Sequence record: LC727699.1
Length of the DNA: 64,000 nt
Strand: one strand, 5' to 3'
How positions within the stretch are numbered: the stretch's first letter is position 1; the number at the start of each line of letters is the position of its first letter. Shown piece after piece: positions 1 to 64,000 of the stretch. The translations under genes were made by a program, and so were the position numbers. Below the pieces are notes generated by a model. It was given only the letters and a program-made list of their open reading frames with translations. It was not told the DNA's origin and did not search any database.

Positions 1-288
1 GTCGATAATCTTGAGATCAACGATGGATGTAGCCAGAGTATAATCACCCATAGAAGTAATAACTTTGGAAAGATCATAAGTAACTACATCTCCTGGGTTT
101 AATGTACCAGTTTGAAATAGAATTGGTTTTAAACCAGTACTAGGACCTGGACCAGGGCCACCACCAGATTCTAGGATGGTTGTTACTTTGTCAACCCACC
201 TTAAAATCGCATTATACATTTCTTCACTGGTGGCTTCAGGCCCAAGAATAAGATCTTCACCAGTATTAGATGAATGTGGATCAGACAT
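1..288 (-). CDS. Hypothetical protein, partial (runs off the left edge)
   Basis: Own translation MSDPHSSNTGEDLILGPEATSEEMYNAILRWVDKVTTILESGGGPGPGPSTG..., open to position 1; AAGGAG RBS before ATG 288. Confidence 0.75.
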   Translation of the reverse strand, partial: MSDPHSSNTGEDLILGPEATSEEMYNAILRWVDKVTTILESGGGPGPGPSTGLKPILFQTGTLNPGDVVTYDLSKVITSMGDYTLATSIVDLKIID

Positions 289-299
289 TTCTGTCTCCT

Positions 300-2411
300 T
301 TAAAACCGCATATATGCGGGCTGATATGGTTTATACATACGTGTATCAAAGTCATTAAAATCAATTGCGATATCATACTTCTCAAATGATTCTTTTAGCA
401 TCTGATAAATGATTTTATTTTCATCAAAATTATTATTTTTATCAACATAACTTTCTAATGACTCTGTGATCTCAAATGGAGATTTAATACCCATAATAGC
501 TTCAACCATTGCCTGACTCCATTTTAGAATGTCATCTGACCTTGTTGAGATATTCGGTTCATCTTCTGTATCGAGAGTACATTGATATACGACTGTTTGT
601 GAATCCTGACCTTTACGGTAAATTCGAGCAATAGCTTGTTCTAGAATGTAATGCCTAAACGGTGAATTAATTGTCACCATAGTATCAGCCATCGTCATAC
701 GGACCGCTGTTGAAAGGGAAGCATATGTAGCTACCAATGGATTTAATTTAGGGTCTTTCTCAAATCTACTGATTATTTGAGGTAAATTGTCATTGGTTTT
801 ACCATACACCACCGCCGGATGCATACCTAATTTATTGGTGTACTTATCAACAGTATCAACAACCTCAACAAACGATGTAAATGCAATCGTTTTCTTCATA
901 GTTGATTCAGTGATACCAACCCAGTCAATATACGGTACCATGTCCACATGGCACTGAATGCGTTTAGCACCTAAAACCCTTCCCAAACATTCACCTTGTA
1001 TCTTTAGCATAACGTATTTTATAACTGATTTAATATCTCTAAAAGCAGCTATTTCATTACGAGGTAAAGTTGGCTCTATAAACATTTTTTCATATTGGTT
1101 AGATTCTTTAATTTCTTCACCAATGTATCGCGGGTCTTGATTCTTCTGAATTATTTTAATCAAATTCTTATAGCGAGCGAAACCATCTTTCTGCGCCTGG
1201 GTCTTAAGAGAGTTCTCGTGTATCGCCATTAGTTTAGCCCAATACTTCTCATCTTCTGGTCGGCGCGCAGCATAGAACTTTACACGTTCTCTAATAAAAG
1301 CTTCACAATCACGTTTAATGGCATTAAGAGTATACTGTGATCCATTTGGTATCTTGATACGATACGCTTTTATCCTCGGTGGTAAAACCTCAGTATCTTT
1401 CTTTTCAATGACGTACGCAATTAACCCAAAGCGATGTTGGACAATATCTAATCCTTTCTGTGTCTCTTTTCCAAATGCTTTCTTAAAACGTTCTTCAACC
1501 TCATTGGTGAAGAGATCGTCTAATACTCTTAATGCACTTACTAATTCAGAACCAAGTGCTTTAACAGGGGTACCTGACGCTAATAATCTGTTATTAGAGT
1601 TAGACATAAAACATATTTGCTGGAACTTAAGAGATTGTGCAGAATTAGGATCGTTCATATTGTGTGATTCATCCAGAATCACCGTAATGTTCTTACCTTT
1701 GAATATACCGCTTCTTAATAGATCAATTATTTTATCTTGCGCCTGGTAATGGGATATAAGTATTCTTTGACCGTTGTAGGCTTTATCATCAATGGTCGAC
1801 CATACTTTTTGTCTTTCCTTATACATCTCAATAATAGATGGCTTCCATATTAGATCAATAGACTTCTTTTCACAAACAACTATAATGATATCCGACTCAA
1901 CCATTTCAGCAATAGCCATCGTCATGAATGTCTTACCAGTACCAGGTTTACCTGCAACAATATCACCACGTAAACCATACTGGTCAATTCGATAATTATA
2001 ATTTTCAAAATAAGCTTTTTGAGACCCATCTGGTGTAAATGTCAATTTGTCTAACATCTTGAAATTGAGTCTACCTGGTACAGAGTTGGTATCTACAGGA
2101 CGAGTATTTTTTAACCAGGTATATTGAAGCATTGCTTCACGGATGGCATTAACAGTTTTAATAGAGATGTATCTACTTCTATAATTCTTTACTGCTTCTA
2201 GCATGTAATATATTTCAGGAGCAAAGAATTTATAAAATGAAATACTACGACGACTAACCGTGTTAAATAACTGCGTAGCTAATTTAGTGGTTCGCCAATA
2301 CTTGTTAATATCTCTAATGAATGCAGCACCATCAAAACCACTGATGATAATTTCTTGATCAGTTTCAGTAATTGATAGCGAGCCCATTATCTTCCTAAAT
2401 GAGTCTATCAT
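300..2411 (-). CDS. SF2 (SNF2-like) helicase
   Basis: Walker A GKPGTGKT, Walker B ILDESH, motif III ASGTP, motif VI EQAIARIYRKGQ. Confidence 0.9.
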   Translation of the reverse strand: MIDSFRKIMGSLSITETDQEIIISGFDGAAFIRDINKYWRTTKLATQLFNTVSRRSISFYKFFAPEIYYMLEAVKNYRSRYISIKTVNAIREAMLQYTWLKNTRPVDTNSVPGRLNFKMLDKLTFTPDGSQKAYFENYNYRIDQYGLRGDIVAGKPGTGKTFMTMAIAEMVESDIIIVVCEKKSIDLIWKPSIIEMYKERQKVWSTIDDKAYNGQRILISHYQAQDKIIDLLRSGIFKGKNITVILDESHNMNDPNSAQSLKFQQICFMSNSNNRLLASGTPVKALGSELVSALRVLDDLFTNEVEERFKKAFGKETQKGLDIVQHRFGLIAYVIEKKDTEVLPPRIKAYRIKIPNGSQYTLNAIKRDCEAFIRERVKFYAARRPEDEKYWAKLMAIHENSLKTQAQKDGFARYKNLIKIIQKNQDPRYIGEEIKESNQYEKMFIEPTLPRNEIAAFRDIKSVIKYVMLKIQGECLGRVLGAKRIQCHVDMVPYIDWVGITESTMKKTIAFTSFVEVVDTVDKYTNKLGMHPAVVYGKTNDNLPQIISRFEKDPKLNPLVATYASLSTAVRMTMADTMVTINSPFRHYILEQAIARIYRKGQDSQTVVYQCTLDTEDEPNISTRSDDILKWSQAMVEAIMGIKSPFEITESLESYVDKNNNFDENKIIYQMLKESFEKYDIAIDFNDFDTRMYKPYQPAYMRF

Positions 2412-2494
2412 TGCATTTTTCCTTAAGGGGTATGTAAATATAACTCTAAGTCATAAGATTAGCTAACGAATAAAAATACGCACAGTGCAATGAT

Positions 2495-2680
2495 ATAGAG
2501 CAAGGCAGTTTGCGTAAAACGCACTGCACTTTAAGGGGGTGATCCAGTCGTAAATAAACCGGGGTACTAAAGTATCGTCAGGAACGACACGAACCCCAAC
2601 TACGGTGCCTTGCTACTCACCGACCTCTAGATAGGGGTCGGACCTATTACATTAAAGGAGCCCACCAGGGGCTCCTTTAT
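2495..2680 (+). ncRNA. Candidate structured ncRNA, about 185 nt
   Basis: GC-rich ORF-less island with a 9-bp outer stem, nested arms, a hairpin and a terminator; G-U pairs favour the + strand. Confidence 0.5.
2654..2678. terminator. Intrinsic terminator, A- and T-tailed
   Basis: AAAGGAGCCC-ACCAG-GGGCTCCTTT. Confidence 0.8.
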
Positions 2681-2689
2681 GCCATTCAT

Positions 2690-2716
2690 TATAAATTAAT
2701 TTAAATCTATATTACA
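2690..2716 (+). promoter_or_regulatory. phiKZ-type early promoter (class B)
   Basis: TTTAAATC-TATATTAC, core at 2708-2715, upstream of the first + strand gene. Confidence 0.75.
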
Positions 2717-2761
2717 GGATTACCATAAAGATATTTATCCTTTTATAATGAGGAAAAGATT

Positions 2762-3157
2762 ATGTCCGATATTAATAGCACCAATGTAACAGATGAATTA
2801 GTACCTTATTTTCCATCGGCGGATGCCATTACTAGTTCTACTATTAGGGATGAAGTAATTCCTAATATTTTGTTATTCTACAAGAATGCTTTTAGTGACT
2901 TCCAACACGTTAGTAATATCACAGGTACTAACCAGATTGCATCAGGTTATTTACCAGGTGTAGGTTATTATTTCGAGTATAGTGTTACCGGTAATGCTAA
3001 TCTTATTCCACCTGAAGCAATTAAAGTATTACGTAATGTAATCACTAAAAATGGATATAAAGATGACATTACCATCACACCAAAAGGTTTTGGCCTAATC
3101 AATTGGTTCATTGTGAGAGTATACGTAGATGAGCAAATTAAGAAGACTACTCAATAA
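2762..3157 (+). CDS. Hypothetical protein
   Basis: 131-aa ORF with GAGG RBS, first gene after an early promoter. Confidence 0.8.
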   Translation: MSDINSTNVTDELVPYFPSADAITSSTIRDEVIPNILLFYKNAFSDFQHVSNITGTNQIASGYLPGVGYYFEYSVTGNANLIPPEAIKVLRNVITKNGYKDDITITPKGFGLINWFIVRVYVDEQIKKTTQ

Positions 3158-3305
3158 AGAATTAGAAAAAGAGTTAGTTAAAAAACTAGATTTTCTAGAA
3201 CGTGATTTTAGAGCTATAAAAGAAGTTATCAAAACTGGAAAATATCCTGATCCTGTTAATCCGAATCGCAGACAAAGTGATTATGATTTATCTTTTAATA
3301 ATTAA
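3129..3305 (+). CDS. Small hypothetical protein (58 aa, below track cutoff)
   Basis: MSKLRRLLNKELEKELVKKLDFLERDFRAIKEVIKTGKYPDPVNPNRRQSDYDLSFNN fills the gap between neighbours. Confidence 0.6.
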   Translation: MSKLRRLLNKELEKELVKKLDFLERDFRAIKEVIKTGKYPDPVNPNRRQSDYDLSFNN

Positions 3306-3321
3306 CCTATAAGAGGATGCT

Positions 3322-3723
3322 ATGGAAATCACATTTCCATCTGTAAAAGAAGTAATGACAACTGATCCAGCATTTATTGATTTGGTTCTGAAAAGTAAAT
3401 TACTTACTATCCGTAAAGCAATGATTGATGTTATTCGAAATATTGAGAATACATCACTAGCATCTAGTAGGCTTGTTAAACAGAAAAGCTATCCATATCA
3501 AACTACTTTCGAACTTGTATTTAACCCAAAGGTTTTTAAATGGTTTGATAAAACAGATGCTATCAATATTAAAAATATTCTTCATGCTGAAGTAGTTAAC
3601 CAGGATTGGGAGAGTATTGATATTTCTTATAATGGTAGGGATATACATGGTTTTGAAAAAGTGACTATTGTATTAACTCCTATGAAAGATGAAGCTATTA
3701 AATATGATCTTTCAAAAGCATGA
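3322..3723 (+). CDS. Hypothetical protein
   Basis: 133-aa ORF, GAGGA RBS, followed by a terminator. Confidence 0.8.
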   Translation: MEITFPSVKEVMTTDPAFIDLVLKSKLLTIRKAMIDVIRNIENTSLASSRLVKQKSYPYQTTFELVFNPKVFKWFDKTDAINIKNILHAEVVNQDWESIDISYNGRDIHGFEKVTIVLTPMKDEAIKYDLSKA

Positions 3724-3739
3724 ATTAAGATAACATATA

Positions 3740-3768
3740 CCCTCCCCTTTATTGGGGAGGGATTATTT
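3740..3768 (+). terminator. Intrinsic terminator
   Basis: CCCTCCCC-TTTATT-GGGGAGGG with AT/T tail. Confidence 0.75.
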
Positions 3769-3965
3769 ACTTATATGTTTAATAGAATAAGGACTCTACC
3801 TTGGAATAATGCTAATGCTCTTCACCAGAGAAAAGAGATATATAGATAGACGTATTACACATTATCAGGTTGAGTAGTAAATTAAAACAACCAATAATAC
3901 GTTATTCAATATTGAAATAGTTGTTATAAAACATTTATATTAATCTAATACAGGAAATAAAGAAA

Positions 3966-4676
3966 ATGGGTGATTATGTATATTTAGAAACTCAAGCTAA
4001 AGTAAATAATGAATGGATTGGTATCGAAGATATTGAACTAACACAGAATTATGATCTTTATGCATATCTACTTGATATTCGCAATTATTGGGATGTAAAA
4101 CCATTTGCTTACCATAATGGTGTTCCTGATGATCTGAAAAAGAAACCAGAATGGTGGAGTAGTTATGATGATGATCCACGCTGTGATGCATGGATTAGTG
4201 GTGAAGCTATTCTAAAAGGTATGAGTGAGCTTAAACCAGTTACTAAAACAGTATATATGAGTCTATATACTTATATGTCCTGGGATCGTATGTCAGAACC
4301 AGATTGCTATTCACGGTATAGCCCACGTCTTGTAACAGATGAACCAAAAATTAATAAAATCTCTCAAAAACAATTACAGTATTATAAGAATTTAACTGAA
4401 AGTTTTTATTCTCTAAACCTTAAAGCTAATTATGATTGGAAGGTTATCGACGGTCGGTTACAACGAGTCGGGCCTAAATGTGGTAAGAATCACCTACGTA
4501 ATCTACGTCGAGTATCGCGTTATCTATCTTTCTGCAATGTTCCTAATGAACCTATCAAAGTAACTTATACACTCACGGCTGATCAACAGCGAAAAGAATT
4601 TAAACCTTTTATTTATCAAGTCCGAAATGCCGTTCTTAAGTACGGTGATATCCGTCTTCTAATGAGGGTTAGATAA
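3966..4676 (+). CDS. Hypothetical phage protein
   Basis: 236-aa ORF with AGGA RBS; N-terminus MGDYVYLE...NYDLYAYL. Confidence 0.8.
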   Translation: MGDYVYLETQAKVNNEWIGIEDIELTQNYDLYAYLLDIRNYWDVKPFAYHNGVPDDLKKKPEWWSSYDDDPRCDAWISGEAILKGMSELKPVTKTVYMSLYTYMSWDRMSEPDCYSRYSPRLVTDEPKINKISQKQLQYYKNLTESFYSLNLKANYDWKVIDGRLQRVGPKCGKNHLRNLRRVSRYLSFCNVPNEPIKVTYTLTADQQRKEFKPFIYQVRNAVLKYGDIRLLMRVR

Positions 4677-5329
4677 TGGCAATGACAGCTATTGTCGGTA
4701 GTCGCTATGCCCCTACATGGGCCCTAGAATTGATGATACGCGCAGGAAGAACATTTGTTGATCTAGGTATAGGTATTTCATCAGGCGATGCATATGGATC
4801 AGATAGAGCTGGTTGGTATGGTGCAATTCAGTCTGATAAATGGGATACAGTAGAAAGTCGTATTTACATTATTCGAAATGGATTTCTTGGAAGACGAATT
4901 GAGAATCTAGCGTGGTTTCATGATGCCTCCGTATATACTGATACCATTCCCACAGCTATGGCAATGGCCTGTGCAGCTCGGGGAAGTTTCAATGGTTTAG
5001 GTAGAACAGGTATTGAACTACATACTCGTAATGTATTTCAAATTCATGGCCATACTTTACGTGAACCTGTTTCAACTATTATTGCATACGGTGAACAAAA
5101 GACACCAACCTCTGTAATTAGTGGTGGTACTAATACAGCGTGGCAGTTGGCATTAGATGCAAATGTGCCAACTATGTATAACCTATACTGGTCCGATGAT
5201 GTAAAGAGACTAGAAGAATGGTTAAATAAAAATGAATCTGATGAGCCATATATGCCAATTGATTGGTCTGAAATCTTAGATCCTAGAGATAGCCGTCTAC
5301 CTGAATTGATGGATGAATATAATAATTAA
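4676..5329 (+). CDS. SLOG/DprA-like Rossmann-fold protein
   Basis: AIVGSR, SSGDAYGSD and SGGTNTA motifs resemble the SLOG/DprA(Smf) superfamily. Confidence 0.65.
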   Translation: MAMTAIVGSRYAPTWALELMIRAGRTFVDLGIGISSGDAYGSDRAGWYGAIQSDKWDTVESRIYIIRNGFLGRRIENLAWFHDASVYTDTIPTAMAMACAARGSFNGLGRTGIELHTRNVFQIHGHTLREPVSTIIAYGEQKTPTSVISGGTNTAWQLALDANVPTMYNLYWSDDVKRLEEWLNKNESDEPYMPIDWSEILDPRDSRLPELMDEYNN

Positions 5330-5362
5330 TTTTCTCAAATGAATTAGTTATAATAGCCAAAA

Positions 5363-5390
5363 TAAACCCTCCTCTTAGTAGGAGGGTTTA
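5363..5390 (+). terminator. Intrinsic terminator
   Basis: TAAACCCTCCT-CTTAGT-AGGAGGGTTTA. Confidence 0.75.
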
Positions 5391-5432
5391 TATCGTCTCA
5401 AATTAGATTATCAATTAGAAAAGGAACATCAA

Positions 5433-6533
5433 ATGAATTATCGTAATAGCAAACTTACGTTAGTCCAGCAGAAGTGGATTGATCGTTTTATCTCCATTGC
5501 TATGGAGGTTGATAATGGCCGTGCAATTTCCAATGCATATCGCTATACTCTTAATGAACAGGGAATTAGTTCAGATAGTGAAGATCTACGTATTCACTAT
5601 CCTTTTGGAGTTGATAGAAAAGAATTCATCAAAGAACAAATTTACAAACTATGTGATGAAGTTATAAGCCCTTTAAATCTGAAAGCATTCAGAATTAGTG
5701 GTGGTTTTGCATTACTAGATGATGAAGGAATCATTGGTTTCCTAATGAATGGAATAGAAGGTACCACTAGTCAGAACTTTAGATTATACTCCAATGAAGA
5801 ACTGATCAAAGTATTTAAATTACGTTTTGAAGAAGTATTTGATCAGACTCGTCCACCTAGTATTAAAAGAATTCGGGTTAACTATCAAAATAATGAACTA
5901 TATAGCTTTAGTGAAGTTATTTCTGTTCGTAACTACAATCCAAATATGATGGAAATGTATCCATTCCTAGATCGATCTCCAGCTGAAATCTGGACTGAAT
6001 TCGCTGCATCTGAATCTAATGTTCTACTATTGATTGGTCCTCCTGGTACTGGTAAGTCTAATTATATCAATGAGATTATTCGGGCTCGTGGTTATAATGA
6101 TCGTAATGTGTATCTAGCTGATCAAGATGATGTACTTGGCCACGCCGGTTTGACTAATTTTATTCGTGGTGTTGAGGATAATTCACTCATTATTACAGAA
6201 GACTCTGATAAAATGGTGGCTAAACGTGTAGATGGTAATAGTAATATGTCAGGGCTATTAAATGCTACAGCTGGTCTAGTATCTACTAAGACCAAGATTA
6301 TCATTTCTACTAATCTTCCGACTCTTCGTGATGTTGATGAAGCTTTAGTTCGACCTGGCCGTGCTTTCGATATTCTTACCTTCAAAACACTTACTGCTGA
6401 ACAAGCGAATGCAGCTCGTTTAGCTAATGGTCTAGATCCAGTTGAGTTTGTCGGTAATAATCTTACTTTAGCTGAAGCATTGAATACTAGTTCTTGCAGT
6501 AGCCCACGCAAAGCAAGTCGTGTAGGTTTCTAA
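5433..6533 (+). CDS. AAA+ ATPase
   Basis: Walker A GPPGTGKS, Walker B IITED, second region of homology STN...DEALVRPGR. Confidence 0.9.
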   Translation: MNYRNSKLTLVQQKWIDRFISIAMEVDNGRAISNAYRYTLNEQGISSDSEDLRIHYPFGVDRKEFIKEQIYKLCDEVISPLNLKAFRISGGFALLDDEGIIGFLMNGIEGTTSQNFRLYSNEELIKVFKLRFEEVFDQTRPPSIKRIRVNYQNNELYSFSEVISVRNYNPNMMEMYPFLDRSPAEIWTEFAASESNVLLLIGPPGTGKSNYINEIIRARGYNDRNVYLADQDDVLGHAGLTNFIRGVEDNSLIITEDSDKMVAKRVDGNSNMSGLLNATAGLVSTKTKIIISTNLPTLRDVDEALVRPGRAFDILTFKTLTAEQANAARLANGLDPVEFVGNNLTLAEALNTSSCSSPRKASRVGF

Positions 6534-6640
6534 GGAAAAGTAAGCTGCTTTTAAACTAGCGAAGAAACATGAATTCCAACGTGTTATTTATAATCCTGAT
6601 GACCTTAAAGTAAAGCATTATTTCACATACGGAGATCAGC

Positions 6641-7243
6641 ATGCAGCGCAATAATGACCCGCAGCAAGTAATCATGTCGATTGAGATGTACAATAGCCTA
6701 CTGGCTATGGCTAATGATTCACCTCATTACACGACAAAACTTATCCAACGTCACGTGCGAAAGATGAATCCTTTTTTACAACCTGCACATCTAAAGAATG
6801 TCAGAACTAAGGAAGCTATTCGGTCCCAACGTATTCGTGAAGCTCGGGCTTTCTTCGAAGCCAATCATAGAAAAATTCTGTACGCAAAGGTTGATATGGG
6901 TAACTGTAAAAAAGGAGATGATCCGGTTTACTTCCCATGCATATCTGAACGTATTGCCAAGAATAGACAACTAATCCAAGTTCGTCATGCCAATGAAGTT
7001 GGTTATGGACGGTGCATCCGGTTGGTAGAGGCTAAATATCTCACAACCATTATTCCTGATGGATATATCCAAGGAACTGGGCCGTATAAAAAATATCTTG
7101 TTAAAGAGAATGGTCCTTACGATATCCGTGAACAAGAAGAAAAACGTAAACAAGCTTTTTCGAGTGAGATAGCTAAGAAGTTTGAGTTCAAACATGATTC
7201 TTACGATATGGATAATCTCAAAAAGAATTATTATACACAATGA
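6641..7243 (+). CDS. Hypothetical protein, paralogue of 31606..31989
   Basis: 200-aa ORF with GGAG RBS; N-terminal similarity to 31606. Confidence 0.75.
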   Translation: MQRNNDPQQVIMSIEMYNSLLAMANDSPHYTTKLIQRHVRKMNPFLQPAHLKNVRTKEAIRSQRIREARAFFEANHRKILYAKVDMGNCKKGDDPVYFPCISERIAKNRQLIQVRHANEVGYGRCIRLVEAKYLTTIIPDGYIQGTGPYKKYLVKENGPYDIREQEEKRKQAFSSEIAKKFEFKHDSYDMDNLKKNYYTQ

Positions 7244-7334
7244 GATTAGTATAAATGGACATTAGTTTATCTCCAGTATGAGTATTCCAACTTCTTAAAT
7301 ATTACTAAAGAGCAGACTATGAATATATCAGTGT

Positions 7335-7703
7335 TTGCTCTTTGGAGGTAATTACTCTGGAGCATCTAATATGTGTGCAATTCCTGTAATACCTGTATCA
7401 AATGACATCACTGTTATTAAGCCAGGTGATACAGTTTGGTCAACAGGTGTTCTCGGTATGAAAGCATCCTGTGAGCATCCACCAGCGCTATTCTGTATAC
7501 GGGGTGATGAACTTGAAGTTCTAGAAATTAGCCCTCCCACGGAATATGAGAAAAAAGCAATGTATAAGTGCCGCTTAAAAAGAGGCACTGGTCATTTCTG
7601 GATCTATCGTAGTGGGTTTACTAAAATAAAGCCATTTAATCACAATATGACTGGTTATGAGTTTTGGGATGGTGAGAAAATTAGAGAATATGGTGGGCAT
7701 TAG
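7335..7703 (+). CDS. Hypothetical protein, possible SH3/KOW-like beta domain (start uncertain)
   Basis: IKPGDTV...RGDELEVLEI pattern shared with 40831, 41142 and 43217. Confidence 0.6.
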   Translation: MLFGGNYSGASNMCAIPVIPVSNDITVIKPGDTVWSTGVLGMKASCEHPPALFCIRGDELEVLEISPPTEYEKKAMYKCRLKRGTGHFWIYRSGFTKIKPFNHNMTGYEFWDGEKIREYGGH

Positions 7704-7714
7704 AGTAAAAGAAA

Positions 7715-7840
7715 ATGGCTAGCGAAAATAATAAATCAGACATGCAACATGAACAAGAAGAACCACCCATATTCAAAATGCTTTTTCTAAGTGCAGTTAT
7801 AGGTGGATCATTATGGGAAATAATTAGACAGTGGTTTTAG
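7715..7840 (+). CDS. Small membrane protein (41 aa)
   Basis: MASENNKSDMQHEQEEPPIFKMLFLSAVIGGSLWEIIRQWF; ends within a terminator hairpin. Confidence 0.55.
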   Translation: MASENNKSDMQHEQEEPPIFKMLFLSAVIGGSLWEIIRQWF

Positions 7841-7852
7841 CCACTGTCTTTA
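7826..7852 (+). terminator. Intrinsic terminator
   Basis: AGACAGTGG-TTTTAG-CCACTGTCT followed by T residues. Confidence 0.6.
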
Positions 7853-7874
7853 TAATGTATTTTGAGTTATAAAA

Positions 7875-8039
7875 ATGTCCATAGAAAAAGCCTATTCCAA
7901 TTTAATAGCTTCAATTAAAACAGTTAGAAAACATTTTCCTAAATTAATTCAAGAGAAGAATTTAGATGAGGAATTACGACGGGAGTTTACGACTCCTATT
8001 CAATTCGACCCGACTAAGAAATCGGGAAACTCCTTTTGA
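7875..8039 (+). CDS. Small hypothetical protein (54 aa), possibly frameshift-linked to the next ORF
   Basis: MSIEKAYSNLIASIKTVRKHFPKLIQEKNLDEELRREFTTPIQFDPTKKSGNSF, ending TCC TTT TGA. Confidence 0.5.
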   Translation: MSIEKAYSNLIASIKTVRKHFPKLIQEKNLDEELRREFTTPIQFDPTKKSGNSF

Positions 8040-8223
8040 TAACGAACAGTCAGAAATGGATAAGTTAAAACCAATCGATGACTTTTGGAAAACTAAAACA
8101 ATTAAACCATCAGATGCTTATTTAGAAAGAAAGAATGAGCAACTAAAGATGATTAATCCGCATAAAGTTTATAATCCATTCAATGAAAAAGATACGGTAT
8201 TAAAACCTATTTCTAAATTATAA
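7966..8223 (+). CDS. Hypothetical protein (start uncertain)
   Basis: ORF track; weak RBS; overlaps 7875..8039 in the +1 frame. Confidence 0.5.
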   Translation: MRNYDGSLRLLFNSTRLRNRETPFDNEQSEMDKLKPIDDFWKTKTIKPSDAYLERKNEQLKMINPHKVYNPFNEKDTVLKPISKL

Positions 8224-8235
8224 AAAGGATTTACT

Positions 8236-8655
8236 ATGAAACAAGATCATCAATTCTGGCATGATAAACCATTTTCAGAAAATGAAGTTAGGAAGAAACT
8301 TGGCGGATCGTCATTATCCAAACTAAGTACAGAACAGATTTTAGAAGAGTGGCGAACAGAACATATTGAACGTAATACTCCTTTAAGTAAAAGGCTATAT
8401 GACATTCGTAATAAAGCCATCAATGATTACTCACTTACTGATAATCAACAAGTTAATAATTTGTTGCAATGTGCAGTGGATCAAGTCTTAGCAGATGTGA
8501 TCATTATGTTAGATGGTTCAGTGCCACATAAGCAATTTCAAATTTCTGAATATGAAATTGAAATGGACAGTAAGGAATTATCGATTAAAGAACATACTCG
8601 TCCAATAACTGAAGATCTACTAAAAAATTATTTTGAATTGGTGAATGGCAAATGA
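8236..8655 (+). CDS. Hypothetical protein
   Basis: 139 aa, AAGGA RBS, overlaps the next start. Confidence 0.8.
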   Translation: MKQDHQFWHDKPFSENEVRKKLGGSSLSKLSTEQILEEWRTEHIERNTPLSKRLYDIRNKAINDYSLTDNQQVNNLLQCAVDQVLADVIIMLDGSVPHKQFQISEYEIEMDSKELSIKEHTRPITEDLLKNYFELVNGK

Positions 8656-8996
8656 CTGAACGTATTCATTACTCAGATCGTAAGTTACCGCTGTGTTTTA
8701 AAGGTGTTTATGACATTCCAGTTGTAACCATCGAAAACTATTGTAAGTGGTATGGTCTTAATATTGTCTATCCAGATGGGCGTGTTGAATGGGTTGACAC
8801 TGATTTACTTGCTGAAATAGAACGGGAAAGCAAGTTCGCAGTAATGGGTGATCACAACTATCATCCAATTCTGCTGGACAAAGTAGCTGAGAAGATTGGC
8901 GGGGCGGCATGTGATGTTGCACGTGAGTTGATGACTGGCCGTTGGGTACTAGAGGTTATGGACGGTGAAATCCCTGGTCAAGAAAAATTCTGTTAA
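8652..8996 (+). CDS. Hypothetical protein
   Basis: 114 aa, ATGA-coupled to the previous stop. Confidence 0.8.
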   Translation: MTERIHYSDRKLPLCFKGVYDIPVVTIENYCKWYGLNIVYPDGRVEWVDTDLLAEIERESKFAVMGDHNYHPILLDKVAEKIGGAACDVARELMTGRWVLEVMDGEIPGQEKFC

Positions 8997-9009
8997 ATGG
9001 ATGATTAAA

Positions 9010-9549
9010 ATGGGTATTGATGTTTTCCCTGTAGTTACCAAACGTTCCACACGTTCTTCAGATGGTGCACGTGTACTTAAATTCATTGACATGCATACAT
9101 GCGAGGCTCTTAACTTTAGCCGTTGCTATTATCTTTGGGATTGGTTAACCGATAATAATGAGTATACCAACCGATTCTGTCGACCGACTCTTAAAGGCTG
9201 TGGATTTGGTACACTCGTCAGTGATGACTCGCATCCAGTATGGAACAACTTTGAAGGTCGCCTTTCACAAATTGTCAATTCCAAACAGGACAATCTAACA
9301 CCGTACGCCTATTATAGTGAAGATGGTTGGTACCCACTTACAATGATCTTCAATATGGAAGACCTCTGGAACTTCGATTATGATCAGAAGCCAACGATGT
9401 TCGATCAAGATGTTAATGGTGAAGTCATTTCGGAAAAAACCTATCGCCAGCTATTTTTGAGCAATGGTGTGGATGATGGTTATTTCAAGTTCCTGGAAGA
9501 AACTAAAAAGATGGAGTGTGTTCACTTCATCGCCCGATTCTGGGGATGA
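9010..9549 (+). CDS. Hypothetical protein (track ORF 8965; start re-called at MGIDV)
   Basis: GGATG before ATG 9010 avoids overlap with the upstream gene. Confidence 0.7.
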   Translation: MGIDVFPVVTKRSTRSSDGARVLKFIDMHTCEALNFSRCYYLWDWLTDNNEYTNRFCRPTLKGCGFGTLVSDDSHPVWNNFEGRLSQIVNSKQDNLTPYAYYSEDGWYPLTMIFNMEDLWNFDYDQKPTMFDQDVNGEVISEKTYRQLFLSNGVDDGYFKFLEETKKMECVHFIARFWG

Positions 9550-9572
9550 TTACTTAACAGGAAAAGTTAAAA

Positions 9573-10142
9573 ATGGCTATTCTATCTGATAAAACAATCA
9601 CTGACTTATCTAAAGGTCGTGAACCAATGATTACGGATTTCATTGGTCACCAGGTCCGTGAAAAAGATGGTAAAAAGATTATTAGTTATGGGCTTAGTTC
9701 ATATGGGTACGATGTAAGGCTAGCCCGTAATTTTAAGATCTTTTCTAATGTAACAAGTGCAGTTATTGACCCATTAGACCCTAGTGATGGATTCTTAGTA
9801 GATTGGACTGGTGATTATTGTATTATTCCACCTAACAGTTATATTCTTGGTCATACTGTAGAATCGTTTAATATTCCAGATGATGTCCTAGCTATTTGCA
9901 CAGGTAAATCAACCTATGCACGACTAGGTGCAATTGTTAATGTCACTCCTATTGAACCAGGTTTCAAAGGACAAGTCGTTATTGAGATTGCAAACTGCAC
10001 TACACTACCTCTAAAAATTTATGCTGATATGGGTATTGCTCAGTTTATGTTCTTTAGAGGTGATGCCCCATGTGAAGTTAGTTATGCAAAACGTAATGGT
10101 AAATATCAAAATCAAATTGGTATCACAACAGCGAGACTTTAA
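9573..10142 (+). CDS. dcd: dCTP deaminase
   Basis: ISYGLSSYGYD, GKSTYARLG, TPIEPGFKG, EIANCT, GIAQFMF and Y..R.GKYQNQ are canonical Dcd motifs. Confidence 0.95.
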   Translation: MAILSDKTITDLSKGREPMITDFIGHQVREKDGKKIISYGLSSYGYDVRLARNFKIFSNVTSAVIDPLDPSDGFLVDWTGDYCIIPPNSYILGHTVESFNIPDDVLAICTGKSTYARLGAIVNVTPIEPGFKGQVVIEIANCTTLPLKIYADMGIAQFMFFRGDAPCEVSYAKRNGKYQNQIGITTARL

Positions 10143-10144
10143 TA

Positions 10145-10381
10145 ATGCTTAGTCCTAACCAAGAAAAGTTTGTCAGTCGGCTAACTGAAATTACAAAGGC
10201 ATCTGATTCAGAACTTTGTGCAGTTAATGATACAATCTCATTTGATATTTCAACTGATAACATGCATGCTGAATTCTTTAATTTGGTTGCTGAACTGCAT
10301 TTTAAGATTGTTCATATGTTTCCAATTAACCAATATAACACTCGTTATCGGGTTGTTATTCATGAACCATTCTATCTATGA
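10145..10381 (+). CDS. Hypothetical protein
   Basis: 78 aa, directly after dcd. Confidence 0.7.
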   Translation: MLSPNQEKFVSRLTEITKASDSELCAVNDTISFDISTDNMHAEFFNLVAELHFKIVHMFPINQYNTRYRVVIHEPFYL

Positions 10382-10404
10382 TTGACCAACATAGTGGTTT
10401 ATAC

Positions 10405-10442
10405 ATTCAAAGCATTTTAAACAGTATATCACAAATGTGATA
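10405..10442 (+). promoter_or_regulatory. Early promoter (class A)
   Basis: AAAGCATTTTAAACAG-TATATCAC-AAATGTGATA, 33/34 identical to 36017-36050. Confidence 0.7.
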
Positions 10443-10471
10443 TAATCAACATATATAGGAGATTCTAATAC

Positions 10472-10948
10472 ATGTCACGCAATACTATTTCTTCCTGGAG
10501 TGAACTTGGTTCAATGCTGGGTGTACAGCCGAAGCCGGTTCAGAAGAAACAGAAAAATCGAGCTAAAAAGAATCATGAAGCTGCGGTTCGTAAAAATTCT
10601 AGGGAAACCTTTATGGACATTGCTGCAAAACAAACTAAATCAAGTCCTAACTTCCGTAAGAACAAACAAAAAGATGTTCGTCATTGCAGTGTATGTGATA
10701 ATATTAAACTAAAAGAAAATGGTATCGAAGAAGGACGGGCCAAACCAATTGGTATGACCGAATTAGCTAAGTTCAAAGTTGAGCTAGCAAAAAATGGTCT
10801 TGAGCTATTCGGTTGTGAAGTACGTAAGCAAGAATCTTTTGCAGATGCATTTTATGGTAATAATACCATTTGTGAAGAAACTGCAAAGCTGATTAAAGCA
10901 TACCAGGAAGAGTTTGATTCAGTCTTCCGCCGCGCTATTACTGCCTAA
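10472..10948 (+). CDS. Basic hypothetical protein with one CxxC
   Basis: 158 aa, Lys-rich, AGGAG RBS. Confidence 0.8.
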   Translation: MSRNTISSWSELGSMLGVQPKPVQKKQKNRAKKNHEAAVRKNSRETFMDIAAKQTKSSPNFRKNKQKDVRHCSVCDNIKLKENGIEEGRAKPIGMTELAKFKVELAKNGLELFGCEVRKQESFADAFYGNNTICEETAKLIKAYQEEFDSVFRRAITA

Positions 10949-11007
10949 CGATATAGGGGACCTTCTGGTCCCCTTAGTCATTATTATTTTTTTTTGGATT
11001 TTAGCTA

Positions 11008-11198
11008 TGGATGATATTGAAAAGAAAATAGCCAAAATGGAAGCTCTATTTAGGTACCATGGTATTACCGTTGATATTAACCATAAGTTGAAACCTAATG
11101 CTAAGACAAAATTAACTCGTGCGGAAATTAACCGATTACAAATACAATATGATAAGCTTTTAGCTGAACGCGAAGAAGCTTTAAAAGCAATTCCTTAA
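11008..11198 (+). CDS. Hypothetical protein (track ORF 10914; start uncertain)
   Basis: MDDIEKKIAKMEALFRYHG..., avoids overlap with the upstream gene. Confidence 0.6.
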
Positions 11199-11202
11199 AT
11201 TA

Positions 11203-11433
11203 TTGAGGATTTATAAAATGTTCAAGCGCGTTATGAGATATATTCGTGTTTTGAAATTAATTGTTATTTTCTATGTTAGGCGACAACTGGGTTTACACGA
11301 TTATTGTACACGAAAAAATACAATTGCATTAGATCGTGAAAATAATAAACGTGTTCAAATAAATGCTATTTCTCGTAAAGTCGAAGAAGCATTATTTAAA
11401 GTTGAACTAGCTGCGATAATGAGTAAGCGGTAA
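11203..11433 (+). CDS. Hypothetical protein (likely ATG at 11218)
   Basis: GAGGA RBS precedes ATG 11218. Confidence 0.65.
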   Translation: MRIYKMFKRVMRYIRVLKLIVIFYVRRQLGLHDYCTRKNTIALDRENNKRVQINAISRKVEEALFKVELAAIMSKR

Positions 11434-11445
11434 TGTTGTCATAAA

Positions 11446-11500
11446 GCCCTCCCTTCGGGGAGGGCTATTGCACTAAATTTTATTTGAGATCTACATTATA
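11446..11500 (+). promoter_or_regulatory. Terminator plus early-promoter cassette (class B, variant core TACATTAT)
   Basis: GCCCTCCC-TTCG-GGGAGGGC then CTAAATTTTATTTGAGATC; 45 bp identical to 26564-26608. Confidence 0.75.
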
Positions 11501-11543
11501 GATTAGCATATACTAATGGAAACATCTACATGAGGTAATTATC

Positions 11544-11843
11544 GTGAACGAAGCTATTATTTCACTGGACCGCAGAGGAGCCCATCATTTAGGATCTCGC
11601 GGTTATCCAATTAGATCAATTGGAGATGTTACAGTATTTGATTTGAATCATAATCAACTATATCCCAAAATCCATTCTCTTAAAGATCAAAATCATGATG
11701 GATGGCACTCCATTAGTGTTGATGATGAAAATGGAGTAACAGCATATACGTTTGTTTTGAATATGGATCTTAATCTAGGATGGCTAAGACCTAAGCAGCC
11801 TAATGTTGGTGGTGGATATATCAAAATCAAATTTGAACAATAA
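11544..11843 (+). CDS. Hypothetical protein
   Basis: 99 aa, GTG start with GAGGT RBS. Confidence 0.7.
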   Translation: MNEAIISLDRRGAHHLGSRGYPIRSIGDVTVFDLNHNQLYPKIHSLKDQNHDGWHSISVDDENGVTAYTFVLNMDLNLGWLRPKQPNVGGGYIKIKFEQ

Positions 11844-11866
11844 GCGGTGTGTACACCGCTTTTATT
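11842..11866 (+). terminator. Intrinsic terminator
   Basis: AAGCGGTG-TGTA-CACCGCTT followed by TTATT. Confidence 0.65.
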
Positions 11867-11892
11867 CCGTGTTTATACTCAAAAGGTAATTT

Positions 11893-13026
11893 ATGATTAT
11901 GTTTAAGTACTTAAAAAATGTTATTGATATTTTTAACAAACCAAAAAAGGTAGATACATTAGAACAAAAGATAGCTAATCTAAATGATAAATACATCAGA
12001 GAAAATGTAGATGTTGATCAAATTGATATTCTGTCAGGTTATTTCACAGGAATGCTATCTGGGAAATTACATGATCGAAGTTTAGTATGGGGTTATTATA
12101 CCAAAGAAACTAAGACATGGATGATTTATTTTGTTGAACAAAATTTTGATTCATTCATGTATAAAGTAACTAATAATTCATTAGATATTATTAATCTAAC
12201 TGATATAGAAGATCTTAAATTATTCTATTTCTCTAATGAACAATACATACCTGTAAATACACCAATCAATAGTGATCTAAATGTGGCTGTAATTTTCACA
12301 TCAAAACCACTCACTAAGGATTTCATTGATCCATCTTTAATAGATCAAGTTAAATCAGTTAATAGTAATTACAAGATTGTGATGGGTGGGTTATCTAATA
12401 ATTCCAAATTTGATAGTAACCCAATAACTCTAATTGTAGAGTCTTATGAAGCAGATGGTGATATCGTCGTAGTTGAACTAACTAATGGTACAACTGTGGC
12501 CATCAATAGAAAACTACTTAATATGTTTATGTATCAGTCAAGAATAGTTGATACATGTAATAACTCAAAAGTGCTTATAGATTTCAATGGACGGCTAAAG
12601 TTCACACCTATGGAGAATCATTTAGGTGGTATAAATAGTGCAATGCATTATTGGTCAAGTAATGGAATTATCAAAATTAGGTGTGACTATAGTATCATAT
12701 TAGATCTAGATAAGTTTCCAGAGATTGCTAATCATATTGGAAACTGGATACATATTGAAGCTAAGACAATTGCAAAAGTAATTGACTCGGTTGTGGTACC
12801 ATACTTAACAAATGGGGAGCTTAGTACGCTCATTGTTGATTTAGATAATATCGATATTCAGTATCGTGGTTTAACATTATCTGGTAATATCAGCTTGCGT
12901 GATCGTTTAGATAAATGCAAAATCAAACTGATAAATCCATCAACTGATCCATATGAGATACCTAGTCTAAATGGTAAACGTGATGTCCATGGTTTTTATA
13001 GAGTAGATGGAAGTTTATTAAAATGA
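11893..13026 (+). CDS. Hypothetical protein (377 aa)
   Basis: Long AT-rich ORF with AAGGT RBS; no motif recognised. Confidence 0.85.
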   Translation: MIMFKYLKNVIDIFNKPKKVDTLEQKIANLNDKYIRENVDVDQIDILSGYFTGMLSGKLHDRSLVWGYYTKETKTWMIYFVEQNFDSFMYKVTNNSLDIINLTDIEDLKLFYFSNEQYIPVNTPINSDLNVAVIFTSKPLTKDFIDPSLIDQVKSVNSNYKIVMGGLSNNSKFDSNPITLIVESYEADGDIVVVELTNGTTVAINRKLLNMFMYQSRIVDTCNNSKVLIDFNGRLKFTPMENHLGGINSAMHYWSSNGIIKIRCDYSIILDLDKFPEIANHIGNWIHIEAKTIAKVIDSVVVPYLTNGELSTLIVDLDNIDIQYRGLTLSGNISLRDRLDKCKIKLINPSTDPYEIPSLNGKRDVHGFYRVDGSLLK

Positions 13027-13493
13027 TTAAATTAGTGATTAGTCTTTTTTATAAAATAGTTAATGAAAAGATGTCTCCCACATATAAGAAATTAGTTACA
13101 TTAGATAGAAATGGGTACATTTTCAATAATAAACAAGATCTGTATTCGATTAATCTTTCACTCTATCTTGAACTCATTCATTCAGTGACGAATGACTATA
13201 TTGTTCAAGAAATTATAATGTGTCTAAGTTCTAAGCCACAAGCAGTGAAAGAACTATTCCTTGAAGACCTAAGTACTAATAATCAACTACATTATTCATT
13301 GTTAGCTTGTAAAATAATGAATGAGAGGAAAATCATTAATAAGAATATTAATAAAGCGTGTGCTAAAAATATGGCTACTTTTTTAAAGGGTTATTTCCCA
13401 AGAGACTACTTCACTTGGTATAGTTGTCTCTATTTAGCCCTATCGGCTAAAAATAAAGCTGAGAATAACAAAGTATCTGTTATTAATGAGTAA
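13023..13493 (+). CDS. Hypothetical protein
   Basis: 156 aa, ATGA-coupled. Confidence 0.75.
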   Translation: MIKLVISLFYKIVNEKMSPTYKKLVTLDRNGYIFNNKQDLYSINLSLYLELIHSVTNDYIVQEIIMCLSSKPQAVKELFLEDLSTNNQLHYSLLACKIMNERKIINKNINKACAKNMATFLKGYFPRDYFTWYSCLYLALSAKNKAENNKVSVINE

Positions 13494-13595
13494 ATACAAT
13501 ACTATGTAGTAGTATTTCTATTACGTACCTTTCGAGGCATATACTCCATGACTTATGTTGTGGGGTATATGTGTTATAATGTTTAAGAGGTTAAA

Positions 13596-13943
13596 ATGCA
13601 AAAGCAACTAAATTCTGATGATCTAGATGTTCTTGACTCCTTTAATGCAGCATGGGAAATTGTTAAGGAAGAACATACTGATCTATTCTCACGTATAGCG
13701 ATGATGGCTATTAATAAGTTAACTGATGATGATATCTCAGTCAATGATACTAAAGTAAGTATTCAACAAGTAGTTAATTTCCATGAGCGAATTCGAGATA
13801 TCATTCCTAGCTCTGAGATTGTTAATCTTACGATTGTTAAAACTATCTTAGGTGAAATGAATGGTTGGTTAGAATTTGATGAACTTAATGAAGAACTATT
13901 TACAGCTTTAGGCAAAGCTTATAGCACTGTTAACTTTAATTGA
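13596..13943 (+). CDS. Hypothetical helical protein
   Basis: 115 aa, GAGGT RBS. Confidence 0.8.
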   Translation: MQKQLNSDDLDVLDSFNAAWEIVKEEHTDLFSRIAMMAINKLTDDDISVNDTKVSIQQVVNFHERIRDIIPSSEIVNLTIVKTILGEMNGWLEFDELNEELFTALGKAYSTVNFN

Positions 13944-14011
13944 TCATTAATATGAAAATTAAAACAATATAAGTGAGGCATGTGCCTCACTACATAGTAG
14001 AGGACTAACAC

Positions 14012-14344
14012 ATGCAGATTCAATTAGATCCATTAATGGTTTACCATGGTAGTACTAGATCTTTATTTGATGAAGATTCTAGTTTAAATGTTGTCGATGT
14101 AAGAGGCATTCAATTAAATGCTGAAGGGATAGCTGATAACAAAAATTACTATTTTGATTATGGACGTAAGAAAGATGATGATGGTGAAATACTCACTGTT
14201 TACGTACATGATCGAAATGCAGCTAAAGATTTTATTGTACTGTACGTTGAATTCCATTTAGGCACACATAAATTTCATACGTATGTACATCCACAATATC
14301 GGCATAAATTTCCAGTATTAGTACTGGAGTTATTATTCGTTTAA
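14012..14344 (+). CDS. Hypothetical protein
   Basis: 110 aa, GAGGA RBS, followed by a terminator. Confidence 0.8.
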   Translation: MQIQLDPLMVYHGSTRSLFDEDSSLNVVDVRGIQLNAEGIADNKNYYFDYGRKKDDDGEILTVYVHDRNAAKDFIVLYVEFHLGTHKFHTYVHPQYRHKFPVLVLELLFV

Positions 14345-14349
14345 TATTA

Positions 14350-14380
14350 AGGGACTCTTAATGAGAGTCCCTATTTATTT
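14350..14380 (+). terminator. Intrinsic terminator
   Basis: AGGGACTCT-TAATG-AGAGTCCCT followed by ATTTATTT. Confidence 0.75.
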
Positions 14381-14532
14381 TGCGTAAGTGTATATATGAA
14401 AAAGAAAGCATTTATTGAAACTAGTCTAAAATATTCAAACACCAAATATAACAAAGCGATCATCTGTAATGAAATAAAATTCAAACGGTACTAAACATAC
14501 TAACCCTATGAATTAAAACGCACGGTGGTTGT

Positions 14533-14931
14533 ATGAAAATCTATGGTTCTTCTTTTCATGAGGTCACACTAGAATATGGAAAACCCTTTATACGCAATGG
14601 GGTTTTAAAACATTTACCTGATCTAGGTACACCAGACTTAGGATGGACTGATTTTAATATCCTTGAAATTATTCCAGGACCAGGTTATATCGATAAGAAT
14701 ACTCTAAACTTTTATAAAGAAAGAGATTGCTTATTTCCAGCAATCGTCAGGTTTACTGTATTTGAAGAAGAGCGTAATCGTATTATATCAACAATTAATG
14801 TTGATCTGGCGAAAAAGGAATTAGAGTGGAATAAGACTGATCGTTTTTGGGAAATCGAAAACTTTGCAATTAGATTCCAATTAACTCAAAATCCTTATTC
14901 AGTTTTATGGGCATCCAATGGATCACTATAG
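14533..14931 (+). CDS. Hypothetical protein
   Basis: 132 aa, GGTGG RBS. Confidence 0.75.
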   Translation: MKIYGSSFHEVTLEYGKPFIRNGVLKHLPDLGTPDLGWTDFNILEIIPGPGYIDKNTLNFYKERDCLFPAIVRFTVFEEERNRIISTINVDLAKKELEWNKTDRFWEIENFAIRFQLTQNPYSVLWASNGSL

Positions 14932-15352
14932 GTGTCATATGCTTACAATGGTTCCGTTATACCCTGGTGTGAGAGGATATCTTGAAGACTCGGTATTTTC
15001 AAAGAATGGGATTAATGATATTGGTTATCATAAATGGCTATCCCCTAAACGAGTGGTAGGTCCAGATGGACTAATCATTAGTGAGGTAAAGATAACTCCA
15101 CGTATAGCCAGAATGGAAGGCGAAGTAATTCTTAAAGTATGGGATAAATGGCGAAGAGCCCAGCCTAAGCTAGTTGCTACTGTGTATATTGATCCTAAAG
15201 ATAATTCATACAGGGTAGAAGTAGAGCCTTTTTATGCATGTCGTCGGATATTACTTGAAGTGGATTTATGGGCTCAAGTAATACCTGGTGACCGTGCACC
15301 ATTTGTAAATGACTCTGTAGATGGTACATGGGCATCAAGAGATATTATTTAA
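14918..15352 (+). CDS. Hypothetical protein
   Basis: 144 aa in an overlapping operon arrangement. Confidence 0.75.
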   Translation: MDHYRCHMLTMVPLYPGVRGYLEDSVFSKNGINDIGYHKWLSPKRVVGPDGLIISEVKITPRIARMEGEVILKVWDKWRRAQPKLVATVYIDPKDNSYRVEVEPFYACRRILLEVDLWAQVIPGDRAPFVNDSVDGTWASRDII

Positions 15353-15666
15353 TGCTTATACCAATTAAACTTCGTAAGACATTTAAAAGACTGGGCAAAA
15401 GACATTCTAAAAGAGTGTTGGCTGCCCAGTCATCTTTTCTGCCGTTTGGTGAATTAACGTTGAGGAAGCAAAGAATGCCTAAGAAAAATAAAGAATATAT
15501 TCTTGATGTTATTGATACTAATACTAAAGAACTACAGGCACAGATTAATACGTTAAGTGAACTTGTATGTGAACAACAGAAACAAATTAGTTTATTAAAC
15601 AGAACACTAGTTGAGTTACAAGATAATTTGAAAAAAAAGATAGGGATTAAAAATGAATGTAGTTGA
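15328..15666 (+). CDS. Hypothetical coiled-coil protein (start uncertain)
   Basis: Heptad-like C-terminus ELQAQINTLSELVCEQQKQISLLNRTLVELQDNL. Confidence 0.6.
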   Translation: MGIKRYYLMLIPIKLRKTFKRLGKRHSKRVLAAQSSFLPFGELTLRKQRMPKKNKEYILDVIDTNTKELQAQINTLSELVCEQQKQISLLNRTLVELQDNLKKKIGIKNECS

Positions 15667-15982
15667 TGAGTACCTACTTTTGACCTTATTCTGGATAGTT
15701 GTTTTATTTTCATTTATCCATGTATCGCAACGTTATAAACGAATTAAAGAAAAACGAAGAGTTGATTTTCTAGTTAAAAGAGAATTAGTATATAATTATT
15801 TCAAAGTAACAGATCCTTCTGAATTAACTAATGATTCTATAGAAAGTATTATACTTAAATTAATTGGTGATAATTATAGAAAATTAACAGATATGCAGAA
15901 ATTAGTAATTAGGGCAGCAGCAGGTCGTGGTTATATGTATAACCCTAACAGACCAATTGGCAAACATTTGAAATATATGTGA
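15653..15982 (+). CDS. Hypothetical membrane protein
   Basis: N-terminal hydrophobic stretch YLLLTLFWIVVLFSFIHV. Confidence 0.75.
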   Translation: MNVVDEYLLLTLFWIVVLFSFIHVSQRYKRIKEKRRVDFLVKRELVYNYFKVTDPSELTNDSIESIILKLIGDNYRKLTDMQKLVIRAAAGRGYMYNPNRPIGKHLKYM

Positions 15983-15991
15983 GTTATAAAA

Positions 15992-16507
15992 ATGTCAGAA
16001 AACCGCCCGTTATATATAGCTGCTATTAAAAAAGATCTTTTAAAAACAACAGGTTTGTATAAACCTTATAGTGATTCACCAATAGCTGTGGTTAGTAATG
16101 AAACCAGTAAGTGGCATGTAATGCTAAATATATTACGACATGGTTGGGAATGGATTGAAATACCTGAAGGTGAGATTAAACAACCGGAAAGTTACCATGA
16201 CTATGTTATTCTAGCATTAACCACTGTATTAACTGATACTTTAGATTATAAAAATGATCCAAACTCTGATAAATATATCAAGCAAATAATCTGTACTGAT
16301 ATAGCACTAAAAGTTGAATATGATAAATTAATCAATGTGCTAGAGACAAGTAACGAGTTAGATTTAGCTGATGAATACACCTTTACTAAACAAGGTAATC
16401 TCAGAGGATATTTCCATTATGATGAGTATTATGGTTTAGATGTACTGGCATGTGCATCTTATGTGATCTGTTCACATATCGAACTAACACCTAGAAATGT
16501 TAAATAA
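15992..16507 (+). CDS. Hypothetical protein
   Basis: 171 aa, in operon. Confidence 0.8.
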   Translation: MSENRPLYIAAIKKDLLKTTGLYKPYSDSPIAVVSNETSKWHVMLNILRHGWEWIEIPEGEIKQPESYHDYVILALTTVLTDTLDYKNDPNSDKYIKQIICTDIALKVEYDKLINVLETSNELDLADEYTFTKQGNLRGYFHYDEYYGLDVLACASYVICSHIELTPRNVK

Positions 16508-16519
16508 TAGGAACTACTG

Positions 16520-17119
16520 ATGAAAAAACGTACCGCTTATATCGATCGTGCTAAATTCCGAGATTTTCTAGCCGAGAAAAAAATTAGCGTAAGTAGCCGA
16601 CAGTGGATTGAAAAGAGCCACCCAGATCATAAAGAATATTACAAGGCAATCCTAGATTACGTCGTATCTAATGTAAAATTCAAAGAAGAACGTTATATTG
16701 AAAAGGCAAATGAGGTTATTATTAATGGGTGTATTCGATATCATCTACCCATTCACGCTCAACGTGCACTAACTGTAGTTGAAGAAGAATTCATTAATAA
16801 TGCTAGTCTTCAATTTACTTATCTGAATGATAATGATACTAATATTGCCAATATTAACTTTGAAGAAGTTCTTGATGCACAAGTAACTGAGAATGAAACT
16901 GAACTAAGACAAAGTTGGGAATATGTCAATTGTGATATCAACCCATCAGAATACTTTATTGATGTTGTTGATGTACCAGAAGAACTAATTCTTCGTCTAT
17001 CTGTATTCCGTTTTGTACACAGTATCAAGAAACTGGAAGTAAAAGATAAGTTAGATCTTGCCGATGTTGTAGGTAAAGATCTAGTTATTGAAGATGGTAA
17101 CGTTAAGGTTGTAGAATGA
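16520..17119 (+). CDS. Hypothetical protein
   Basis: 199 aa, AGGA RBS. Confidence 0.85.
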   Translation: MKKRTAYIDRAKFRDFLAEKKISVSSRQWIEKSHPDHKEYYKAILDYVVSNVKFKEERYIEKANEVIINGCIRYHLPIHAQRALTVVEEEFINNASLQFTYLNDNDTNIANINFEEVLDAQVTENETELRQSWEYVNCDINPSEYFIDVVDVPEELILRLSVFRFVHSIKKLEVKDKLDLADVVGKDLVIEDGNVKVVE

Positions 17120-17172
17120 TTTAAGGCTATTTTAGTAGCTTTATATTCTGATCTTAGCAACCTAGGTACAAC

Positions 17173-17541
17173 GTGATGCAATGTTTAACACACGTAATGA
17201 AGTTAGTGGCCGTATTAAGTACGTTGTTATACGTATCAAACCCACTAGCTGCATCGTTGGTAGTTGACGAGAATTACTGTAATGGTGTTGCACTTATAGC
17301 ACATGCCACAGCAGAAGCACGTCAGCGTAAAACACCCATTTTACAATGGGAAGAAAACCTACGATCCCTAAAAGGGTACGGCGTGAAGAACAAAGATAAC
17401 GTTCTTTACAATGTTCTCCCAGCAGCAATTAAAGAGGTGCACGTTGTGTATTCACGTAGACAAAGCCCACGTGATGCATACGTTACATCATTTAAAACCT
17501 GTATGGATAACAACTACGGTAAAGCTGTGGTTGTAAAATAA
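17173..17541 (+). CDS. Predicted exported two-Cys protein
   Basis: Signal-peptide-like MKLVAVLSTLLYVSNPLAA; ENYC...KTCM. Confidence 0.75.
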   Translation: MMQCLTHVMKLVAVLSTLLYVSNPLAASLVVDENYCNGVALIAHATAEARQRKTPILQWEENLRSLKGYGVKNKDNVLYNVLPAAIKEVHVVYSRRQSPRDAYVTSFKTCMDNNYGKAVVVK

Positions 17542-17543
17542 AT

Positions 17544-17569
17544 ACCAGCCCTTCGGGGCTGGTTTATTT
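17544..17569 (+). terminator. Intrinsic terminator
   Basis: ACCAGCCC-TTCG-GGGCTGGT followed by TTATTT. Confidence 0.85.
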
Positions 17570-17576
17570 CATCTAG

Positions 17577-17894
17577 ATGAGAATCTGTGGGTTGCAAATG
17601 TATAAAGTATTTGTTATATCAATGATAACACTAACGGCTATATCAACATGTGTAACTTTCATTATTAATATAAAAAATCATTATATTCACTGGATGGGTG
17701 TTTATAAGGTTAGATATGTATTAGATAAAATGCCCAATGGCATAAGTTATTTTTTCTATCAAAATGCTGTCCAAGACATTATAGATAAAGAATCATCTAA
17801 AATAACAAATCAACATATTTTTACATCTTTTATTTACGATATCAACTCATTGATTATATTAAAATGTAATAATAGGGAAACAGCAAATGAATGA
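17577..17894 (+). CDS. Hypothetical membrane protein
   Basis: N-terminal hydrophobic helix VFVISMITLTAISTCVTFII. Confidence 0.65.
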   Translation: MRICGLQMYKVFVISMITLTAISTCVTFIINIKNHYIHWMGVYKVRYVLDKMPNGISYFFYQNAVQDIIDKESSKITNQHIFTSFIYDINSLIILKCNNRETANE

Positions 17895-18177
17895 TATCAT
17901 GACAGTAATTATAGGTATTTTGTTTCTGATTATAATGATGGCTTTAATTAACTGGGGTTATTATGCCATCAAACACACGATAAAGTGTAACAGGCTTTAT
18001 AAAGAAGCACTATCAATTATTGACAATATGAGTGATGGTTTATCTGAATACCAGTATACAGTAGCTATTGGACGTTTACGTAAAAAGGCATACTCTATCG
18101 ACCATTTAACTGCTGTTAAAATGTTTGAAGCATTAGACTTAGTTATTAAAGATAAGTCAAGAAAGAAAAATAAATAA
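17887..18177 (+). CDS. Hypothetical membrane protein
   Basis: N-terminal hydrophobic helix IMTVIIGILFLIIMMALINW. Confidence 0.75.
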   Translation: MNDIMTVIIGILFLIIMMALINWGYYAIKHTIKCNRLYKEALSIIDNMSDGLSEYQYTVAIGRLRKKAYSIDHLTAVKMFEALDLVIKDKSRKKNK

Positions 18178-18185
18178 GCATAAAT

Positions 18186-18243
18186 AGGAGAGCTATTTAG
18201 CTCTCCTTTATTGCATTAAATTTTTTTTGAAATCTATATTACA
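18186..18243 (+). promoter_or_regulatory. Terminator plus early-promoter cassette (class B)
   Basis: AGGAGAGCT hairpin, then CATTAAATTTTTTTTGAAATC-TATATTAC-A; 30 bp identical to 33327-33356. Confidence 0.8.
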
Positions 18244-18278
18244 TATTTGGTCAAGTCATATCAAAATAGGTAGTTATA

Positions 18279-18452
18279 ATGCTAGCATTACATTCACTAC
18301 TATTATTAGTTATAGTGATTTGTTATATAATTCATAAGTGGTTGTGGTATACTTTCAATATGTTTAAACTAAAAGACATTATTAAAAATAAAGACAATTT
18401 AACTAATGATGAACTATTAAAATTACTCATTGATAAAATAAAGGCAACCTAA
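18279..18452 (+). CDS. Small membrane protein (57 aa)
   Basis: MLALHSLLLLVIVICYIIHKWLWYTF...; AGGT RBS; TAATG-coupled to the next gene. Confidence 0.7.
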   Translation: MLALHSLLLLVIVICYIIHKWLWYTFNMFKLKDIIKNKDNLTNDELLKLLIDKIKAT

Positions 18453-18919
18453 TGTATCCATTCTTTACAGGTAATGAGAAAGTTACTGTAGATGTTCTTG
18501 ATGATAAACATAATCTACATAGAAGTTGGACTGATTATAAACATCCCATCACGACGCGTGTGGACGGTAAACTAACCAATGTGTGGTATAAAGTTGAACC
18601 ACCGATGAGTGCTAAGGATATTGAAAATAACTTTACAATTGACAAAGATAAAGTTAAATTATCTAATCGTTTGCACCAAGCTTTAGATGCAACGTTGATT
18701 AAAAATGAATTAGAAGAGTTTAACAAATTAATTGATCTATGCGTAAAACATGTTAATTCAGTTAGTATTCATCTAGGTCTTACTATTTGGAAATTAGCAG
18801 ATACTGTAAAATATGAAAAAGCAGATTTAAAGAAACTATTTAATGCACATTATACCAAATCTACTGAACTTGTAAAAGAAAAGAATATAGTGCCCTCAGT
18901 AGAAGATATCTTCCTATAA
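18452..18919 (+). CDS. Hypothetical protein
   Basis: 155 aa, translationally coupled. Confidence 0.8.
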   Translation: MYPFFTGNEKVTVDVLDDKHNLHRSWTDYKHPITTRVDGKLTNVWYKVEPPMSAKDIENNFTIDKDKVKLSNRLHQALDATLIKNELEEFNKLIDLCVKHVNSVSIHLGLTIWKLADTVKYEKADLKKLFNAHYTKSTELVKEKNIVPSVEDIFL

Positions 18920-18941
18920 TTTATTTAAAGGTAATACAAAT

Positions 18942-19850
18942 ATGCTAAAGGTAAAATCATTACTCACTGGCCATATTCTTCGAGCTACCTATGATTGGTT
19001 TCTTGAGAATAACTTCAGAGATATTCTAATTGTAGCACATACTCAATTAGTACCTGATTTATCTGAGGTAGCTCTAAAGCATGCGAAAGAAGATCACACT
19101 ATCACTTTCAATATCCATCCACGCTGTGCAAAGAATTTTTATATCAGTGACGAATATATCTCTTTCAATGTAACAGTAAATGGAGTTGGGGTCAGTATTA
19201 AACTTCCTCTTTATGCAGTATTGGGTGTAGTTACACCTATTGATGATAATTCTAACGCATTCTTTGAAATGCCACTAGTAGATAGATATCTCAATGCAGA
19301 TACTATTCGTGCAACATTAGAAGGAACTGTTAATAATGTAGTTGACAAAAACCCAGTATTAACTACCGTAGGTAATGTCACTGAGGTTAATTTTAAAAAT
19401 AAAGCCGATACCACTAATGGTAAGTTAGTTGTAAGGAATACATCTGAGAATGAGCATGATCAGATGATTGAAAGCGCCATTAACAGAGTAACTGAATTTA
19501 GTAATCCAGAATTAGATGCACATATTAGAGTAGCGGTAACTGTAATTAAACAGAATGCACCAGAATTAATTATGGATTGGTGTGAGCGGGTTATTAATTG
19601 TACACGTAATGAAAACTATCAGGATAACATCAATGTACTTATGATGGAACTCCTCAGTTACCCTATTTCAAATGTGGTTAGTGAATCAACTGTGGACTCG
19701 GGTGATAATACATCTAATTCATTTGACAATGATGTAAATAAGATGGTTGAGGATTTCAATAATTCTTCCAATTCGCAGGTTATTATTAATAAACCTTCTC
19801 GTCCTACCGGTACACCAAAACTCACTGTTATTAAAGGTGGTAAGAAATGA
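18942..19850 (+). CDS. sspB: SspB-like ClpXP adaptor with central insertion
   Basis: LRATYDWFLEN...ITFNIHP...ISFNVTVNGVGVSIKLPLYAVLG aligns with E. coli SspB LLRAFYEWLLDN...IVLNIAP...VRFNARFGG...VSVPLAAVLA; C-terminus RPTGTPKLTVIKGGKK resembles the XB peptide RPALRVVK. Confidence 0.8.
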   Translation: MLKVKSLLTGHILRATYDWFLENNFRDILIVAHTQLVPDLSEVALKHAKEDHTITFNIHPRCAKNFYISDEYISFNVTVNGVGVSIKLPLYAVLGVVTPIDDNSNAFFEMPLVDRYLNADTIRATLEGTVNNVVDKNPVLTTVGNVTEVNFKNKADTTNGKLVVRNTSENEHDQMIESAINRVTEFSNPELDAHIRVAVTVIKQNAPELIMDWCERVINCTRNENYQDNINVLMMELLSYPISNVVSESTVDSGDNTSNSFDNDVNKMVEDFNNSSNSQVIINKPSRPTGTPKLTVIKGGKK

Positions 19851-20104
19851 ATGCAACTTTAGCAATTCTTTTTAGTAGTATCAGTATCGCTGGTTATCAA
19901 GCCAATGGTGCATCGCAGTCAACCGCTGAGTTCTCTGACATGGCTACTTGTTTTAGCGCGATTGAGCGCATTCAAAAACTAGCTAAAGCAAGTGCTATTC
20001 GTAATAATGTAGAGACTGTAAAAGTCAGTGATGGTGTTCTATTACGTTATTTTTCTTCTAGTACTAGTAAAGTAGAACATACTCTAATCTGTGTAAATAA
20101 ATAG
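19847..20104 (+). CDS. Small exported or membrane two-Cys protein
   Basis: Hydrophobic N-terminus; F.DMATC...LICVN pattern like 62279..62500. Confidence 0.7.
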   Translation: MNATLAILFSSISIAGYQANGASQSTAEFSDMATCFSAIERIQKLAKASAIRNNVETVKVSDGVLLRYFSSSTSKVEHTLICVNK

Positions 20105-20112
20105 GTACGGAT

Positions 20113-20820
20113 ATGTCTGAGAAAATGTATTTATCTTTTTCTGGAATTGGACACAATGACGTAATCAAACAAGATCTTAATGGATTCGTTCCAATGGATG
20201 TATCAACTATTGATAATGAAGTGGCTGATCGATTATTTTATACTCCATTCAATAGTTCTGAACCAGGTACCTCATTACCTAATGTTGCTAATGTGGTATT
20301 CAAGGTATTACCTATCCATATCGAGGATAACACTATCTGTGTTTTAGATAGTTGTTCTAGTACCGAATACTCATTGAATGACTTAGTTGATACCAGTGTC
20401 TCATCATTAGAAACATATGGCCCATTAATAGATTTACGTAGTAGTGATCCAATTGAGACATATGCTAATCAGGCAGTGTATACTTGGTTAAATAAGAATA
20501 TCTGTGATATCGAATTTGAAGTACATGGCGGGCTGCAAGTGCAACTAACTGCTGACCAAGTGCGTTCCAATGTTAATGCATTTGTAGCAGGTATTGATCT
20601 TGACATCGACGATAAATTGATGGTATATGTGGTGATTAAAATCAATGATCGTTTATACGATGCTTGGTCTAGTCAACATGTGGTGGAACCATTAACAATG
20701 TATCATGTGCAAGGTGGTCATGAGCCTATTGTCTATAGTGAGACCCATATTGAAAATAGCCTATTGCGATATGCTAAAGAGAAAGGTTGGGCTGAAATTT
20801 TGACTCGTATTGGTCTGTAA
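20113..20820 (+). CDS. Hypothetical protein
   Basis: 235 aa, AGGT RBS. Confidence 0.85.
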   Translation: MSEKMYLSFSGIGHNDVIKQDLNGFVPMDVSTIDNEVADRLFYTPFNSSEPGTSLPNVANVVFKVLPIHIEDNTICVLDSCSSTEYSLNDLVDTSVSSLETYGPLIDLRSSDPIETYANQAVYTWLNKNICDIEFEVHGGLQVQLTADQVRSNVNAFVAGIDLDIDDKLMVYVVIKINDRLYDAWSSQHVVEPLTMYHVQGGHEPIVYSETHIENSLLRYAKEKGWAEILTRIGL

Positions 20821-20884
20821 TAAAAATACTTCTTATAGACTAATAATATAGGTAAGATACTAGCCGATTGGTTAGTTGCGCTTA

Positions 20885-20904
20885 GGGAGTCCTTCGGGAC
20901 TCCC
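20885..20904 (+). terminator. UUCG hairpin (weak U-tract; terminator or stabiliser)
   Basis: GGGAGTCC-TTCG-GGACTCCC. Confidence 0.5.
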
Positions 20905-20925
20905 GTATATCGTCTAGGAGGTTTT

Positions 20926-21219
20926 ATGTATACAGTTACACTTGAACAAGTAGGACACCGTATACCGTCTAGTTTAAGTGCTTTTGTAATTAGACCGTTT
21001 GAAAATACCATTACGCATAATGATACGTCTTATTACTTGATCATGGGTAAAGATGATTTCGATAACATGCACATGGAATGGCGAGATGTAGCTGTAGTTG
21101 ATAGTCAAGCCGTTATAGTTGCTACATACACTCCATCGAAAAACTCATTTAATCTTGTAAAAAATGAATTAGGTATTCCAGTTAATATCAAATACAAACG
21201 GATAGAGGTTGATCTATGA
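20926..21219 (+). CDS. Hypothetical protein
   Basis: 97 aa, AGGAGG RBS. Confidence 0.8.
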   Translation: MYTVTLEQVGHRIPSSLSAFVIRPFENTITHNDTSYYLIMGKDDFDNMHMEWRDVAVVDSQAVIVATYTPSKNSFNLVKNELGIPVNIKYKRIEVDL

Positions 21220-21246
21220 TTACCAGTAAGGTTAGAGGAATGAAGT

Positions 21247-21447
21247 ATGGATCGTCTTGATGAAAGAATCGCATTCAGTGTAAAGTCGTACAAAATTTTC
21301 AATGCTCTCTCCCATGGCCGAGTTCGGGCATTGATTATTAACTTTAAAGATGGTAAGGGTACGATCGTATCTATTAGTGATGAGCGCCGCCATGATAAAC
21401 ATCTCTGGTTCAACTGTGGACTAGTAGACAATCCGAGGATCAAGTAA
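21247..21447 (+). CDS. Hypothetical protein
   Basis: 66 aa, TAATG-coupled to thyA. Confidence 0.7.
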   Translation: MDRLDERIAFSVKSYKIFNALSHGRVRALIINFKDGKGTIVSISDERRHDKHLWFNCGLVDNPRIK

Positions 21448-22913
21448 TGGAACAATATCTTAATTCAATCCGTTTAGTTAAAGAACACGGTGTACATAAA
21501 GGTGACCGTACTGGTACTGGTACTCAGAGCATGTTTGGTCAACAAGAACGTTATAGTCTGCGTAATAATCAGCTACCAGTTGTAACCACCAAGAAGATTC
21601 ATCTAGCTTCTGTAATTCATGAATTGTTCTGGATGCTGTCAGGTGATACTAAGGTGGATTACCTGATCGCTAATGGTGTACGCATCTGGAACGAGTGGGT
21701 TAAACCTGAAACCGCAGTATATGAGCCGATGACCGATGAGGCCGTTCTTAAAGCAGTAACTGCCCTCATTGGTGCCCCATTCGTAATGTACTTACATTGT
21801 ATGAACGATGACTCTACTCCATTCATTGAGACTGTAGCGGAATTCGAGTCGGGTATGACTCCAGAGACTATTCAGGCCTTCTGGGATGAATATCCAGTTA
21901 ACCGTGAGGAAATCCAATACATCATTGGAGTTAGCGTAACGTCGTGGAATAGGTTCGCTACTGAAGGGTTCGATGAAGCCAAAAATCCTGAAGGTATTCG
22001 TGCTGAATATAACAAGCGACTGTATCGTGCTTTGATGCATAAAGAACCAGAGCGTCTGGTCGGCGGCGATCTAGGTGCTGTTTACGGTAAGACATGGCGT
22101 AATCTTGAAGACACTCGTGTAATCCCTAAATATGAGTGGTTCGATTATGAGAAGCGTGGTTTTGACTTCGTGGCGGATATCCCAGGTACAACCATGGAAA
22201 CCGATAGATGCGTGGTTACTCGACGTATCGACCAAATCCAAGACATCATCGATCAACTTCGCACCAACCCGGATTCTCGTCGGATCATTGTTTGTGCATG
22301 GGCGCCACATCTTATTGATGAGCAGGCACTCCCACCTTGCCACGCATTTATTCAGTTCTGGACCCGTGAACTGACCGTAGATGAACGAGTGCAAGCTCTA
22401 GACCAAACCCAGTTCGAAGCTGATGCTTATCATGATAAGATTAGTGGTGAGATTACTCGTGGTCAACCTCCATTCGATAGTGCTGAGCAGGTTAAAGCAC
22501 TTCTGCGTGTCTGTCGTGGTTATGAAAAGGCTACAGATGAAGCAGTAGTAGAATGGCTGGATCAACATGGTGCTCCGAAACGAGCCATCAGTTGTCAACT
22601 CTATCAAAGATCTTGTGATACTTTCTTAGGAAAACCCTTTAACATCACATTCTATAGTCTGCTGACTCACATGTTAGCTAACCAAATGAATATGATTGCT
22701 GAAGAGTTTATCTGGACTGGTGGTGATGTACATATTTACTCTAATCACCAAGAACAGACTGATCTTCAATTAACTCGTGAACCGAAGGTTCTACCAACTA
22801 TTCGTTTCAAACAAGAAGCTATTGGTAAAGATATTCGGGAAATTGGTGTAGATGATTTTGTTATCGAAAACTACGAATATCATTCACACATTGCTGGTAA
22901 AGTTGCTGTCTAA
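21447..22913 (+). CDS. thyA: Thymidylate synthase with three in-frame insertions
   Basis: DRTGTGT, TTKK, ELFWMLSG, IWNEW, GDLGAVYG..WR, SRR, ALPPCH, LYQRSCD..LG.PFN and GDVHIYSNH. Confidence 0.95.
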   Translation: MEQYLNSIRLVKEHGVHKGDRTGTGTQSMFGQQERYSLRNNQLPVVTTKKIHLASVIHELFWMLSGDTKVDYLIANGVRIWNEWVKPETAVYEPMTDEAVLKAVTALIGAPFVMYLHCMNDDSTPFIETVAEFESGMTPETIQAFWDEYPVNREEIQYIIGVSVTSWNRFATEGFDEAKNPEGIRAEYNKRLYRALMHKEPERLVGGDLGAVYGKTWRNLEDTRVIPKYEWFDYEKRGFDFVADIPGTTMETDRCVVTRRIDQIQDIIDQLRTNPDSRRIIVCAWAPHLIDEQALPPCHAFIQFWTRELTVDERVQALDQTQFEADAYHDKISGEITRGQPPFDSAEQVKALLRVCRGYEKATDEAVVEWLDQHGAPKRAISCQLYQRSCDTFLGKPFNITFYSLLTHMLANQMNMIAEEFIWTGGDVHIYSNHQEQTDLQLTREPKVLPTIRFKQEAIGKDIREIGVDDFVIENYEYHSHIAGKVAV

Positions 22914-22920
22914 CATAAAT

Positions 22921-22945
22921 GCCTCCCTTTGGGGAGGCTTTATTT
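22921..22945 (+). terminator. Intrinsic terminator
   Basis: GCCTCCC-TTTG-GGGAGGC followed by TTTATTT. Confidence 0.85.
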
Positions 22946-23046
22946 CCCTATGGTTCATTTGGGATATTCAGCGAATACTACTATGCACAGACTCCTGCCT
23001 AGTGGACCGATGTAGTACGTAAATACAATACAAAGGAATTTGTCCT

Positions 23047-23454
23047 ATGAACAACACTGAACTGAAGCGTCAACTTGAAATGGTTATTGAACTGATGGGG
23101 GTCTTTCCTGATCCTCTCACGATCGGTATCGCCGGTAATAGAGTAACCAAAGAAACTCGCTGTAGCCTTTTTAACGGAAAAGATCCAGGTGAAGAGTTTA
23201 GTATTGGTCTTGGTATCAGTAGTCGCAAACAATGGTTGAAGCTTGCAGATCATGCACTGATTCTTACTAAGCCCGAGAAAGAGCCTATTGTCATCCCGTA
23301 CGAGGCTATATGCGAACTATCGGCACCACTGAAATTCGAAGAGGAACTTGTGAGCAAAGGTTGGTTTGTATACAACTTGCTGGGTACATCGATGTTCATG
23401 TATCTGGACACAGGTAAAGAAGAAAAACTCAAATTTGAAAAGGTTGGTGGATAA
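23047..23454 (+). CDS. Hypothetical protein
   Basis: 135 aa, AAGGA RBS, coupled to the next gene. Confidence 0.8.
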   Translation: MNNTELKRQLEMVIELMGVFPDPLTIGIAGNRVTKETRCSLFNGKDPGEEFSIGLGISSRKQWLKLADHALILTKPEKEPIVIPYEAICELSAPLKFEEELVSKGWFVYNLLGTSMFMYLDTGKEEKLKFEKVGG

Positions 23455-24287
23455 TGGATCCACGGCATCCAGTTAGCGACGAAATGCGCGCAATCATCGA
23501 TACTGAACTTAATCGCATCGAGAAGAAGTATGGTGTAAAAGTCATCTATGCCTGTGAGTCCGGTAGTCGCGGATGGGGCTTTGCTTCTATCAATAGTGAC
23601 TATGATGTTCGTTTCATTTATGTTAACCATCCGAGTCATTATGTTCGTGTGGATAATGAAGCACGTGATACTATTGAAGAGATGGTGTCTAAAGAACTAG
23701 ACCTAGCTGGTTGGAGTATCACTAAGACTCTTCAGCTTGCTTACAAGTCTAACCCCACTCTCTTGGAATGGCTAAACTCCCCAATCGTTTACCGTAAGGT
23801 TGATCGGGACTACAAGTTAATCCGTGATGCTGCGCTAAAGCACTTCATCCCTGAATCGAGTTACATGCATTATATCTCGATGGCCAAACAAACCAAAATG
23901 CGTTGGTTGTCAGATGAGAAAGTCCGGATGAAGAAATACTTCTATTCTCTTCGTCCTCTGTTGGCTGCAATTTGGGTCCGTGAAAGTCTGGAACATCCAC
24001 CGATGGTATTCCATGATCTACTGCCTCTTCTAACAGATCCTATCCTTTATAAACGTATCCAAGAACTGGTTAATGATAAGGTTGGGGCTACTGAACAGGA
24101 TCTGATAGATCGTTGCCCTATATTAGATCAGTTCATCGATTTTCAATTGAGTCGTGAGAAACCAAACTTCGGTAAATACGAACGTCCGGACATCTATGCA
24201 CTTACCGATCTAGCCTGGCATTTTGTTGACCAGTACAAGATCGACACATTCGCGAAACTACAGGGCATCGAACGAAGAAAATATTAG
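23454..24287 (+). CDS. YcgL/RlaP-family Pol-beta nucleotidyltransferase
   Basis: ESGSRGWGFASINSDYDVRFIY (GS-x-DxD), DLAGWS, SNPTLLEWL.SP and KKYFY.LRPLLA. Confidence 0.85.
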   Translation: MDPRHPVSDEMRAIIDTELNRIEKKYGVKVIYACESGSRGWGFASINSDYDVRFIYVNHPSHYVRVDNEARDTIEEMVSKELDLAGWSITKTLQLAYKSNPTLLEWLNSPIVYRKVDRDYKLIRDAALKHFIPESSYMHYISMAKQTKMRWLSDEKVRMKKYFYSLRPLLAAIWVRESLEHPPMVFHDLLPLLTDPILYKRIQELVNDKVGATEQDLIDRCPILDQFIDFQLSREKPNFGKYERPDIYALTDLAWHFVDQYKIDTFAKLQGIERRKY

Positions 24288-24336
24288 TCAATAAAGAAAA
24301 AAGTTTAATACCATCTTATTAAAAGGAAAATATTTT

Positions 24337-24837
24337 ATGCTATTTAAAGATGAACTATGCATCGAAAATATCTTAGTAAAAGAAAAACTATATCTAGTTA
24401 GAAATATTGGTAGGAATCGTGAGGTATATCCTAATCCAAAAGTAACATATAAAGATATTAAGGAATTCACTAAAATGTATGGTGTGATTCCAATGCAATT
24501 CTTAGGGCCGCTACTTCATGAAATCGTTGAACGAGAAGATTTCGCCTTAAAAGGAAAAGAAGCACAGAAATTCATTGATGATAATCCTTATACTTTAATT
24601 GAATATGGTAGCAGTTTTCATATTTACTACATTATTCGTAATTATATTATCCCAACTACTACTGATCCAGATTGTAATAAATTCACTATTAATCTTTATA
24701 AGTATAAAGAATTTCTAGAAGAGGTTACTAATAGGTTAAACATGCCACCTTTTTTGGACACCAGTGAACCTTATCGTAATTTCTTACTGACAATGCAAGA
24801 AAGTCTACGTACCATCCAGGATATTGTGGAAAATTAA
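24337..24837 (+). CDS. Hypothetical protein
   Basis: 166 aa, AAGGA RBS. Confidence 0.8.
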   Translation: MLFKDELCIENILVKEKLYLVRNIGRNREVYPNPKVTYKDIKEFTKMYGVIPMQFLGPLLHEIVEREDFALKGKEAQKFIDDNPYTLIEYGSSFHIYYIIRNYIIPTTTDPDCNKFTINLYKYKEFLEEVTNRLNMPPFLDTSEPYRNFLLTMQESLRTIQDIVEN

Positions 24838-24936
24838 TGAAGTTTAGAATGTTAAAAGTTAATGTATTAAATTTACTCTACTACATACTTTACCCTACTC
24901 CATATTGGGGTAGGGGTATTAAGGTGGAGTATAAAT

Positions 24937-25230
24937 ATGTCAAGCAACAAACTATCTGCACAACTTAATCGTCATCACAATACTCGTATAGTTAATTATT
25001 ATGTTTCACTAGCCGAGAGTCGTTATAATGACACTAATCCTTCAGCAAAGGCTAAAGGTAAATGGCGTAAACATAATCCGTTTAACTGCGGTAGGTCTCG
25101 TTGTATGCTATGTGGTAATCCGCGTAAACATTGGAATAGGATTACTCTTAATGAATTAAAAATAAATATTTCATTAAAAGAGCAACTCAATGATCTTTAT
25201 GTAGATTATACTACGCTGACTGAGGATTAA
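24937..25230 (+). CDS. Hypothetical Zn-binding phage protein
   Basis: HNPFNCGRSRCMLCGNPRK motif; GGAG RBS. Confidence 0.75.
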   Translation: MSSNKLSAQLNRHHNTRIVNYYVSLAESRYNDTNPSAKAKGKWRKHNPFNCGRSRCMLCGNPRKHWNRITLNELKINISLKEQLNDLYVDYTTLTED

Positions 25231-25301
25231 ATTATGCATGAAGAATATGAAGCAATTTAATAGTTTAGATTAACCATTTGAAATAAATTTGGAATTAGCA
25301 A

Positions 25302-25424
25302 ATGAAAGTTAAAAATAAGCAACAGCCTAAGTTTGTCAATCTAGCTACTATGCAAGCTGCTTGGCGGCTTAATAATGCAGAACTCAAAGCTAAACGTGAA
25401 GCTAAAGAAAAGCAAAAAGAATAA
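25302..25424 (+). CDS. Small basic protein (40 aa)
   Basis: MKVKNKQQPKFVNLATMQAAWRLNNAELKAKREAKEKQKE, followed by a terminator. Confidence 0.6.
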   Translation: MKVKNKQQPKFVNLATMQAAWRLNNAELKAKREAKEKQKE

Positions 25425-25440
25425 AACTATTTAGTTGCAT

Positions 25441-25471
25441 AAAGAGAGAGGAATTTATCCTCTCTCTTTTT
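25441..25471 (+). terminator. Intrinsic terminator
   Basis: AAAGAGAGAGGA-ATTTA-TCCTCTCTCTTT. Confidence 0.8.
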
Positions 25472-25565
25472 ATGTTGTTTTATAATTTGTATACTACAGG
25501 TATATTTCAATATGGAATCTTACTTACACGTACCATTCTAGATAGAAATATCCTAACTGATATGT

Positions 25566-26093
25566 TTGTTCTTTATTCTCGGATCACTGAACCTAAAGAG
25601 GATTTTTAAGATGGTTGAGCATTTAAATAAAGATAACTTCTTTTCATGGGGTGCTGTAGTAGGTGGTGCGCTATTACAGTATTTTGAAAATGGTAAACTT
25701 GAAGGTGGGTATGATATATTTAAATTCAGTGATGATGTCAACGGCCTAGTTATTACAGGTGGTATAACGCATCGAAAAAATATCGGGATCCTGAATGGTC
25801 AAGGTGATGATGAAGATCTGTTTTTAGTATTTGTCATAAGTAATACCAATAATCCATATGTCGTATGGTATTATGATATTTATAAAGATAATGAAGGTAT
25901 TTGTTTTACGAATGCTTCACCTACCAGTGGTCGTATTTTTAAATCAGATACTGATGAAAATAATGACCTGTCGATAAGTCAATTACTTAAAGTAGTTAAA
26001 TACCTAGTAGATGAACGAGTTCGTTTAAATAAAAATATAGTTAATTTACCAGGTTATGAAATCATTGAAGAAGATAAAGACTTTCAACTATAA
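25566..26093 (+). CDS. Hypothetical protein (start uncertain)
   Basis: ORF track; GAGGA lies before the internal MVEHL start. Confidence 0.7.
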   Translation: MFFILGSLNLKRIFKMVEHLNKDNFFSWGAVVGGALLQYFENGKLEGGYDIFKFSDDVNGLVITGGITHRKNIGILNGQGDDEDLFLVFVISNTNNPYVVWYYDIYKDNEGICFTNASPTSGRIFKSDTDENNDLSISQLLKVVKYLVDERVRLNKNIVNLPGYEIIEEDKDFQL

Positions 26094-26116
26094 TAAGTCT
26101 TTTACAAAGTCACCAT

Positions 26117-26190
26117 AAAGTCCTCCCTTCGGGGAGGCTTTATATTTTATTTTTTGTATTCAAACATATTTTAACAGTATATTACTAATG
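26117..26190 (+). promoter_or_regulatory. Terminator plus early-promoter cassette (class A)
   Basis: CCTCCC-TTCG-GGGAGG, then TTCAAACATATTTTAACAG-TATATTAC (core 26178-26185). Confidence 0.8.
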
Positions 26191-26221
26191 TGAATTCAAT
26201 CTTGAAAAAAGGAGATATGTC

Positions 26222-26551
26222 ATGAATATGTCAACTATTTCCACTGGTGTTCTGGTGCTTGGTGGTATTGCATTTGGTTACCATCTCTTTGATGGGGCAC
26301 GTTCCATTTATAAAGAATGGTCGATGGAATACATTTACAAAAAGCAAATGGCTAAGGTAAAGGAGCAGCTTACCGAATATGAAAACAAGTATGTTGAGAT
26401 TCCATCAATAGCTGAAATAAATATCTATATCGAACCAGTTCTAACTGAAGCTTTAAATAAACTTGATCGGTATAGTTACAACTGCTTCTTACATGATGTC
26501 GAACAGTACATCGAGTTTATTATTGATAATTATCGTGTAGTTAATCGATAA
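26222..26551 (+). CDS. Hypothetical membrane-anchored protein
   Basis: 109 aa, AAGGAG RBS, hydrophobic N-terminus; lone gene between two cassettes. Confidence 0.8.
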   Translation: MNMSTISTGVLVLGGIAFGYHLFDGARSIYKEWSMEYIYKKQMAKVKEQLTEYENKYVEIPSIAEINIYIEPVLTEALNKLDRYSYNCFLHDVEQYIEFIIDNYRVVNR

Positions 26552-26563
26552 TAAGAGCATATG

Positions 26564-26618
26564 GCCCTCCCTTCGGGGAGGGCTATTGCACTAAATTTTA
26601 TTTGAGATATATATTACA
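26564..26618 (+). promoter_or_regulatory. Terminator plus early-promoter cassette (class B)
   Basis: 45-bp repeat of 11446-11490, then TATATTAC at 26610-26617. Confidence 0.8.
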
Positions 26619-26662
26619 TGTATGTATTACAAAATCAAATTAATGTGTCGAGGTTTTAATAG

Positions 26663-27100
26663 ATGGACGTAGTTACTAACATTTGGGAGGACGTTCTTAC
26701 GAACGTGCATCACAAACTAAAGGTAATGGCCACTACTGCTGGCGATGTCATTCATATAGTGGAACCCAAATTAAATGAAATGATTAAATCGAATATTAAT
26801 CAACTACAGACAGAAAGGTATAGTCTTAGTTTAAACAAAACTAAAGACAATAAATACTACGCAAAATACCATGATAATCATCATGGCTGGGATGTTTATT
26901 TATTTGTTGAACAAACTAGGTATGGGGCTATTGTTGGTAGTGGATTACGCCATCGTGCTAAAGAAGCTTGGGGTCTTAATAAATTCAGAGAATATAATCT
27001 TATCAAAGTAAGGTGTACTCGACAAAATAGTGTTGTTGATAGTATTGTCTTCTTCGACGATCCATCTGAATATTTTCTTAGAACTGTAAATAAATTTTAA
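26663..27100 (+). CDS. Hypothetical protein
   Basis: 145 aa, GAGGT RBS. Confidence 0.8.
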   Translation: MDVVTNIWEDVLTNVHHKLKVMATTAGDVIHIVEPKLNEMIKSNINQLQTERYSLSLNKTKDNKYYAKYHDNHHGWDVYLFVEQTRYGAIVGSGLRHRAKEAWGLNKFREYNLIKVRCTRQNSVVDSIVFFDDPSEYFLRTVNKF

Positions 27101-27120
27101 ATTAACTAAAAGGTAAAAAA

Positions 27121-28020
27121 ATGAATAATCTACAAGTTAATACCACTATTAAAGAATTACATAAACTTCTAATCTGTAATATTATTGATGGTAAACTAAT
27201 TGAATATAATGACATTGTGAAAGAACTGAAAATTACTAATGATGAATTAGATAATCTACTAATAGCTATTTCAAAGCTATCTGATACACCAATTAATAAT
27301 ATCTTTAAATCACTTTCACTAGCAATTGATCTACGTACAATTACATCCGTCATTGAAAAACTTAGTAATTCTACGAAACTATCTAAAAAAGAAATCCAGC
27401 TAGATCTGTTAACTAGGTTAGGAATAAAAGATAATTATTTTTCGAATAGTTTTACTAATGTGTATCATGAACTAAGTGATATTATCAAAAAGCTTGAATA
27501 TAGTGATAAACTATATCAATCAGATTATCAAAACTTTATTATTGATAAAGTAACTAGTCATTTTAAAGATGTATTATATTCAGCTGGTTATGCAATCAAT
27601 GATATTTATAAGTACACTGATTCTAAAGTAGTTAATGTAGATAAAAATGGACTATTGGTAGGTATGAGTATTACCAATTATAGCTTCCATAATAAGGATG
27701 AACCAATTAGGACTATTGGTTTTTCATTAATTGATAAAACCGAGCGTTGTGTTGGAAAATCTGAAACTATTAAAAAGTTTGATGTTGAAGATTTTCTTAA
27801 TACAATGGATACTATCAATATTAATCATAATGATATTATGTTTTTCTCAAAGCAGTATCGAGAAAAAGACTTAGCCATTCATAATGCGATCATGAATGAA
27901 TTTAAGGTGAACAAGATTTCAAATGATACACGTGATAATATAATATCTTATCATATTGCCATGATGGGACATAACTGTATTATCTCATTTAATCACAGTG
28001 GGCTCCTATTAAAAATTTAA
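27121..28020 (+). CDS. Hypothetical protein (299 aa)
   Basis: AT-rich ORF with AAGGT RBS. Confidence 0.85.
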
Positions 28021-28077
28021 TAGAATATTAATTAAAAATCATCTTATGTAGTCAATCTAATTAAGGAAACAAAAAGA

Positions 28078-28434
28078 ATGCCAACTTATATTGAATTAAT
28101 CAATATTGTCAATGACGATACTCCTGAAGATGATGCAGTTATTAGTGATCTGATGAGCCAAATGAATGATAAACAAACTGTTCTTGACAGTTGTCGTATC
28201 AATCATAAAGGCTATGCTTATTTTAAGTTCCATGTTAAGGGATCAATTAGTAAGGATAAACTTAAGGCTCTAAATGAAACTTTAAAAGATTCTAATCTTG
28301 TTGTGACTGATGCTAGTACACAACGTGGTTTCATGCCACCTAATAAGTTTGATGATATCACTTATACTGAAGAGAGTGTTGGTTATAGGGCAATGGTCTG
28401 GACAAGCTTCACTATTGAAAAGCTACTTGTATAA
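28078..28434 (+). CDS. Hypothetical protein
   Basis: 118 aa, AAGGA RBS, TATG upstream and a terminator downstream. Confidence 0.85.
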   Translation: MPTYIELINIVNDDTPEDDAVISDLMSQMNDKQTVLDSCRINHKGYAYFKFHVKGSISKDKLKALNETLKDSNLVVTDASTQRGFMPPNKFDDITYTEESVGYRAMVWTSFTIEKLLV

Positions 28435-28435
28435 T

Positions 28436-28461
28436 AAGAGCCCTTCGGGGCTCTTTCTATT
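28436..28461 (+). terminator. Intrinsic terminator
   Basis: AAGAGCCC-TTCG-GGGCTCTT. Confidence 0.85.
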
Positions 28462-28484
28462 TCGCAATTAGGTATCTGTATTAA

Positions 28485-28919
28485 ATGGATAAGTATCCTA
28501 TTCTACAAGCTATGTCTAAAGAAGAGGCATTTAGACTTTTAGACATACAAGGTGAGTTTAGAAAAACTCAAATGAAAGAAAGGTATTGGAATGAGGAAAC
28601 TGGTCTATGGTGGTGGGAACAACATCCCGATGTGAAATTAAGGATAGTTGCCGCCTGCAATAGATGGAAGGATGTTTATTTCATTGCAGCGAGGCATTCA
28701 TCAATCATAATGACTCAACAACAGCTAATGTATGGTGGTCTTAAGGTATTGCATGAATATGCAGGAGATGATCATGAACAAGGTTTTATTGATCAGTATG
28801 AAAACTTCCACTCTAGGGAAGAAGCAGTAATTATCGCTAAGAATAATAATCAGTTATATCGAGCTGAATTAGAAAATAGATTAGTAACTAAATATTTATT
28901 TAGTGAAGACCTATATTAG
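28485..28919 (+). CDS. Conserved-type hypothetical phage protein
   Basis: RIVAA...RH...QGFIDQ...SREEA..IA...LFSEDLY pattern seen in many phage ORFs (recognition by eye). Confidence 0.75.
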   Translation: MDKYPILQAMSKEEAFRLLDIQGEFRKTQMKERYWNEETGLWWWEQHPDVKLRIVAACNRWKDVYFIAARHSSIIMTQQQLMYGGLKVLHEYAGDDHEQGFIDQYENFHSREEAVIIAKNNNQLYRAELENRLVTKYLFSEDLY

Positions 28920-28949
28920 GTTTCCAATAATTTAAATAGGAATATAGCT

Positions 28950-29606
28950 ATGCTAATGAATGAAATTATCGATATTCTAGAAGGAGGGAAAGAGAATATT
29001 CTCTTAACTAACCATCTAGGTAATGGCAAATATTCCAATGCGGGTAATGCAATGGCTGCATCATATGCCATTGCGGCACATACTGCTGTTGGTCAATTGC
29101 GAGATGGTTCAGGAAAACCTTACTGGCATCATTTATTACAAGTAGCTGAGATGGCGCAATTATTCGACCTATCTCACGCTGCTTATAAAGCAGCATGGTT
29201 ACATGATGTAATTGAGGATACTGCTGTAACTGCTTCTGATCTAACTAAACTATTCTCAATCCCTGTTGTTAATTTAGTAACTGAACTAACAAATGTAACT
29301 TACGAAGGTAATCGTAAAACTAGGATTAGTTTACAACATGAAAGACTTTCTCGCATTTCATGGAGTGGTCAATCTCTTAAGTTACTAGATTCCATTTCAA
29401 ACATGTGGTCGATTGTTAATGATAAGCCTGATTTTGCTGAACTGTATCTGACTGAGAAAGCTCAACTAATCAGTAAGTTAAATAATTGTCACCCCGCTAT
29501 TAAAGATCTGGCTATATCTGTTCTCTATGGCAGGTGTACTATGGTTGGTGGGGATGCACTAAAAGAATATAATAAACTATTTTCTGATAATGAAATTGTA
29601 TGTTAA
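28950..29606 (+). CDS. HD-domain (p)ppGpp-hydrolase-like protein (Mesh1/SAH type)
   Basis: AH..GQLRDGSGKPY.HH..QVA, AAWLHDVIEDT, V..LT and KLLD...N. Confidence 0.8.
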   Translation: MLMNEIIDILEGGKENILLTNHLGNGKYSNAGNAMAASYAIAAHTAVGQLRDGSGKPYWHHLLQVAEMAQLFDLSHAAYKAAWLHDVIEDTAVTASDLTKLFSIPVVNLVTELTNVTYEGNRKTRISLQHERLSRISWSGQSLKLLDSISNMWSIVNDKPDFAELYLTEKAQLISKLNNCHPAIKDLAISVLYGRCTMVGGDALKEYNKLFSDNEIVC

Positions 29607-29624
29607 AATAATTACTTAATATAC

Positions 29625-29695
29625 ACCCTCCCTTCGGGGAGGGTTTTATTTATCTTTTTTTGTATTTAAACTATTTAAAAAGCTATATTACAAAT
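29625..29695 (+). promoter_or_regulatory. Terminator plus early-promoter cassette (class A-like)
   Basis: ACCCTCCC-TTCG-GGGAGGGT, then TTTAAACTATTTAAAAAGC-TATATTAC (core 29684-29691). Confidence 0.8.
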
Positions 29696-29724
29696 ATGAA
29701 TTTAATAACCAAGAGGGCAATACA

Positions 29725-29988
29725 ATGACTGAACGTTTGAAATCCGTATGGTGCGCTTGCAGCTTACTGCGTGAACGCTGGAGACACATCCAAGACATTG
29801 CTGTCGGGGATGAACATCATGTCATAGTAAAAAACGATATGCTGATGGTGTTTCGTGGTCAAGTACCGGTAGGTAGCATGTACCGGGGTGACAGTGACCC
29901 ACTCATCTACGAGGGTGGTGCACTGGAAGAATTTACTAAAGTTGTATTGGATTTAGAATTCAATACTCGTGGTGAAACCAATAGTTAA
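29725..29988 (+). CDS. Hypothetical protein
   Basis: 87 aa, GAGGG RBS. Confidence 0.75.
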   Translation: MTERLKSVWCACSLLRERWRHIQDIAVGDEHHVIVKNDMLMVFRGQVPVGSMYRGDSDPLIYEGGALEEFTKVVLDLEFNTRGETNS

Positions 29989-30014
29989 TAAAATTAATTT
30001 TGAGGTAATTCATT

Positions 30015-30422
30015 ATGAAATATGTAATTGTATTTATGTTGTCTATTGTAACTATCACTGCTAACTCGGCTGTCATGTACACTAATCGTGATTCATGCAT
30101 CGAGTTTGTAAAACAGGCAGATGAATTGTTTGTAAAAGGTGCATCTGTAACTGAAGTGCAAATGAAGACTTATGAAAGGATTCATTATATCCTTAATAAC
30201 ACTAAAGATCTAAAGACCAACCAGTCTAAAGTTGAAGAACTCACTGGTCTATTTTACCTATGGTCTAAGGTAGATAAAATGGCAATTGAGGCAAGTTTGC
30301 CACGTGCAACAAATGCTGCTAAAGTCTATAAGACCACTCCTGAGAAATTCATCATTGATGGTTATTTCCAGCGTTGTGTAGCGGCAGGTGCGTTTGAAGC
30401 AAAACCACTTACTCTAAAATAA
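30015..30422 (+). CDS. Predicted exported two-Cys protein
   Basis: Signal MKYVIVFMLSIVTITANSA; RDSC...QRCV. Confidence 0.8.
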   Translation: MKYVIVFMLSIVTITANSAVMYTNRDSCIEFVKQADELFVKGASVTEVQMKTYERIHYILNNTKDLKTNQSKVEELTGLFYLWSKVDKMAIEASLPRATNAAKVYKTTPEKFIIDGYFQRCVAAGAFEAKPLTLK

Positions 30423-30434
30423 TGGAGGTACAAC

Positions 30435-30794
30435 ATGCTTAAGAATTGGCTATTATTCCTTTTCCTGCCAATCCTGTCCATTGCATGTCAGCCTGCCCAC
30501 GCTGTAGAAGTGGGTATTACTAAGAAATCATGTAATGTGGCAGTAAATCTTTCACAAAAAGCAACTGAGCTTTATGATAAGAACCTATCCCAATTTGAGA
30601 TAATGATGCAGTTAGATATGATCTCTCGTAAGGATATGGATGACTTAGAGTTCTATGCAGGTACCGTATATGCTAAATTAAACTTAGTTGATATTCGCGT
30701 AAATAAACGAAAAGGATTTACCAATGGAGCTATTCTAGATAGGCTAGCTGAAAACTGTGTTGAAGCAATTGGTACTAAATTTAACTTGGAGTAG
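30435..30794 (+). CDS. Predicted exported two-Cys protein
   Basis: Signal MLKNWLLFLFLPILSIACQPAHA; KKSC...ENCV. Confidence 0.8.
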   Translation: MLKNWLLFLFLPILSIACQPAHAVEVGITKKSCNVAVNLSQKATELYDKNLSQFEIMMQLDMISRKDMDDLEFYAGTVYAKLNLVDIRVNKRKGFTNGAILDRLAENCVEAIGTKFNLE

Positions 30795-30797
30795 AAT

Positions 30798-31592
30798 ATG
30801 GTTAGTATTTATATTGTCATTATACTCATGGCTATGCTAGCTGCATTGACATGTGGTAATTTGGTAGATAGCTGGGTAAGGCCAGCTATTCTAAAGTGGT
30901 TAAATGATGATGTCGCTATTCATTTCACCAATGCTACCTGGATGGTTGGGGGGATCCCTAATAGTGTTCCAATGCAACTAGGTAAAGCTGTTTGGTTACC
31001 CAAATACGTGGGTGACGGAATACGTCTTTATATCACGGCTGATGAAATAAAATTTGGATGGAATGGTAAAGAAAAAGATGCTTTAGCACGAGCCATTGTT
31101 GAAGTTATCTTTATTGGTAAAAATCCAAATAGTAAACTTCTTGAAGTAAGTATTAAACCTATTTGGTTACACCCTTCTATCCAAAAAGAAAGTTTCTATT
31201 TAATGTTTGATTGGGAAAAGCTTTATACAAAAAATGAAGAGATGCGTATTTGTTGGAAGACAATACGTCACACTTTTTTCTATGGATTCCTAGGTTTGCT
31301 ATTTGGCGGTAGTGCCAATGCAGATAACCTTGTATTAACTGAACGTGGATGTGACCAATATGAAGCAATGGTGAGAACTATTGCATCTAAAGCTTATATT
31401 GGATTAGATCCAGTTATGGGTAGGGAATTCATTATTAATGATCCTGATATGTTAAATGCCCGTGAGAAAGCACAACGTAATACCCGTATCATTATCGATA
31501 TGGTGGAAACTGGACAAGAACCCAAAGACATTGCATTATGGATGAATACTCAATGTAAACAAGAAGCAGTGTCAAATTTAATCAAACAGTGA
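30798..31592 (+). CDS. Membrane protein apparently fused to an exported two-Cys module (internal ATG 31242)
   Basis: N-terminal hydrophobic helix; internal MRICWKTIRHTFFYGFLGLLFGGSANA-D signal-like segment; ERGC...TQCK. Confidence 0.75.
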   Translation: MVSIYIVIILMAMLAALTCGNLVDSWVRPAILKWLNDDVAIHFTNATWMVGGIPNSVPMQLGKAVWLPKYVGDGIRLYITADEIKFGWNGKEKDALARAIVEVIFIGKNPNSKLLEVSIKPIWLHPSIQKESFYLMFDWEKLYTKNEEMRICWKTIRHTFFYGFLGLLFGGSANADNLVLTERGCDQYEAMVRTIASKAYIGLDPVMGREFIINDPDMLNAREKAQRNTRIIIDMVETGQEPKDIALWMNTQCKQEAVSNLIKQ

Positions 31593-31605
31593 AAAAGGCA
31601 TAGAT

Positions 31606-31989
31606 ATGAAAAGAAATTTTGAAGATGATCACGTGGTAATGGCAGTGGAAGTATATGAGAAACTGAAAGAAGCTGCTGCTTATTCATTACACTCTTCTGA
31701 AATTAGTAAGATCGAACGACATATGCGTAAGTTTAATCGTGTTCAACGCGATAAACATATTGAAAATATGCATATGGAAATGCTTGAGAAACGCGAGGCT
31801 ATTAGAAAAGCAAAATCTTTCTTTTCTCAAAATGCCGGTAAAATTGGTTGCGTAGTAGATAGGCTTGTCAAAGTATGTGAAGTGTATAAAATGGATAAGT
31901 CTATGGTGGTTGTTGAGTTTCTCCAACATAAATCTAAAATTAAAGTTCCAGTAAATCCTGAAAAAATTACTATTCTTACCATTAAATAA
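31606..31989 (+). CDS. Hypothetical protein, paralogue of 6641..7243
   Basis: MKRNFEDDHVVMAVEVYEKL...RHMRKFN...AKSFFSQN versus MQRNNDPQQVIMSIEMYNSL...RHVRKMN...ARAFFEAN. Confidence 0.8.
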   Translation: MKRNFEDDHVVMAVEVYEKLKEAAAYSLHSSEISKIERHMRKFNRVQRDKHIENMHMEMLEKREAIRKAKSFFSQNAGKIGCVVDRLVKVCEVYKMDKSMVVVEFLQHKSKIKVPVNPEKITILTIK

Positions 31990-32006
31990 ATGAAGAAGGA
32001 TTTAAA

Positions 32007-32462
32007 ATGAAAAATGTAATTGCAGCAGCTTTCGCTGGTCTCATTGCCATTACCGGTATCATGTTCAATACCGCAATGGCTGAAATCAAGATTGGTAAAA
32101 AAGATGCTCAACTCACTGTGCAGTCGTGTGCAATGGTTGAAACCATTACTAAACAAGCTGTATTTCGAATGAGTGAAGGTCATAGCGCAGATGAAGTTGG
32201 TGTGCTTATGCTCAACAACTCTGCTAAACTCAAAGATGAGTTGGATACCAATAATTGGATTGCGTTAACACTCGTATTCAATAGTCTTAATAAAATCAAT
32301 AATGACCTTAACAGTAAAGAGATCCATGATTATATCCGTAGTCAAGGTTACAATGTGACTACTCCTAATCTGGCAGCTTTTATCAGCGGGTATTATGGCA
32401 ATTACTGCATGAAGCATATTGGTGAGAAATTCACTCACATGGTAATTGTTGAACTCATTTAA
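32007..32462 (+). CDS. Predicted exported two-Cys protein
   Basis: Signal MKNVIAAAFAGLIAITGIMFNTAMA; VQSC...NYCM. Confidence 0.8.
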   Translation: MKNVIAAAFAGLIAITGIMFNTAMAEIKIGKKDAQLTVQSCAMVETITKQAVFRMSEGHSADEVGVLMLNNSAKLKDELDTNNWIALTLVFNSLNKINNDLNSKEIHDYIRSQGYNVTTPNLAAFISGYYGNYCMKHIGEKFTHMVIVELI

Positions 32463-32494
32463 TTCATATCGAATACTTTCAAAAGGAAAATAGG

Positions 32495-32872
32495 ATGAAA
32501 TACGTCTTCTCGCTCATTATCACTATGGTAGCAATGTCGGTTAATGCACAACCCGTAACCGTGTCATCTTGCTACGTGCTGCACAGCTTGGCAAAGAATA
32601 TGGTTCAATTCTACACTAATGGCGGTGAGCCATTGGAGATGTATGCAATACTGCAAGATGAACTATCCATTGCCATAGATAAAAACCAGAGTGATAAGGC
32701 ACTCGCTATTAATATCGCATTGGATAATGTCGATGTAATATACCAAAATCTCACTGATCCCGCACTTAAGCTTTTGGCAAAGAGCGAGGGAAGTGATCTT
32801 GGTGAGATGCTGACTGAAAAACTCAGTAATGGGTGTTTCAATATAGTCGGCGAGGAGTTGTATGATAACTAG
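32495..32872 (+). CDS. Predicted exported two-Cys protein
   Basis: Signal MKYVFSLIITMVAMSVNA; VSSC...NGCF. Confidence 0.8.
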   Translation: MKYVFSLIITMVAMSVNAQPVTVSSCYVLHSLAKNMVQFYTNGGEPLEMYAILQDELSIAIDKNQSDKALAINIALDNVDVIYQNLTDPALKLLAKSEGSDLGEMLTEKLSNGCFNIVGEELYDN

Positions 32873-33101
32873 AATCATCCTAATTGTTGCATGGGTATGG
32901 GTAATCTCTCTTATGGGAATGATTACGTATGTTCTTTATGATACGTATCAATTTCGTAAGAAATTAGAAATGCCTGTTGTAGAATGGGAAGATAAGGCGA
33001 AGGGCACTCCTATTAAGAAGTGTCCAGATGAAGTATTATTCGCCGAAGACCCAAAGGATGGCAAACTCAAAATGGGATGCCCTGAGAGTTATAAGAAATA
33101 A
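32862..33101 (+). CDS. Small membrane protein
   Basis: N-terminal hydrophobic helix; GGAG RBS. Confidence 0.75.
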   Translation: MITRIILIVAWVWVISLMGMITYVLYDTYQFRKKLEMPVVEWEDKAKGTPIKKCPDEVLFAEDPKDGKLKMGCPESYKK

Positions 33102-33103
33102 TT

Positions 33104-33128
33104 AGAGGACCTTCGGGTCCTCTTTTTA
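33104..33128 (+). terminator. Intrinsic terminator
   Basis: AGAGGACC-TTCG-GGTCCTCT followed by TTTT. Confidence 0.85.
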
Positions 33129-33183
33129 ACCGACTGGACGGTTAAAACTAGGTGGGATAAATTAAACTATTTGAGGAAATCTA

Positions 33184-33291
33184 ATGCAACTTAGTAATGA
33201 ACTTTTCTATGTGGGTATGGTAGCTGTATCAATGTCAATCGGTATGCTATTTAGCTATATTTACCACACTCATAAGAAAAAATATAAATAA
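33184..33291 (+). CDS. Small membrane peptide (35 aa)
   Basis: [35 protein letters not shown]; GAGGA RBS; lies between two terminators. Confidence 0.6.
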
Positions 33292-33297
33292 AGTCAT

Positions 33298-33356
33298 AAA
33301 CCCTCTCCCAAAGGAGAGGGCTTTTACATTAAATTTTTTTTGAAATCTATATTACA
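33298..33356 (+). promoter_or_regulatory. Terminator plus early-promoter cassette (class B)
   Basis: CCCTCTCC-CAAA-GGAGAGGG, then a 30-bp repeat ending TATATTAC-A (core 33348-33355). Confidence 0.8.
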
Positions 33357-33394
33357 CTAATACAACATTAAACTATTAAATAGGTAATTAAAAA

Positions 33395-33769
33395 ATGAAT
33401 GAAAATATTAAACGCTCATTTATTGGTATGCCACTGTCTATCAATATTGGTAAAGATATTGATTTATCAATGTATGAACGAATTGTATTTGTATCACAAG
33501 TAGATAAAAATGATATAAAATACTTTGTTTATAAATTAAATAAATCCAAATTTAAACATGAACCAAATGTAGTTAATTACGCCGAAACAGATAAGGATAT
33601 TATTATTTATCCCCCGCTTGATTTCATTCAGACAATTAATGAATATTATCGAGTATCATTGGAAAATGAATTTATGTGTCATCCTGTTATTCTAAAAGCA
33701 GATGATAGTAATAATCAAGAAGTATTTTTGAAAACTATTAAAATGGTACATGAGTATGTCGATGAATAA
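33395..33769 (+). CDS. Hypothetical protein
   Basis: 124 aa, AGGT RBS. Confidence 0.75.
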   Translation: MNENIKRSFIGMPLSINIGKDIDLSMYERIVFVSQVDKNDIKYFVYKLNKSKFKHEPNVVNYAETDKDIIIYPPLDFIQTINEYYRVSLENEFMCHPVILKADDSNNQEVFLKTIKMVHEYVDE

Positions 33770-34217
33770 CTGCGCATTTATTAATTTAAGGCAACGTTTA
33801 GTTAATGATAAACTAACCTATGTGATTCATCCCATAGTGAAGGTTTATGATTTCACTAGAAAGGCTATTAGACAATTAACTGATTTTGCTATTTTAGATA
33901 GTTATAACTTCCCAGAGGAAACTTCCAATATTAGTGTTCAGCCAACTATCACAGATGATACTAATAATAGAAATTCTTTGATACATCTTGGGGTTATAGA
34001 AGAGCCTGATTTTGGACCAACTAGATTATACGCCATCTTAGATAGAGAAATCAAAGATGATTCTAATCTAATTGAAACAACTGATGATGGCTGGTATACA
34101 TTGGATGAGTTAATTCTAGTTGAAGACGATATGGATGAATTCGCGCGACTTATTGTTCAGTACTTGCGAACTATTCCGAGGAAGCCACAATGGTTAACTT
34201 CGACAAAAGATGTTTAG
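33750..34217 (+). CDS. Hypothetical protein
   Basis: 155 aa in an overlapping operon. Confidence 0.75.
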   Translation: MSMSMNNCAFINLRQRLVNDKLTYVIHPIVKVYDFTRKAIRQLTDFAILDSYNFPEETSNISVQPTITDDTNNRNSLIHLGVIEEPDFGPTRLYAILDREIKDDSNLIETTDDGWYTLDELILVEDDMDEFARLIVQYLRTIPRKPQWLTSTKDV

Positions 34218-34420
34218 AAATAGAGCCTAATCAGTTAGGTTATGTATTTACAAAGATCGGTTGGGAAATATGTGTTACTATTGGCATACGACATATATGT
34301 GCTAAAACCTATTATACAGTGTATTCACTTAATGATAAATGCATTTATTACATTGAGCATTCAGCGCAATTTACTAAACGCATAAAACCAAACTATATAC
34401 AAAGGTTTCATGTTCTATGA
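34190..34420 (+). CDS. Hypothetical protein
   Basis: 76 aa, overlaps both neighbours. Confidence 0.55.
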   Translation: MVNFDKRCLEIEPNQLGYVFTKIGWEICVTIGIRHICAKTYYTVYSLNDKCIYYIEHSAQFTKRIKPNYIQRFHVL

Positions 34421-35103
34421 TCAATACAACCGATAAAACTATAGTTGGTATAGGATTTGAAACAAAGGTTTCAGATTCACCGATTGAACAACCTGTAAAG
34501 AAAACTAAGACTCCTAAGATAAATAAACAAAAAGAATGGGAGAAAGTAGATGATCCGAGAGAATATACAAAAGAGGAACAAACTTCTCTCTTTGTAAATT
34601 GGCTTCAAAGCACACGTAATTACTGGCATAAACAGTATACCGATACTCAAAATACAGATAAGGCACTATCTATCAGAGATATGCTTGATGGATTTATATA
34701 TAGCATCGCAGCTGGCCTAGATGGCAATGATCCAAATATACCCGGATTCAAACTTATACCTAATGTTACTCAAGAGGATATTGACTACCTAATAAGTATT
34801 GGTGAGAATTATTGGCCAGTAAACCCAGTTGAAAATTTAAAAGATAATATCCGTGCAAAGTGTGATGCAGTTGATATTTCTGGTAATCTACGTTATCAAG
34901 TTTCTAAGACATTTACGGAACCTTTCAAAGGACCACATGCACTATTGAACCATTTCCTTAGTTTAGCAGGTGAGAAACCTGTTAAGTATTACTCGGGTAA
35001 TTTTACGCAAGAGCAACTTGCTATGTTAGTAGAAAAAGCTAAAGAAAAAGCGGAAAAGATACAATCACAAATAGCTGATGATATCAGTCGAATAATGCGT
35101 TAA
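34417..35103 (+). CDS. Hypothetical protein sharing a domain with 35148..35522
   Basis: LDGNDPNIPGFKLIP...DISGNLR versus LDGNNDDCPAFHLIP...DLAGELR. Confidence 0.85.
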   Translation: MINTTDKTIVGIGFETKVSDSPIEQPVKKTKTPKINKQKEWEKVDDPREYTKEEQTSLFVNWLQSTRNYWHKQYTDTQNTDKALSIRDMLDGFIYSIAAGLDGNDPNIPGFKLIPNVTQEDIDYLISIGENYWPVNPVENLKDNIRAKCDAVDISGNLRYQVSKTFTEPFKGPHALLNHFLSLAGEKPVKYYSGNFTQEQLAMLVEKAKEKAEKIQSQIADDISRIMR

Positions 35104-35147
35104 TGAACTAATAAATTTATAAGCTACTGATAACAAGGTATGTAATT

Positions 35148-35522
35148 ATGATCTATTTTGAAGGCGATGGTAATGTTAAACCTGTAACACAGGAACAAGT
35201 TAAAGAACTATTTATTAGTAGTGTTGTCAATATGCGTGATAATGCTATCAATAACTCTAAACTTGATCAATTTACAGAGCCAGCTGATCGGGACAGGGCT
35301 GTAGCAGATAGTGTCATTACAGGCATGCTAGATATACTAGATGGCAATAATGACGATTGCCCAGCGTTTCATTTAATTCCAGCAGTTGGTGAGGAAGAAT
35401 ATTTAGCGGCTGTAGAAGCAGGTGCTGATTATATCCCTTATGATGATGGTAGTGATAATTATCAACCATTAGATTTAGCTGGTGAACTACGAGATTATTT
35501 TATCTTTGTTAATAGGGGTTAA
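35148..35522 (+). CDS. Hypothetical protein, paralogue of 34417 and of the remnant at 37456
   Basis: See the shared segments above; AAGGT RBS. Confidence 0.85.
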   Translation: MIYFEGDGNVKPVTQEQVKELFISSVVNMRDNAINNSKLDQFTEPADRDRAVADSVITGMLDILDGNNDDCPAFHLIPAVGEEEYLAAVEAGADYIPYDDGSDNYQPLDLAGELRDYFIFVNRG

Positions 35523-35524
35523 TA

Positions 35525-35959
35525 ATGGCTGATATAGTAATTGCACTAATCCTGTCAGCAATTATTGTTTATCTAATTAATATTTTTAAACACCCAAAAA
35601 TAATTTATGCCAATAGTGTAAATGATAATGTCTTCATTGTTACTGGTTGCTCTTATATATCTGAAAATAATGAAGATGGTACATTAACAACTTTTTCACC
35701 TAAATTAAATAATAGGTTAATAATTGATTTAACTAAAGGTCAACCCAATAAAGACTTTTATATTTCAGTATTAGATAACACACTTAAATTCCATCACACT
35801 GTTGATGAAATCATCACAGCTAATAAATGGGAAGCTTTATTTAAAATTAGCATAACCAAAGAGGATGTGTGTATCTCAGGAATACCTCTTAAAAATAAAA
35901 ATATAAAATGTAATTTACACTGGGTTATAGCACCAAGTAAAATGGTGAATAAATTGTAA
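35525..35959 (+). CDS. Hypothetical membrane-anchored protein
   Basis: N-terminal hydrophobic helix IVIALILSAIIVYLINIF. Confidence 0.75.
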   Translation: MADIVIALILSAIIVYLINIFKHPKIIYANSVNDNVFIVTGCSYISENNEDGTLTTFSPKLNNRLIIDLTKGQPNKDFYISVLDNTLKFHHTVDEIITANKWEALFKISITKEDVCISGIPLKNKNIKCNLHWVIAPSKMVNKL

Positions 35960-35972
35960 TAGTTATTATAAT

Positions 35973-36050
35973 GCCCTCCCATTGCGGGAGGGCTTATATT
36001 TTATTTTTTTGTATTTAAAGCATTTTAAACAGTATATTACAAATGTGATA
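35973..36050 (+). promoter_or_regulatory. Terminator plus early-promoter cassette (class A)
   Basis: GCCCTCCC-ATTGC-GGGAGGGC, then TTTAAAGCATTTTAAACAG-TATATTAC (core 36033-36040). Confidence 0.8.
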
Positions 36051-36083
36051 AAACTATCTAAATTTCAAATAGGTAAATCAATT

Positions 36084-36443
36084 ATGTTGGATTATGCTTT
36101 GGAAAAGTGTCGTGAAATCCCTTATGTAAAACATCGTCAACGTGTTTATTCAGTCATTACTGATAAACGTGGTAGGATCATTAGTGAAAGCCAAAATATG
36201 TATGGTAAAACACATCCTGTTCAGAAACGTTATTCTCTAAAAGCAGGATTGTCCGATCTACGTTGTGAGATGCATAGTGAGTTGCGCTCTATCATCCTCT
36301 CCAAGGGAAAAGGATATAGGATCTATGTTGCACGTGTCGGCGCTGATGGTAGGCCACTGGATGCATACCCATGCCCCACTTGTCAAATGGCAATTAATGA
36401 CCATGGCAAATTAAAAGAGGTAATTGTATCTATTGGTAAATAA
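36084..36443 (+). CDS. Zn-dependent cytidine/dCMP deaminase-fold protein (start re-called from 35982)
   Basis: HSE (HxE) and PCPTC (PCxxC) motifs; the track start would overlap the terminator and promoter; AGGT RBS before ATG 36084. Confidence 0.7.
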   Translation: MLDYALEKCREIPYVKHRQRVYSVITDKRGRIISESQNMYGKTHPVQKRYSLKAGLSDLRCEMHSELRSIILSKGKGYRIYVARVGADGRPLDAYPCPTCQMAINDHGKLKEVIVSIGK

Positions 36444-36488
36444 TAACACTATAGTTAATTTAATTATTTATTTAAAAAGGAAAATACA

Positions 36489-37019
36489 ATGCCTAATGAT
36501 TATTTAAATAATAAACCATCCAAATATCTTAGGAGGATTCACCTTACAGCAAATGGTACACTGACTACAACTGTAGAAGCATGCCTAGAATATCAACCAG
36601 TTAGTGATGTCCATAAGTTTTATCCTTACTTCAATTTTACACCAGCAGAACTTTGGAATATATTTTCTGAATCTAGTTCTAATGTATTAACTATTTTTGG
36701 TAAACCTGATACCAGTAAGTCAAACCTCACTAGAGAAATGCTGAATCATCGAGGCTGGGACGATAAAATTTATTTAGTTGATCGGTCTGATGTTTTAGAA
36801 CATCCTGAATTTGCTAATCTCATTAGAGATTTTCCAAATGGGTCTGTTATTATTGCCGAGGATGTTGATAACGTAGTGCGTACACGCACAGGTGGTAATG
36901 GTGTTATGGCAGCTATCCTTAATGCCAGTGAAGGAATTGCCAAACGTAATATCAAATTAGTCATCACCACTAGCCTACCAGTACTTAAGGATACTGATGT
37001 AGGTGTTTTGATGTTCTAG
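36489..37019 (+). pseudogene. Degenerate, truncated AAA+ paralogue of 5433..6533
   Basis: YPYFNFTPAELW...SNVLTIFGKPDTSKSN versus YPFLDRSPAEIW...SNVLLLIGPPGTGKSN; stops before RPGR. Confidence 0.6.
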
Positions 37020-37039
37020 AATTTAATTAGGATCAAACT

Positions 37040-37459
37040 ATGAAAAATAAACGTCTAGTTGAAGTAGCAAAATATGCTTATTGTCTGGTTGGTGGACTTC
37101 CTAAACCAGAAGAAATGGATGAGGCTGAAAAAGAGTATTGGGCATCTATACCAAGTGTGGATATTAAATTAGCTTCATATTGGAAAATGGTCCCACCACC
37201 ACTATATGACCTAGTGATGAAATATAGTGAAACTGATTACGAAAGGTTTTATCCTCATCCTGGTGGCCCTTCTCTTAACACTGATGAACTTGAAACATTC
37301 AGGATTCCAGGTGAAGATGAGGGCGCACTTATTTGGCGCGATGTCTGCATTACTTGGTATAAACGACCAGGGCGTTGCATGTGTGTTTCACGCGACATCA
37401 CAGATTATGAACTCGCGCAACTTGAATTGGAACTTATCAAGGCTATCGCAAAACCATGA
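37040..37459 (+). CDS. Hypothetical protein
   Basis: 139 aa, AGGA RBS. Confidence 0.8.
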   Translation: MKNKRLVEVAKYAYCLVGGLPKPEEMDEAEKEYWASIPSVDIKLASYWKMVPPPLYDLVMKYSETDYERFYPHPGGPSLNTDELETFRIPGEDEGALIWRDVCITWYKRPGRCMCVSRDITDYELAQLELELIKAIAKP

Positions 37460-37594
37460 CTGTATATTTCGAAGGCGCTGGTGAACCGCGTGCAGCCACA
37501 TTCAGTGAAGTACGTGATCTGTTTGTAGACGCGGTGAAAAGCAATCGATATTTCCGATGGATTAGTCGATTATTTCAAACTGGTGAATAGTTGA
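37456..37594 (+). pseudogene. Internally deleted remnant of a 35148-type gene
   Basis: Frame 1 MTVYFEGAGEPRAATFSEVRDLFV resembles MIYFEGDGNVKPVTQEQVKELFI; +1 frame AIDISDGLVDYFKLVNS* resembles PLDLAGELRDYFIFVNRG*. Confidence 0.6.
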
Positions 37595-37660
37595 TGAACT
37601 ACAGCATCATCTAAACTCCCATTCTTGTGAGGATATCTCTACGTTCGATAAGGTTAACAC

Positions 37661-37873
37661 ATGAATGACCAAGCTGATCTATTGATCGAGTATTATAAAT
37701 CACGTGGTCTTGGTGGCGTAATGGCTACTCATAACCTTCATACTCAGATCAATGAACATCACACTATCTATGGTGGTGGTTGGACTGAGGAAACAGAGAA
37801 GGCTGCCAAATCTATCCGCCGTCGGATGAACCGTAATTCCATCGTAGAAATAAACGTGTGGAAGAAGAAGTAA
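37661..37873 (+). CDS. Hypothetical protein
   Basis: 70 aa, AAGGT RBS. Confidence 0.7.
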   Translation: MNDQADLLIEYYKSRGLGGVMATHNLHTQINEHHTIYGGGWTEETEKAAKSIRRRMNRNSIVEINVWKKK

Positions 37874-37913
37874 TTTATTCATATTTTTTAATCCAACTAA
37901 AAGGAAATTGTAA

Positions 37914-38147
37914 ATGCAACATGTAACTGTAAAAACTATGAACTCTGGACTGAAAGTTATTGATCTGGATGGTATCCGACTCAAAGACAAAAATATTATC
38001 CAGCTACGTTCTATTATGAATCACGATGCTGCAAAGCAATCATCAGCTTTCATGCATCACGATAGCCAATTCAATAATGTACGTATTGAATTTTGGCGCG
38101 AACCATCAGCGCGAATTATCTCGCTGATTAAAGATGCGGTCGCATGA
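37914..38147 (+). CDS. Hypothetical protein
   Basis: 77 aa, AAGGA RBS. Confidence 0.75.
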   Translation: MQHVTVKTMNSGLKVIDLDGIRLKDKNIIQLRSIMNHDAAKQSSAFMHHDSQFNNVRIEFWREPSARIISLIKDAVA

Positions 38148-38174
38148 CCGCTTTCTTTCAAGAAGGTAACTAAT

Positions 38175-38453
38175 ATGTCTATCTCTGATGTAGTATTTGA
38201 AGCTGCTGTCAAAAGTGGCGTTAGTCTTGAACACCTTGATAAAGAAGAACCTATTCTAAAAATTCGCTCTGTTAAAGAAAGTGATGGATGGGATATCATC
38301 CTCTATTATCCTGGTAAGATTACTAAGACTGTAAAACTACCATCAAGTAATGTAGCTGAGTCAGATGCATCAAAGTTTATTGAACATGTATTTGGAGATG
38401 TTCAATTTGCTAAAGAAGCAGTACGCAATGCTGAAGGCATTGTAATAAAATAA
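38175..38453 (+). CDS. Hypothetical protein
   Basis: 92 aa, AAGGT RBS. Confidence 0.75.
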   Translation: MSISDVVFEAAVKSGVSLEHLDKEEPILKIRSVKESDGWDIILYYPGKITKTVKLPSSNVAESDASKFIEHVFGDVQFAKEAVRNAEGIVIK

Positions 38454-38478
38454 TCAATCTGGAAAAAAGGAAATATAA

Positions 38479-38898
38479 ATGTATATTGATGAAAAGTACT
38501 GGGCTCATTCTGTAAAAGCTATGGATAACAAACATCCAGTTTTGATGAATGTGCATGGTCTTCATTGGTGTTCACCATCTTTGGTTAATTGGAGCCTAAC
38601 TGCTGTCAAACGGGATGGGTCACTTTCATCAAAAGAAGTGTTTGATATCACTAGCAAATATGTCAGCCATCTCATTGATCATGAAGTTAAAATCGTTAAT
38701 GATCAATTGGTCTACCTGATCAAAAATAATCTGATTAGTGGCATTACTGAGCTTGATGATGGTTTCTTTGTATTTGCAAATATTGATGGCGAGTCATGGT
38801 CCATGCATGTTGTAATTGAATGCTTGATGGAACATGAAGAAAATTGGGAAAAACTCGCTGCCGTTAAGTGCAATGAGTTGACCATTTCTGCATTCTAA
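38479..38898 (+). CDS. Hypothetical protein
   Basis: 139 aa, AAGGA RBS. Confidence 0.8.
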   Translation: MYIDEKYWAHSVKAMDNKHPVLMNVHGLHWCSPSLVNWSLTAVKRDGSLSSKEVFDITSKYVSHLIDHEVKIVNDQLVYLIKNNLISGITELDDGFFVFANIDGESWSMHVVIECLMEHEENWEKLAAVKCNELTISAF

Positions 38899-38912
38899 TT
38901 AATTATGAAAAT

Positions 38913-38930
38913 GGGGGTCTAAAGACCCCC
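38913..38930 (+). terminator. Hairpin, likely terminator
   Basis: GGGGGTC-TAAA-GACCCCC. Confidence 0.55.
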
Positions 38931-38976
38931 TATCTATTTAATAGAATGAAACTAATCTTAATAATGGTGAATACTA

Positions 38977-39273
38977 ATGAATAAATATTACCATTTGAAG
39001 AAACAGAAGGATGCTACATGGACAATTGAATTTCTAGGAAAGATGCGTAATTTTAAATTCAACCATGTAACTAAAAATAAAAATAGTTGGGTTAGCATGG
39101 GTATTGAAGGTTATCCAGCACTTAAATTTAACTGTGATGGATTTGGTAGATTAGAAAGTATTCAACCCATTGATGATGATTTAACCATCGATGAAATATT
39201 TATTCCACGTAAACATTCTGTTTCACAGTGTATCGATATAACAACACTTTATATGGGTGGTCAATGTGACTGA
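38977..39273 (+). CDS. Hypothetical protein
   Basis: 98 aa, GGTGA RBS. Confidence 0.7.
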   Translation: MNKYYHLKKQKDATWTIEFLGKMRNFKFNHVTKNKNSWVSMGIEGYPALKFNCDGFGRLESIQPIDDDLTIDEIFIPRKHSVSQCIDITTLYMGGQCD

Positions 39274-39703
39274 GATAATATTAGTTATTTTATCATTGTT
39301 TGTTCTTTCAGTCATAACCGGCTATTGTATAACCCGGTTAGAGAAAACCGAAGATATAGCCTATTATGTTAAATCAATTACGTATTACTTAGGTGAACCC
39401 GGTGATACATTTTTTAATAGTGAACCCAAAGTAATACAGCTGGATAACCCTGTAAAACTAGTTTTCACTAATGAACCAGTTCAAATAAAAACACTTTATT
39501 TAGACCTAAATAAGAAAGAATTATACCTTAATCATCCCGAACATGCTTGTATTGTGATGCGTGTTATTTTCTTTTTAAATTATCATAACCAGAAAAAACT
39601 CATAGGTTATTCAGATGAATACTATCATGACAATGAGTATGTTGATAGTGAGTTTGATATGACCATAAAGAAAATTAGCGTAGAATGCTATAAAGGTTTA
39701 TAA
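39257..39703 (+). CDS. Hypothetical membrane-anchored protein
   Basis: N-terminal hydrophobic helix IILVILSLFVLSVITGYCI. Confidence 0.75.
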   Translation: MVNVTEIILVILSLFVLSVITGYCITRLEKTEDIAYYVKSITYYLGEPGDTFFNSEPKVIQLDNPVKLVFTNEPVQIKTLYLDLNKKELYLNHPEHACIVMRVIFFLNYHNQKKLIGYSDEYYHDNEYVDSEFDMTIKKISVECYKGL

Positions 39704-39739
39704 TGGTCAATTTTATAGACCATCAATCAGGAGTTAATA

Positions 39740-40171
39740 ATGAGTGTTCTACAACCGCTAGGAAGTTTCCCAGTATATAAGAAAACTATTGGTGAAACTC
39801 GATTTCTATTAGACCATGATGTTGCTATCAGTATGGTTACAACTGAGCAAGGTAGTTTTATGACAGCCCCACTGAAAACAGATGGGGTAGAGTTTAATCT
39901 ATCTGAAGTCTTTGGTGATTACAAAAAATTTGATAATGTGATTGTAGATAAACTCTACTATCGTGATTTATCTGGTAAAATGCAGTCAAAGGTAGTGCCA
40001 ACTATCCCTCAGCTTTATAAAGACATGGCTGTATTCAAAAGTGGTTATACCACTAAAATAAATAATCTCCGTTGGGGTTATTGTTTAACTATTAAAAATG
40101 ATGGTACTGCAAAAATTTGGACAGATGACAATAGTCCTATTTGTGGTGTGTCAATTCGTTTCACAATGTAA
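39740..40171 (+). CDS. Hypothetical protein
   Basis: 143 aa, AGGAG RBS. Confidence 0.8.
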   Translation: MSVLQPLGSFPVYKKTIGETRFLLDHDVAISMVTTEQGSFMTAPLKTDGVEFNLSEVFGDYKKFDNVIVDKLYYRDLSGKMQSKVVPTIPQLYKDMAVFKSGYTTKINNLRWGYCLTIKNDGTAKIWTDDNSPICGVSIRFTM

Positions 40172-40181
40172 CGTCATAATG

Positions 40182-40205
40182 GCCTCCCTTCGGGGAGGCT
40201 TTTAT
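40182..40205 (+). terminator. Intrinsic terminator
   Basis: GCCTCCC-TTCG-GGGAGGC followed by TTTT. Confidence 0.85.
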
Positions 40206-40233
40206 ATCCTTTTATATAAACAGGTATATTCAA

Positions 40234-40536
40234 ATGAAAATGAATGATAAGGTAATCAAATCGACTCAGTATATGTTGGATAATACTGATAAATTCATAA
40301 GTGCTGTTTTCTCTGGTGAGGATCGATACATTGATGCATGCGCTGGTCTGGTTGCTGCACATGGGGATAAAACTGAACAGTATCGTTATATCTGGGAAGA
40401 AGCTGGATTGGACTTTAACAAAGCCCAAGTAATATATTTTCTAACGTACACCAAATTACTAGGTGATACTCCTAAACATATGTCATGCCAATGGGTTATC
40501 GATAACTATAATAAATATAATAAACTATTACCTTAA
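40234..40536 (+). CDS. Hypothetical protein
   Basis: 100 aa, AGGT RBS. Confidence 0.75.
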   Translation: MKMNDKVIKSTQYMLDNTDKFISAVFSGEDRYIDACAGLVAAHGDKTEQYRYIWEEAGLDFNKAQVIYFLTYTKLLGDTPKHMSCQWVIDNYNKYNKLLP

Positions 40537-40621
40537 TACGGGGTAATAGTTTATTATAATAAAATTTAAAGTTATATAACAACCATGCCAAATAAAATAA
40601 ATATTATCTGAGGTATCACAA

Positions 40622-40774
40622 ATGGAAGGAATGAAATATGTAGCATTGTTTTTAGTTATAGCGGTTTTAGGTAGTACGCTAATTGGTATTAATAAAATTA
40701 TCAATATAGGTGATATCGATGGATACCGATCAGAAAAAGAAAGAATCACCGAAATTCAATCCTATCATAAATAG
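40622..40774 (+). CDS. Small membrane protein (50 aa)
   Basis: MEGMKYVALFLVIAVLGSTLIGINKII...; GAGGT RBS. Confidence 0.6.
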   Translation: MEGMKYVALFLVIAVLGSTLIGINKIINIGDIDGYRSEKERITEIQSYHK

Positions 40775-40830
40775 CATCTTTAACAAGTCATGGCTGACTG
40801 AAGAGAAGAGTTGTAAAGAGGTAAAAAGAA

Positions 40831-41133
40831 ATGAGTTCAACAGTGAGCTGTCTAGCAAACGCGCTAGCTAATGGTATTAGTCTTATCGCTAAGAATAAAG
40901 TTCAAGTTGGTATGATTCTACAAGCAACACAGGATATTTGGATCATGCGTACTTGTAAAAAGAATGGTTATCTAGAATGGAAGTTTGCCGATGAAGGAGA
41001 TGACCTAACCGTATTAGGCGTTGATGAGGGTAATCCCGAAGGCGGCTTTAGAGTTTTAAATGCCGACAATTATAATCAAATTGAAACTGTACAATGTACA
41101 GATATGGATGATATTCTTCACGCATATAACTGA
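40831..41133 (+). CDS. Hypothetical protein, SH3/KOW-like candidate
   Basis: VQVGMILQAT...EGDDLTVLGV. Confidence 0.7.
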   Translation: MSSTVSCLANALANGISLIAKNKVQVGMILQATQDIWIMRTCKKNGYLEWKFADEGDDLTVLGVDEGNPEGGFRVLNADNYNQIETVQCTDMDDILHAYN

Positions 41134-41141
41134 GGTGGTAT

Positions 41142-41354
41142 ATGTCAAATTCATTTAAAGCCGGTGACAAAGTTGTAGTCAATACAGATATTATTAATAG
41201 CACCGGTGAATGCGGTTATGATCTTACACTATGTAAAGCTGGTACTGTAGTTATAATCGAATCTGTTAATGGAGACCATCTGTTAGTTTATCCATCTAAT
41301 AGTGGTCCTAGTAATGGATTTTATGTTCATCTACATCAGGTTAATGCACAATGA
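41142..41354 (+). CDS. Hypothetical protein, SH3/KOW-like candidate
   Basis: FKAGDKVVVN...KAGTVVIIESV. Confidence 0.75.
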   Translation: MSNSFKAGDKVVVNTDIINSTGECGYDLTLCKAGTVVIIESVNGDHLLVYPSNSGPSNGFYVHLHQVNAQ

Positions 41355-41728
41355 AACTTGAATGCATAAGAGATACTGCACAGATCTTCTACAGTAAAAG
41401 AGCTTTTATAAAAGGTGATTATATTGGTAGCGAATATCATATTTACCAATTACTAACCCATCTTCATCATCGTATCGTTAATACACTTATTGAAATATAT
41501 GATGATGATTCACTAGCTGATGTGCTAAATAAAAGTCCTGATGATATTATCATCATGTTCTCTAAACATGCGACTAATGCGTATCAGCATTACAAAGTTC
41601 TTCGCCAAAATATAAATGCTAAGATTGAAGAAGTAAATGCATCACGAAATAGGTATACCCTGTGGTCTAACTTAGTAGAGGATATTCTTAAGTTTAGACT
41701 ATATTGCAGTAAACTAAAGGTGGGTTGA
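41351..41728 (+). CDS. Hypothetical protein
   Basis: 125 aa, ATGA-coupled. Confidence 0.75.
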   Translation: MKLECIRDTAQIFYSKRAFIKGDYIGSEYHIYQLLTHLHHRIVNTLIEIYDDDSLADVLNKSPDDIIIMFSKHATNAYQHYKVLRQNINAKIEEVNASRNRYTLWSNLVEDILKFRLYCSKLKVG

Positions 41729-41729
41729 G

Positions 41730-42092
41730 ATGATTGAATTTAATGCGACTGAAGTGGAAATGCTTGTTAAAACAGTTACTGGTGATTTATTTAACATCAC
41801 CTATGGCGCACATCCTGCTGAAATTAATTGGATGCTTAAAGCAGATGTTGCAATGTTGGATGCATGGTTTGCTAAGGTTTATCAGTTTGGTATGTCAAAG
41901 CAAATCCCATATGCCAGTATCCCATTTACCAATCTAGTGGATGTGTCAATTGAGTGGCTATTCCAATACATGGCCAATCTGGCAGCTAACCTAGGTGATT
42001 TTGAAGAGGTCCAAGAACCTATTTTCAATATCATCAATAAGATCCATTCAATGTGGTTAGTTTATGATAAGTATTCATGGACTGGTAGCTAA
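41730..42092 (+). CDS. Hypothetical protein
   Basis: 120 aa, in operon. Confidence 0.75.
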   Translation: MIEFNATEVEMLVKTVTGDLFNITYGAHPAEINWMLKADVAMLDAWFAKVYQFGMSKQIPYASIPFTNLVDVSIEWLFQYMANLAANLGDFEEVQEPIFNIINKIHSMWLVYDKYSWTGS

Positions 42093-42135
42093 TACTTGAC
42101 CGTCCAATTAGATAGTTATAGGACGGGAATTAACC

Positions 42136-42471
42136 ATGTTTATAGTTGATGATAAGTGTTATAGTTGGTCAAGTACTTCGCACGGTCGTGGGAAAAGAAG
42201 CGAAATAGTTGGAGCAGGTGTTTATGTTATTGAACACATTGCAACTGGGAAGTATTTGGTAGGGCTTTCAAAGACTGTTAGTAATGAAGTTGATAAACAT
42301 ATCGCTGCATTACGTAATAATAGTCATCAAAATAAGGCAATGTTAGGTTTAGTACATCGGGACATGGATTTACGTTTATTAGAATATCCCATTAGTAAGG
42401 TTAGTGATCAAAAAGCACTTATTGCTAAGATCCGAGCCACTACTAAACCTAAATATTTAATGCTTAATTAG
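42136..42471 (+). CDS. GIY-YIG-like domain protein, likely degenerate
   Basis: GVYVIEHIATGKYLVGLS...H...L..N.H.N; the usual catalytic Arg is not evident. Confidence 0.6.
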   Translation: MFIVDDKCYSWSSTSHGRGKRSEIVGAGVYVIEHIATGKYLVGLSKTVSNEVDKHIAALRNNSHQNKAMLGLVHRDMDLRLLEYPISKVSDQKALIAKIRATTKPKYLMLN

Positions 42472-42492
42472 GGAGGGTAATACCTCCCTTTT
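42470..42492 (+). terminator. Intrinsic terminator
   Basis: AGGGAGG-GTAATA-CCTCCCT followed by TTT. Confidence 0.7.
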
Positions 42493-42517
42493 CTTATATA
42501 AGAAAAGGAAATATACA

Positions 42518-43204
42518 ATGAGTAATCCATTAGTTATCAAATCGGCAAGTGATCTAGTAGAACCAAAAGAGATAGATTACAAAGCACCTATTTTTAAGGC
42601 CAGTCACGAATATGAATCTATTCGTGAGAATAGCAGACAGTTAATTGAAAAGCAAATGAAACTATCCAAAAAACCTTTTGCCGTGGTTGAACGAGAAGGT
42701 GATATTGGTTCCAATGTTGTTTATTACACGTGTGGATGTAATAAAGAAGATCCACTCTTTCCTGAACTGGTGATCACTGCCTGCATTACTAAGGAATCGG
42801 CAGTAAATACCTTTTACGCCATTTTTGAAAAATTAAAAGAAGTGAAACAGATCACGGGTGGCGTAGAGATTGCAGATTTACTGAGTGCATTTGAAGAAGA
42901 TCAACGGATGGGACGCCAACCTAAATTTGGTATTCGCCTAATTGATACTCGTCAATTTGTATATGGTTTTGGTGGTAAACTCCACGCATACTACAATATG
43001 GATGACTATTATAACCAATTGCCCATCTGGCAAATTCTCATCAGTGATATTGAAGGATTCCTACCCACTGATAGTGGTTATCTACAAACAGTTTGTCCGC
43101 AGTTTCTTCTAGCCGATAAACCTTTCGGACAAGCTGGTAATATCTATCCTACTGACATTTTTAAAACTATGAAATGTCGTCCTTCTGCAACAGTTATTCA
43201 TTAA
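42518..43204 (+). CDS. Hypothetical protein
   Basis: 228 aa, AAGGA RBS. Confidence 0.85.
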   Translation: MSNPLVIKSASDLVEPKEIDYKAPIFKASHEYESIRENSRQLIEKQMKLSKKPFAVVEREGDIGSNVVYYTCGCNKEDPLFPELVITACITKESAVNTFYAIFEKLKEVKQITGGVEIADLLSAFEEDQRMGRQPKFGIRLIDTRQFVYGFGGKLHAYYNMDDYYNQLPIWQILISDIEGFLPTDSGYLQTVCPQFLLADKPFGQAGNIYPTDIFKTMKCRPSATVIH

Positions 43205-43216
43205 GAGGTTAATATA

Positions 43217-43456
43217 ATGCGTGAGTTTCGTACTGGTCAATATTGTATTACTAAAATTGATATTCCTCATCCAAAACCCAATGCATTAACTGGCCCAACT
43301 TATTTAACAGCTGGACAGCAGTGCCAAATTATCGTTTATGATCCATCGAAAACACCTTCTACTGGTATTCGTAAAGAAGGTGAAAACTTTGCAATGGTTT
43401 ATGTAGACGAATCTGCACTAATTGCTGATCCATCAAAACCGGTTCCAACTCTATGA
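43217..43456 (+). CDS. Hypothetical protein, SH3/KOW-like candidate
   Basis: FRTGQYCIT...TAGQQCQII. Confidence 0.75.
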   Translation: MREFRTGQYCITKIDIPHPKPNALTGPTYLTAGQQCQIIVYDPSKTPSTGIRKEGENFAMVYVDESALIADPSKPVPTL

Positions 43457-43812
43457 TATTTAAATTCTTTGATGTTAATGGAGAGTATGATCCACGTAAC
43501 TTGTGGTTGCCCGCTGAACGTCAGCTATATATCTCTATTATTAATCCAGAGGGCCATGAGGTGCTCTGGTATGCTAGAAAACCAGGCACTAATGTAGCTA
43601 TGTTGACACCTAAGCGAGATGATTATGAACTTGTAAATTGTTCAAATATTCTGAAGGCTAGGGATGTTCTATTGGTTAATCATGAGGCTGGTTCAGTAGA
43701 AAAAGCATTACGTTATTTTGACTTACCTGTTAAAGGTAAATATAAATTAGCAAGTCGTACATGGGAATGTAGTGAACTATTCACTCTTCAATTTATTGAA
43801 TATAATTTTTAA
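43453..43812 (+). CDS. Hypothetical protein
   Basis: 119 aa, ATGA-coupled. Confidence 0.75.
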   Translation: MIFKFFDVNGEYDPRNLWLPAERQLYISIINPEGHEVLWYARKPGTNVAMLTPKRDDYELVNCSNILKARDVLLVNHEAGSVEKALRYFDLPVKGKYKLASRTWECSELFTLQFIEYNF

Positions 43813-43826
43813 ATAGGTAATTATAA

Positions 43827-44348
43827 ATGGCTCTTATTTGTGGATATGGTGAAAATGCCGTGCTATTTGGTGGCGATGTTGATGTAGTCGACTATGCGAT
43901 GTCTCAAAGAAAATATACCTTAGATAATAAATTCATTATCCGTGGTATTGCTGTTATGAGTGCTGATAAAGAAGCGCGACATAGTTTCTGCCGAGCTAAT
44001 AGTGAGCTGTTTCTTAGCCATCGCACAAAAGACTATAATGTAATCACACAACAATTCCAAGAATCGGTTAATAATTATAAAGTGATGGTTTACATTGTAT
44101 TCGATGACGAACTAGCCGTCTTTGTACCGAATACACCAATCACTGTACTGAATTATAAAAATAATCCAGATGGAGTTACTGTGATTAATAAAGGTTTCCG
44201 ATATAAACAAAGGGAGAGGCTTAAAGTTCTCATTAAAACATATCACGATGATCTATTGTTATTGGCTAAGAATATTGCAGATAATTCATTGAAAGATGTT
44301 AATCAACTAACTGTCTTTAAAGACGGAACTACCCAACGGTTTATTTAA
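43827..44348 (+). CDS. Hypothetical protein, weak Ntn-fold-like N-terminus
   Basis: MALICGYGENAVLFGGD resembles the HslV/proteasome strand 1-2 pattern but has no N-terminal Thr. Confidence 0.7.
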   Translation: MALICGYGENAVLFGGDVDVVDYAMSQRKYTLDNKFIIRGIAVMSADKEARHSFCRANSELFLSHRTKDYNVITQQFQESVNNYKVMVYIVFDDELAVFVPNTPITVLNYKNNPDGVTVINKGFRYKQRERLKVLIKTYHDDLLLLAKNIADNSLKDVNQLTVFKDGTTQRFI

Positions 44349-44359
44349 GGTATCTTTAC

Positions 44360-44659
44360 ATGACCACTAAACAACAGCGCATTACCTATCACTATCATTG
44401 TAAAGGTCTTAAACAGACATATCACCCAGTCATTGGTAAAGATGGGGAATTGAAACTGTCTGTACTTACACCTGATAATATTTATAGTCAATATCCATTA
44501 TACGAGGATGTAGAAGATGAAGCTATCGATAAATTATGCGATCAGGTAGAACTACTACTGAGAAAAGAACTTGTGGGTGTAATTGCTATTAAATATAATG
44601 TCGATTATCTAGCTACCCCTGGTGAGAAATTAAAAGAAGTATATAGACTCGTAATTTAA
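44360..44659 (+). CDS. Hypothetical protein
   Basis: 99 aa, AAGGT RBS. Confidence 0.75.
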   Translation: MTTKQQRITYHYHCKGLKQTYHPVIGKDGELKLSVLTPDNIYSQYPLYEDVEDEAIDKLCDQVELLLRKELVGVIAIKYNVDYLATPGEKLKEVYRLVI

Positions 44660-44672
44660 TAATGGTATAATT

Positions 44673-44698
44673 GCCCTCCTTCGGGAGGGCTTCTATTT
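44673..44698 (+). terminator. Intrinsic terminator
   Basis: GCCCTCC-TTCG-GGAGGGC. Confidence 0.8.
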
Positions 44699-44717
44699 CG
44701 TAAAAAGGAAAATACAA

Positions 44718-45158
44718 ATGAAAGCGTTCATCCCAAAATGGCGCCAAGACCCAAATAACGTTGACCATAAGTATGGTTATGAACTGAATGCATACACCTC
44801 TGTTTCTGGTACTCGCGTCTTCATCGAACGTCGTGTTGAATACTACAATAAGAAAAAGAAACAATGGTGCGATGAAACAATTCAAGTAATTCATCTTGGT
44901 AAACTGAATTGTTATATTTGGAAACACTATCCAGTTATCAGTTTCAGAGATGTTGGTGTAATCTACGGTCGGTTAGAATTTGATGAACTAAAGAAAGTAA
45001 ATAAACTTATTCAGAGTTCAAATTCCGTATCTATTGAACTGATGGAATCTATTTCAAAAGAATATCAGGTTTATATCACAGCTGTAATTAATAACATCAA
45101 ATATGTGTTCAGCCCTGAACGTACTTATGTATCTGATGAGGGTTACGTAGATGACTAA
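44718..45158 (+). CDS. Hypothetical protein
   Basis: 146 aa, AAGGA RBS. Confidence 0.8.
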   Translation: MKAFIPKWRQDPNNVDHKYGYELNAYTSVSGTRVFIERRVEYYNKKKKQWCDETIQVIHLGKLNCYIWKHYPVISFRDVGVIYGRLEFDELKKVNKLIQSSNSVSIELMESISKEYQVYITAVINNIKYVFSPERTYVSDEGYVDD

Positions 45159-45612
45159 AGCAACTACTAATATCGTAATACAAGAGAAGCTTAAAGAACT
45201 CCGTCATAATAGTGATTGGATGTATTACATGACTTCCCAGTTCACTAACTGGATGTCAATGACTCCAGGTGCACTGAATTATAAAAACAACATGACACCA
45301 GATGAGTATTACGAGCATCTGGTAACTTGGCGGGTGATGACTGAGGATCTAATCCGAGTTCGTAAATCAATTGGTATCAGTATGTCAGGTATGATTAGTG
45401 ATACACTAACACATCTTGATGTAAATGAAGTAATGTGTGAGTTCAGTGTATCAGCTAAACTACGTGTTCATCGCAATCATTGGAAAACCAATATGCTTTA
45501 CTTGGGTCTTGACTGCGGTGATCATCTATGGCGTCCTAAAGAACGAGTATTCGTAGTTGGTCAAACGGAATGGTCTCGTTTCCGCGATGCTATTGTCAAT
45601 GGTGTTTACTAA
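45151..45612 (+). CDS. Hypothetical protein
   Basis: 153 aa, overlaps the previous stop. Confidence 0.8.
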   Translation: MTKATTNIVIQEKLKELRHNSDWMYYMTSQFTNWMSMTPGALNYKNNMTPDEYYEHLVTWRVMTEDLIRVRKSIGISMSGMISDTLTHLDVNEVMCEFSVSAKLRVHRNHWKTNMLYLGLDCGDHLWRPKERVFVVGQTEWSRFRDAIVNGVY

Positions 45613-45644
45613 GTGATTCCTTTATGTATTTAGGATAATTAAAA

Positions 45645-46157
45645 ATGGCAAAAACACTCCGTGTAGTACGTGTCCGTGATGGGATCGTTGATAGTCTTAA
45701 TAACGATGGTCTATGGGTTAACAAACATACCTTTTGTATGGAAGAGGTATGGGAAGCCCACAAACAAACAACCCAATTCCAGTCTTACAACTGGGGGACT
45801 ATGTACTTCGTTAGTGAAAATGATGTAGCATGTAATCCATATCCTCATCATCAATACCGTGAAGTATGGATCTGTCAACGAGGTGTGCAACAAAAACTAG
45901 AACTATGTGAGGATTTAGAATCCGGTATAGTTGGGGATGATCATGTTGTAGTTATTATGACTACCACGGATGGATTAGATTATAGTTTTGTGAGTGGTGT
46001 GTATGGCGACCGTATTAACTACAGTCCTTACTATGGTGATGCCATTTCTATACCTTGTACCAATAATCAAGAAGCAGACGATGTCTATCATATTCTAGCT
46101 AAAATGGCTAATGGCATAAGTCTATCTGTTCCTCTAGTAATGAAGCTGATTAAATAA
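45645..46157 (+). CDS. Hypothetical protein
   Basis: 170 aa, AGGA RBS. Confidence 0.8.
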   Translation: MAKTLRVVRVRDGIVDSLNNDGLWVNKHTFCMEEVWEAHKQTTQFQSYNWGTMYFVSENDVACNPYPHHQYREVWICQRGVQQKLELCEDLESGIVGDDHVVVIMTTTDGLDYSFVSGVYGDRINYSPYYGDAISIPCTNNQEADDVYHILAKMANGISLSVPLVMKLIK

Positions 46158-46164
46158 AGGAGTA

Positions 46165-46530
46165 ATGATTATGGATTATAAATGGCATGATAAGTTCATT
46201 ATAGAAATTATTAGTAAAAGTTGTAAAAAAGATGGAATTGGTAAAAGTTACTTAGTGCGTAAAGATTGGAGAGATGTTAATCAGCGTGATTACGCCATTC
46301 TATCACGTATTGGTTTCCATGATGCTCTTTTGCTTGATGAACATGAAGTCGAATACTATTTGAACAATGTAGCATTTGATATCGCAAAGGCCGTATGGGA
46401 GTCTGAAGGTAAACCAAAAGATACTGATATGCATATTCGGGCATTGCGCGTAGATATGGATAGCCTATCTAATAGATTCAAGATATATACTGATATAAAA
46501 CTAGATATGGATAAGCACCGGAAATCGTAA
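46165..46530 (+). CDS. Hypothetical protein
   Basis: 121 aa, AAGGAG RBS. Confidence 0.8.
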   Translation: MIMDYKWHDKFIIEIISKSCKKDGIGKSYLVRKDWRDVNQRDYAILSRIGFHDALLLDEHEVEYYLNNVAFDIAKAVWESEGKPKDTDMHIRALRVDMDSLSNRFKIYTDIKLDMDKHRKS

Positions 46531-46570
46531 AAGATATCCATCGTATACATTTATTAATAGGAACCTACAA

Positions 46571-46927
46571 ATGCAACTAGATAAAGACAAATTGAAAGAA
46601 TTGGTAAATATCATTGAAGAGAATACACGCCTTAAAGGTAAAGTATTCCACCAGGAAACCTACTCCAGTATTCATGGTGAAATAGAGGTTCGCAGTTACG
46701 CTGGTAATTTCATTTTCTATAAAAATCATACTACTGAACAATATGCAATGTTCAATGTAGAGTTTGACACACATGGTAAGGTAGTTAGATTCATAGCACC
46801 TGCACTATTACGTGCGACTATTATTTGGGAATTGAACGAAGAACCAGAATACTACAAAATCAACATCGAGCAAATGCTGATCGAAGCAGTAACCAATCAC
46901 TTCAATACTGCCACACTACTACCTTGA
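46571..46927 (+). CDS. Hypothetical protein
   Basis: 118 aa, AGGA RBS. Confidence 0.8.
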   Translation: MQLDKDKLKELVNIIEENTRLKGKVFHQETYSSIHGEIEVRSYAGNFIFYKNHTTEQYAMFNVEFDTHGKVVRFIAPALLRATIIWELNEEPEYYKINIEQMLIEAVTNHFNTATLLP

Positions 46928-46961
46928 AGTTAATTGATAACCATAACTCTTATAAAGCATA

Positions 46962-47489
46962 GTGGATTTTATTATGAATAAACCAGAATTACTTTACCAT
47001 GGTTCTCTTTATAAACAAGATGAATTAATGCCAGGATTTAAAAGATCTGGTGAACTTGTTATGTGGGATGGTATTGAGTCTAACCAATACCTATATGCAA
47101 CGTCATCTGAAAAAGATGCATCTTATTTAGGTATTGGTAGCGCTATCGAAAAGTTATTTGATAGTGATAGATATGCTACTGTTGATAGGGATATTACAAT
47201 CTATTGTCAAAATAATATCGATAAAAGTGATATTTTAAAAATGGTTGTGTATGTTTATACCATTCCATTTAGGGACTCTGACAAATGGATTAAGAATAAT
47301 AATCCTCACAATAGCATTGATACTGAGTGGATTACGAAAAACACTATCCATGATGTTACTGTAAGGAAATTAGATATTGGTGAATTTTTAAAAGGTGCTC
47401 GCTTAACTGTCACTAAAGCACCAGTGGATGTTGATCCATTAAACATCATGTCACAATATCGTTCAGTAACAGAGCGTTATCTGTTTTAA
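46962..47489 (+). CDS. ADP-ribosyltransferase-fold candidate
   Basis: LYHGS...LMPG, YLYATS, VYVYTIP and TEW resemble the H-Y-E ART/Arr pattern. Confidence 0.5.
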   Translation: MDFIMNKPELLYHGSLYKQDELMPGFKRSGELVMWDGIESNQYLYATSSEKDASYLGIGSAIEKLFDSDRYATVDRDITIYCQNNIDKSDILKMVVYVYTIPFRDSDKWIKNNNPHNSIDTEWITKNTIHDVTVRKLDIGEFLKGARLTVTKAPVDVDPLNIMSQYRSVTERYLF

Positions 47490-47504
47490 TTAAATAGGTT
47501 AATT

Positions 47505-47969
47505 ATGTATCACATATCGACAGTATACCTTGGGGATTATGTTTTATTAAGGCCATATATTCCAAGTAATAGAGCTGATGGCGAAGACAGTGTAACCAAC
47601 CGTATATGTGTGGCCCCATCAGTTATTGAATGTATTGCAGCTAAAAGCGGGAGTTATGATATCGATCTTAATTTACTTGGTTCTAAATCAACTATTTACG
47701 CATACCGAAGTAATTCTACTGACTACATTATAGGAAATGTACCTGATCAAAAACAATATAGGGAACACTGGTATTTAAAACCAACTTTATTTGCGTATGT
47801 TGGCTCTCTGCAATTATTAGAGACTGGGGTGATTAAGGTAAGTAGTGAAGTCGATATGTATTCTAAATTAATGGTATCACATCGGTTAAACTACTTCAAT
47901 AATATTATTAGTAAAGAAGAACTAATACACCATTGGCATATAGAGGCTTTATCTATTTTAAATGGTTAG
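47505..47969 (+). CDS. ADP-ribosyltransferase-fold candidate
   Basis: MYHIS...LRPYIP...ED...RICVAPS...YAY...VPD...REHW pattern. Confidence 0.45.
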   Translation: MYHISTVYLGDYVLLRPYIPSNRADGEDSVTNRICVAPSVIECIAAKSGSYDIDLNLLGSKSTIYAYRSNSTDYIIGNVPDQKQYREHWYLKPTLFAYVGSLQLLETGVIKVSSEVDMYSKLMVSHRLNYFNNIISKEELIHHWHIEALSILNG

Positions 47970-47971
47970 AT

Positions 47972-47998
47972 CATAATTTATTTAAGATCTATATTACA
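47972..47998 (+). promoter_or_regulatory. Early promoter (class B)
   Basis: AATTTATTTAAGATC-TATATTAC (core 47990-47997). Confidence 0.75.
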
Positions 47999-48024
47999 AG
48001 TGTACTATCAATAAACTAATAGGA

Positions 48025-48387
48025 GTGATACAAGTGGATTTTATAATTGAAATTATCGATAATCCCAATAGTGATACTGCGTTGTATGTTTATGATTATT
48101 GGGGTACCCTAACTACGGTTGTGGGTAATGCAAAAACCCTGGCAGAAGCATATAGTTTTAAATATTCATCCATTGACAGCATTGAAAAATTAAAAGCTGT
48201 CATTGGTAAAAATATCGAATGCATTTTTAAAGAAATGCATGATCAATCGAATAAGGTAATTCGTGTTAATATCGTAAAAGTAGATCTAGAGAATAAGATT
48301 ATTAGTAAGCGCATCGAAATTGTAAAAAGCTATAGTGTTATCAATAGTGATGGTGAACTTATTCTAATCACAGATGTAGTACGGTAA
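48025..48387 (+). CDS. Hypothetical protein
   Basis: 120 aa, GTG start after AGGAG. Confidence 0.7.
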   Translation: MIQVDFIIEIIDNPNSDTALYVYDYWGTLTTVVGNAKTLAEAYSFKYSSIDSIEKLKAVIGKNIECIFKEMHDQSNKVIRVNIVKVDLENKIISKRIEIVKSYSVINSDGELILITDVVR

Positions 48388-48428
48388 TTGAATAAATAAT
48401 TCATTAATTTAACATAGGTGATATAACC

Positions 48429-49301
48429 ATGGCACGTCGTTCTAATAAAATTCGTATTGGTTTTAACGTATCGCTTAAAGCGCTTGAACGAAATGGATCT
48501 GATGTAATTAAACTACATGATGACATCATATCTTGTTTTAGTGAACTATATCAAAATTACGTAAAAATTGATACAACTACTGACAAAGATGACAAATCAC
48601 TAAAACAAGGCATTATTGATGTCGTGGTGTATGTCGATCTAAATACAGCGAACCAAGCCATTCGTTTTAAAGGTATTAGTGATCTGGTAAACCATCTACA
48701 GTTTAATGTAATGGCGAATGATGTTATCGTCGATACAAGTGAATATATTCAGCCTAGCCATATGTCATATATCGAAGATGGTCACCTGAATATGTTAGTG
48801 CGTCGAGAAGGTAAAGAGGTTATCAAAACCATTTTCACTGATGAATATGGTGTTGATCCACTAGTTAATAATGGATCAATAGGAGATGGATGTAGTGTTT
48901 CCGGGATCTATCTAATCGGTGAAGAAAATCGGGTTAATAAACTGGCACGTATTGTTTCTAACAACATTCGCAACGGAGAGTTTAATTTCAAGACCGAAAT
49001 AGGTATCCGTAAATTCTATTGGAGTGTACTCGGAAAACCAAGTGCGCAATTTAAGTATATCCACAGTGTGGTATTTAAGTACATCCACAATGAAATATGG
49101 AACCGTAATAGTTTCTATGTGGATACACTGATTAAGCTAACCAATGGCAAAGTTTATAGCTATGCTAAGAATGGTTTTGTTGGTGGACCTACTGAACTAG
49201 AATTCCATTATTATGGTGTAACTGATCGAGAAAATTGGGATAATGCGTCAGACAATTTCCTATATCAGGAATTCGAGCAAAGTTGGTCTGTAAAAATCTA
49301 A
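48429..49301 (+). CDS. Hypothetical protein, possible paralogue of the next gene
   Basis: 290 aa; GEENRVNKLARIV versus GERSKVNYVVKQV at similar positions. Confidence 0.85.
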   Translation: MARRSNKIRIGFNVSLKALERNGSDVIKLHDDIISCFSELYQNYVKIDTTTDKDDKSLKQGIIDVVVYVDLNTANQAIRFKGISDLVNHLQFNVMANDVIVDTSEYIQPSHMSYIEDGHLNMLVRREGKEVIKTIFTDEYGVDPLVNNGSIGDGCSVSGIYLIGEENRVNKLARIVSNNIRNGEFNFKTEIGIRKFYWSVLGKPSAQFKYIHSVVFKYIHNEIWNRNSFYVDTLIKLTNGKVYSYAKNGFVGGPTELEFHYYGVTDRENWDNASDNFLYQEFEQSWSVKI

Positions 49302-49306
49302 TACAT

Positions 49307-49335
49307 AAAGGGCTCTTCGGAGCCCTTTATTTTTT
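49307..49335 (+). terminator. Intrinsic terminator
   Basis: AAAGGGCTC-TTCG-GAGCCCTTT followed by ATTTTTT. Confidence 0.85.
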
Positions 49336-49357
49336 CTTTATTTGGCAGGAATATAAA

Positions 49358-50143
49358 ATGCATCGTCGAACTATGTACAGATTTAGCTTATCATATTCCA
49401 ATAAACTTATTAATAATAACCCACTTGGTTTTACAGTCGAGAGTTATCTTGAAAGCTGGTTTGACAAACTCAAGTGTCGATTAACTAAAGGTTATACCAA
49501 AAGCCATGCTATTCATTTTCGTGGAAGTTGGAAATACTTTGAATTAGATCAATATAAGAACAATGCTTTCTTCAATCAATATCACATGGTGATGCAGTCA
49601 CTAGAAGATCTAGAAAGAAAGATTAGTGGAGTGATTGGGTTAAGTATCAAAATCACTAAACCAGAACGACATTTATTTCATGTTCTATTTAACCATGAAA
49701 AGATTATTCTATCCCCTAATGGCATTATCTTTGATGTACGTGTTCCAAAACACACCGTGATAGCTAATCCTGATGTTATGGGATATCGTAATTGCAATGT
49801 AGATAAACTGACGGTATTTGGCGAGCGCTCTAAAGTTAACTATGTGGTTAAACAAGTACGTTATGCCTTAAAGCAGAAAGGGGTGACAACTGTTGCCAAT
49901 AGTTCAATGACTCGTTTTTTATATGACCTATTTCATCCAAAATACAGAGACAATCAAATTTATAACTACGGCATGACTATGTCTGATGTTTATGTAATGG
50001 CCGTATTCAAAAATGGGTATACGGAAATCTATGGTAAAGATGTAGGTGAAATATTTGAAAGTCATACTCTAGATTTTCTAGAACGTGAATACATGATCTG
50101 TGGACAATATTTTCCTAAGCTATCCAGAGGGATGCTAGTATGA
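49358..50143 (+). CDS. Hypothetical protein (start re-called from 49283)
   Basis: AGGA RBS before MHRRT; the track start lies upstream of the terminator. Confidence 0.8.
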   Translation: MHRRTMYRFSLSYSNKLINNNPLGFTVESYLESWFDKLKCRLTKGYTKSHAIHFRGSWKYFELDQYKNNAFFNQYHMVMQSLEDLERKISGVIGLSIKITKPERHLFHVLFNHEKIILSPNGIIFDVRVPKHTVIANPDVMGYRNCNVDKLTVFGERSKVNYVVKQVRYALKQKGVTTVANSSMTRFLYDLFHPKYRDNQIYNYGMTMSDVYVMAVFKNGYTEIYGKDVGEIFESHTLDFLEREYMICGQYFPKLSRGMLV

Positions 50144-51666
50144 TTATAGAAACCTTATTGCAATATTACGCCATGTTCATCGATATCTCTCAGAAGAATA
50201 TGGTTATGGGTGGAGCTATCGGAATGGCAATTGGTGGTTTATTCTGGACCACTCTAAGAGGCTTACCAAGTAAACTAGCTAGGTTCGCATTAAATCAGTT
50301 TACAGTTAGTCTACATATTACCAACATGGGTAATGGGCTGAACGAGAAGAACTTTGATTGTTTCATGGAATGGTATATTAAGCAGCCATTAGCTGGATTT
50401 AATCGACGTTTTTCAACTAATGTTGATGAGCAAAGTTATAGTGCAACTAAACAGAAAATTGGTGTTGGTTTTGGCTTACATTTCTTTCTGTTTAAAGGTA
50501 GGTTATTCTGGTTTGTAAAAGCACGCCGGGATAGTCAAAATGCCAGTCGAGATCAAATGGATATTACTATCCGTGGATTATCTAGGAGTAGTAAACTAAT
50601 TATTGATTTAGTAGATGCTTACCATTGGCGCCCAAATGAAAGGGGTCTGACTATTTCACATTGGGATGGTAACCGTTGGGGCAATGAGATTGAAGTTACT
50701 AAACGCGATATCAACACGGTGATTTTGCGTAAAGAGATCAAAGAAGAATTCCTTAATAAGATTGAAGAATTCTATTCTGATCGGAAATGGTACGATGATC
50801 GTGGACTACCCTATAAATTCACTTGTGTTCTAACAGGTCCTCCTGGTACTGGTAAAACCTCAATCAGTAAAGCGATTGCCTCACATTTTAATAAAAATGT
50901 TAGTGCACTGTCATTAGCCTCTATGACCAATGATAGTCTTAGGCGGGCATTTACTACACTACCTAAAGGTAATATTCTTCTAATTGAAGATTTCGATGAT
51001 ACCCCGGCAGTTAAAGATCGTGTTTTAAATGATCCTGTAAAACTAGATAAAGAGATAAAGGAATTAGAGAGGAAATATTCTTTTATTGATTTAATTGAAA
51101 AATATCCGTCTGCATGGGTTGATCTTAAAGATGACTATGAAGGATACTCTGTAGTTGGGTTTAATGACACCATCTATATCTTTGATGAAAATAGCGATGA
51201 TCAAGGTTTTGGGATAAGTGCTTATGCTATGGCTGAACTGGGTGTTTCAAAATGGGCCGATGAAAAAGATCCATTATTTACCACAATTCGCCGATGGTGG
51301 AAATTAAAGAAGTGCATGAAGAATGGAATCACGTATGAACAACCAGCTAGCGGATTAACTTTGTCAGCTCTATTAAATGGGCTAGATGGCATTGTTCCAC
51401 TAGATGAGACTATGACCATTCTAACTACAAACCATCCTGAGAATATTGATAAAGCACTTCTAAGGAAAGGTCGCGTTGATTACATGGTGGAGATTCCATA
51501 TCTACGAGATCAAGAAGTTAGGGAGTATATTAAACTAATGTTCCCTGACTTCGATATTCCTGAAGATATCAGATTTAAAGATCAGCCAGGGTGTGATGTA
51601 ATGGCGGCTTTTTCAAATAACCGTTATGACCCTAATGCTTTTATCAATAGTCTATTGAAATATTAA
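50140..51666 (+). CDS. BCS1-like membrane-anchored AAA+ ATPase
   Basis: N-terminal hydrophobic helix, GPPGTGKTS, LLIEDFD, TLSALLNGLDG and TTNHPENIDKALLRKGRVD. Confidence 0.85.
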   Translation: MIIETLLQYYAMFIDISQKNMVMGGAIGMAIGGLFWTTLRGLPSKLARFALNQFTVSLHITNMGNGLNEKNFDCFMEWYIKQPLAGFNRRFSTNVDEQSYSATKQKIGVGFGLHFFLFKGRLFWFVKARRDSQNASRDQMDITIRGLSRSSKLIIDLVDAYHWRPNERGLTISHWDGNRWGNEIEVTKRDINTVILRKEIKEEFLNKIEEFYSDRKWYDDRGLPYKFTCVLTGPPGTGKTSISKAIASHFNKNVSALSLASMTNDSLRRAFTTLPKGNILLIEDFDDTPAVKDRVLNDPVKLDKEIKELERKYSFIDLIEKYPSAWVDLKDDYEGYSVVGFNDTIYIFDENSDDQGFGISAYAMAELGVSKWADEKDPLFTTIRRWWKLKKCMKNGITYEQPASGLTLSALLNGLDGIVPLDETMTILTTNHPENIDKALLRKGRVDYMVEIPYLRDQEVREYIKLMFPDFDIPEDIRFKDQPGCDVMAAFSNNRYDPNAFINSLLKY

Positions 51667-51689
51667 TATACTAAAAAGGAATCTGTAAA

Positions 51690-51878
51690 ATGAGTCTACT
51701 CAACATTCTAAATACCGTTGCGGCTGCTAATGGTAGGGAAGTAGATGATTTTAATATCACCTATTTAAACGATACGGATGTGTCATCTAGTTATACCTCA
51801 TTTCGATATCGGTATGTTGATGAGGATCGTATTGCACATATTTTCATTGTTTCTGAAAAAATCGAACAGGTTCGCTAA
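51690..51878 (+). CDS. Small hypothetical protein
   Basis: 62 aa, AAGGA RBS. Confidence 0.6.
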   Translation: MSLLNILNTVAAANGREVDDFNITYLNDTDVSSSYTSFRYRYVDEDRIAHIFIVSEKIEQVR

Positions 51879-52026
51879 TTTGTATTGTTGGCAAAACTAA
51901 CTGGTTACAATGTAACTGTAAATACATGTATTTAATTTTGAAAACATACTGGAGTTATTGATGTATTGAGTTGAAACTCAATAATAACTCCTACTTTAAT
52001 TTAAAAAATACAAAAGGAATATTTCC

Positions 52027-52680
52027 ATGGCGTCAATCATTAGTCTACCTTTTATCAAACTAGTAATCAGCCGTAATAATAATTACACTGTTAACCATCA
52101 GTCAGGTGCTGATAATGTACCTCATCTATGTGTTAAAGTAAAACATTCTAACGGTTATGCCTGGTTCGGTATTATCATTGTTGATTATGAAAAACGTACC
52201 AGTGGTTGGACTGAAGAAGAATTCAATGCAGTTGTAACTCGTTTCCATGAAGCAATGAATTCTCAATGTGATATCCAACGATTAGAAACAGACATTAACC
52301 GACTAATGGATTCCATCCAAGATGTTGTTACTGGTCGGAAACGACCAACCCTATTCGGCGGTGATAGTAATGACTTCATTCAAATGCATCTTCAAAATAA
52401 TATCCAACTTGATATTTATCGGAATGAAATTAACGAAGATACTCTAACCTATGGTGGGTATCGTGGTAAAGTAAGTCTTCGCCATGGTTATGATGAATAC
52501 AGCTTCTTCCTGTATCATCGTGGTATTATTCTAAACCATTACATCGATGCAGAGATTGCTAAAGAGCTAATTGAAGATGCTCTTAATAAGACTTTCCCGG
52601 AGATTACTTATCTACCGCGAGCCACTGTCGAACCTACAGCAGTGGAACGCACTCGTAATAGACATCTGGATAAAAGTTAA
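52027..52680 (+). CDS. Hypothetical protein
   Basis: 217 aa, AAGGA RBS. Confidence 0.85.
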   Translation: MASIISLPFIKLVISRNNNYTVNHQSGADNVPHLCVKVKHSNGYAWFGIIIVDYEKRTSGWTEEEFNAVVTRFHEAMNSQCDIQRLETDINRLMDSIQDVVTGRKRPTLFGGDSNDFIQMHLQNNIQLDIYRNEINEDTLTYGGYRGKVSLRHGYDEYSFFLYHRGIILNHYIDAEIAKELIEDALNKTFPEITYLPRATVEPTAVERTRNRHLDKS

Positions 52681-52681
52681 A

Positions 52682-53095
52682 ATGACTAGTCAACTTATCG
52701 TAGTTGATTTACAAAACCCTAGAAATAAACATATATACAGTGAATTAACTCATGAACACCCTAGAACAATAACATCACATCTAGTTGAAGAATTAGATGA
52801 TTTTGATGTTCATCAATATTCATACCAAGCGGAGTATAAATCTGGGATTGATCTTAGATTAATATTCTTTTGGGATGGACCATACACTGAACCAAGAGAA
52901 GAAGGTTACGAACCAACTGATCTAGAGAAAAGGTGTGTGAAGTTGTGTAGGCAATATGAGGCTGCGATTAACGGGCAATTATCTGTAGTTGATCACTCTC
53001 GGTTCCGGACGGTGTGTACCTTCAGATCAGATAATAGTTTACCAACAACTTTAGACTGGATTCATAAAGAACCCCCATCTAAAGAGGTTGTGTAA
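52682..53095 (+). CDS. Hypothetical protein (start re-called from 52571)
   Basis: MTSQLIV begins immediately after the previous stop. Confidence 0.75.
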   Translation: MTSQLIVVDLQNPRNKHIYSELTHEHPRTITSHLVEELDDFDVHQYSYQAEYKSGIDLRLIFFWDGPYTEPREEGYEPTDLEKRCVKLCRQYEAAINGQLSVVDHSRFRTVCTFRSDNSLPTTLDWIHKEPPSKEVV

Positions 53096-53188
53096 AAAAT
53101 AGTAAAAGAAATACACTATTCTATGTAGTTCCTTTACGATTGCTCTTTTATCTTAGTTTCAGTTTTGCTGAAGAAGTACCAATGAGAT

Positions 53189-53215
53189 ACCCTCCCCTGA
53201 TCGGGGAGGGTTTTT
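53189..53215 (+). terminator. Intrinsic terminator
   Basis: ACCCTCCCC-TGATC-GGGGAGGGT followed by TTTT. Confidence 0.85.
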
Positions 53216-53236
53216 GACATCTAAGAGGAAAATATA

Positions 53237-53617
53237 ATGTGCAAACAACATCGTGTAGTATCTATGAAAGTTACATGCACGCAAGCTCGCTATCCGATCG
53301 GTCTGTGCGATCTCGGATTTGATAATGCTGCTGATGCTCGGCAATATCTACTAGATGTCGTCGAGTACAATATGGATCGTCTCCACCCACAACATGCTAA
53401 TACATTCCAGCTACAAAATCTACAAGACGGGTTCGTAGTATCCTACGATATCGAAAAAGATGGATCCGTTTATCTTCGGTTAACACTGGCGGCTGTAGCT
53501 TATCAATCAATCGATCTTGAGTTGGGGGTTACCGTTAAAGAAAATGAAGGGATCAGTGTTGTAATCAAAAATTGGATCAATGGTGATTATACTGCGGGGA
53601 ACAAATACTTACAGTAA
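53237..53617 (+). CDS. Hypothetical protein
   Basis: 126 aa, GAGGA RBS. Confidence 0.8.
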   Translation: MCKQHRVVSMKVTCTQARYPIGLCDLGFDNAADARQYLLDVVEYNMDRLHPQHANTFQLQNLQDGFVVSYDIEKDGSVYLRLTLAAVAYQSIDLELGVTVKENEGISVVIKNWINGDYTAGNKYLQ

Positions 53618-53622
53618 TACCA

Positions 53623-53747
53623 TATGTAAAGAATACCCAAATCGGGATCTCCCGGACTATCTCCCTTCAGCGTTCCCGTCCGCAAATGAAGGTGCCGCCG
53701 AGATCCCACCTATTGATAATGCCCTCCCTTCGGGGAGGGCATTATTT
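53623..53747 (+). ncRNA. Candidate pseudoknotted RNA or attenuator leader
   Basis: TATG start, 8-bp P1 enclosing an H-type pseudoknot, then a UUCG terminator. Confidence 0.5.
53717..53747 (+). terminator. Intrinsic terminator
   Basis: TAATGCCCTCCC-TTCG-GGGAGGGCATTA followed by TTT. Confidence 0.85.
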
Positions 53748-53783
53748 CGCTTAAGCCTATTTATTTTATTATAAGGAGTGAAA

Positions 53784-54515
53784 ATGACATATATCGTAAA
53801 TGATGGTAAAGTCATGATTGCAGACTGCCTATTAATTGAGCGGAATAATGCAACTGATAGCATTGGGCGACTTCCAGTATTAGATAACGGTTATATTGAT
53901 CTAACTGCTAAAGCTGAAGGTGTAGATGTATATTACAATGATTGCCACAAGATAATTTTTCATCCGACAGTTACTTGGCAAGGTAAACGTGTTAAAACTA
54001 TGGCTTTTGCTGGAACTATAGATAATGTTTATGATCTATTGAATGCCCTTACCGCAGGTGTTGATTTAGCTGATTGGTTTAAAGTTGAAGTAAATATCTT
54101 GCCAGTCATAGAACGCAGGTTGTTTAATGGTAATACTTCTATGATGTTCACTATGGAGAATGGTGACATATATACAGTTATTCTTAAAGACATGGGTATC
54201 AACATCACCAAGAAAGATTGGGCTCATTTGGGTAGTGGTGTAGATGCAGTTAATAGTGTACTTGAGTTTATCCCTAATTGTAATGATAATGGATCAACCA
54301 AACTAACTGCACTTGAAGCATTTGCTATTGCATGTGCACATACTACTACTGTAAGTCGTAAATTTGATTATTACATCCATGCTACAGGTGAGTACAAGCA
54401 AAATCAAGAACTATCAACTAAACAACTAAAATGGATACTAGCGCGCATTCAAAAGCGGATGGATCTTACCCGCATTTTCAATGACCGCGAATATGCCAAT
54501 AACATATGGGGTTGA
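53784..54515 (+). CDS. HslV/proteasome-beta-like Ntn-hydrolase
   Basis: ATG 53784 (AAGGAG RBS) gives an N-terminal Thr: M-TYIVNDGKVMIAD, HKI, MAFAG, HLGSG and LTALEA match HslV T1/D17/K33/GFAG/IGSG landmarks. Confidence 0.7.
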   Translation: MTYIVNDGKVMIADCLLIERNNATDSIGRLPVLDNGYIDLTAKAEGVDVYYNDCHKIIFHPTVTWQGKRVKTMAFAGTIDNVYDLLNALTAGVDLADWFKVEVNILPVIERRLFNGNTSMMFTMENGDIYTVILKDMGINITKKDWAHLGSGVDAVNSVLEFIPNCNDNGSTKLTALEAFAIACAHTTTVSRKFDYYIHATGEYKQNQELSTKQLKWILARIQKRMDLTRIFNDREYANNIWG

Positions 54516-55036
54516 TTTGTATGAGTGATTCTAATATGGATATGCTATATTACACTAATGTAAATTGGGAACAATATTTTCATCACGTGAAACAACGGGC
54601 AGATGATACTGTTAAAGTAATGTATAAACCTGAATATGAAGATCTTATTGATGAAGCATGTAGACCATTGATTAAATGGTTTAACCAATTCACCAATATT
54701 GCAACTATTTATTGCTGTTCAGGTCATGTTGATGAAGAAACTGGTGGTAGCCCTGGATACATTAGTATTTTATTTCAAGATACCAATGCAGAGAATTCTG
54801 TAATGCGTTTATTGCGTGAAGCAATGTGTAAGGGGCGTGAGTGTAAGATCCCATTCGAAATTGAACTGGGGGTTTATTTCGGGCATCTACATGAGACCAT
54901 TGATAAAAATCACTGGGTCGCCAATCTAATTATCCGCACCAATAGCTACAAACGTAAAAATACGTATGATCGCTATTGGCATCGTCTTTACAACATCATA
55001 ACAACATGTAATACTGAGGGTTTATACACCATCTAA
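54506..55036 (+). CDS. Hypothetical protein with TYW3-like N-terminal motif
   Basis: IDEACRPLIKWFN....ATIYCCSGH resembles TYW3/Taw3 D..I..L...IN.....T.SSCSG. Confidence 0.6.
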   Translation: MGLICMSDSNMDMLYYTNVNWEQYFHHVKQRADDTVKVMYKPEYEDLIDEACRPLIKWFNQFTNIATIYCCSGHVDEETGGSPGYISILFQDTNAENSVMRLLREAMCKGRECKIPFEIELGVYFGHLHETIDKNHWVANLIIRTNSYKRKNTYDRYWHRLYNIITTCNTEGLYTI

Positions 55037-55054
55037 AGAATCTGAGATAATTTA

Positions 55055-55204
55055 ATGAATGATATTAAAAATACATTATTAGTTAGATTAAAGAGGAAAC
55101 AAAAAGCTAAGCGTATAGATAAATTGCAAAGACTAGGTTTATGGTTTATTCTATTGCTATGTGTATCTAATCTATTTGTCCAATTAATAAAAGGTATATT
55201 CTAA
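55055..55204 (+). CDS. Small membrane protein (49 aa)
   Basis: Basic N-terminus plus C-terminal hydrophobic LGLWFILLLCVSNLFVQLI; abuts the next ATG. Confidence 0.6.
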   Translation: MNDIKNTLLVRLKRKQKAKRIDKLQRLGLWFILLLCVSNLFVQLIKGIF

Positions 55205-55885
55205 ATGGCAGAAAAGCTAAGTTTTGTTGATATATTTAAGATGGCTAAAGAGGAAAATGTTAAGCTTGAATTGCATTGTCTAATTGGTACTCGACCAGTT
55301 AGGGGTCTTATTAAAAGTTTAAACTTTAATCAAATCAGACCTGATATATACGAATCTGTTAATCTATATGTAGATGTATTTTCTAAAGTAGTAGAGACTA
55401 GAGTAGATCTATCGAGTACTACTGCTGATTATGGTTGCTGGAGAATGACACCAGAAACTAAGAATTATGTAGATAGTAAATATAACTTACCAGTAAAAAT
55501 GGATATCACTAATCCAGATATCGTTAGGAGTAATATTAATTATTATCTCAGTTTACCTACTCAGGAACGCATTGAATTATTTAATAAAATAAATAATCCT
55601 AATGTCATTGAGGCGATAAACAAAGAATGGTCTAAGATGGTTGTAGAATATTATCAATCTGAGATCGATTTGTTTATTGGATTAATTGATTTCGATCATG
55701 TCCTTATCAATAAGTTCATGGCATTTAACTGGATGGACGATTTATTTGAGTATGCTTTAAATATCCCATTAAAACAAACCAATACAGTAAATGAAGGCAC
55801 CTGTTGCTTACTGGTTCACAAAGATAAAAAGGCAACATATACCCATCTCACTGATATTAAAAATCTTATCAAAGTGAGTGTATAA
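55205..55885 (+). CDS. Hypothetical protein
   Basis: 226 aa, last gene of the + block. Confidence 0.85.
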   Translation: MAEKLSFVDIFKMAKEENVKLELHCLIGTRPVRGLIKSLNFNQIRPDIYESVNLYVDVFSKVVETRVDLSSTTADYGCWRMTPETKNYVDSKYNLPVKMDITNPDIVRSNINYYLSLPTQERIELFNKINNPNVIEAINKEWSKMVVEYYQSEIDLFIGLIDFDHVLINKFMAFNWMDDLFEYALNIPLKQTNTVNEGTCCLLVHKDKKATYTHLTDIKNLIKVSV

Positions 55886-55897
55886 TTACGGCATAAA

Positions 55898-55919
55898 CCC
55901 CTCTCCGCATGGAGAGGGG
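55898..55919. terminator. Terminator at the convergence of the + and - blocks
   Basis: CCCCTCTCC-GCAT-GGAGAGGGG between convergent stops. Confidence 0.8.
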
Positions 55920-55946
55920 CTATGTCTTTATTTTCTTTATTTAAAC

Positions 55947-56336
55947 TCACTTAGAATAATCTTCTACTGGAATATCATCTAGCCAATCATTAAGTAGTTT
56001 AAATTGTTGAGGGTGTTGCATCTTAGTTACTTTACCGTATTTAACACTAATAGCGTAACCACCAGATACTGCAAGATCCACTAGTTTGCGTTCATATGCA
56101 TTAAATTCATCATACCAACGGGTATGAATAAGTTTTGCTAAGCGTGCATATGCAGTCTTACGATATTGATCTTCCTGTTCCCGACGTAGGACTTCAAGTA
56201 GTTCTTTCTGACGCTGCTTCTGCTGGCGTTTCTCTTCTTCCTTTTTCTCTTTCTCCAGTCGTTTTTTCTCAGCAATGTGTGATAGAATGGGTAGCTTGAA
56301 AAGCAGACTTAGAATTAGTTGAAAGAATTGTTTCAT
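55947..56336 (-). CDS. Hypothetical protein with charged coiled coil (start re-called from 56381)
   Basis: GAGGA RBS before MKQFFQL; EKKRLEKEKKEEEKRQQKQRQKE. Confidence 0.8.
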   Translation of the reverse strand: MKQFFQLILSLLFKLPILSHIAEKKRLEKEKKEEEKRQQKQRQKELLEVLRREQEDQYRKTAYARLAKLIHTRWYDEFNAYERKLVDLAVSGGYAISVKYGKVTKMQHPQQFKLLNDWLDDIPVEDYSK

Positions 56337-56416
56337 TAGTATTTCCTCAGTTTGATTAAATAGATAATTTACAAATGGCAATCCGCCTAGTTACATACTA
56401 GATAGCTGTAAGTATT

Positions 56417-56827
56417 TTAATCCGTTACAATATCTGGATAACGTTCATCAATTAATGATTTCCTATATGCAAACTCACGTACCTCTACTTCTAACTTTTC
56501 TTTAGTTGCATATGTAGTGCCGATTACAATAATTGAATCATTATTAATTGATAACTCTACATCATTATCTTTTCCAAATACTAATTTAAAAACAGTATTT
56601 AATTCATCTAATTGATTTTGAATGGACACTGTATCATCATGGATTGCCCTAGATGGCTCTTCTAATAAACCCTCTAGTACTTTATAAGACTTTATAAAAA
56701 GAGTATCATTAAAATCTTCTTTTAGCCATGCTAATTCAAGTGTATATAAATCAACTACTCTATTAAGATTTGAAGTAGTTATATCTGTTTTCCATTCATA
56801 ACCTAGATAGTTAGTTTCATTACTCAT
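56417..56827 (-). CDS. Hypothetical protein
   Basis: 136 aa, AAGGAG RBS. Confidence 0.8.
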   Translation of the reverse strand: MSNETNYLGYEWKTDITTSNLNRVVDLYTLELAWLKEDFNDTLFIKSYKVLEGLLEEPSRAIHDDTVSIQNQLDELNTVFKLVFGKDNDVELSINNDSIIVIGTTYATKEKLEVEVREFAYRKSLIDERYPDIVTD

Positions 56828-56869
56828 TATAAACTCCTTTGATCAATACATATTAAATAATCTGGAGTA

Positions 56870-57046
56870 TTATTTCTTTGTAATTCGATAACCAACTGAC
56901 CATAAATCTACACGGACGAAACCTTTTCCATCATGTTGACCGTATACACATACACGTAACATTCTATTGCCTGTCTTCATGTCAATTCGTGTTATCTCAA
57001 ATTTATTAGTAATATATTCTTGGATGATAAATAATAGATGACTCAT
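56870..57046 (-). CDS. Small hypothetical protein (58 aa)
   Basis: MSHLLFIIQEYITNKFEITRIDMKTGNRMLRVCVYGQHDGKGFVRVDLWSVGYRITKK; AGGA RBS. Confidence 0.7.
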   Translation of the reverse strand: MSHLLFIIQEYITNKFEITRIDMKTGNRMLRVCVYGQHDGKGFVRVDLWSVGYRITKK

Positions 57047-57077
57047 TTTATATTTTCCTGATTAATGACAAACATAA

Positions 57078-57097
57078 GCCCCTCCATATGGAGGGGC
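57078..57097 (-). terminator. Terminator after tRNA-Thr
   Basis: GCCCCTCC-ATAT-GGAGGGGC with TTATGTTT tail on the - strand. Confidence 0.75.
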
Positions 57098-57175
57098 AAT
57101 ATGATTTACTGAGTCTTTCGCGTTCAATCCCATCCTAACTAATATATTTAAGAATAGTTTAAACCTCAGTAAATT

Positions 57176-57252
57176 TGGTGCCGCCACTCCGAATCGAACG
57201 GAGGACCTACGCATTACAAGTGCGTTGCTCTACCTAGCTGAGCTATAGCGGC
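57176..57252 (-). tRNA. tRNA-Thr(UGU)
   Basis: GCCGCTATAGCTCAG...CTTGTAA...GTTCGATT...GCGGCACCA; cloverleaf with encoded CCA. Confidence 0.95.
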
Positions 57253-57315
57253 GGAATCTTCTACATATAGTGTATATGAAAGTATTATTTTATTTATTAT
57301 AATAAATAAAGTTAT

Positions 57316-57345
57316 ATTCAAACATATTTAAACAGTATATCATTA
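57316..57345 (+). promoter_or_regulatory. Early promoter (class A, variant core TATATCAT)
   Basis: TTCAAACATATTTAAACAG-TATATCAT, near-identical to the 26158 cassette. Confidence 0.65.
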
Positions 57346-57399
57346 ACTTGATATTACTAAAAGTAATATTTTCTATTAATTGTAAATAGGAAACTAAAT

Positions 57400-57537
57400 A
57401 TGAATATCGACCCAAAAACTCTTGGCATTATTATTAGCACCACTATTGGCGCCGTAGGTGCTCTTATTCTTACGTATGGTATTGTGAGAGCAGTACGTGG
57501 GAATAATAAACCTGATGTAAAAGATGTAGCAGAGTAA
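57400..57537 (+). CDS. Lone + strand small membrane protein (45 aa)
   Basis: MNIDPKTLGIIISTTIGAVGALILTYGIVRAVRGNNKPDVKDVAE; AGGA RBS, own promoter and terminator. Confidence 0.75.
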   Translation: MNIDPKTLGIIISTTIGAVGALILTYGIVRAVRGNNKPDVKDVAE

Positions 57538-57545
57538 GATAACAT

Positions 57546-57572
57546 AGAGCTAGCCCATTAGGGGCTAGCTCT
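57546..57572. terminator. Terminator between convergent genes
   Basis: AGAGCTAGCCC-ATTAG-GGGCTAGCTCT. Confidence 0.8.
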
Positions 57573-57594
57573 TATATTTATTTTTTTATTTGTT

Positions 57595-58224
57595 TTAACT
57601 TGGGGTACTATAATAAATAAATTTAGTTAATTCATCTTGTTGTTCTTTGATTATATTATTTTTCGTTTGTTTAACATTAATGTAATATTCAATAAATAAC
57701 CAACGTCTATCATGTTTGGCTAAGTCTTTGAATTCAATTTTCTCAAATCGCCATGACTGTACAGTAGTCCTAATGAGATTACCGGATTTATTGATAATGT
57801 ACCCTTGCATGGCGTTAATGTGATCATCGATAGTAGATGTTGGTAAAAATATCAAATAAACACCATCTGTATTTTTAGTGTGCATACTTTTTAATTTATA
57901 CATCATTGGGTTAAAGTATTCATCACTTTTATGATAATCGCTTAATTCTAACACAGCATCAATCATCATTTTAGCGCTTTCAGTAACACCAACATTTAGT
58001 AAATAATCATTAAGCTCTTTTAATGAATTATCTGTAAGTGATGCATCTATGTGTTCTTCACTTATAGGTTCATTATAAACTAGTTTATTAATAGTTGAAT
58101 TAACAATATTTAGCCTATCGATATCATAAACTGCTAGTGTTTGTTTACCAACATTTATTTTTAAGTCTTTACCTGATTCATTGATAAAATCATTTAAATC
58201 TACTTCAGTAAAATGAAAAGCCAT
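57595..58224 (-). CDS. Hypothetical protein
   Basis: 209 aa, AAGGTG RBS. Confidence 0.85.
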   Translation of the reverse strand: MAFHFTEVDLNDFINESGKDLKINVGKQTLAVYDIDRLNIVNSTINKLVYNEPISEEHIDASLTDNSLKELNDYLLNVGVTESAKMMIDAVLELSDYHKSDEYFNPMMYKLKSMHTKNTDGVYLIFLPTSTIDDHINAMQGYIINKSGNLIRTTVQSWRFEKIEFKDLAKHDRRWLFIEYYINVKQTKNNIIKEQQDELTKFIYYSTPS

Positions 58225-58383
58225 TTTTATACACCTTTATGTTTTCCGTAGTGTTAAATTTTATTAACACCCGGTTTCAAGTTGAGTTATGTGTAGAACT
58301 AATCTACAAATAATATTAACTCTATGTATAATTTTACTTATAAATAGACCACTCTATATAGAGGGGTATTAAGTCATATAAAG

Positions 58384-58479
58384 TTATTTTAGTGTGGGTC
58401 TAAATACAAACATTACGTCTACTTCATCAGTTGGGTCGACATCATATTCTGTCCCAGTATTATCAATCGCAACCAACAT
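58384..58479 (-). CDS. Possible acidic microprotein (31 aa)
   Basis: MLVAIDNTGTEYDVDPTDEVDVMFVFRPTLK; GAGGA upstream. Confidence 0.4.
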   Translation of the reverse strand: MLVAIDNTGTEYDVDPTDEVDVMFVFRPTLK

Positions 58480-58695
58480 TCTCACATTCCTCGGTAAAGG
58501 GCTTTATGTGATTTAGATAGGCGAGTGATAAAATACCTAAATGCACTGAGATATTCTCTGATAAATCCTTTACCTTTATTAAAATTATCACCTACATGGA
58601 CCATTCAATCACTTTTATGTAGCTTGATTTCAATCAATTAAAGGGTATAACGAATGTAATGTATTTATACACGAATATAGTTATCATAAGCTCAA

Positions 58696-58986
58696 CTACT
58701 TGGGGTAAAAGAGTGGACGGAGATCAGTCTCATGGTATTCATCTTTGATATGGGAAAAGTACTTATTGAAATTATCCACACTATACGAAGTTCTAAGCCC
58801 ATTTGGCCAAATCACTAACATGTCACCAACTTCGAATGCCGTGATCATAGCCTCAAAGTCTTTTATGTTTACATGATCATTACCAAGTTTCACGAATCGA
58901 CATGCACGGAAACCACATTCCCAGTCAGACGACATCCATTGACCAGCTTCAGTAATCAGCTTTGCACGAACTAATGTCTTAGCCAT
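58696..58986 (-). CDS. Hypothetical protein
   Basis: 96 aa, overlaps the upstream stop. Confidence 0.8.
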   Translation of the reverse strand: MAKTLVRAKLITEAGQWMSSDWECGFRACRFVKLGNDHVNIKDFEAMITAFEVGDMLVIWPNGLRTSYSVDNFNKYFSHIKDEYHETDLRPLFYPK

Positions 58987-59164
58987 ACTTGGTACCCCAG
59001 TTTATCGTTTTGTCGAGAAGAGCTTGACTAGGTCGTTTATTACGAATCTGATTCTTAATAGACTCATTTAGCTCTTCCATCGTTTTCCGAACTTTAACTA
59101 ATCGTTCCTTTTGTTCATTTGTAGGAACACTACTAACTATATCTTGCAATGCTTTAAGTGACAT
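58979..59164 (-). CDS. Hypothetical protein
   Basis: 61 aa, AGGGT RBS. Confidence 0.7.
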   Translation of the reverse strand: MSLKALQDIVSSVPTNEQKERLVKVRKTMEELNESIKNQIRNKRPSQALLDKTINWGTKYG

Positions 59165-59226
59165 GTCTTTACCCTATTTGTATTCAGCTATAAGATTCAA
59201 CTACTGGGTACTTTTACAAGACGACA

Positions 59227-59250
59227 TAAAGGCAGCATTAGCTGCCTTTA
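59227..59250. terminator. Terminator after tRNA-Asn copy 1
   Basis: TAAAGGCAGC-ATTA-GCTGCCTTTA. Confidence 0.7.
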
Positions 59251-59295
59251 TAGTTTACATAGTAGTGAAATATAACTAAATCTAAAACTATGAAT

Positions 59296-59371
<76 letters not shown>

Positions 59372-59532
59372 AGAATTATGGCGATTTTATATTAGAGATG
59401 AGTTACTGACAACCTAATATAGATATGTAATAACTACATATTATTACAATCTGAGTATTATTTATTTCTTGTTATGACATTATGTAAATAACGTGTAGTT
59501 AATCTTATTAGAAACTATCAAAGTTACTAATT

Positions 59533-60045
59533 CTAACTAAAACGAACCACCATTACCTCTGTACCAAAAGTATCTGCAACCCACTGGTTAAATTCTTTAT
59601 CAGTGATACCGCGTAGGTTCAGATTAAATGAGGCATTGTCAACAAGAATATATTTTACAGACGATATTAATTCTTCTTTAATATCTTTTTGAATAGATGA
59701 TTCCTCAGGTTGATGAATATATTTACGGAGTTGGTGTGTAATTAAACAAGAAACAATATTATCTTTAGCATTCTGGAACTTAGCCAGTACAGCCTGTTTA
59801 ATTTTATCTTCTACAAATACAGCTAGACATTCGCCAGGATGACGATTAGCAAACTCAATCAATGCAGTTGTACTACCACATTGCCGACCTACAAATAATC
59901 CAACAGTCCTGTATTCACGAATAACAATATGACCAATAGAATTAGATCGATAATTAACCCAGTTCTCATTCGTTTTTTGAATTAAAGCATCTAGGATATC
60001 TTGGTACTTTACAATAGTTCTTACAAACTGATTAGAGTTAGTCAT
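59533..60045 (-). CDS. Hypothetical protein with degenerate P-loop
   Basis: GLFVGRQCGSTTALI resembles RQxGKT with Lys replaced by Ser; AAGGAG RBS. Confidence 0.75.
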   Translation of the reverse strand: MTNSNQFVRTIVKYQDILDALIQKTNENWVNYRSNSIGHIVIREYRTVGLFVGRQCGSTTALIEFANRHPGECLAVFVEDKIKQAVLAKFQNAKDNIVSCLITHQLRKYIHQPEESSIQKDIKEELISSVKYILVDNASFNLNLRGITDKEFNQWVADTFGTEVMVVRFS

Positions 60046-60169
60046 AATAGACTCCTTTATTACAATGTAGCATAGATTCAGTTTTTTAACTGGAATTAAA
60101 TGCCGATTTTGAAAAGGTGATAAAACCTTTTCTCATCTATAAATGAATTTATAATAGTAACAATGAATA

Positions 60170-60280
60170 TAACCAGGGGTGGCAAACCCCTGGCATTTAG
60201 ACACACTCTATAATAAGTTCTACCACCGAGTGTGTTTAGTGGATAGATTTAAGAATACTTTATTATAGTACTCTTACATA
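60170..60280 (-). ncRNA. Candidate three-hairpin sRNA, about 110 nt
   Basis: TATG at 60280, two stems, then the CCAGGGGT/ACCCCTGG terminator; no ORF. Confidence 0.4.
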
Positions 60281-60329
60281 ATATCATCGTGCCAGTATAA
60301 TTATCTAAATAGTTATAAATATTATTATT

Positions 60330-61337
60330 TTAATCAATGATTAATGGTGCTAGTTTTACCTGATAGATACCTGATAACAATTGGCTTTTCAACATATATG
60401 CTCCACCACCAACTGGCATTTTAGATCCACCTACAATGATCATGCTATTATCCGGACCTTTAGCTATAGATGAAATATTAAGGAATCCGATACCTAGTTC
60501 AAATGGTTCAGCCCATTTCCGGCGCCTAATATTAAAACGTTGTGCAAACATTTTAGTTACACCGCCGACATCAACAGCGTTAAGGTAATTAAAATAGTCC
60601 CCATCTACATAACCATTACCTTGCCAGATTGTTCCTTTATCAGCAGGTATAATCATCCAAGGTGTTTGCTCCCATATTAAGGTAGTTGCATTATATCGAT
60701 AAACTTCAAGATTAGGTATGTTCTTTGTATTATCCCAACCACCAAAATGGTAAAAGTAACCATTATAAAAGAATAACTGTTGACCTGAACGAGCACCACC
60801 TGAATAGTCTTGCCCGCTAAGCCAAGACTTACTTGATGGTTTTAATCGCATTGCGTTTACGCCAATTGGGTTAACGCATAGAATAAGATCATTACCATCT
60901 GATGCGGAGGCTGTGCCCCAAAGTGGTACGGGACCACTATATCGCTCAACCCTATTGCCTGTAGCTATATCAAAATGTTGTATAAAGTTAGATGTTCCCG
61001 TACCACCATTACCAGCCGAGTTCCATCCAGTAATACCACCATAAACAATAAAGTTATTCTTATGTAATGTCCCAAATCCTAAAGATACCCCTGGTAAGAA
61101 TGTTCCAGAAGCAGTTGCACCTATATCGGCAAATGGCGATATGGTAAAACGTCTGAACACAGTTGCAGCTGTTTGTCCTTCAGTATGATGACCAGATCCA
61201 ACATACAGTGTATTTCCATCCACATATGACATTGTACCAGCTAACGCTACAGGTAGATCACCTAATTTAATAATTTCATTAAATCCAACCAAGGGTAACT
61301 CTTCGCCTATATCTGGTGATAATAGTAATTCAAACAT
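60330..61337 (-). CDS. Kelch-repeat beta-propeller protein
   Basis: Repeats such as LHKNNFIVYGG, FYNGYFYHFGG.....VYRYN....W and DNSMIIVGG. Confidence 0.75.
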   Translation of the reverse strand: MFELLLSPDIGEELPLVGFNEIIKLGDLPVALAGTMSYVDGNTLYVGSGHHTEGQTAATVFRRFTISPFADIGATASGTFLPGVSLGFGTLHKNNFIVYGGITGWNSAGNGGTGTSNFIQHFDIATGNRVERYSGPVPLWGTASASDGNDLILCVNPIGVNAMRLKPSSKSWLSGQDYSGGARSGQQLFFYNGYFYHFGGWDNTKNIPNLEVYRYNATTLIWEQTPWMIIPADKGTIWQGNGYVDGDYFNYLNAVDVGGVTKMFAQRFNIRRRKWAEPFELGIGFLNISSIAKGPDNSMIIVGGSKMPVGGGAYMLKSQLLSGIYQVKLAPLIID

Positions 61338-61391
61338 GAGTGTGCTCTCAAGTAAATCATTTTAATTCATAAGATAACCCATGGCAACATA

Positions 61392-61415
61392 AAAGAGTAG
61401 CCGAAGCTACTCTTT
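61392..61415 (-). terminator. Terminator after the Asp-Asn tRNA pair
   Basis: AAAGAGTAGC-TTCG-GCTACTCTTT on the - strand. Confidence 0.85.
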
Positions 61416-61421
61416 AGAATA

Positions 61422-61497
<76 letters not shown>

Positions 61498-61503
61498 ATT
61501 AAA

Positions 61504-61580
61504 TGGCGCGCCCAAGGGGACTCGAACCCCTGACCACCCGCGTGACAGGCGGGTATTCTAACCAACTGAACTATGAGCGC
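61504..61580 (-). tRNA. tRNA-Asp(GUC)
   Basis: GCGCTCATAGTTCAG...CCCGC-CTGTCAC-GCGGG...GGTTCGAGTCC...GCGCGCCA. Confidence 0.95.
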
Positions 61581-61603
61581 AAACGTATGGACATGACTTC
61601 CTA

Positions 61604-61617
61604 CATAGTATTACATA
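61604..61617 (-). promoter_or_regulatory. Late-type TATG start (tandem, 10 nt apart) for the tRNA Asp-Asn unit
   Basis: TATGTAATACTATGTAG; similar TATG contexts at 57267, 59440, 60280, 63139 and 63833 (-) and at 13503, 22982, 53122 and 53623 (+); a 4-nt motif is weak evidence alone. Confidence 0.45.
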
Positions 61618-61632
61618 ACCAGTAATATTTTA

Positions 61633-61980
61633 TTACGGGCGATCAGTCCAGTGCTTGAAATAGTTACCATCCTTGGGACGATCGTACTTAGCAAGAATAT
61701 TTTTAAGTTCTTCGCCGGACAACTTAATACTATCGCCTACTGGGCTATCCAGTTCAGGGAAAGGTTCAGTTTTACGTGTAATGATTAAATTATCAGTCCC
61801 ATCTTTGAAGATAAAGATAAACTGCGTTTCATTAGCACTAATCTTTTTCTTAACGCAATGCTTTACTTCTGGATGTTTCTTGTGGATCGCTACAAAAGAT
61901 TCAACAAGAGTTAGCTTTATAAACTCAGGGCTAATAAATGTGAAATATACAGCGCTCTGCGTTGGGGTTAGATGATCCAT
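61633..61980 (-). CDS. Hypothetical protein
   Basis: 115 aa, GGAG RBS. Confidence 0.8.
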   Translation of the reverse strand: MDHLTPTQSAVYFTFISPEFIKLTLVESFVAIHKKHPEVKHCVKKKISANETQFIFIFKDGTDNLIITRKTEPFPELDSPVGDSIKLSGEELKNILAKYDRPKDGNYFKHWTDRP

Positions 61981-61982
61981 AT

Positions 61983-62270
61983 TTACTCCGTATGTTTGAG
62001 ATAGGCTTTAACTGCTTTAAGACCTTTATTAAAGAACATAGCTTCAACATAAGTAATGTTACTTACATCCTCGCCGATAAGTTCCCATTTGATGCAACGT
62101 GTAACAGCGTTGATTGTAATATCTAATCCGTTTGGGAATAGGGTTACTTCATCGGTCAGGTGAATCCAATCGGGAACCTTCGCTCCATTACGTAAACGGG
62201 GACTAAAAGTAAGATTATAAAGTGTTTGTAATGGTTGTCTCAATAGTTCTTTTTGTTCTTGATGTTCCAT
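61983..62270 (-). CDS. Hypothetical protein (start re-called from 62288)
   Basis: AGGA RBS before MEHQEQK. Confidence 0.75.
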   Translation of the reverse strand: MEHQEQKELLRQPLQTLYNLTFSPRLRNGAKVPDWIHLTDEVTLFPNGLDITINAVTRCIKWELIGEDVSNITYVEAMFFNKGLKAVKAYLKHTE

Positions 62271-62278
62271 GTATTTTC

Positions 62279-62500
62279 CTAGAGACATTTAAAAATATAA
62301 ATAGAATGGTTATCTCTTTCGGTTATCTTTAGAGTATTCTCATTTCGAATAACTTCAAGAGACTTGTATTTATGTTCCAGAATATCCAGATGAGAAATAC
62401 ACTGTTCCCTATTTTCAAATAGGATATTACTTTCATTAGTCGAAATGAAACCAAATAATCCAACTTTGATAGATAATACCAACATTATTACTGTATTCAT
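62279..62500 (-). CDS. Small exported or membrane two-Cys protein (start re-called from 62536)
   Basis: GAGGA RBS before MNTVIMLVLSI; FENREQC...IFKCL like 19847..20104. Confidence 0.7.
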   Translation of the reverse strand: MNTVIMLVLSIKVGLFGFISTNESNILFENREQCISHLDILEHKYKSLEVIRNENTLKITERDNHSIYIFKCL

Positions 62501-62526
62501 GTTTTCCTCAATGAGACAGTATAAAA

Positions 62527-62544
62527 CCTCCCCCAAGTGGGAGG
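62527..62544 (-). terminator. Terminator after the CAU tRNA
   Basis: CCTCCC/GGGAGG stem with TTTTAT tail on the - strand. Confidence 0.7.
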
Positions 62545-62552
62545 CTAGTATA

Positions 62553-62629
62553 TGGTGGGCCCAGCAGGACTTGAACCTGCGACCAAGCGATTATGAGTCG
62601 CCTGCTCTAACCAACTGAGCTATAGGCCC
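62553..62629 (-). tRNA. tRNA with CAU anticodon, most likely tRNA-Ile2 (lysidine, reads AUA)
   Basis: Anticodon arm GGCGACTCATAATCGCTTGGTCGC matches E. coli ileX as recalled; C4-G69 and C5-G68 TilS determinants; no initiator features. Confidence 0.9.
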
Positions 62630-62636
62630 TTTTTAT

Positions 62637-62930
62637 TTATTCTGGTAAGAATGTTCCATCTTTTTCACGGACTAATACACCTGACCATTTGAATGTATTT
62701 GTATCACTAACAGGGCACTCTCTAATTACATTGGTTCTAAATGTGCCATGTGGATAGGTTACAGTGAATGTAATATGATTATTACAAACATGCAATACAG
62801 AAGACTTTGCTTCTGTTAGATAGTGTAAGCCTTGAGCTAATTGAATATTAGTTAATTCAGGGTCACTAATAATAGCGTAAAGAGCTGTTCCTATAATTTG
62901 ATGTTCCCATGATATCCATTTATTATCCAT
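62637..62930 (-). CDS. Hypothetical protein
   Basis: 97 aa, lies between tRNAs. Confidence 0.75.
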   Translation of the reverse strand: MDNKWISWEHQIIGTALYAIISDPELTNIQLAQGLHYLTEAKSSVLHVCNNHITFTVTYPHGTFRTNVIRECPVSDTNTFKWSGVLVREKDGTFLPE

Positions 62931-62951
62931 CCTATTTACCTATTATTAAAA

Positions 62952-63027
62952 TGGTCGGAGTGGGGAGACTCGAACTCCCGACATCCTGCTCCCAAAGCAG
63001 GTGCGCTACCAACTGCGCTACACTCCG
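62952..63027 (-). tRNA. tRNA-Pro(UGG)
   Basis: CGGAGTGTAGCGCAG...CCTGC-TTTGGGA-GCAGG...GTTCGAGT...CTCCGACCA. Confidence 0.95.
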
Positions 63028-63036
63028 TATTTAAAT

Positions 63037-63121
63037 TGGTGCCCGAAGTCGGATTCGAACCGACAAGACCGTAGCCGGAAGATTTTAAGTCTTCTGTGTT
63101 TACCAATTTCACCATTCGGGC
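63037..63121 (-). tRNA. tRNA-Leu(UAA)
   Basis: 85 nt with long variable arm; GAAGA-CTTAAAA-TCTTC; ends GGGCACCA. Confidence 0.95.
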
Positions 63122-63179
63122 ATTGTGCTTCAATACATAACATGTAATACTAGGTATTTTATTACAACTTATTTTAAAT

Positions 63180-63632
63180 TCAACGTGGCCATTGTAAAGA
63201 AGTTATCTTATTACCATTAATGTAGACATCGGTCACTTCGCACCAATCATTAATTCTGTGCTCAATAATTGGCACATCATTTCGGCCAGCCACTCCAATC
63301 ATATTCCATTTAACATAAATATTCATTAGATCAATTGTTAATTTCTCTTTTATGAGTTTAGGAGAAATTAATTTAATATTATTAATGTTAAAGAAGTAAT
63401 TATTAACTTCTTCTAAATATTCATTAGTATTAGTAGTACTAACTTTACCTTCATGTTCAAGTGAAGATGGTTTATTTTGATTTACAATATTATTCACTAG
63501 ACTTCTTAAAACGGCGCTTGCCCTACCAGCTTCACGTCTTTTATATTTATCATAGTCTTTTACATTAGCTGCAATTTTATCAAATTCTTTTTGGGCATAG
63601 ATTAACCCTGGTAAAAGTTCATTCTTAATCAT
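63180..63632 (-). CDS. Hypothetical protein
   Basis: 150-aa ORF; no motif recognised. Confidence 0.75.
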   Translation of the reverse strand: MIKNELLPGLIYAQKEFDKIAANVKDYDKYKRREAGRASAVLRSLVNNIVNQNKPSSLEHEGKVSTTNTNEYLEEVNNYFFNINNIKLISPKLIKEKLTIDLMNIYVKWNMIGVAGRNDVPIIEHRINDWCEVTDVYINGNKITSLQWPR

Positions 63633-63689
63633 TTTATAATTACTCTATGTTATTTGTACATATTTTAACATACTCACGTAAAAACAAAA

Positions 63690-63833
63690 TATAAAGCCTC
63701 CCCGAAGGGAGGCGATATATCGTCATTAATGCCCAGCAAAGAGTTTTACTCTCTGGGAGCCAGTTGGAAGGGGGACTGGCTCCGATTTATTATGACTAAT
63801 GTAGAAACGAGGGGGAGGGATCATTTCTACATA
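63690..63833 (-). ncRNA. Candidate sRNA with two C-rich (anti-SD-like) loops, about 145 nt
   Basis: TATG start, two perfect 9-bp stems with C-rich loops, a third stem and a UUCG terminator with T tail. Confidence 0.6.
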
Positions 63834-63852
63834 TCATTACATACTCAGTAAG

Positions 63853-64000
63853 TTATTCTTCAATACCAATGACCGTATTGCGTTCATTGGTGTTCTCTAC
63901 GGTTGAACCACTTGGGAAGCTACTGACAGATGCTTGCATTAGTTTCAACATGTCGATAGCAAATACTCGATATGTAGATTCAACCTTAGCGTCGTCGTAC
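63853..64000 (-). CDS. Hypothetical protein, partial C-terminus
   Basis: ...YDDAKVESTYRVFAIDMLKLMQASVSSFPSGSTVENTNERNTVIGIEE*. Confidence 0.65.
   Translation of the reverse strand, partial: YDDAKVESTYRVFAIDMLKLMQASVSSFPSGSTVENTNERNTVIGIEE

Follow-up and report, generated by a model that had tools for sequence, protein, structure and literature searches.

Comparative evidence for a conserved 120-base hairpin RNA with its own promoter and terminator in phiKZ-like Pseudomonas phages

Introduction

What is produced from the short G+C-rich region that separates genes PHIKZ288 and PHIKZ289 in phiKZ-like phages: a switch for the downstream gene, or an RNA of its own? In phages of this type the genome is transcribed by phage-encoded polymerases within a “nucleus” made of protein, and to our knowledge next to nothing has been learned about their use of RNA for regulation. 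The locus lies in a 64,000-nucleotide stretch of sequence record LC727699.1, hereafter called the window. The original prediction, made for this stretch, described an H-type pseudoknot of helices P2 and P3 enclosed in a longer stem P1 and followed by a terminator, and regarded the whole as a riboswitch-like attenuator gating the operon of a HslV-like protease, with an independent small RNA or a ribozyme as alternatives. Its elements are all present in the sequence: the complementary stretches of P1, P2 (CGGAC at 53653-57 and GTCCG at 53678-82) and P3, the TATG at 53623-26, the terminator with its UUCG loop, the 36 nt that separate it from the protease ATG, and the G+C-rich island in AT-rich DNA (59% across 53640-53735 versus 28-44% in the flanks). 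Here we consider what these elements form, how widely the resulting RNA is conserved and which function is compatible with its distribution.

Results

The window belongs to a phiKZ-like jumbo phage: according to Megablast, its region 52000-55500 is 100% identical to Pseudomonas phage sp. LC and 99.5% identical to phiKZ, and window coordinates are obtained from those of phiKZ by subtraction of 209545. Transcript ends of phiKZ have been mapped by ONT-cappable-seq (Putzeys et al. 2024, Microlife uqae002; bioRxiv 10.1101/2023.10.13.562163; supplement). In these data promoter P130 initiates transcription at position 263172 of the (+) strand, T119 is an intrinsic terminator with the termination site at 263292, and the transcription unit TU198, which is 120 nt long, contains no gene. 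Table S7 of the same work (uqae002) includes this product, associated with PHIKZ289, as an unvalidated “5'UTR-derived ncRNA candidate” of 120 nt, one of 17 such candidates in phiKZ, and for this one only coordinates, sequence and RNAfold energy are given. Converted to the window, to which the ends mapped in phiKZ were carried by 99.5% identity, the start point is 53627, the base that immediately follows TATG, and the transcript ends at 53747, the last U of the terminator (Table 1). Thus, phiKZ has an independent transcription unit here, delimited by a primary 5' end preceded by a phage promoter motif and by a 3' end mapped to the terminator. A discrete transcript running from TATG to the UUCG terminator had indeed been predicted and is borne out by P130, T119 and TU198, though its start is at 53627 rather than at 53623. 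The published class of P130 is “middle”, not late.

Table 1. Features of the RNA locus and of its neighbours, in coordinates of the window.
Feature	Position	Strand	Remarks
PHIKZ288	53237-53617		RNA locus sits between PHIKZ288 and PHIKZ289
Promoter of the phage's own RNA polymerase	53603..53626	+	AAATACT, 13-nt spacer, TATG; counterpart of phiKZ P130, which Putzeys et al. class as “middle promoter”
Primary transcript, ~120 nt	53627..53747	+	Corresponds to phiKZ TU198 (263172-263292), ONT-cappable-seq ends
Conserved irregular hairpin, 64 nt	53644..53707	+	Minimum-energy fold and covariation
P1, 8 bp	53644-51/53700-07	+	GGGATCTC / GAGATCCC; compensatory changes in relatives
P1b, 3 bp	53653-55/53695-97	+	Nested, covaries
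Internal loop, 5' side, 8 nt	53656..53663	+	ACUAUCUC; AUCUC at its 3' end invariant in every homologue
P3, 6 bp	53664-69/53687-92	+	CCTTCA / TGAAGG; 100% paired with compensatory changes
P3b, 3 bp	53670-72/53681-83	+	Nested, covaries
Apical loop, 8 nt	53673..53680	+	UUCCCGUC; CCCGUC invariant in every homologue
Internal loop, 3' side, UG	53693..53694	+	Invariant in 18 aligned sequences; absent in L093 alone
Single-stranded tail ACCUAUU after P1	53708..53714	+	Family consensus approximately R-C-C-U-A-W (alignments)
Intrinsic terminator	53715..53747	+	Stem 53715-28/53733-46; corresponds to phiKZ T119
Terminator G+C core	53721-28/53733-40	+	GCCCTCCC-TTCG-GGGAGGGC; loop UUCG 53729-32
Interrupted U-tract AUUAUUU	ends at 53747	+	Followed by 36 nt to the ATG at 53784
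PHIKZ289 homologue, 243 aa, weakly HslV-like	53784..54515	+	In ONT data reached only by P130 read-through

For each promoter the same data set (uqae002) gives a single value, the “most distant 3' end”, which may be subject to a sampling effect: 263293 with P128 and P129, both located upstream, and 264292 with P130. The only recorded read-through into PHIKZ289 originates therefore at P130, reads from P128 and P129 stop at T119, and no other promoter has been mapped for PHIKZ289 in the phiKZ ONT data (uqae002). Since transcripts of P128 and P129 end at T119, the hairpin is at the same time their 3' UTR.

From the 5' end the transcript consists of a 17-nt leader, the irregular hairpin of 64 nt, a short conserved tail and the intrinsic terminator, while the hairpin is composed, in this order, of P1, P1b, an asymmetric internal loop, P3, P3b and an 8-nt apical loop. 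This nested combination of P1, P1b, P3 and P3b, not the pseudoknot, is exactly what minimum-energy folding yields, and against dinucleotide shuffles the z-score of the fold is -4.2 over the 162 nt of 53623-53784 and -3.1 over the 64-nt core. Separate minimum-energy folds have the same shape in 10 of the 12 short-form homologues, L069 and L066 being the exceptions. P2 of the predicted pseudoknot requires bases of both P1b and P3b and therefore competes with each of them.

The nested model was evaluated on nine distinct sequences aligned by MAFFT, that is without structural information. It paired 94.2% of the alignment cells and showed compensatory changes in 12 of its 21 pairs, while in slid controls, with the 3' partners moved by 1-3 columns, 36-45% of cells were paired and no more than two pairs compensated. 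With 18 sequences aligned to the model the number of compensatory pairs was 18 of 21, and in the RNAalifold consensus, terminator included, it was 24 of 27, this alignment leaning towards the structure. The extent of the changes can be seen in the short helices: P1b occurs as CGG/CCG, CGUGG/CCACG, CGUAG/CUACG and CAGGG/CCCUG, and P3b as GCG/CGC, GCU/AGC, ACC/GGU and AAG/CUU. If read on the (+) strand, the alignment contains seven G-U pairs versus two A-C mismatches, and this excess agrees with the mapped direction of transcription. Compensatory substitutions exceed the controls, and the locus encodes a conserved structured RNA, in which the stems are preserved as pairings alone, while AUCUC (with UG opposite) and CCCGUC are preserved as sequence.

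P2 behaved in another way. In the same nine sequences it was paired by 66.7% and had no compensatory changes; two of its five pairs (28-61 and 31-58) were broken in six to seven of the nine, and it can be drawn in Phikzvirus sequences only, where it never varies. Covariation, proposed in the original prediction as a check, therefore upheld P1 and P3 and failed P2, and the H-type pseudoknot gave way to P1b and P3b, the covarying helices formed by its bases. As far as the alignments tell, the RNA has no pseudoknot and is folded as a simple irregular hairpin, whose two loops do not change.

By blastn the region was matched in Phikzvirus genomes only. Within the T2P group, which is 87% identical, the hairpin differs at two positions, both unpaired, and the terminator stem has been rebuilt by compensatory changes. 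Identity between the window phage and T2P is 96.9% in the core, 83% in gp288, 79% in gp289 and 73% in the terminator with the spacer. Diverged copies were found in RVTF4, Psa21 and D6, upstream of PHIKZ289 homologues located by tblastn, and a motif scan of IMG/VR supplied four further variants. A covariance model built from nine sequences detected copies in Phabio, PS119XW, HPP-Temi, PhiPA3, Viktualia and 201phi2-1, as well as in uncultured jumbo contigs reached via the conserved neighbour gp287; the copy of L080 was detected through motifs rather than by this model. In all gp287-anchored loci that contain it, the RNA is encoded on the strand of gp287, at a distance of 1.4-3.2 kb downstream. 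Six genera with names are represented, Phikzvirus, Pawinskivirus, Miltoncavirus, Serwervirus, Phabiovirus and Tepukevirus, in addition to the uncultured contigs. Scans of other sequence collections gave nothing new: of 24 motif matches in metagenomes two were real, both duplicates of a known variant, and in 185,579 bacterial and archaeal genomes 17 motif matches were obtained, none of which passed the covariance model, as expected for chance.

A promoter-like element A(A/G)TAC ... TAT(G/A) is present upstream of every homologue for which the upstream sequence was read, a terminator closes all short and long forms that were read, except that in L067 none was identified, and in every lineage with the downstream end read the layout is promoter, structured leader, terminator and an ORF beginning ~30-40 nt further on. 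An AUG at 53686 was considered as the start of a leader peptide and discarded as not conserved. A pseudoknot of another kind, between ACG/GACG of the leader and CGUC of the apical loop, was also rejected: it is absent in phiKZ and T2P and invariant elsewhere.

Among covariance models of Rfam 15 nothing covers the hairpin, at the gathering threshold or even at E <= 10, which leaves the Rfam check of the original prediction without a hit, and over the window Rfam models register only tRNAs, located elsewhere. The hairpin RNA is situated a few kb away from the tRNA cluster of the window. No description of the family was found in Rfam 15 or in the searched literature, where no paper mentions PHIKZ289, and the main text of Putzeys et al. 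(uqae002) contains nothing on structure, conservation or function of the PHIKZ289 transcript.

The hairpin and the terminator are separated by an additional ~280 nt of non-coding sequence in five named phages (PhiPA3, PS119XW, HPP-Temi, Viktualia and 201phi2-1) and in four uncultured contigs, so that the distance between these two elements varies across the family from 8 nt to ~280 nt. The length of this long form from the hairpin to the terminator is ~360-390 nt, and the hairpin is its 5' domain. Six invariant blocks, AUCUC, CCCGUC, CUUUCGG, CCGAAGC, GAAGUUA and CUGGCC(A/G)G, follow one another in fixed order, and between them there are hairpins whose sequence varies while the pairing is kept. 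Since spacings between the blocks differ by non-multiples of three, the region is not coding. RNAalifold applied to a sequence-only alignment of long forms misses even the 5' hairpin, and the structure of the long form derived in this way is therefore unreliable. The uncultured member L093, which has no UG in the internal loop, is of the long form. No significant Rfam match was obtained for long forms, either to GOLLD and ROOL or to any other family. The hairpin stands alone before the terminator in phiKZ and opens a long RNA elsewhere; thus, the phiKZ RNA is the short version of a modular RNA, the hairpin being its sole universal part.

PHIKZ289 itself is only weakly HslV-like: it matches PHROG 1040 “peptidase HslV family” with E = 5e-5 (three of eight members match, the best with E 7.6e-6) and has no match by sequence in Pfam or PDB; its AF2 model has pLDDT 75. 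In eight PHIKZ289 homologues the first position is always Met and the second is Thr in seven and Ser in one, while positions 3-5 are mostly Y/I, I/V and V, with exceptions. PhiPA3 gp355, starting with MSIVV, and PS119XW gp368, starting with MTIVI, are remote homologues (~21% identical). Depending on the lineage, the first downstream ORF is gp289, a small membrane ORF or an unrelated ORF. PHIKZ289 directly follows the RNA in Phikzvirus; in RVTF4, Psa21, D6 and several contigs a 56-78-aa membrane ORF comes first and the PHIKZ289 homologue second; and no gp289 homologue was found downstream of the RNA in Phabio, 201phi2-1 and the contigs L075 (uncultured), L079 and L067. With downstream genes that differ and a gp289 homologue that is frequently missing, the lineages reveal no shared regulated function. 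A specific tie to the protease is not supported, given lineages that keep the RNA and lack the gp289 homologue, and the additional ~280 nt of RNA in other genera. The tiny basic ORF PHIKZ290.1 was considered as a lambda-N-like arginine-rich RNA-binding peptide and rejected, since in every lineage its C-terminus contains a membrane helix.

The terminator has the features of an intrinsic one: a G+C-rich hairpin of -25 kcal/mol, which was also detected by a terminator scan, a U-rich tract, and transcripts of phiKZ that end there. Long U-tails are typical of Hfq-dependent small RNAs, and the interrupted UUAUUU of this terminator differs from them. An antiterminator was sought in the 12 short-form homologues, where the hairpin is directly followed by the terminator, and no conserved pairing with either terminator arm was found: the segment involved changes from one phage to another, and the best duplexes between upstream sequence and an arm have energies of -4 to -13.5 kcal/mol versus -14 to -25 kcal/mol for the terminators. 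The alternative pairing suggested for TCTCCC at 53660-65 does exist as complementarity to GGGAGG, but TCTCCC/GGGAG(G/A) is confined to phiKZ and T2P, i.e. to Phikzvirus, and is not conserved beyond them. With arm pairings that are weak, inconsistent in place and not conserved, a riboswitch-like attenuator is not supported. The best reading is that the terminator also limits read-through into PHIKZ289.

Discussion

Comparison of homologous loci, together with transcript ends mapped in phiKZ, indicates that the hairpin RNA is a real non-coding RNA of 120 bases, which has its own promoter and terminator and is conserved in phiKZ-like Pseudomonas phages. It combines a dedicated promoter and a terminator with a covariation-supported hairpin and invariant loops, it is conserved better than the neighbouring genes and it is independent of PHIKZ289. 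Among the possibilities offered by the original prediction an independent small RNA fits best, and with a probability of about 0.5 we assume that the loops are a surface recognized by a partner acting in trans, while the terminator may serve as a fixed attenuator for downstream genes. The phage “middle” promoter starts transcription one base after TATG. According to this scheme the helices would hold two pyrimidine-rich loops (AUCUC with UG, and CCCGUC) in place as a recognition surface for a putative partner, which may be a protein, of the phage or of its host, or else another RNA. The hairpin would function as an autonomous module, placed alone before the terminator in phiKZ and used as the 5' domain of a long RNA in other genera. 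The terminator would halt most transcripts without being switched, and PHIKZ289 would be expressed only from those P130 transcripts that pass it. Complements of the loops AUCUC and CCCGUC are not enriched in the 64-kb window, where they occur at the chance level. Passage of T119 by P130 transcripts only could hint at regulated read-through, and we counted it against a role in trans. The RNA unit is always located directly before an ORF, ~30-40 nt past the terminator, and in this respect a role in cis is inseparable from synteny.

The alternative that survives best, although we consider it rather doubtful, is a regulated attenuator acting in cis, where the hairpin would bind a metabolite, a protein or, in the way of the put RNAs of phage HK022, the transcribing phage RNA polymerase, and would thereby set the read-through of the terminator. 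The constant order of promoter, structured leader, terminator and closely spaced ORF in lineages with the downstream end read speaks for such a device, and invariant loops on covarying stems resemble an aptamer or a protein-binding site. Terminator riboswitches are built similarly: a conserved structured leader domain with invariant loops on covarying stems, and then a terminator. They differ from the hairpin RNA, which has no conserved pairing mutually exclusive with either terminator arm, is separated from the terminator by anything between 8 nt and ~280 nt (the latter in the five named phages and four uncultured contigs with the long form), precedes genes that vary by lineage, often with no gp289 homologue among them, and matches no Rfam riboswitch. 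A further argument for this model is that PHIKZ289 has no other mapped promoter and that its sole read-through read comes from P130, while P128 and P129 reads stop at T119; however, with one datum per promoter this may be a sampling effect.

An element of RNA processing or stability, which caps the gp287-gp288 mRNAs at the 3' end and the gp289 mRNA at the 5' end, or else provides a signal for RNase III or RNase E, is an unlikely explanation. Irregular hairpins located between early genes of phage T7 are processing signals of this kind. The position of the hairpin in the 3' UTR of P128 and P129 transcripts, which also end at T119, and its long, irregular helix, interrupted by an asymmetric internal loop, are in line with such a role. 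It does not account for the dedicated promoter kept right before the hairpin in every lineage with upstream sequence read, and a plain stabilizer would need no sequence-invariant apical and internal loops.

Even less probable is a pseudoknot limited to Phikzvirus, in which P2 and P3 would be combined inside P1 in the H-type manner. Perfect complementarity of CGGAC to GUCCG is found in the window, phiKZ and T2P, and loops of 6, 8 and 4 nt should be sterically permissive. Formation of P2 would nevertheless exclude P1b and P3b, helices that show covariation across the family and are able to form in this phage as well, and outside Phikzvirus P2 shows the broken, uncompensated pairs described above.

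A self-cleaving ribozyme or a tRNA-like element can practically be dismissed: the compact G+C-rich fold, the ACC after the end of P1 and the terminator next to it do resemble a phage tRNA gene at its 3' end, and a tRNA with its terminator at 62519-62640 gives a weak match to the covariance model, but no ribozyme or tRNA of Rfam matches at E <= 10, ARAGORN finds 0 genes in 53500-53900, the RNA is one continuous hairpin instead of a cloverleaf, and PhiPA3 has ACU, not ACC, after P1. A tRNA minihelix or RNase P substrate was likewise rejected, since the length of the helix is not constant and PhiPA3 is devoid of ACC.

Returning to the independent small RNA, one can go a step further and view the hairpin as the universal core of a family of structured RNAs in nucleus-forming jumbo phages, with short (~120 nt) and long (~360-390 nt, six invariant blocks) representatives, whose loops might bind a specific factor with a regulatory role peculiar to these phages, for instance the non-canonical RNA polymerase of the phage, with put-like control of termination, or a component required to handle RNA in or out of the phage nucleus. 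This extended version is speculative, and we would sooner expect it to be wrong than right. The put RNAs of phage HK022 act in cis and make RNA polymerase resistant to terminators; they consist of two stem-loops and act on the host polymerase. The RNA described here is likewise structured and promoter-proximal, lies upstream of a terminator and belongs to a phage with unusual transcription. It differs in having one irregular hairpin, in the polymerases being phage-encoded, and in that most transcripts terminate. The long form is comparable with GOLLD and ROOL as a phage-encoded multi-hairpin non-coding RNA of ~360-390 nt with a tRNA cluster nearby in the window. Unlike them, it is smaller, has no match in Rfam and has so far been found only in Pseudomonas jumbo phages and uncultured jumbo contigs.

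A published parallel is sRNA005 of 201phi2-1 and “sRNAgp182” of phiKZ (PMC11512511), which is also a short, prematurely ended 5' UTR transcript, reported as conserved among giant phages, in position and shape across genera of jumbo phages. Its locus is different, upstream of the tail protein gene gp182/gp277, and its sequence is unrelated; the main text of PMC11512511 makes no mention of gp423-gp425 or of their intergenic region. As to the ncRNA candidates of phiKZ (Putzeys et al. 2024, uqae002), the hairpin RNA is their PHIKZ289 entry, with the start at 263172 and the termination site at 263292. The transcript was, therefore, already known as a listed candidate. What the present analysis adds to that entry is conservation across genera, the covarying fold, invariant loops and the long form; relative to Rfam 15 and the searched papers, the family, its fold, invariant loops, distribution and long form are new.

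The pseudoknot riboswitch controlling a protease was an attractive model, which is now corrected. The candidate registered in phiKZ turned out to be the short version of a larger RNA present in PhiPA3, 201phi2-1 and their relatives. Better conserved than the surrounding proteins, distributed over at least six genera and having ends mapped in phiKZ, the hairpin RNA offers a well-defined handle on the roles of small RNAs in phiKZ-like phages.

Long form of the RNA

Downstream of the conserved hairpin, the long form of the RNA, in which this hairpin makes up the 5' domain, carries about 280 nt of additional non-coding RNA. This extension contains the invariant blocks CUUUCGG, CCGAAGC, GAAGUUA and CUGGCC(A/G)G, which are separated by hairpins of variable sequence, and no match to the long form was found in Rfam. 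CUUUCGG is complementary to CCGAAG, both being invariant, and judged by this complementarity the two are a candidate long-range or pseudoknot pair, the formation of which is possible. In Viktualia and 201phi2-1 the RNAs have in addition a leader of about 100 nt upstream of the hairpin. Viktualia CDS0139, which lies over the RNA, is probably a false gene call.

Coordinates of the RNA variants, transcripts and reading frames
Feature	Location	Strand	Remark
Long-form RNA	L062:7241-7612; L063:7374-7732; L064:7372-7730; L007 (Viktualia):1131-1518; L060:3024-3390; L079:7996-8375; L080:7177-7545
Long-form RNA, 5' domain	L089:10069-10191	-
Long-form RNA, 5' domain	L093:3263-3384	+
Viktualia CDS0139	L007:1086-1367		annotated "hypothetical protein"; overlaps conserved hairpin and its 3' extension
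TU196	window 53126-53215 (phiKZ 262671-262760)	+	published table
Transcript region of promoters P128/P129/P130	window 51969-54747 (phiKZ 261514-264292)
PHIKZ290.1	window 55055-55204	+	tiny ORF
Small hydrophobic ORF, non-Phikzvirus	L004:2271-2504; L005:2334-2504; L006:2286-2504; L069:8437-8655; L077:8418-8606

Transcripts and small reading frames around the locus

According to the phiKZ table of Putzeys et al. (2024), a second short ncRNA candidate, TU196 (89 nt), is located just upstream of the RNA and runs from the early promoter P129 to terminator T118 within the 5' UTR of PHIKZ288. The same study registered in phiKZ reads from promoters P128 and P129 that end at terminator T119 and a read from promoter P130 that goes past T119 and covers PHIKZ289, which could reflect either promoter-dependent read-through or mere sampling. 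Downstream of the RNA, PHIKZ290.1 (43–51 aa, with a strongly basic, RLKRKQKAKRIDKLQR-like N-terminus and a membrane helix at the C-terminus) was found at 15 of the 18 loci that were inspected, some of them from lineages devoid of gp289, and was not recovered at the remaining L066, L067 and L079. In phages other than Phikzvirus, the terminator of the RNA and the gp289 homologue are separated by a small hydrophobic ORF (56–78 aa) that overlaps the start codon of the homologue (ATGA); phiKZ does not have this ORF.

tRNA-like match and post-terminator sequence

The covariance model gave a weak match (19.5 bits) to a phage tRNA gene with its terminator at 62519-62640 (-). The order of elements at this site, "...CCC-ACC(A)-UAU..., hairpin, UUUAU", is identical to that on the 3' side of the RNA. 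In the RNA itself no tRNA was found by ARAGORN or Rfam. Immediately after the terminator (window 53748-53783 and homologous spacers), the sequence UUUAU(G/U)(C/U)CG(U/C)CU(C/U)AAGGAG is alike in distant genera. Since UUUAU(G)CC also ends other terminators of these phages, for instance that at window 22920-22950 and phiKZ T120, post-terminator sequences of this type may be typical of terminators in this phage group in general.

Follow-up and report, generated by a model that had tools for sequence, protein, structure and literature searches.

A diverged proteasome-family Ntn hydrolase is probably encoded by gene 289 of phiKZ-type jumbo phages

Gene 289 of a phiKZ-type phage and its surroundings

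Among jumbo phages that form a nucleus, bacteriophage phiKZ serves as the model, and the majority of its genes lack a functional assignment. The window analyzed here, a stretch of 64,000 nucleotides from sequence record LC727699.1, stems from a phiKZ-type jumbo phage, and its open reading frame at positions 53784-54515 is gp289 of phiKZ (PHIKZ289, NP_803855). This gene is labelled 'hypothetical protein' in all phage records shown and bears no functional name there. The following genes and signals lie at the locus:

50140-51666, + strand: gp286, BCS1-type AAA ATPase (Pfam AAA and BCS1_N)
52027-52680, + strand: gp287, syntenic neighbor about 2 kb upstream of gp289 homologues
53718-53743, + strand: G+C-rich hairpin followed by a T-rich run (11-bp stem, TTCG loop), found by a terminator scan
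53773-53778, + strand: Shine-Dalgarno sequence AAGGAG, 5 nt before the ATG at 53784, read from the sequence
53784-54515, + strand: gp289 coding sequence for a predicted proteasome-family Ntn protein (243 aa, 27.5 kDa, pI 5.7)
54521-55036, + strand: gp290, starting 5 nt past the gp289 stop (start as in the phiKZ annotation)

The hairpin at 53718-53743 is an intrinsic terminator of the upstream transcript or of a small RNA and constitutes the 5' boundary of the gp289 unit: 3' ends of Nanopore cDNA contigs at 53712 and 53748 carry poly(A) tails, and 53746 is the first position of another contig. A scan of the sequence for sigma-70 promoters returned fewer sites than in shuffled sequence and is irrelevant for this phage. 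At the other end of the gene, a Nanopore cDNA contig covering 53746-54834 spans the junction with gp290, and a gp290 homologue also follows directly after the gp289 homologue in PhiPA3. Thus, gp290 is probably co-transcribed and translationally coupled with gp289. The syntenic neighbor gp287 was found by tblastn with 47-51% identity in the loci L008, L009 and L010 and is annotated upstream of the gp289 homologue also in PhiPA3 and PA1C. It is present in phage 201phi2-1, which lacks gp289, so that the two genes are not strictly linked. A search of the protein Atlas with gp287 gave no result.

The gene is expressed. RNA-seq contigs from four studies cover gp289, and the PHIKZ289 protein was detected by SEC-MS in three peaks after the lysate had been concentrated over a 100-kDa filter, which is suggestive of an oligomer. 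The PhiPA3 orthologue was likewise detected as protein. Our survey of the literature on gp289 and its family found no enzymatic or genetic data.

The gp289 protein starts with Met-Thr

The preliminary description, which had been made from the DNA letters, preferred the ATG at 53784 to the GTG at 53778 as the start of gp289, and this choice is confirmed by the spacing of the Shine-Dalgarno sequence, by upstream stop codons and by the existing annotation. The GTG overlaps the AAGGAG sequence and therefore cannot use it, an in-frame TAA is located three codons upstream of the ATG, and PHIKZ289 in the phiKZ RefSeq record already begins at 53784. In the orthologues from L008, Psa21 and PA1C, an in-frame stop precedes the gene by 1-7 codons and leaves no alternative start codon, so that Met-Thr is the true N-terminus. 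With the ATG as the correct start, the threonine directly follows the initiator methionine and there is no propeptide.

Catalytic residues are conserved across the family

Five elements of the coding sequence correspond to residues that matter for catalysis in proteasomes and HslV. The counts given refer to 32 gp289 homologues with identities down to 17%.

53787-53789, + strand: codon for Thr2, the predicted N-terminal nucleophile (Thr1 after removal of Met); Thr in 31/32, Ser in 1/32
53823-53825, + strand: codon for Asp14, counterpart of proteasome Asp17; invariant (32/32), aligned to the Asp of the HslV-like proteins of phages EL and SPN3US
53949-53951, + strand: codon for Lys56, counterpart of proteasome Lys33; 31/32, aligned to the Lys of the EL protein
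54012-54014, + strand: codon for Gly77 (in A-F-A-G), counterpart of the oxyanion-hole Gly47; invariant (32/32)
54231-54239, + strand: Gly150-Ser151-Gly152, counterpart of the proteasome/HslV G-S-G (Ser129/Ser124); Gly150 in 32/32

The single exception at Lys56 looks like a misalignment by one column. The motif around Gly77 aligns to F-A-G of E. coli HslV and to S-G of the EL protein, while the G-S-G of gp289 aligns to the same motif in HslV and in the EL and SPN3US proteins, with Ser151 being a serine in 15 of the 32 members, including the phiKZ clade. The earlier equation of the gp289 motifs IAD, HKI, AFAG and LGSG with D17, K33, GFAG and IGSG of HslV thus holds, as the motifs are aligned in register and conserved among the 32 members. 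The same is true for the proposed intact N-terminal threonine, since the family has Met-Thr in 31 cases and Met-Ser in one, and the upstream stops exclude a propeptide. Proteasome-family subunits that are inactive lose Thr1, Asp17 or Lys33. To our knowledge, the proteasome family is the only one in the Ntn clan that has the Thr-Asp-Lys triad.

Counterparts of proteasome Asp166 and Ser169 are not clearly conserved, as judged from the hhalign comparison with the EL protein and from the 32-member alignment, in which the Asp166 position falls on the variable Thr187. The invariant Asp195 had been considered as the Asp166 counterpart and was dropped, because hhalign places it eight residues downstream of that position.

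Sequence profiles link gp289 to HslV-like proteins of other jumbo phages

When the family profile was compared by hhalign with the HslV-like protein of phage EL, the match reached a probability of 96.6% (E = 6e-10) with Met-Thr, Asp, Lys, Gly and G-S-G all in register; judged from the profile alignment together with the structural model, this correspondence of motifs is far beyond what chance would produce. The HslV-like protein of SPN3US was matched with a probability of 92.7%, and E. coli HslV with a probability of 42% only. Against the PHROG model phrog_1040 ('peptidase HslV family'), gp289 itself gave a weak match (E = 5e-5, 24 bits), and 14 of the 32 family members matched with a best E value of 3.6e-9, whereas the proteins of EL and SPN3US reached about 1e-41. 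As a control, the same model also recovered HslV or proteasome genes in nine control genomes. The database assigns gp289 to the separate PHROG 25842, and the protein belongs to a profile family of its own.

Curated protease models did not reach this far. The Pfam Proteasome model PF00227 (MEROPS T1) matched neither gp289 nor any of the 32 members, even with E values up to 1-10, and the NCBIfam HslV equivalogs TIGR03692 and NF003964 did not match gp289, with E. coli HslV as a control at 3e-91. Searches of PDB sequences with the single sequence or with a six-sequence alignment retrieved no proteasome-family chain; with the 32-sequence profile, HslV chains came out best at non-significant E values of 0.1-1.

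The predicted fold is that of the proteasome family

The AlphaFold model calculated from 32 sequences (pLDDT 92.6, pTM 0.85) presents gp289 as a four-layer alpha-beta-beta-alpha Ntn sandwich with helices H1-H4 plus an H5-like helix. A first model, based on six sequences (pLDDT 71), had wrongly left the insert disordered and drawn the C-terminal helix out to 30 residues, and has been superseded. Foldseek against the PDB listed at least 500 matches, and all of those listed are proteasome-family chains. In VIA-align, 20S beta subunits scored highest (Z 13.4-14.4, 165-174 residues aligned, rmsd 3.2-3.8), followed by Anbu (PDB 5nyg, 5nyw and 5lox; Z 12.7-13.8, 186-191 residues, rmsd about 5 Å), HslV (Z 11.5, 153 of 171 residues aligned), BPH (Z 11.4) and connectase (Z 8.2, 141 residues aligned). 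All other Ntn hydrolases reached a Z of 7.7 or less, with acylases and amidases lower in the list. In the superpositions, Thr2 of the model falls on the first residue of mature beta5i, HslV, BPH, Anbu and connectase.

A structure comparison had been proposed as a check on the idea of an HslV/proteasome-like protease, with a non-Ntn fold as the outcome that would speak against it. The proteasome-family fold was recovered, with Z scores of 11.4-14.4 for 20S beta, Anbu, HslV and BPH versus at most 7.7 for other Ntn hydrolases. What stands of the idea is the assignment to the proteasome/HslV-type Ntn proteins. The narrower identification with HslV does not, because the equivalog models failed, the Z scores are higher to 20S beta and Anbu, and no HslU is present. 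Specifically, no HslU was found among the eight flanking open reading frames that were scanned, in which the only AAA protein is gp286, and none is annotated in the locus. Fold, profile alignment and invariant catalytic residues together support the predicted placement of gp289 in the proteasome-like Ntn hydrolase superfamily. On the strength of sequence and model, we consider it probable that gp289 is a catalytically competent, highly diverged proteasome-family Ntn hydrolase, that is, a phage threonine peptidase that is likely oligomeric.

Channel-side insert, H5-like helix and C-terminal tail

Three further elements distinguish the gp289 protein:

53826-53948, + strand: acidic insert, residues 15-55 (pI 4.3), between the triad Asp and Lys, with strands at residues 17-22 and 47-51
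54417-54458, + strand: basic, amphipathic helix of residues 212-225, as assigned by DSSP in the confident model, counterpart of H5 of 20S beta and Anbu
54459-54512, + strand: C-terminal tail, residues 226-243, with conserved Tyr237-x-Asn239 (pLDDT 60-80)

An insert before the lysine had been noticed earlier, and it is real: the spacing from Asp to Lys amounts to 41 residues in gp289 and 22-41 in the family, versus 15 in HslV and the proteasome, which leaves about 26 extra residues. The insert is family-specific and found in every member, is well structured in the 32-sequence model (pLDDT 89-95) and sits there beside the substrate channel. Since this is the place where the proteasome forms a substrate-binding strand, the insert probably narrows or defines specificity.

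The C-terminal helical extension claimed in the preliminary description exists as a helix (residues 212-225), but it is largely the counterpart of H5 in 20S beta and Anbu. Structural alignments to these proteins run to residues 218-237 of the gp289 model, so that, of the C-terminal part, only the tail extends past the known fold. Hydrophobic positions 218, 219, 222 and 226 are conserved in the family, and the tail motif has Tyr in 59% and Asn in 78% of the members, forming the literal C-terminus in several of them. In 20S beta subunits and Anbu, H5 mediates ring-to-ring or coiled-coil contacts (Fuchs et al. 2021, PMC8665760), and in gp289 the corresponding basic helix and the tail with its Tyr-x-Asn motif would probably serve contacts between subunits or with a partner. 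That the helix recruits substrates or replaces HslU, as had also been proposed, is speculation.

The position of the insert is one reason to consider a different kind of enzyme. The signature insertion of connectase occupies the same site (S3/S4 region), covers the active site and confers specificity (PMC8665760). By analogy, gp289 might be a sequence-specific processing enzyme or a transpeptidase (ligase) that acts as a monomer or dimer and whose insert covers the active site like a lid and picks out a single target motif. We regard this as unlikely, even though the insert is confidently structured and present throughout the family, several insertions in newly described proteasome homologues look incompatible with ring assembly (Fuchs et al. 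2021, PMC8665760), and no partner of the HslU type is encoded. Connectase is the more distant structural match (Z 8.2 over 141 residues versus Z 11.5-14.4 for 20S beta, Anbu and HslV), the model contains H1-H4 and the H5-like helix, all of which are ring-contact elements in proteasomes, and the protein was recovered in three SEC peaks after enrichment above 100 kDa. All three points argue against the connectase-like reading.

Distribution of gp289 and its association with gp286

With 42 representatives in 1.84 billion, the gp289 family is small. Wherever the source of a member is known, it is a jumbo phage, and those that have been sequenced all infect Pseudomonas. A search for related loci with the six-sequence alignment retrieved four viral loci. 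Homologues are present in phiKZ/PA7, PhiPA3, PA1C, Psa21 and G002 and absent from 201phi2-1, EL, OBP, RAY and SPN3US. In the genomes examined, the gp289 type and the compact PHROG 1040 type never occurred together, and the two represent alternative proteasome-type genes of nucleus-forming phages. As gp289 keeps the whole catalytic center, nucleus-forming jumbo phages very probably carry a proteasome-type protease of their own.

The AAA ATPase gp286 resembles mitochondrial BCS1 (E = 4e-38) and has intact Walker A and B motifs. It is the sole candidate for a phage-encoded unfoldase partner of gp289. Scored by a direct query with the gp286 protein (four of four positive genomes) and by PF00004, an AAA protein of this type was found in all five genomes with gp289 and in none of the five without it; searching other phages with Pfam BCS1_N told nothing, given that control genomes remained unmatched too. 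Phage 201phi2-1, which we take to be the closest relative of PhiPA3, keeps gp287 but has neither gp286 nor gp289. The distance between gp286 and gp289 is 2-5 kb in phiKZ, PhiPA3 and PA1C and about 40 kb in Psa21 and G002. BCS1 rings are heptameric, like proteasome-type rings, and BCS1 structure entries hold seven chains each. BCS1 translocates folded protein, and we know of no case in which it serves as a protease partner.

These observations invite the idea that gp289 is the peptidase half of an ATP-dependent protease with gp286 as its BCS1-type unfoldase, perhaps acting at host ribosomes, since the host 70S ribosome co-elutes with gp285 and gp286 and is cross-linked to both (PMC10449902). 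Co-occurrence in five of five versus none of five genomes, the joint lack of both genes in 201phi2-1, the short distance in three phages and the intact Walker motifs would fit such a partnership. We nevertheless give it a lower chance than the connectase-like activity considered above. The co-occurrence reflects few independent events, essentially one clade and one co-loss, the genes lie far apart in Psa21 and G002, and BCS1 is not known to work with a protease. Moreover, Fossati et al. report gp286 with ribosomes and make no mention of gp289 alongside (PMC10449902), and in the study of Fuchs et al. an AAA+ partner was found for none of the new proteasome homologues (PMC8665760). In its most elaborate form, gp289 and gp286, possibly with gp285 and gp290, would make up a new ATP-dependent protease, a BCS1-driven peptidase ring that remodels or degrades translation components or nascent chains at ribosomes, and this we hold to be slightly less likely again. 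Should the link with gp286 be physical, ATP-dependent proteolysis would have a new architecture, and phages a new route to the takeover of host translation.

Proposed function

For the threonine peptidase that we favor, the following course of events can be envisaged. Host methionine aminopeptidase would remove Met1, as in E. coli HslV, and thereby free the amino group and the hydroxyl of the threonine as the nucleophile. Asp14 and Lys56 would complete the triad, and Gly77 would supply the oxyanion hole. The protein would most likely be an oligomeric protease with a limited range of targets among host or phage proteins, at work in cells infected by nucleus-forming Pseudomonas jumbo phages. We know of no robust peptidase activity shown for Anbu. 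Connectase, in turn, is a ligase (PMC8665760). Both examples imply that a protein with a complete triad need not be a general protease.

It is very improbable that gp289 is a catalytically dead structural or regulatory pseudo-protease, comparable to proteasome alpha subunits or to inactive beta subunits, or an Ntn amidase for a non-protein substrate: many proteasome-family subunits are indeed inactive, no curated protease model matches gp289 and the Ntn clan includes acylases and amidases that appear lower in the structure match list, but Thr, Asp, Lys and the oxyanion Gly are essentially invariant over 32 sequences down to 17% identity, the gene structure enforces a free N-terminal threonine, and the triad is the proteasome-specific one, with non-proteasome Ntn hydrolases at Z 7.7 or less. 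Assignment to the proteasome family provides gp289 with a concrete biochemical function that can be tested.

Comparison with known systems

By sequence, gp289 is closest to the compact HslV-like proteins of jumbo phages (PHROG 1040: EL, SPN3US and Erwinia phage RAY gp116). Like gp289, these occur in chimallin-type jumbo phages and have neither a propeptide nor an accompanying HslU gene. They comprise 163-182 aa and lack the insert, the H5 helix and the tail, whereas gp289 has all three. RAY gp116 localizes to the phage nucleus (bioRxiv 10.1101/2023.02.24.529968).

By structure, the highest Z scores are those of the 20S beta subunits (MEROPS T1, PF00227), with which gp289 has counterparts of Thr1, Asp17, Lys33 and Gly47 as well as H1-H4 and H5 in common. 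In contrast to these subunits, gp289 has no propeptide and no alpha-subunit partner, contains 26 extra residues between Asp and Lys, and its H1 and H2 are short. Anbu, which was compared by structure, is similar in size (about 240 aa) and, as gp289, starts with Met-Thr without a propeptide. It gave the longest structural alignment, reaching residue 237 and including the C-terminal helix. The long H5 of Anbu engages the opposing subunit in a coiled coil (PMC8665760), whereas the H5-like helix of gp289 comprises only 14 residues in the confident model. HslV shares with gp289 the Met-Thr start, the release of the threonine by removal of Met (predicted in gp289) and alignable F-A-G and G-S-G motifs. 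It has about 175 aa without insert or H5, as opposed to 243 aa with insert, H5-like helix and tail in gp289. Anbu is encoded in an operon conserved among bacteria, to which ATP-grasp and transglutaminase-like genes also belong. No genes of such an operon are found around gp289, where the neighbors are phage genes of no assigned function and gp286.

Connectase agrees with gp289 in the insertion at the same Asp-Lys site, in the Thr1 nucleophile and in the lack of a propeptide, and differs in that it is devoid of the first helix pair (PMC8665760), which the gp289 model has. Fuchs, Alva and Lupas described further phage proteasome homologues (PPH, AAH, CPH, PMI-4 and DAH) without an identifiable AAA+ partner, and gp289 is not named in their article or its supplement (Fuchs et al. 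2021, PMC8665760). PPH, with about 140 aa, is devoid of H2, and according to the description the group I proteins have neither insertions nor H5, unlike gp289. With its channel-side insert, its H5-like helix and its Tyr-x-Asn tail, gp289 would add a structurally distinct branch to the proteasome homologues.

gp289 and its encoded N-terminus

The window belongs to a jumbo phage of the phiKZ type, and the open reading frame under study is gp289 of phage phiKZ (PHIKZ289, NP_803855; 243 aa). Over 53000-56000, identity is 100% with Pseudomonas phage sp. LC and 99.5% with phiKZ, and gp289 itself shows 98.8-100% identity among about 40 Phikzvirus isolates; PA7, whose genome is near-identical, has a single copy of the gene. 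The records listed name it only 'hypothetical protein', 'phage protein' or by a bare locus name, and a full-text literature search retrieved nothing on it under the names tried. One metagenomic homologue has been auto-named 'HslVU peptidase subunit' by JGI.

53784-54515, plus strand: gp289, start ATG at 53784
53773-53778: Shine-Dalgarno sequence AAGGAG, 5 nt 5' of this ATG
53778: GTG, overlapping the Shine-Dalgarno sequence

The choice of ATG 53784 over GTG 53778 in the preliminary description is borne out by the Shine-Dalgarno spacing, the GTG overlap, an in-frame TAA three codons 5' of the ATG, and the phiKZ RefSeq record, which already has this start. Distant orthologues from Psa21, PA1C and a metagenomic locus have an in-frame stop 1-7 codons 5' of Met-Thr and no alternative start, and therefore the protein must begin with Met-Thr and lack a propeptide. 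A Met-Thr start is kept in 31 of 32 family members (the remaining one begins Met-Ser, matching the Met-Ser start of PhiPA3). Thr is among the second residues that bacterial methionine aminopeptidase tolerates, and Met removal of this kind, by which E. coli HslV matures, is predicted for gp289.

Catalytic residues and sequence relationships

Only 42 relatives of gp289 turned up in a deep profile search covering 1.84 billion representative proteins; 32 of them (17-100% identity) were aligned for conservation counts. The HslV-like motifs that had been named from the sequence are present: Asp14, Gly77 and Gly150 are kept in 32/32 members and Lys56 in 31/32, the exception looking like a one-column misalignment. 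Asp14, Lys56 and Gly77 are the counterparts of proteasome Asp17, Lys33 and Gly47. Within G-S-G, only 15 of the 32 keep the Ser, and counterparts of Asp166 and Ser169 are not clearly retained. Invariant Asp195 was considered as the Asp166 counterpart and rejected; it is a family-specific residue.

Pfam gave no match for gp289 or any of the 32 family members, and NCBIfam, including the HslV equivalogs, gave none for gp289 (E. coli HslV control, 3e-91). PHROG 1040, 'peptidase HslV family', is weakly matched by gp289 (E = 5e-5) and matched by 14/32 members (best E = 3.6e-9); its model also picks out the HslV or proteasome gene of 9 control genomes. Run on other jumbo phages, the same model revealed that EL, SPN3US and RAY each have a compact HslV-like gene. 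In hhalign comparisons, the gp289 family profile aligned with the EL protein at 96.6% probability (E = 6e-10, 157 columns), an alignment that keeps Met-Thr, Asp, Lys, Gly and G-S-G in register, and with the SPN3US protein at 92.7%; with E. coli HslV the probability was only 42%, yet F-A-G and G-S-G align.

Predicted fold

A first AlphaFold model from six sequences was mediocre (pLDDT 71) and, among the matches listed, matched proteasome-family chains only. With 32 sequences, pLDDT rose to 92.6 and pTM was 0.85, all five models reaching at least 91. Within the top 1000 chains of the Foldseek search proposed in the preliminary description, a beta subunit had the best Z, 14.4; Anbu scored up to 13.8, with 191 residues aligned, reaching model residue 237. 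A Foldseek-independent comparison covered 48,161 PDB representatives.

Table. Z-scores of the gp289 model against PDB representatives
20S beta subunits: Z 13.4; 168-174 residues aligned; rmsd 3.5-3.8
Anbu: Z 12.7; 186 aligned
HslV: Z 11.5; 153 of 171 aligned
BPH: Z 11.4
20S alpha subunits: Z 9.3-10.7
Connectase: Z 8.2
Other Ntn hydrolases (acid ceramidase, NAAA, bile-salt hydrolase, penicillin acylases, PvdQ): Z 7.7 or less

Residue 2 of the model pairs with residue 1, the nucleophile, of mature beta5i, HslV, BPH, Anbu and connectase. Homology of gp289 to the proteasome/HslV superfamily is supported because sequence profiles and fold agree independently. The data likewise support placing gp289 among the Ntn proteins of the proteasome family: its catalytic set is complete and strictly conserved, the gene itself encodes a free Thr at the N-terminus, and activity is predicted.

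Insert, helix and tail

The insert noticed before the catalytic Lys is real: the Asp-to-Lys spacing is 41 residues in gp289 and 22-41 across the family, versus 15 in HslV/proteasome, and the insert (residues 15-55, acidic, pI 4.3), lying between the triad Asp and Lys, is structured in the confident model, with strands at 17-22 and 47-51. In every member, a further 39-57 residues follow the last core strand region. Since spacing and C-terminal length hold family-wide, insert and C-terminal extension are family features and not confined to phiKZ. At this same S3/S4 site connectase carries its signature insertion, which lies over the active site and provides specificity (Fuchs, Alva and Lupas; PMC8665760). 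We infer that the gp289 insert would shape substrate access.

The C-terminal helical extension proposed earlier exists in a shorter form, spanning only residues 212-225 in the better (32-sequence) model. According to structural alignments of this model, the predicted helix is the counterpart of H5 of 20S beta subunits and Anbu, where H5 stabilises the contact between rings or forms a coiled coil (PMC8665760). The tail past the helix carries a conserved Tyr237-x-Asn239, a motif that is the literal C-terminus in several members.

Distribution and a compact alternative

Family members are found in Phikzvirus, the T2P/U1B group, RVTF4, Psa21/D6, Viktualia, PhiPA3 (gene 355) and PA1C-like phages, and on a few metagenomic jumbo-phage contigs; one of three distant metagenomic members compared matched no sequenced phage. 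Members of known source, which not every metagenomic one is, come from jumbo phages, and the sequenced ones all infect Pseudomonas.

Table. Presence of gp289 and associated genes
phiKZ/PA7, PhiPA3, PA1C, Psa21, G002: gp289 family, gp286-type BCS1-like AAA ATPase and gp287 present
201phi2-1: gp287 present; gp289 and gp286 absent
EL, SPN3US, RAY: compact PHROG-1040 type present; gp289, gp286 and gp287 absent
OBP: gp289, gp286, gp287 and compact PHROG-1040 type absent

Thus, nucleus-forming phages have one or the other of two proteasome-type genes, or neither. The compact genes of EL, SPN3US and RAY, chimallin-type jumbo phages, encode 163-182 aa. The RAY protein (gp116) is reported to localise to the phage nucleus (bioRxiv 10.1101/2023.02.24.529968). 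Its gene seems to begin Met-Ser, and for this reason its nucleophile may be Ser, as in the PhiPA3 gp289 orthologue.

Neighbouring genes

49358-50143: gp285
50140-51666: gp286, BCS1-type AAA ATPase
52027-52680: gp287
54521-55036: gp290

phiKZ, PhiPA3 and PA1C share synteny across the block gp285-gp286-...-gp287-...-gp289-gp290; in Psa21 and G002 the AAA gene lies about 40 kb from the gp289 homologue. gp286 resembles mitochondrial BCS1 (E = 4e-38), with intact Walker A and B and a hydrophobic N-terminal segment; about 110 extra residues separate Walker B from the C-terminal half of the AAA domain. gp285 and gp286 co-elute and cross-link with the host 70S ribosome, gp286 to its L7/L12 stalk (Fossati et al., SEC-MS; PMC10449902). 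The co-occurrence (5/5 gp289-bearing versus 0/5 gp289-less genomes) is suggestive but reflects few independent events, so a gp286-gp289 partnership is considered quite improbable.

gp287 lies in every case some 2 kb 5' of the gp289 homologue, is better conserved than gp289 (47-51% identity across distant Pseudomonas jumbo phages) and gave no family match and no protein Atlas match; in a PLoS Pathogens paper it is mentioned as an early protein of phiKZ with reported binding to host DnaX or FtsZ. gp290 begins 5 nt past the gp289 stop, with the same gene order in PhiPA3, and has a weak sub-threshold Pfam match to TYW3 methyltransferase (E = 0.002). gp290 is a possible functional partner of gp289.

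Expression

The full length of gp289 is represented in RNA-seq assemblies of four independent studies. In a Nanopore cDNA run, an upstream hairpin (53718-53743) is accompanied by 3' ends with poly(A) tails, at 53712 and 53748, and a separate 1,089-nt contig (53746-54834), whose end is not proof of a transcription start, covers gp289 and runs into gp290. As the 3' ends fall at the hairpin and the separate contig begins at 53746, gp289-gp290 looks like a unit of its own behind a functioning terminator.

Further RNA features were seen nearby, the depths being those of Nanopore cDNA contigs.

53544-53751: very abundant short RNA directly upstream of gp289, depth about 840 versus about 26 over gp289, with a 5'-adapter-like loose end at 53626; agrees with a structured RNA separately noted from the sequence at 53623-53784
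53133-53269: second sharp spike, depth about 3,300, between gp287.1 and gp288, where 3' ends bearing poly(A) tails fall at 53214/53215; probably a further small RNA of high abundance, or else a stable 3' fragment
55898-55919: strong terminator-like hairpin (9 bp, 7 G-C pairs) directly 3' of gp291, where a long plus-strand gene block meets a minus-strand block; RNA contigs of several runs break here

The protein shows three SEC peaks, versus one for most phiKZ proteins (Fossati et al. source data, sheet Fig1F; PMC10449902), in lysate that concentration over a 100-kDa filter had depleted of monomers; this is compatible with 27.5-kDa gp289 in larger assemblies and is not proof of a ring. The PhiPA3 orthologue has also been detected as protein.

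Relation to known proteasome homologues

Proteasome homologues in phages, PPH and AAH, have been described (PMC8665760). As these are published, the JGI auto-name exists and PHROGs hints at the link, phage-encoded proteasome homologues are known as a kind, and it is the gp289-type variant and its assignment in phiKZ that are new. Of the original HslV/proteasome-like reading, the proteasome-family fold and the triad stand; assignment to HslV does not, given the failing HslV equivalogs, the insert, the H5-like helix and the tail. gp289 is not to be filed as HslV and belongs to a distinct small family with these three features: HslV lacks H5, as do the compact phage HslV-like proteins, whereas gp289 has an H5-like helix.

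Follow-up and report, generated by a model that had tools for sequence, protein, structure and literature searches.

Between the homologues of gp303 and gp302, on the minus strand of the 64,000-nt stretch of DNA analysed in this study (hereafter the window), lies a gene for a small non-coding RNA (sRNA) of approximately 141 to 143 nt (positions 63688 to 63830). Judged by alignment, this gene is the orthologue of the phiKZ unit TU237, a '5'UTR_PHIKZ302' ncRNA candidate, and the RNA data discussed below come from phiKZ. The fold of the RNA and the two C-rich loops it exposes are conserved in three phage genera, and it contains no conserved open reading frame. We tentatively propose that it is a trans-acting RNA whose anti-Shine-Dalgarno-like loops could pair with purine-rich sequences resembling ribosome-binding sites (RBSs). 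As the transcript itself has already been published, what is added here is its fold, its invariant loop, its distribution and a ranking of the hypotheses about its role.

Promoter, transcript and terminator

The window belongs to a phiKZ-like jumbo phage, and phages PA02/OMKO1 are 100% identical to it across the sRNA locus. The phiKZ segment 273959-274163 aligns collinearly with the element, with 94.1% identity over 205 nt and the same flanking genes. In phiKZ, TU237 extends from the late promoter P144 (TSS 274148) to the terminator T131, a length of 141 nt; it was mapped by ONT-cappable-seq, in which the cap-enriched library gave it a separate TSS, and confirmed by northern blotting (Putzeys et al. 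2024, Microlife, PMC10914365; coordinates in Tables S5/S7 of bioRxiv 10.1101/2023.10.13.562163; northern probe JVO-21409). On these blots the short form is abundant and predominates (PMC10914365). A sequence-only reading of the window had predicted a discrete late non-coding transcript here, and the mapped phiKZ orthologue agrees with it (about 141 to 145 nt).

The TATGT at the mapped phiKZ start and the entire terminator are identical in the alignment, and transferring the mapped ends to the window places the TSS at 63829 and the 3' end at 63688 on the minus strand, to which all features of this locus belong. The late-promoter core, TATGTAATGATATG (63830-63843), was defined by alignment with phiKZ, fnug, PhiPA3 and HPP-Temi and corresponds to P144. 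It carries both TATG motifs that the sequence-only reading had taken for a tandem start, but the start itself is the second one according to the phiKZ TSS alignment: the proximal motif (63833-63830) is invariant in the three genera, while the distal motif (63843-63840) has been lost in phiKZ and fnug, which have TATC instead. Upstream of the promoter is the 3' end of the gp303 homologue, a virion structural head protein (63853-64000, stop codon TAA at 63855-63853; from the list of open reading frames and the annotations of phiKZ and HUST_1, an identical phage).

At its other end the sRNA has an intrinsic terminator (63688-63713), namely a G+C-rich hairpin followed by a U-rich tract, GCCUCCC-UUCG-GGGAGGC-UUUAUAUUUU, which is equivalent to phiKZ T131 (TTS 274007) and is present on the minus strand as read earlier from the DNA letters (GCCTCCC-TTCG-GGGAGGC, then TTTATATTTT). 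The unpaired probability of its stem is 0.0 in the predicted ensemble. The tail, UUUAUAUU, is an interrupted U tract and would make a poor Hfq-type tail, a point against the mechanism favoured below. Features that may confer stability are the 5' hairpin, which starts at +1, and the terminator hairpin, which closes the 3' end.

Downstream of the terminator and ahead of the gp302 start codon, there is a second late TATG promoter (63658-63662; phiKZ P143, TSS 273977). It precedes the gp302 homologue (63180-63632), which encodes 150 aa, has no Shine-Dalgarno sequence and is followed by genes for tRNA-Leu, tRNA-Pro and tRNA-Met; these lie outside the sRNA and are given as context. The PHROG matches of the neighbouring proteins, including gp302, carry no functional assignment except for that of a 335-aa protein (virion structural), and no informative Pfam domain was found in gp302 and the neighbouring proteins. 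When the whole window was scanned with Rfam at the gathering threshold, seven tRNAs and nothing else were reported.

TU237 has been labelled '5'UTR-derived'. The separate late promoter between the terminator and gp302 argues instead for a stand-alone gene rather than a leader, as does the presence of the sRNA in PhiPA3 without adjacent tRNAs or gp302. A cis-acting attenuator, in which the leader would sense a ligand, a protein or a tRNA and so control how often transcription passes T131 into gp302 and the tRNA genes, therefore seems quite improbable to us. Such a device would fit the report that P144 yields both short and read-through transcripts, for which conditional termination was suggested (Putzeys et al., PMC10914365), and the location of tRNA-Leu and tRNA-Pro downstream of the element in Phikzvirus and Pawinskivirus. 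However, no antiterminator fold is predicted, the terminator stem being paired with a probability of about 1 in the ensemble, and no upstream segment complements the 5' arm of the terminator. Moreover, a late promoter beyond the terminator serves gp302 and the tRNAs, and the PhiPA3 sRNA has no tRNA within 900 nt.

A conserved fold with covarying stems

The RNA is predicted to form a 5' hairpin (P1), a three-way junction in which helix P2 surrounds hairpins P3 and P4, and then the terminator. Its minimum free energy (MFE) is -60.1 kcal/mol, compared with -35.2 +/- 3.9 kcal/mol in 200 dinucleotide shuffles (z = -6.45 for the minus strand); the plus strand of the same locus reaches only z = -3.7. 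In the MFE folds, P1 (63801-63830) has 10 bp and is flush with the 5' end, starting at G63830 and running inward through U.G, G-C and A-U pairs. Its arms ATGTAGAAA and TTTCTACAT had been recognised from the letters alone, but the 16-nt loop assigned to them was wrong, as loop L1 is the 10-nt UCCCUCCCCC at 63820-63811. The junction (63722-63796, MFE folds) is closed by P2 (GUCAU/AUGAC; 63796-63792 with 63726-63722), a helix around the second and third stems that the sequence-only reading had missed. P3 (63756-63783; 9 bp), which is assigned from alignment and covariation, carries loop L2, CCCCCUUCCA, at 63774-63765; the stem GGAGCCAGT/ACTGGCTCC with loop CCCCCTTCCA described earlier is indeed present in the sequence. 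P4 (63737-63755, from the folds) is a continuous helix, CAGAGAGU-AAA-ACUCUUUG. This is the third stem of the earlier reading; PA7_Y12 and the other genera do not retain the outer CCCAG/CTGGG pairing given to it there.

Independent MFE folds of Phikzvirus and Pawinskivirus gave the same architecture; the PhiPA3 fold recovered P1, P3 and P4, and its P2 was assigned manually. In a manual helix table of the three genera, compensatory changes were found at 10 of the 39 base-pair positions. They include three positions in P1, four in P2 (the latter among Pawinskivirus and PhiPA3), one in P4 (A-U/G-C/U-A), and the two loop-adjacent pairs of P3 (U-A/C-G and G-C/A-U/C-G), where the loop is kept while the pairs covary. 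RNAalifold recovered P1, P3 and P4 with five covarying pairs, and for these same helices 98.1% of the cells in a MAFFT alignment were paired, compared with 38-49% when the partners were slid. The pair counts are based on the MAFFT alignment (P1, P3 and P4), RNAalifold and the manual table. A covariance model built from Phikzvirus sequences (R1) gave the window sRNA 184.9 bits; its alignment put the P4 and P2 strands of Pawinskivirus in an insert and was left out of the counts. Paralogues of the sRNA were not found within the window, the weak R1 matches there being driven by terminators.

The substitutions observed are of the compensatory kind expected of RNA stems, and this bears on whether the locus encodes a small protein. 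A reading frame of 32 codons from ATG to stop does begin 6 nt from the TSS, at ATG 63824. No Shine-Dalgarno sequence precedes it, in agreement with the earlier statement that no RBS-led frame exists, and its ATG is ATA in phiKZ, fnug, 124.01 and T2P and is absent in Pawinskivirus and PhiPA3. As far as the sequences tell, there is no conserved reading frame with an RBS here, and we give next to no credence to a 32-aa product.

The C-rich loops

L1 and L2 both have an unpaired probability of 1.0 in the predicted ensemble. Ten-mers with at least seven C residues and no G are rare in the window, which has a GC content of 34.8%, and two of them are the hairpin loops of the sRNA. Within L2, the 8-nt sequence CCCUUCCA is invariant in all three genera, even though the stem pairs beside the loop have diverged, as have the junctions. 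Both loops are C/U-rich in all three genera, with a CUCC/CUUCC core preserved in L1. Additional unpaired C/U-rich motifs occur in Pawinskivirus and PhiPA3, namely UUCUCCUUG and, in Pawinskivirus alone, CCCCUCCUUUC. No conserved partner for the loops was detected in the sRNA's own terminator or junctions in the folds inspected. Conservation of the loops and covariation of the stems had been proposed as a check on the sequence-only reading, and the loops are kept in three genera while the stems covary. Two of the three points on which that reading had staked itself, the existence of a transcript and the conservation of the loops, have turned out in its favour.

The likeness of L1 to the 3' end of 16S rRNA, given earlier as GAUCACCUCC, is weaker in the window than was claimed. 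The 'GAU' of the match is paired and covaries (G-C to A-U), so it is not part of L1, and the phiKZ loop (UCCUUCCCCC, one base off UCCCUCCCCC) lacks CCUCC. In Pawinskivirus, however, loop 1 is UCACUCCU, which is closer, being nearly identical to the real tail UCACCUCCU (checked on a P. paraeruginosa 16S gene).

Distribution and constraint

The fold and both C-rich loops recur in three genera, Phikzvirus, Pawinskivirus and PhiPA3, although identity between these over the element is only about 70-75%. The sRNA contains 8% variable columns and no indels, compared with 19% variable columns in the downstream spacer and 22% in gp302. Its flanks are thus less conserved than the sRNA itself. The element always follows a gp303 homologue, and the tRNA-Leu/Pro arrangement, searched by blastn with the tRNA pair, is common only to Phikzvirus and Pawinskivirus. 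The sRNA was found only in P. aeruginosa phages and was absent from the examined relatives infecting P. fluorescens, P. chlororaphis and P. syringae. It was also missing from the spacers after the gp303-like gene in Phabio, Viktualia and 201phi2-1, which were reached by tblastn. Pattern scans of IMG/VR and metagenomes yielded no carriers beyond PA7 and PhiPA3; the other matches were due to chance and were rejected by R1.

The constant position behind gp303 could also mean that the element acts only locally, as a structured spacer or a by-product with no function in trans: its hairpins would give the gp304-gp303 mRNA a protective 3' UTR and insulate that mRNA from the gp302-tRNA unit. The short RNA would then arise merely because a late promoter happens to lie upstream of the upstream operon's terminator. 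T131 is indeed shared with the gp304-gp303 operon (TU238), which terminates there as well; a part of the P144 transcripts continues into gp302 and the tRNAs (TU233-236); and phiKZ has 17 such short promoter-to-terminator units. In addition, 201phi2-1 and Viktualia carry a different short TATG-to-terminator unit after the gp303 homologue, one without C-rich loops. We nevertheless regard this explanation as unlikely. A terminator hairpin alone suffices to stabilise a 3' UTR, whereas here a whole three-way junction has been kept by compensation, together with an 8-nt loop that is invariant despite the divergence of the element. The promoter of the short form is itself conserved in the three genera, and the short RNA dominates the northern blots.

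Another conceivable function is that of a protein-binding decoy or sponge, possibly directed against host defence; instead of pairing with RNA, the tail-like loops would sequester an RNA-binding protein of host or phage, or else a defence nuclease. Loops that stay invariant while their stems covary would suit a protein site as well as a seed, and the three genera with the element share P. aeruginosa as their host. The sRNA also lies in an accessory arm (orf184-304), beside orf302, a transposon mutant of which cannot plaque on strain Env201, and the Pawinskivirus loop 1 is close to the real 16S tail. The Env201 phenotype, however, has been assigned to orf302 and is possibly polar on the tRNAs, so that the sRNA is not implicated; no candidate protein is known, and no Rfam family or known decoy resembles the sRNA. 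On balance a decoy seems rather unlikely.

Pairing of the loops with ribosome-binding sites

Duplexes between the loops and translation initiation regions (TIRs) of the window average -4.8 to -4.9 kcal/mol, compared with -2.4 to -2.9 kcal/mol for sites internal to coding sequences; the same gap was seen in a 50-kb chunk of phiKZ. The true 16S tail does only slightly better, averaging -5.9 kcal/mol with the TIRs of the window. The exposed, C/U-rich, GGAG-complementary motifs make the sRNA a candidate for the riboregulators with anti-Shine-Dalgarno loops, which form a functional class and not a homology family. No outstanding phage target emerged among 170 TIRs (110 in the window and 60 in phiKZ 1-50000), the best duplex reaching about -13 kcal/mol; the Shine-Dalgarno sequences of the phage are short and lie in an AT-rich context. 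Because a C-rich sequence pairs with almost any G-rich RNA of a host with 66% GC, complementarity alone is weak evidence. Late in phiKZ infection, host mRNA is reportedly largely replaced by phage mRNA, which would make the silencing of host RBSs less valuable.

16S rRNA itself was considered as a target and dropped. A site in V3, GGGAGGAAGGG, does exist, and the loops give -12 to -17 kcal/mol with this rRNA, but the best sites differ per loop variant and thus between genera.

Most of the G-rich sites in the window belong to 15 near-identical CCUCCC/GGGAGG terminator hairpins, and the sequence-only reading had suggested that L1 modulates phage terminators in trans by pairing with their GGGAGG 3' arms. 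The complementarity is real, L1 matching the GGGGAGGG arms perfectly (e.g., at 3754, 11457, 26575, 29636, 53203 and 53732). It is also trivial, because the phage terminators are uniformly CCUCCC/GGGAGG and the loops merely resemble the 5' arm that all 15 terminators have in cis. That arm is transcribed first and, only 3-6 nt away, sequesters the 3' arm, so an intermolecular duplex of 7-9 nt could not compete kinetically. Furthermore, the match to GGGAGGG is lost in Pawinskivirus and PhiPA3, whose loop 1 has CACUCCU. Modulation of terminators is therefore highly improbable.

Proposed function

In the mechanism that we tentatively favour, the phage's own RNA polymerase would produce a very stable non-coding sRNA late in infection, from the TATG promoter (start at 63829/30) to the terminator at 63688. 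Its P1 and P3 loops would display single-stranded C/U-rich sequences resembling the anti-Shine-Dalgarno tail of 16S rRNA, and we infer that these would act in trans by base pairing with purine-rich GGAG, GGAAGG or GGGAGG sequences, i.e., RBSs. G-rich host mRNAs would be the likeliest targets, early phage mRNAs less so, and pairing would lower translation or stability of the target. As the sRNA would be made inside the phage nucleus, its export is assumed.

A more far-reaching possibility, which we consider doubtful, is that the nucleus-forming jumbo phages infecting P. aeruginosa produce a dedicated and very stable mimic of the 16S tail, with two to four anti-Shine-Dalgarno-like motifs on a conserved scaffold. 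It might serve as a late sponge for Shine-Dalgarno sequences or as a decoy for a tail-recognising host factor or defence. As a sponge, it would shift ribosomes from G-rich mRNAs with strong Shine-Dalgarno sequences (host or early) to A-rich late phage mRNAs with weak ones. If true, it would be the first virulent-phage riboregulator of its type and would count as an accessory function specific to the host.

To our knowledge, hardly any small RNA of a virulent phage has an assigned function. Among nucleus-forming jumbo phages, phiKZ serves as the model, and it is related to candidates for phage therapy, OMKO1 among them. Abundant, validated and backed by comparative structure analysis, the sRNA is among the best-defined entry points to the question whether RNA serves jumbo phages in controlling translation or countering host defences.

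Comparison with known systems

The closest counterpart is phiKZ TU237, this very gene as carried by a sister phage, with the same neighbours (gp303/RNA/gp302/tRNAs), late promoter, terminator and length of 141 nt; the two RNAs differ by one base in loop 1 and by compensatory G-C to A-U changes at two stem positions. The paper describing TU237 reports the transcript only, with no conserved structure, loop motifs, wider distribution or function (PMC10914365).

Other abundant Pseudomonas-phage RNAs beside tRNA genes are ncRNA1 and ncRNA2 of PAK_P3 and the 201phi2-1 sRNA upstream of tRNA-Leu. Like the present sRNA, the two PAK_P3 RNAs are most abundant late in infection. Unlike it, they have no TSS of their own and are processed from a 3' UTR. 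Neither they nor the 201phi2-1 RNA resemble the sRNA in sequence or structure, and the 201phi2-1 unit at the syntenic site lacks C-rich loops.

The Rhodobacter CcsR1-4 RNAs are of the same type as ar14/NfeR1. The latter, an alphaproteobacterial 'cuckoo' sRNA of rhizobia (Rfam RF02344), silences many mRNAs at or near the RBS through redundant anti-Shine-Dalgarno loops, and like the phage sRNA it has several hairpins that each expose a C-rich motif of this kind. In a cmscan alignment, L1 and L2 fall on the pair of CCUCCUCCC loops that ar14 has, but the score (19.9 bits, E = 0.048 on 171 nt) is far below the gathering score of 58.8. Permissive Rfam scans of the locus gave sub-threshold noise with ar14 as the best hit, and the sRNA belongs to no Rfam family. 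The motif CCUCCUCCC is ultraconserved and present in each hairpin loop of ar14, whereas the loops of the sRNA have CCCUCCCCC or CCCCUUCC instead. The sRNA also differs in having a three-way junction, in being phage-encoded and in its gammaproteobacterial host. Nothing indicates that the two RNAs share an ancestor.

The UCCC-loop sRNAs of S. aureus (RNAIII and RsaE among others), named as analogues in the sequence-only reading, pair with Shine-Dalgarno regions through unpaired C-rich loops, without the need for a long seed. Such hairpin loops are what they share with the sRNA; neither gave an Rfam match to the locus, even at E up to 10, and the sRNA differs in being encoded by a virulent phage and in its Gram-negative host. 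If its loops are anti-Shine-Dalgarno seeds, the principle by which a C-rich loop occludes an RBS, known from Gram-positive bacteria and from alphaproteobacteria, would also apply to a phage.

Transcript and locus

The small RNA is encoded on the minus strand (63830-63688) between the gp303 and gp302 homologues and is the orthologue of a published phiKZ transcript. Using ONT-cappable-seq, Putzeys et al. (Microlife 2024, PMC10914365) described TU237, an abundant small intergenic transcript of 141 nt, confirmed by northern blot (probe JVO-21409), with its 3' end at terminator T131, upstream of PHIKZ302. Their tables give the late promoter P144 a TSS at 274148 (-), T131 a TTS at 274007 (-), and a further late promoter, P143, a TSS at 273977, just 3' of T131; the gp304-gp303 operon (TU238) ends at T131 too, and a share of the transcripts begun at P144 runs on past it to gp302 and the tRNAs. 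When phiKZ is aligned with the window, its TSS falls on 63829 (the T of TATGT), and the counterparts of its 3' end and of P143 lie at 63688 and 63658, respectively. The sequence-only reading had proposed an RNA of about 145 nt behind a tandem TATG promoter, and because the phiKZ ends align to 63829 and 63688, both length and promoter were right: phiKZ uses the proximal TATG, and in place of the distal motif phiKZ and fnug have TATC. Both TATG motifs, the first two stems, the terminator and an example terminator at 3754 are all present in the sequence as it described them. Small corrections apart, its observation is confirmed, and its interpretation is supported in part. That the RNA is real seems to us practically certain, and the transcript itself is already known; our literature search found no paper giving it a function. 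Other published phiKZ ncRNA candidates inside the window are the 5' UTRs of PHIKZ221, 234, 288, 289 and 297, at ~13507(+), ~20850(+), ~53126(+), 53627-53748(+) and ~60275(-); the candidate at 53627-53748 folds into a long closed stem and a terminator, without exposed C-rich loops.

Only Pseudomonas jumbo phages matched positions 63500-64000 in blastn, at 100% for PA02, OMKO1 and several others and at ~94-98% for PA7, KTN4, SL2 and phiKZ. The phiKZ locus (273959-274163, minus strand) is flanked by PHIKZ303, a structural head protein, and PHIKZ302, then tRNA-Leu, tRNA-Pro and tRNA-Met. The gp302 homologue (63180-63632, minus strand) has no recognisable Shine-Dalgarno (SD) sequence (aataacatagagtaattataaaATG), and PHROG and Pfam yielded no function for it; a second late-type TATG promoter, corresponding to P143, lies at 63658-63662 (-), past the sRNA terminator and before the start codon of gp302 (63632). 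In a phage TnSeq preprint (10.1101/2025.11.23.690004), orf184-304 form a dispensable, probably host-interaction arm, gp303 is non-essential, and insertion into phiKZ orf302 abolished plaques on P. aeruginosa Env201, gp302 being termed a defence inhibitor. The insertion could have a polar effect on the tRNAs that follow orf302. The window contains seven tRNAs, including two tRNA-Asn(GTT) genes called by ARAGORN at 59296-59371 and 61422-61497 (-); the literature figure for phiKZ is six. A virion structural protein at 60330-61337 (-; PHROG 19623) shows weak, sub-threshold Kelch-repeat similarity.

Distribution and conserved fold

The element is present in Pawinskivirus (PS119XW, phiLBG22, phiHQ, PA1C, BRkr and HPP-Temi) and in the Miltoncavirus PhiPA3, always immediately 3' of the gp303 homologue. 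In Phikzvirus gp302 stands between the element and the tRNA-Leu and tRNA-Pro genes, which in Pawinskivirus come straight after the element; in PhiPA3 no tRNA occurs within 900 nt of it. The RNA is unlikely to be an attenuator of the genes behind it, as PhiPA3 keeps it without a gp302-tRNA operon, no fold is predicted to compete with the terminator, and gp302 and the tRNAs have a promoter of their own. No such RNA accompanies the gp303 homologues of 201phi2-1, Viktualia and Phabio, whose hosts are other pseudomonads, and pattern scans of IMG/VR and JGI metagenomes gave no further members. At the syntenic spot, 201phi2-1 (L022 560-700, minus strand) and Viktualia (L019 2430-2520) share a different, conserved short TATG-to-terminator unit, TATATGTAACACCTTGAATTACTTGATTTT...ACCCAC(A/G)GCTTAGTCTAACTAGGTTGTGGGTTTTATG, which may be another small RNA.

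The minus-strand MFE is -60.1 kcal/mol (z = -6.45 versus dinucleotide shuffles; plus strand, z = -3.7). From G63830, RNAfold predicts five elements: P1, a 10-bp hairpin flush with the 5' end (loop L1, UCCCUCCCCC); P2, a GUCAU/AUGAC helix enclosing P3 and P4; P3, of 9 bp (loop L2, CCCCCUUCCA); P4, CAGAGAGU-AAA-ACUCUUUG; and the terminator. Pawinskivirus sequences, folded independently, yield MFE structures of this architecture; the PhiPA3 MFE fold recovers P1, P3 and P4 but pairs the junction otherwise, so that P2 was assigned manually there. In a MAFFT alignment (A2), standard pairs fill 98.1% of P1/P3/P4 cells, as opposed to 38-49% with partners slid by 1-3 columns, and four pairs changed on both sides. 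RNAalifold likewise recovered P1, P3 and P4 from eight sequences of three genera, with five pairs changed on both sides. A 10-nt junction in Phikzvirus defeated automatic alignment of P2, for which a manual helix table shows four positions with compensatory changes among Pawinskivirus and PhiPA3. Overall, compensatory changes affect 10 of the 39 pair positions, in a small sample (six to eight distinct sequences, three clades) that offers good qualitative support rather than a statistical proof. Conservation of the structure is highly probable.

The sole sense-direction ORF wholly inside the RNA (32 aa, ATG 63824) lacks an SD sequence; its ATG is lost in phiKZ, fnug, 124.01 and T2P, and the ORF is absent in the other genera. 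Among nine Phikzvirus genomes, 8% of the RNA's columns vary, with zero indels, whereas the figure is 19% for the spacer between the RNA and gp302, which also has indels, 22% for gp302 itself and 59% for the gp303 3' end.

Exposed loops

Both loops have an ensemble unpaired probability of 1.0. Only ~25 places on both strands of the window carry a 10-mer with seven or more C and without G; most are terminator arms, and two are the loops of this RNA. Phikzvirus has [C/U]CCCCUUCCA as L2 and UCC[C/U]UCCCCC as L1; Pawinskivirus and PhiPA3 share the L2 sequence AACCCUUCCA, and their L1 sequences are UCACUCCU and CCUACUCCU, respectively. The L2 core CCCUUCCA is thus invariant in the three genera, while the two stem pairs adjoining the loop covary. 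On the RNA and on the conservation of its loops, the sequence-only reading was right. A further conserved single-stranded segment, UUCUCCUUGUUGUGUUGAUG, is common to Pawinskivirus and PhiPA3 (L003 1655-1674; L016 1001-1020), and CCCCUCCUUUC is additional to Pawinskivirus. The complement of UUCUCCUUGUUGUGUUGAUG, AACACAACAAGGAGAA, may resemble a Pseudomonas Hfq/Crc 'CA motif' followed by an SD sequence.

In P. paraeruginosa ATCC 9027 the 16S gene terminates with GGAUCACCUCCUUA, which the Pawinskivirus loop UCACUCCU and linker CCUCCUU closely resemble. The sequence-only reading had likened the first loop in the window to the 16S 3' end; the 'GAU' part of that likeness is coincidental, because in Phikzvirus 'GAU' sits in the stem and can become AAU, compensated in the opposite strand. 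As far as the literature consulted shows, what is new is that the fold is conserved, that one loop is invariant, that sister genera carry extra motifs and that the distribution is host-restricted.

Possible modes of action

Fifteen near-identical terminator hairpins, (C)CCTCCC-TTCG-GGGAGGG(C) followed by TTTAT, occur in the window (3741, 5368, 11448, 22922, 26122, 26566, 29627, 35975, 40183, 44675, 53191, 53723, 57081, 62527 and 63697), one stem sequence being reused throughout; being palindromic, they look alike on both strands. At 34.8% G+C, most GGGAGG and CCTCCC words of the window sit in them. The suggestion that the loops modulate terminators in trans is very unlikely, as their complementarity to the 3' arms simply reflects their likeness to the 5' arms in cis.

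Among the four readings considered, trans-acting base-pairing of the anti-SD type fits best, and we favour it tentatively. The loops expose a repeated, conserved C/U-rich motif that would pair with SD-like sequences; occlusion of ribosome-binding sites, as first proposed, is a plausible outcome of this model. Predicted loop duplexes with translation-initiation regions (TIRs) in the window average -4.8 to -4.9 kcal/mol, versus -2.4 to -2.9 for CDS-internal sites, and the real 16S tail averages -5.9; the gap between TIRs and CDS-internal sites recurs in a 50-kb phiKZ chunk. However, none of 170 phage TIRs tested stood out, and phage SD sequences are short (AAGGA, GAGG). G-rich host sequences would be the likelier partners if the base-pairing model is right. 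A role directed at the host would agree with the confinement of the RNA to phages of P. aeruginosa. A decoy that binds a protein is equally compatible with the conservation pattern.

The RNA falls outside both the ar14 'cuckoo' family and the S. aureus UCCC sRNAs. The former are its nearest functional analogues and the latter a second one. The top Rfam alignment, which scores far under the threshold, is to ar14 and sets L1 and L2 on its two CCUCCUCCC loops, and NfeR1, of the same 'cuckoo' type, carries three redundant anti-SD loops.
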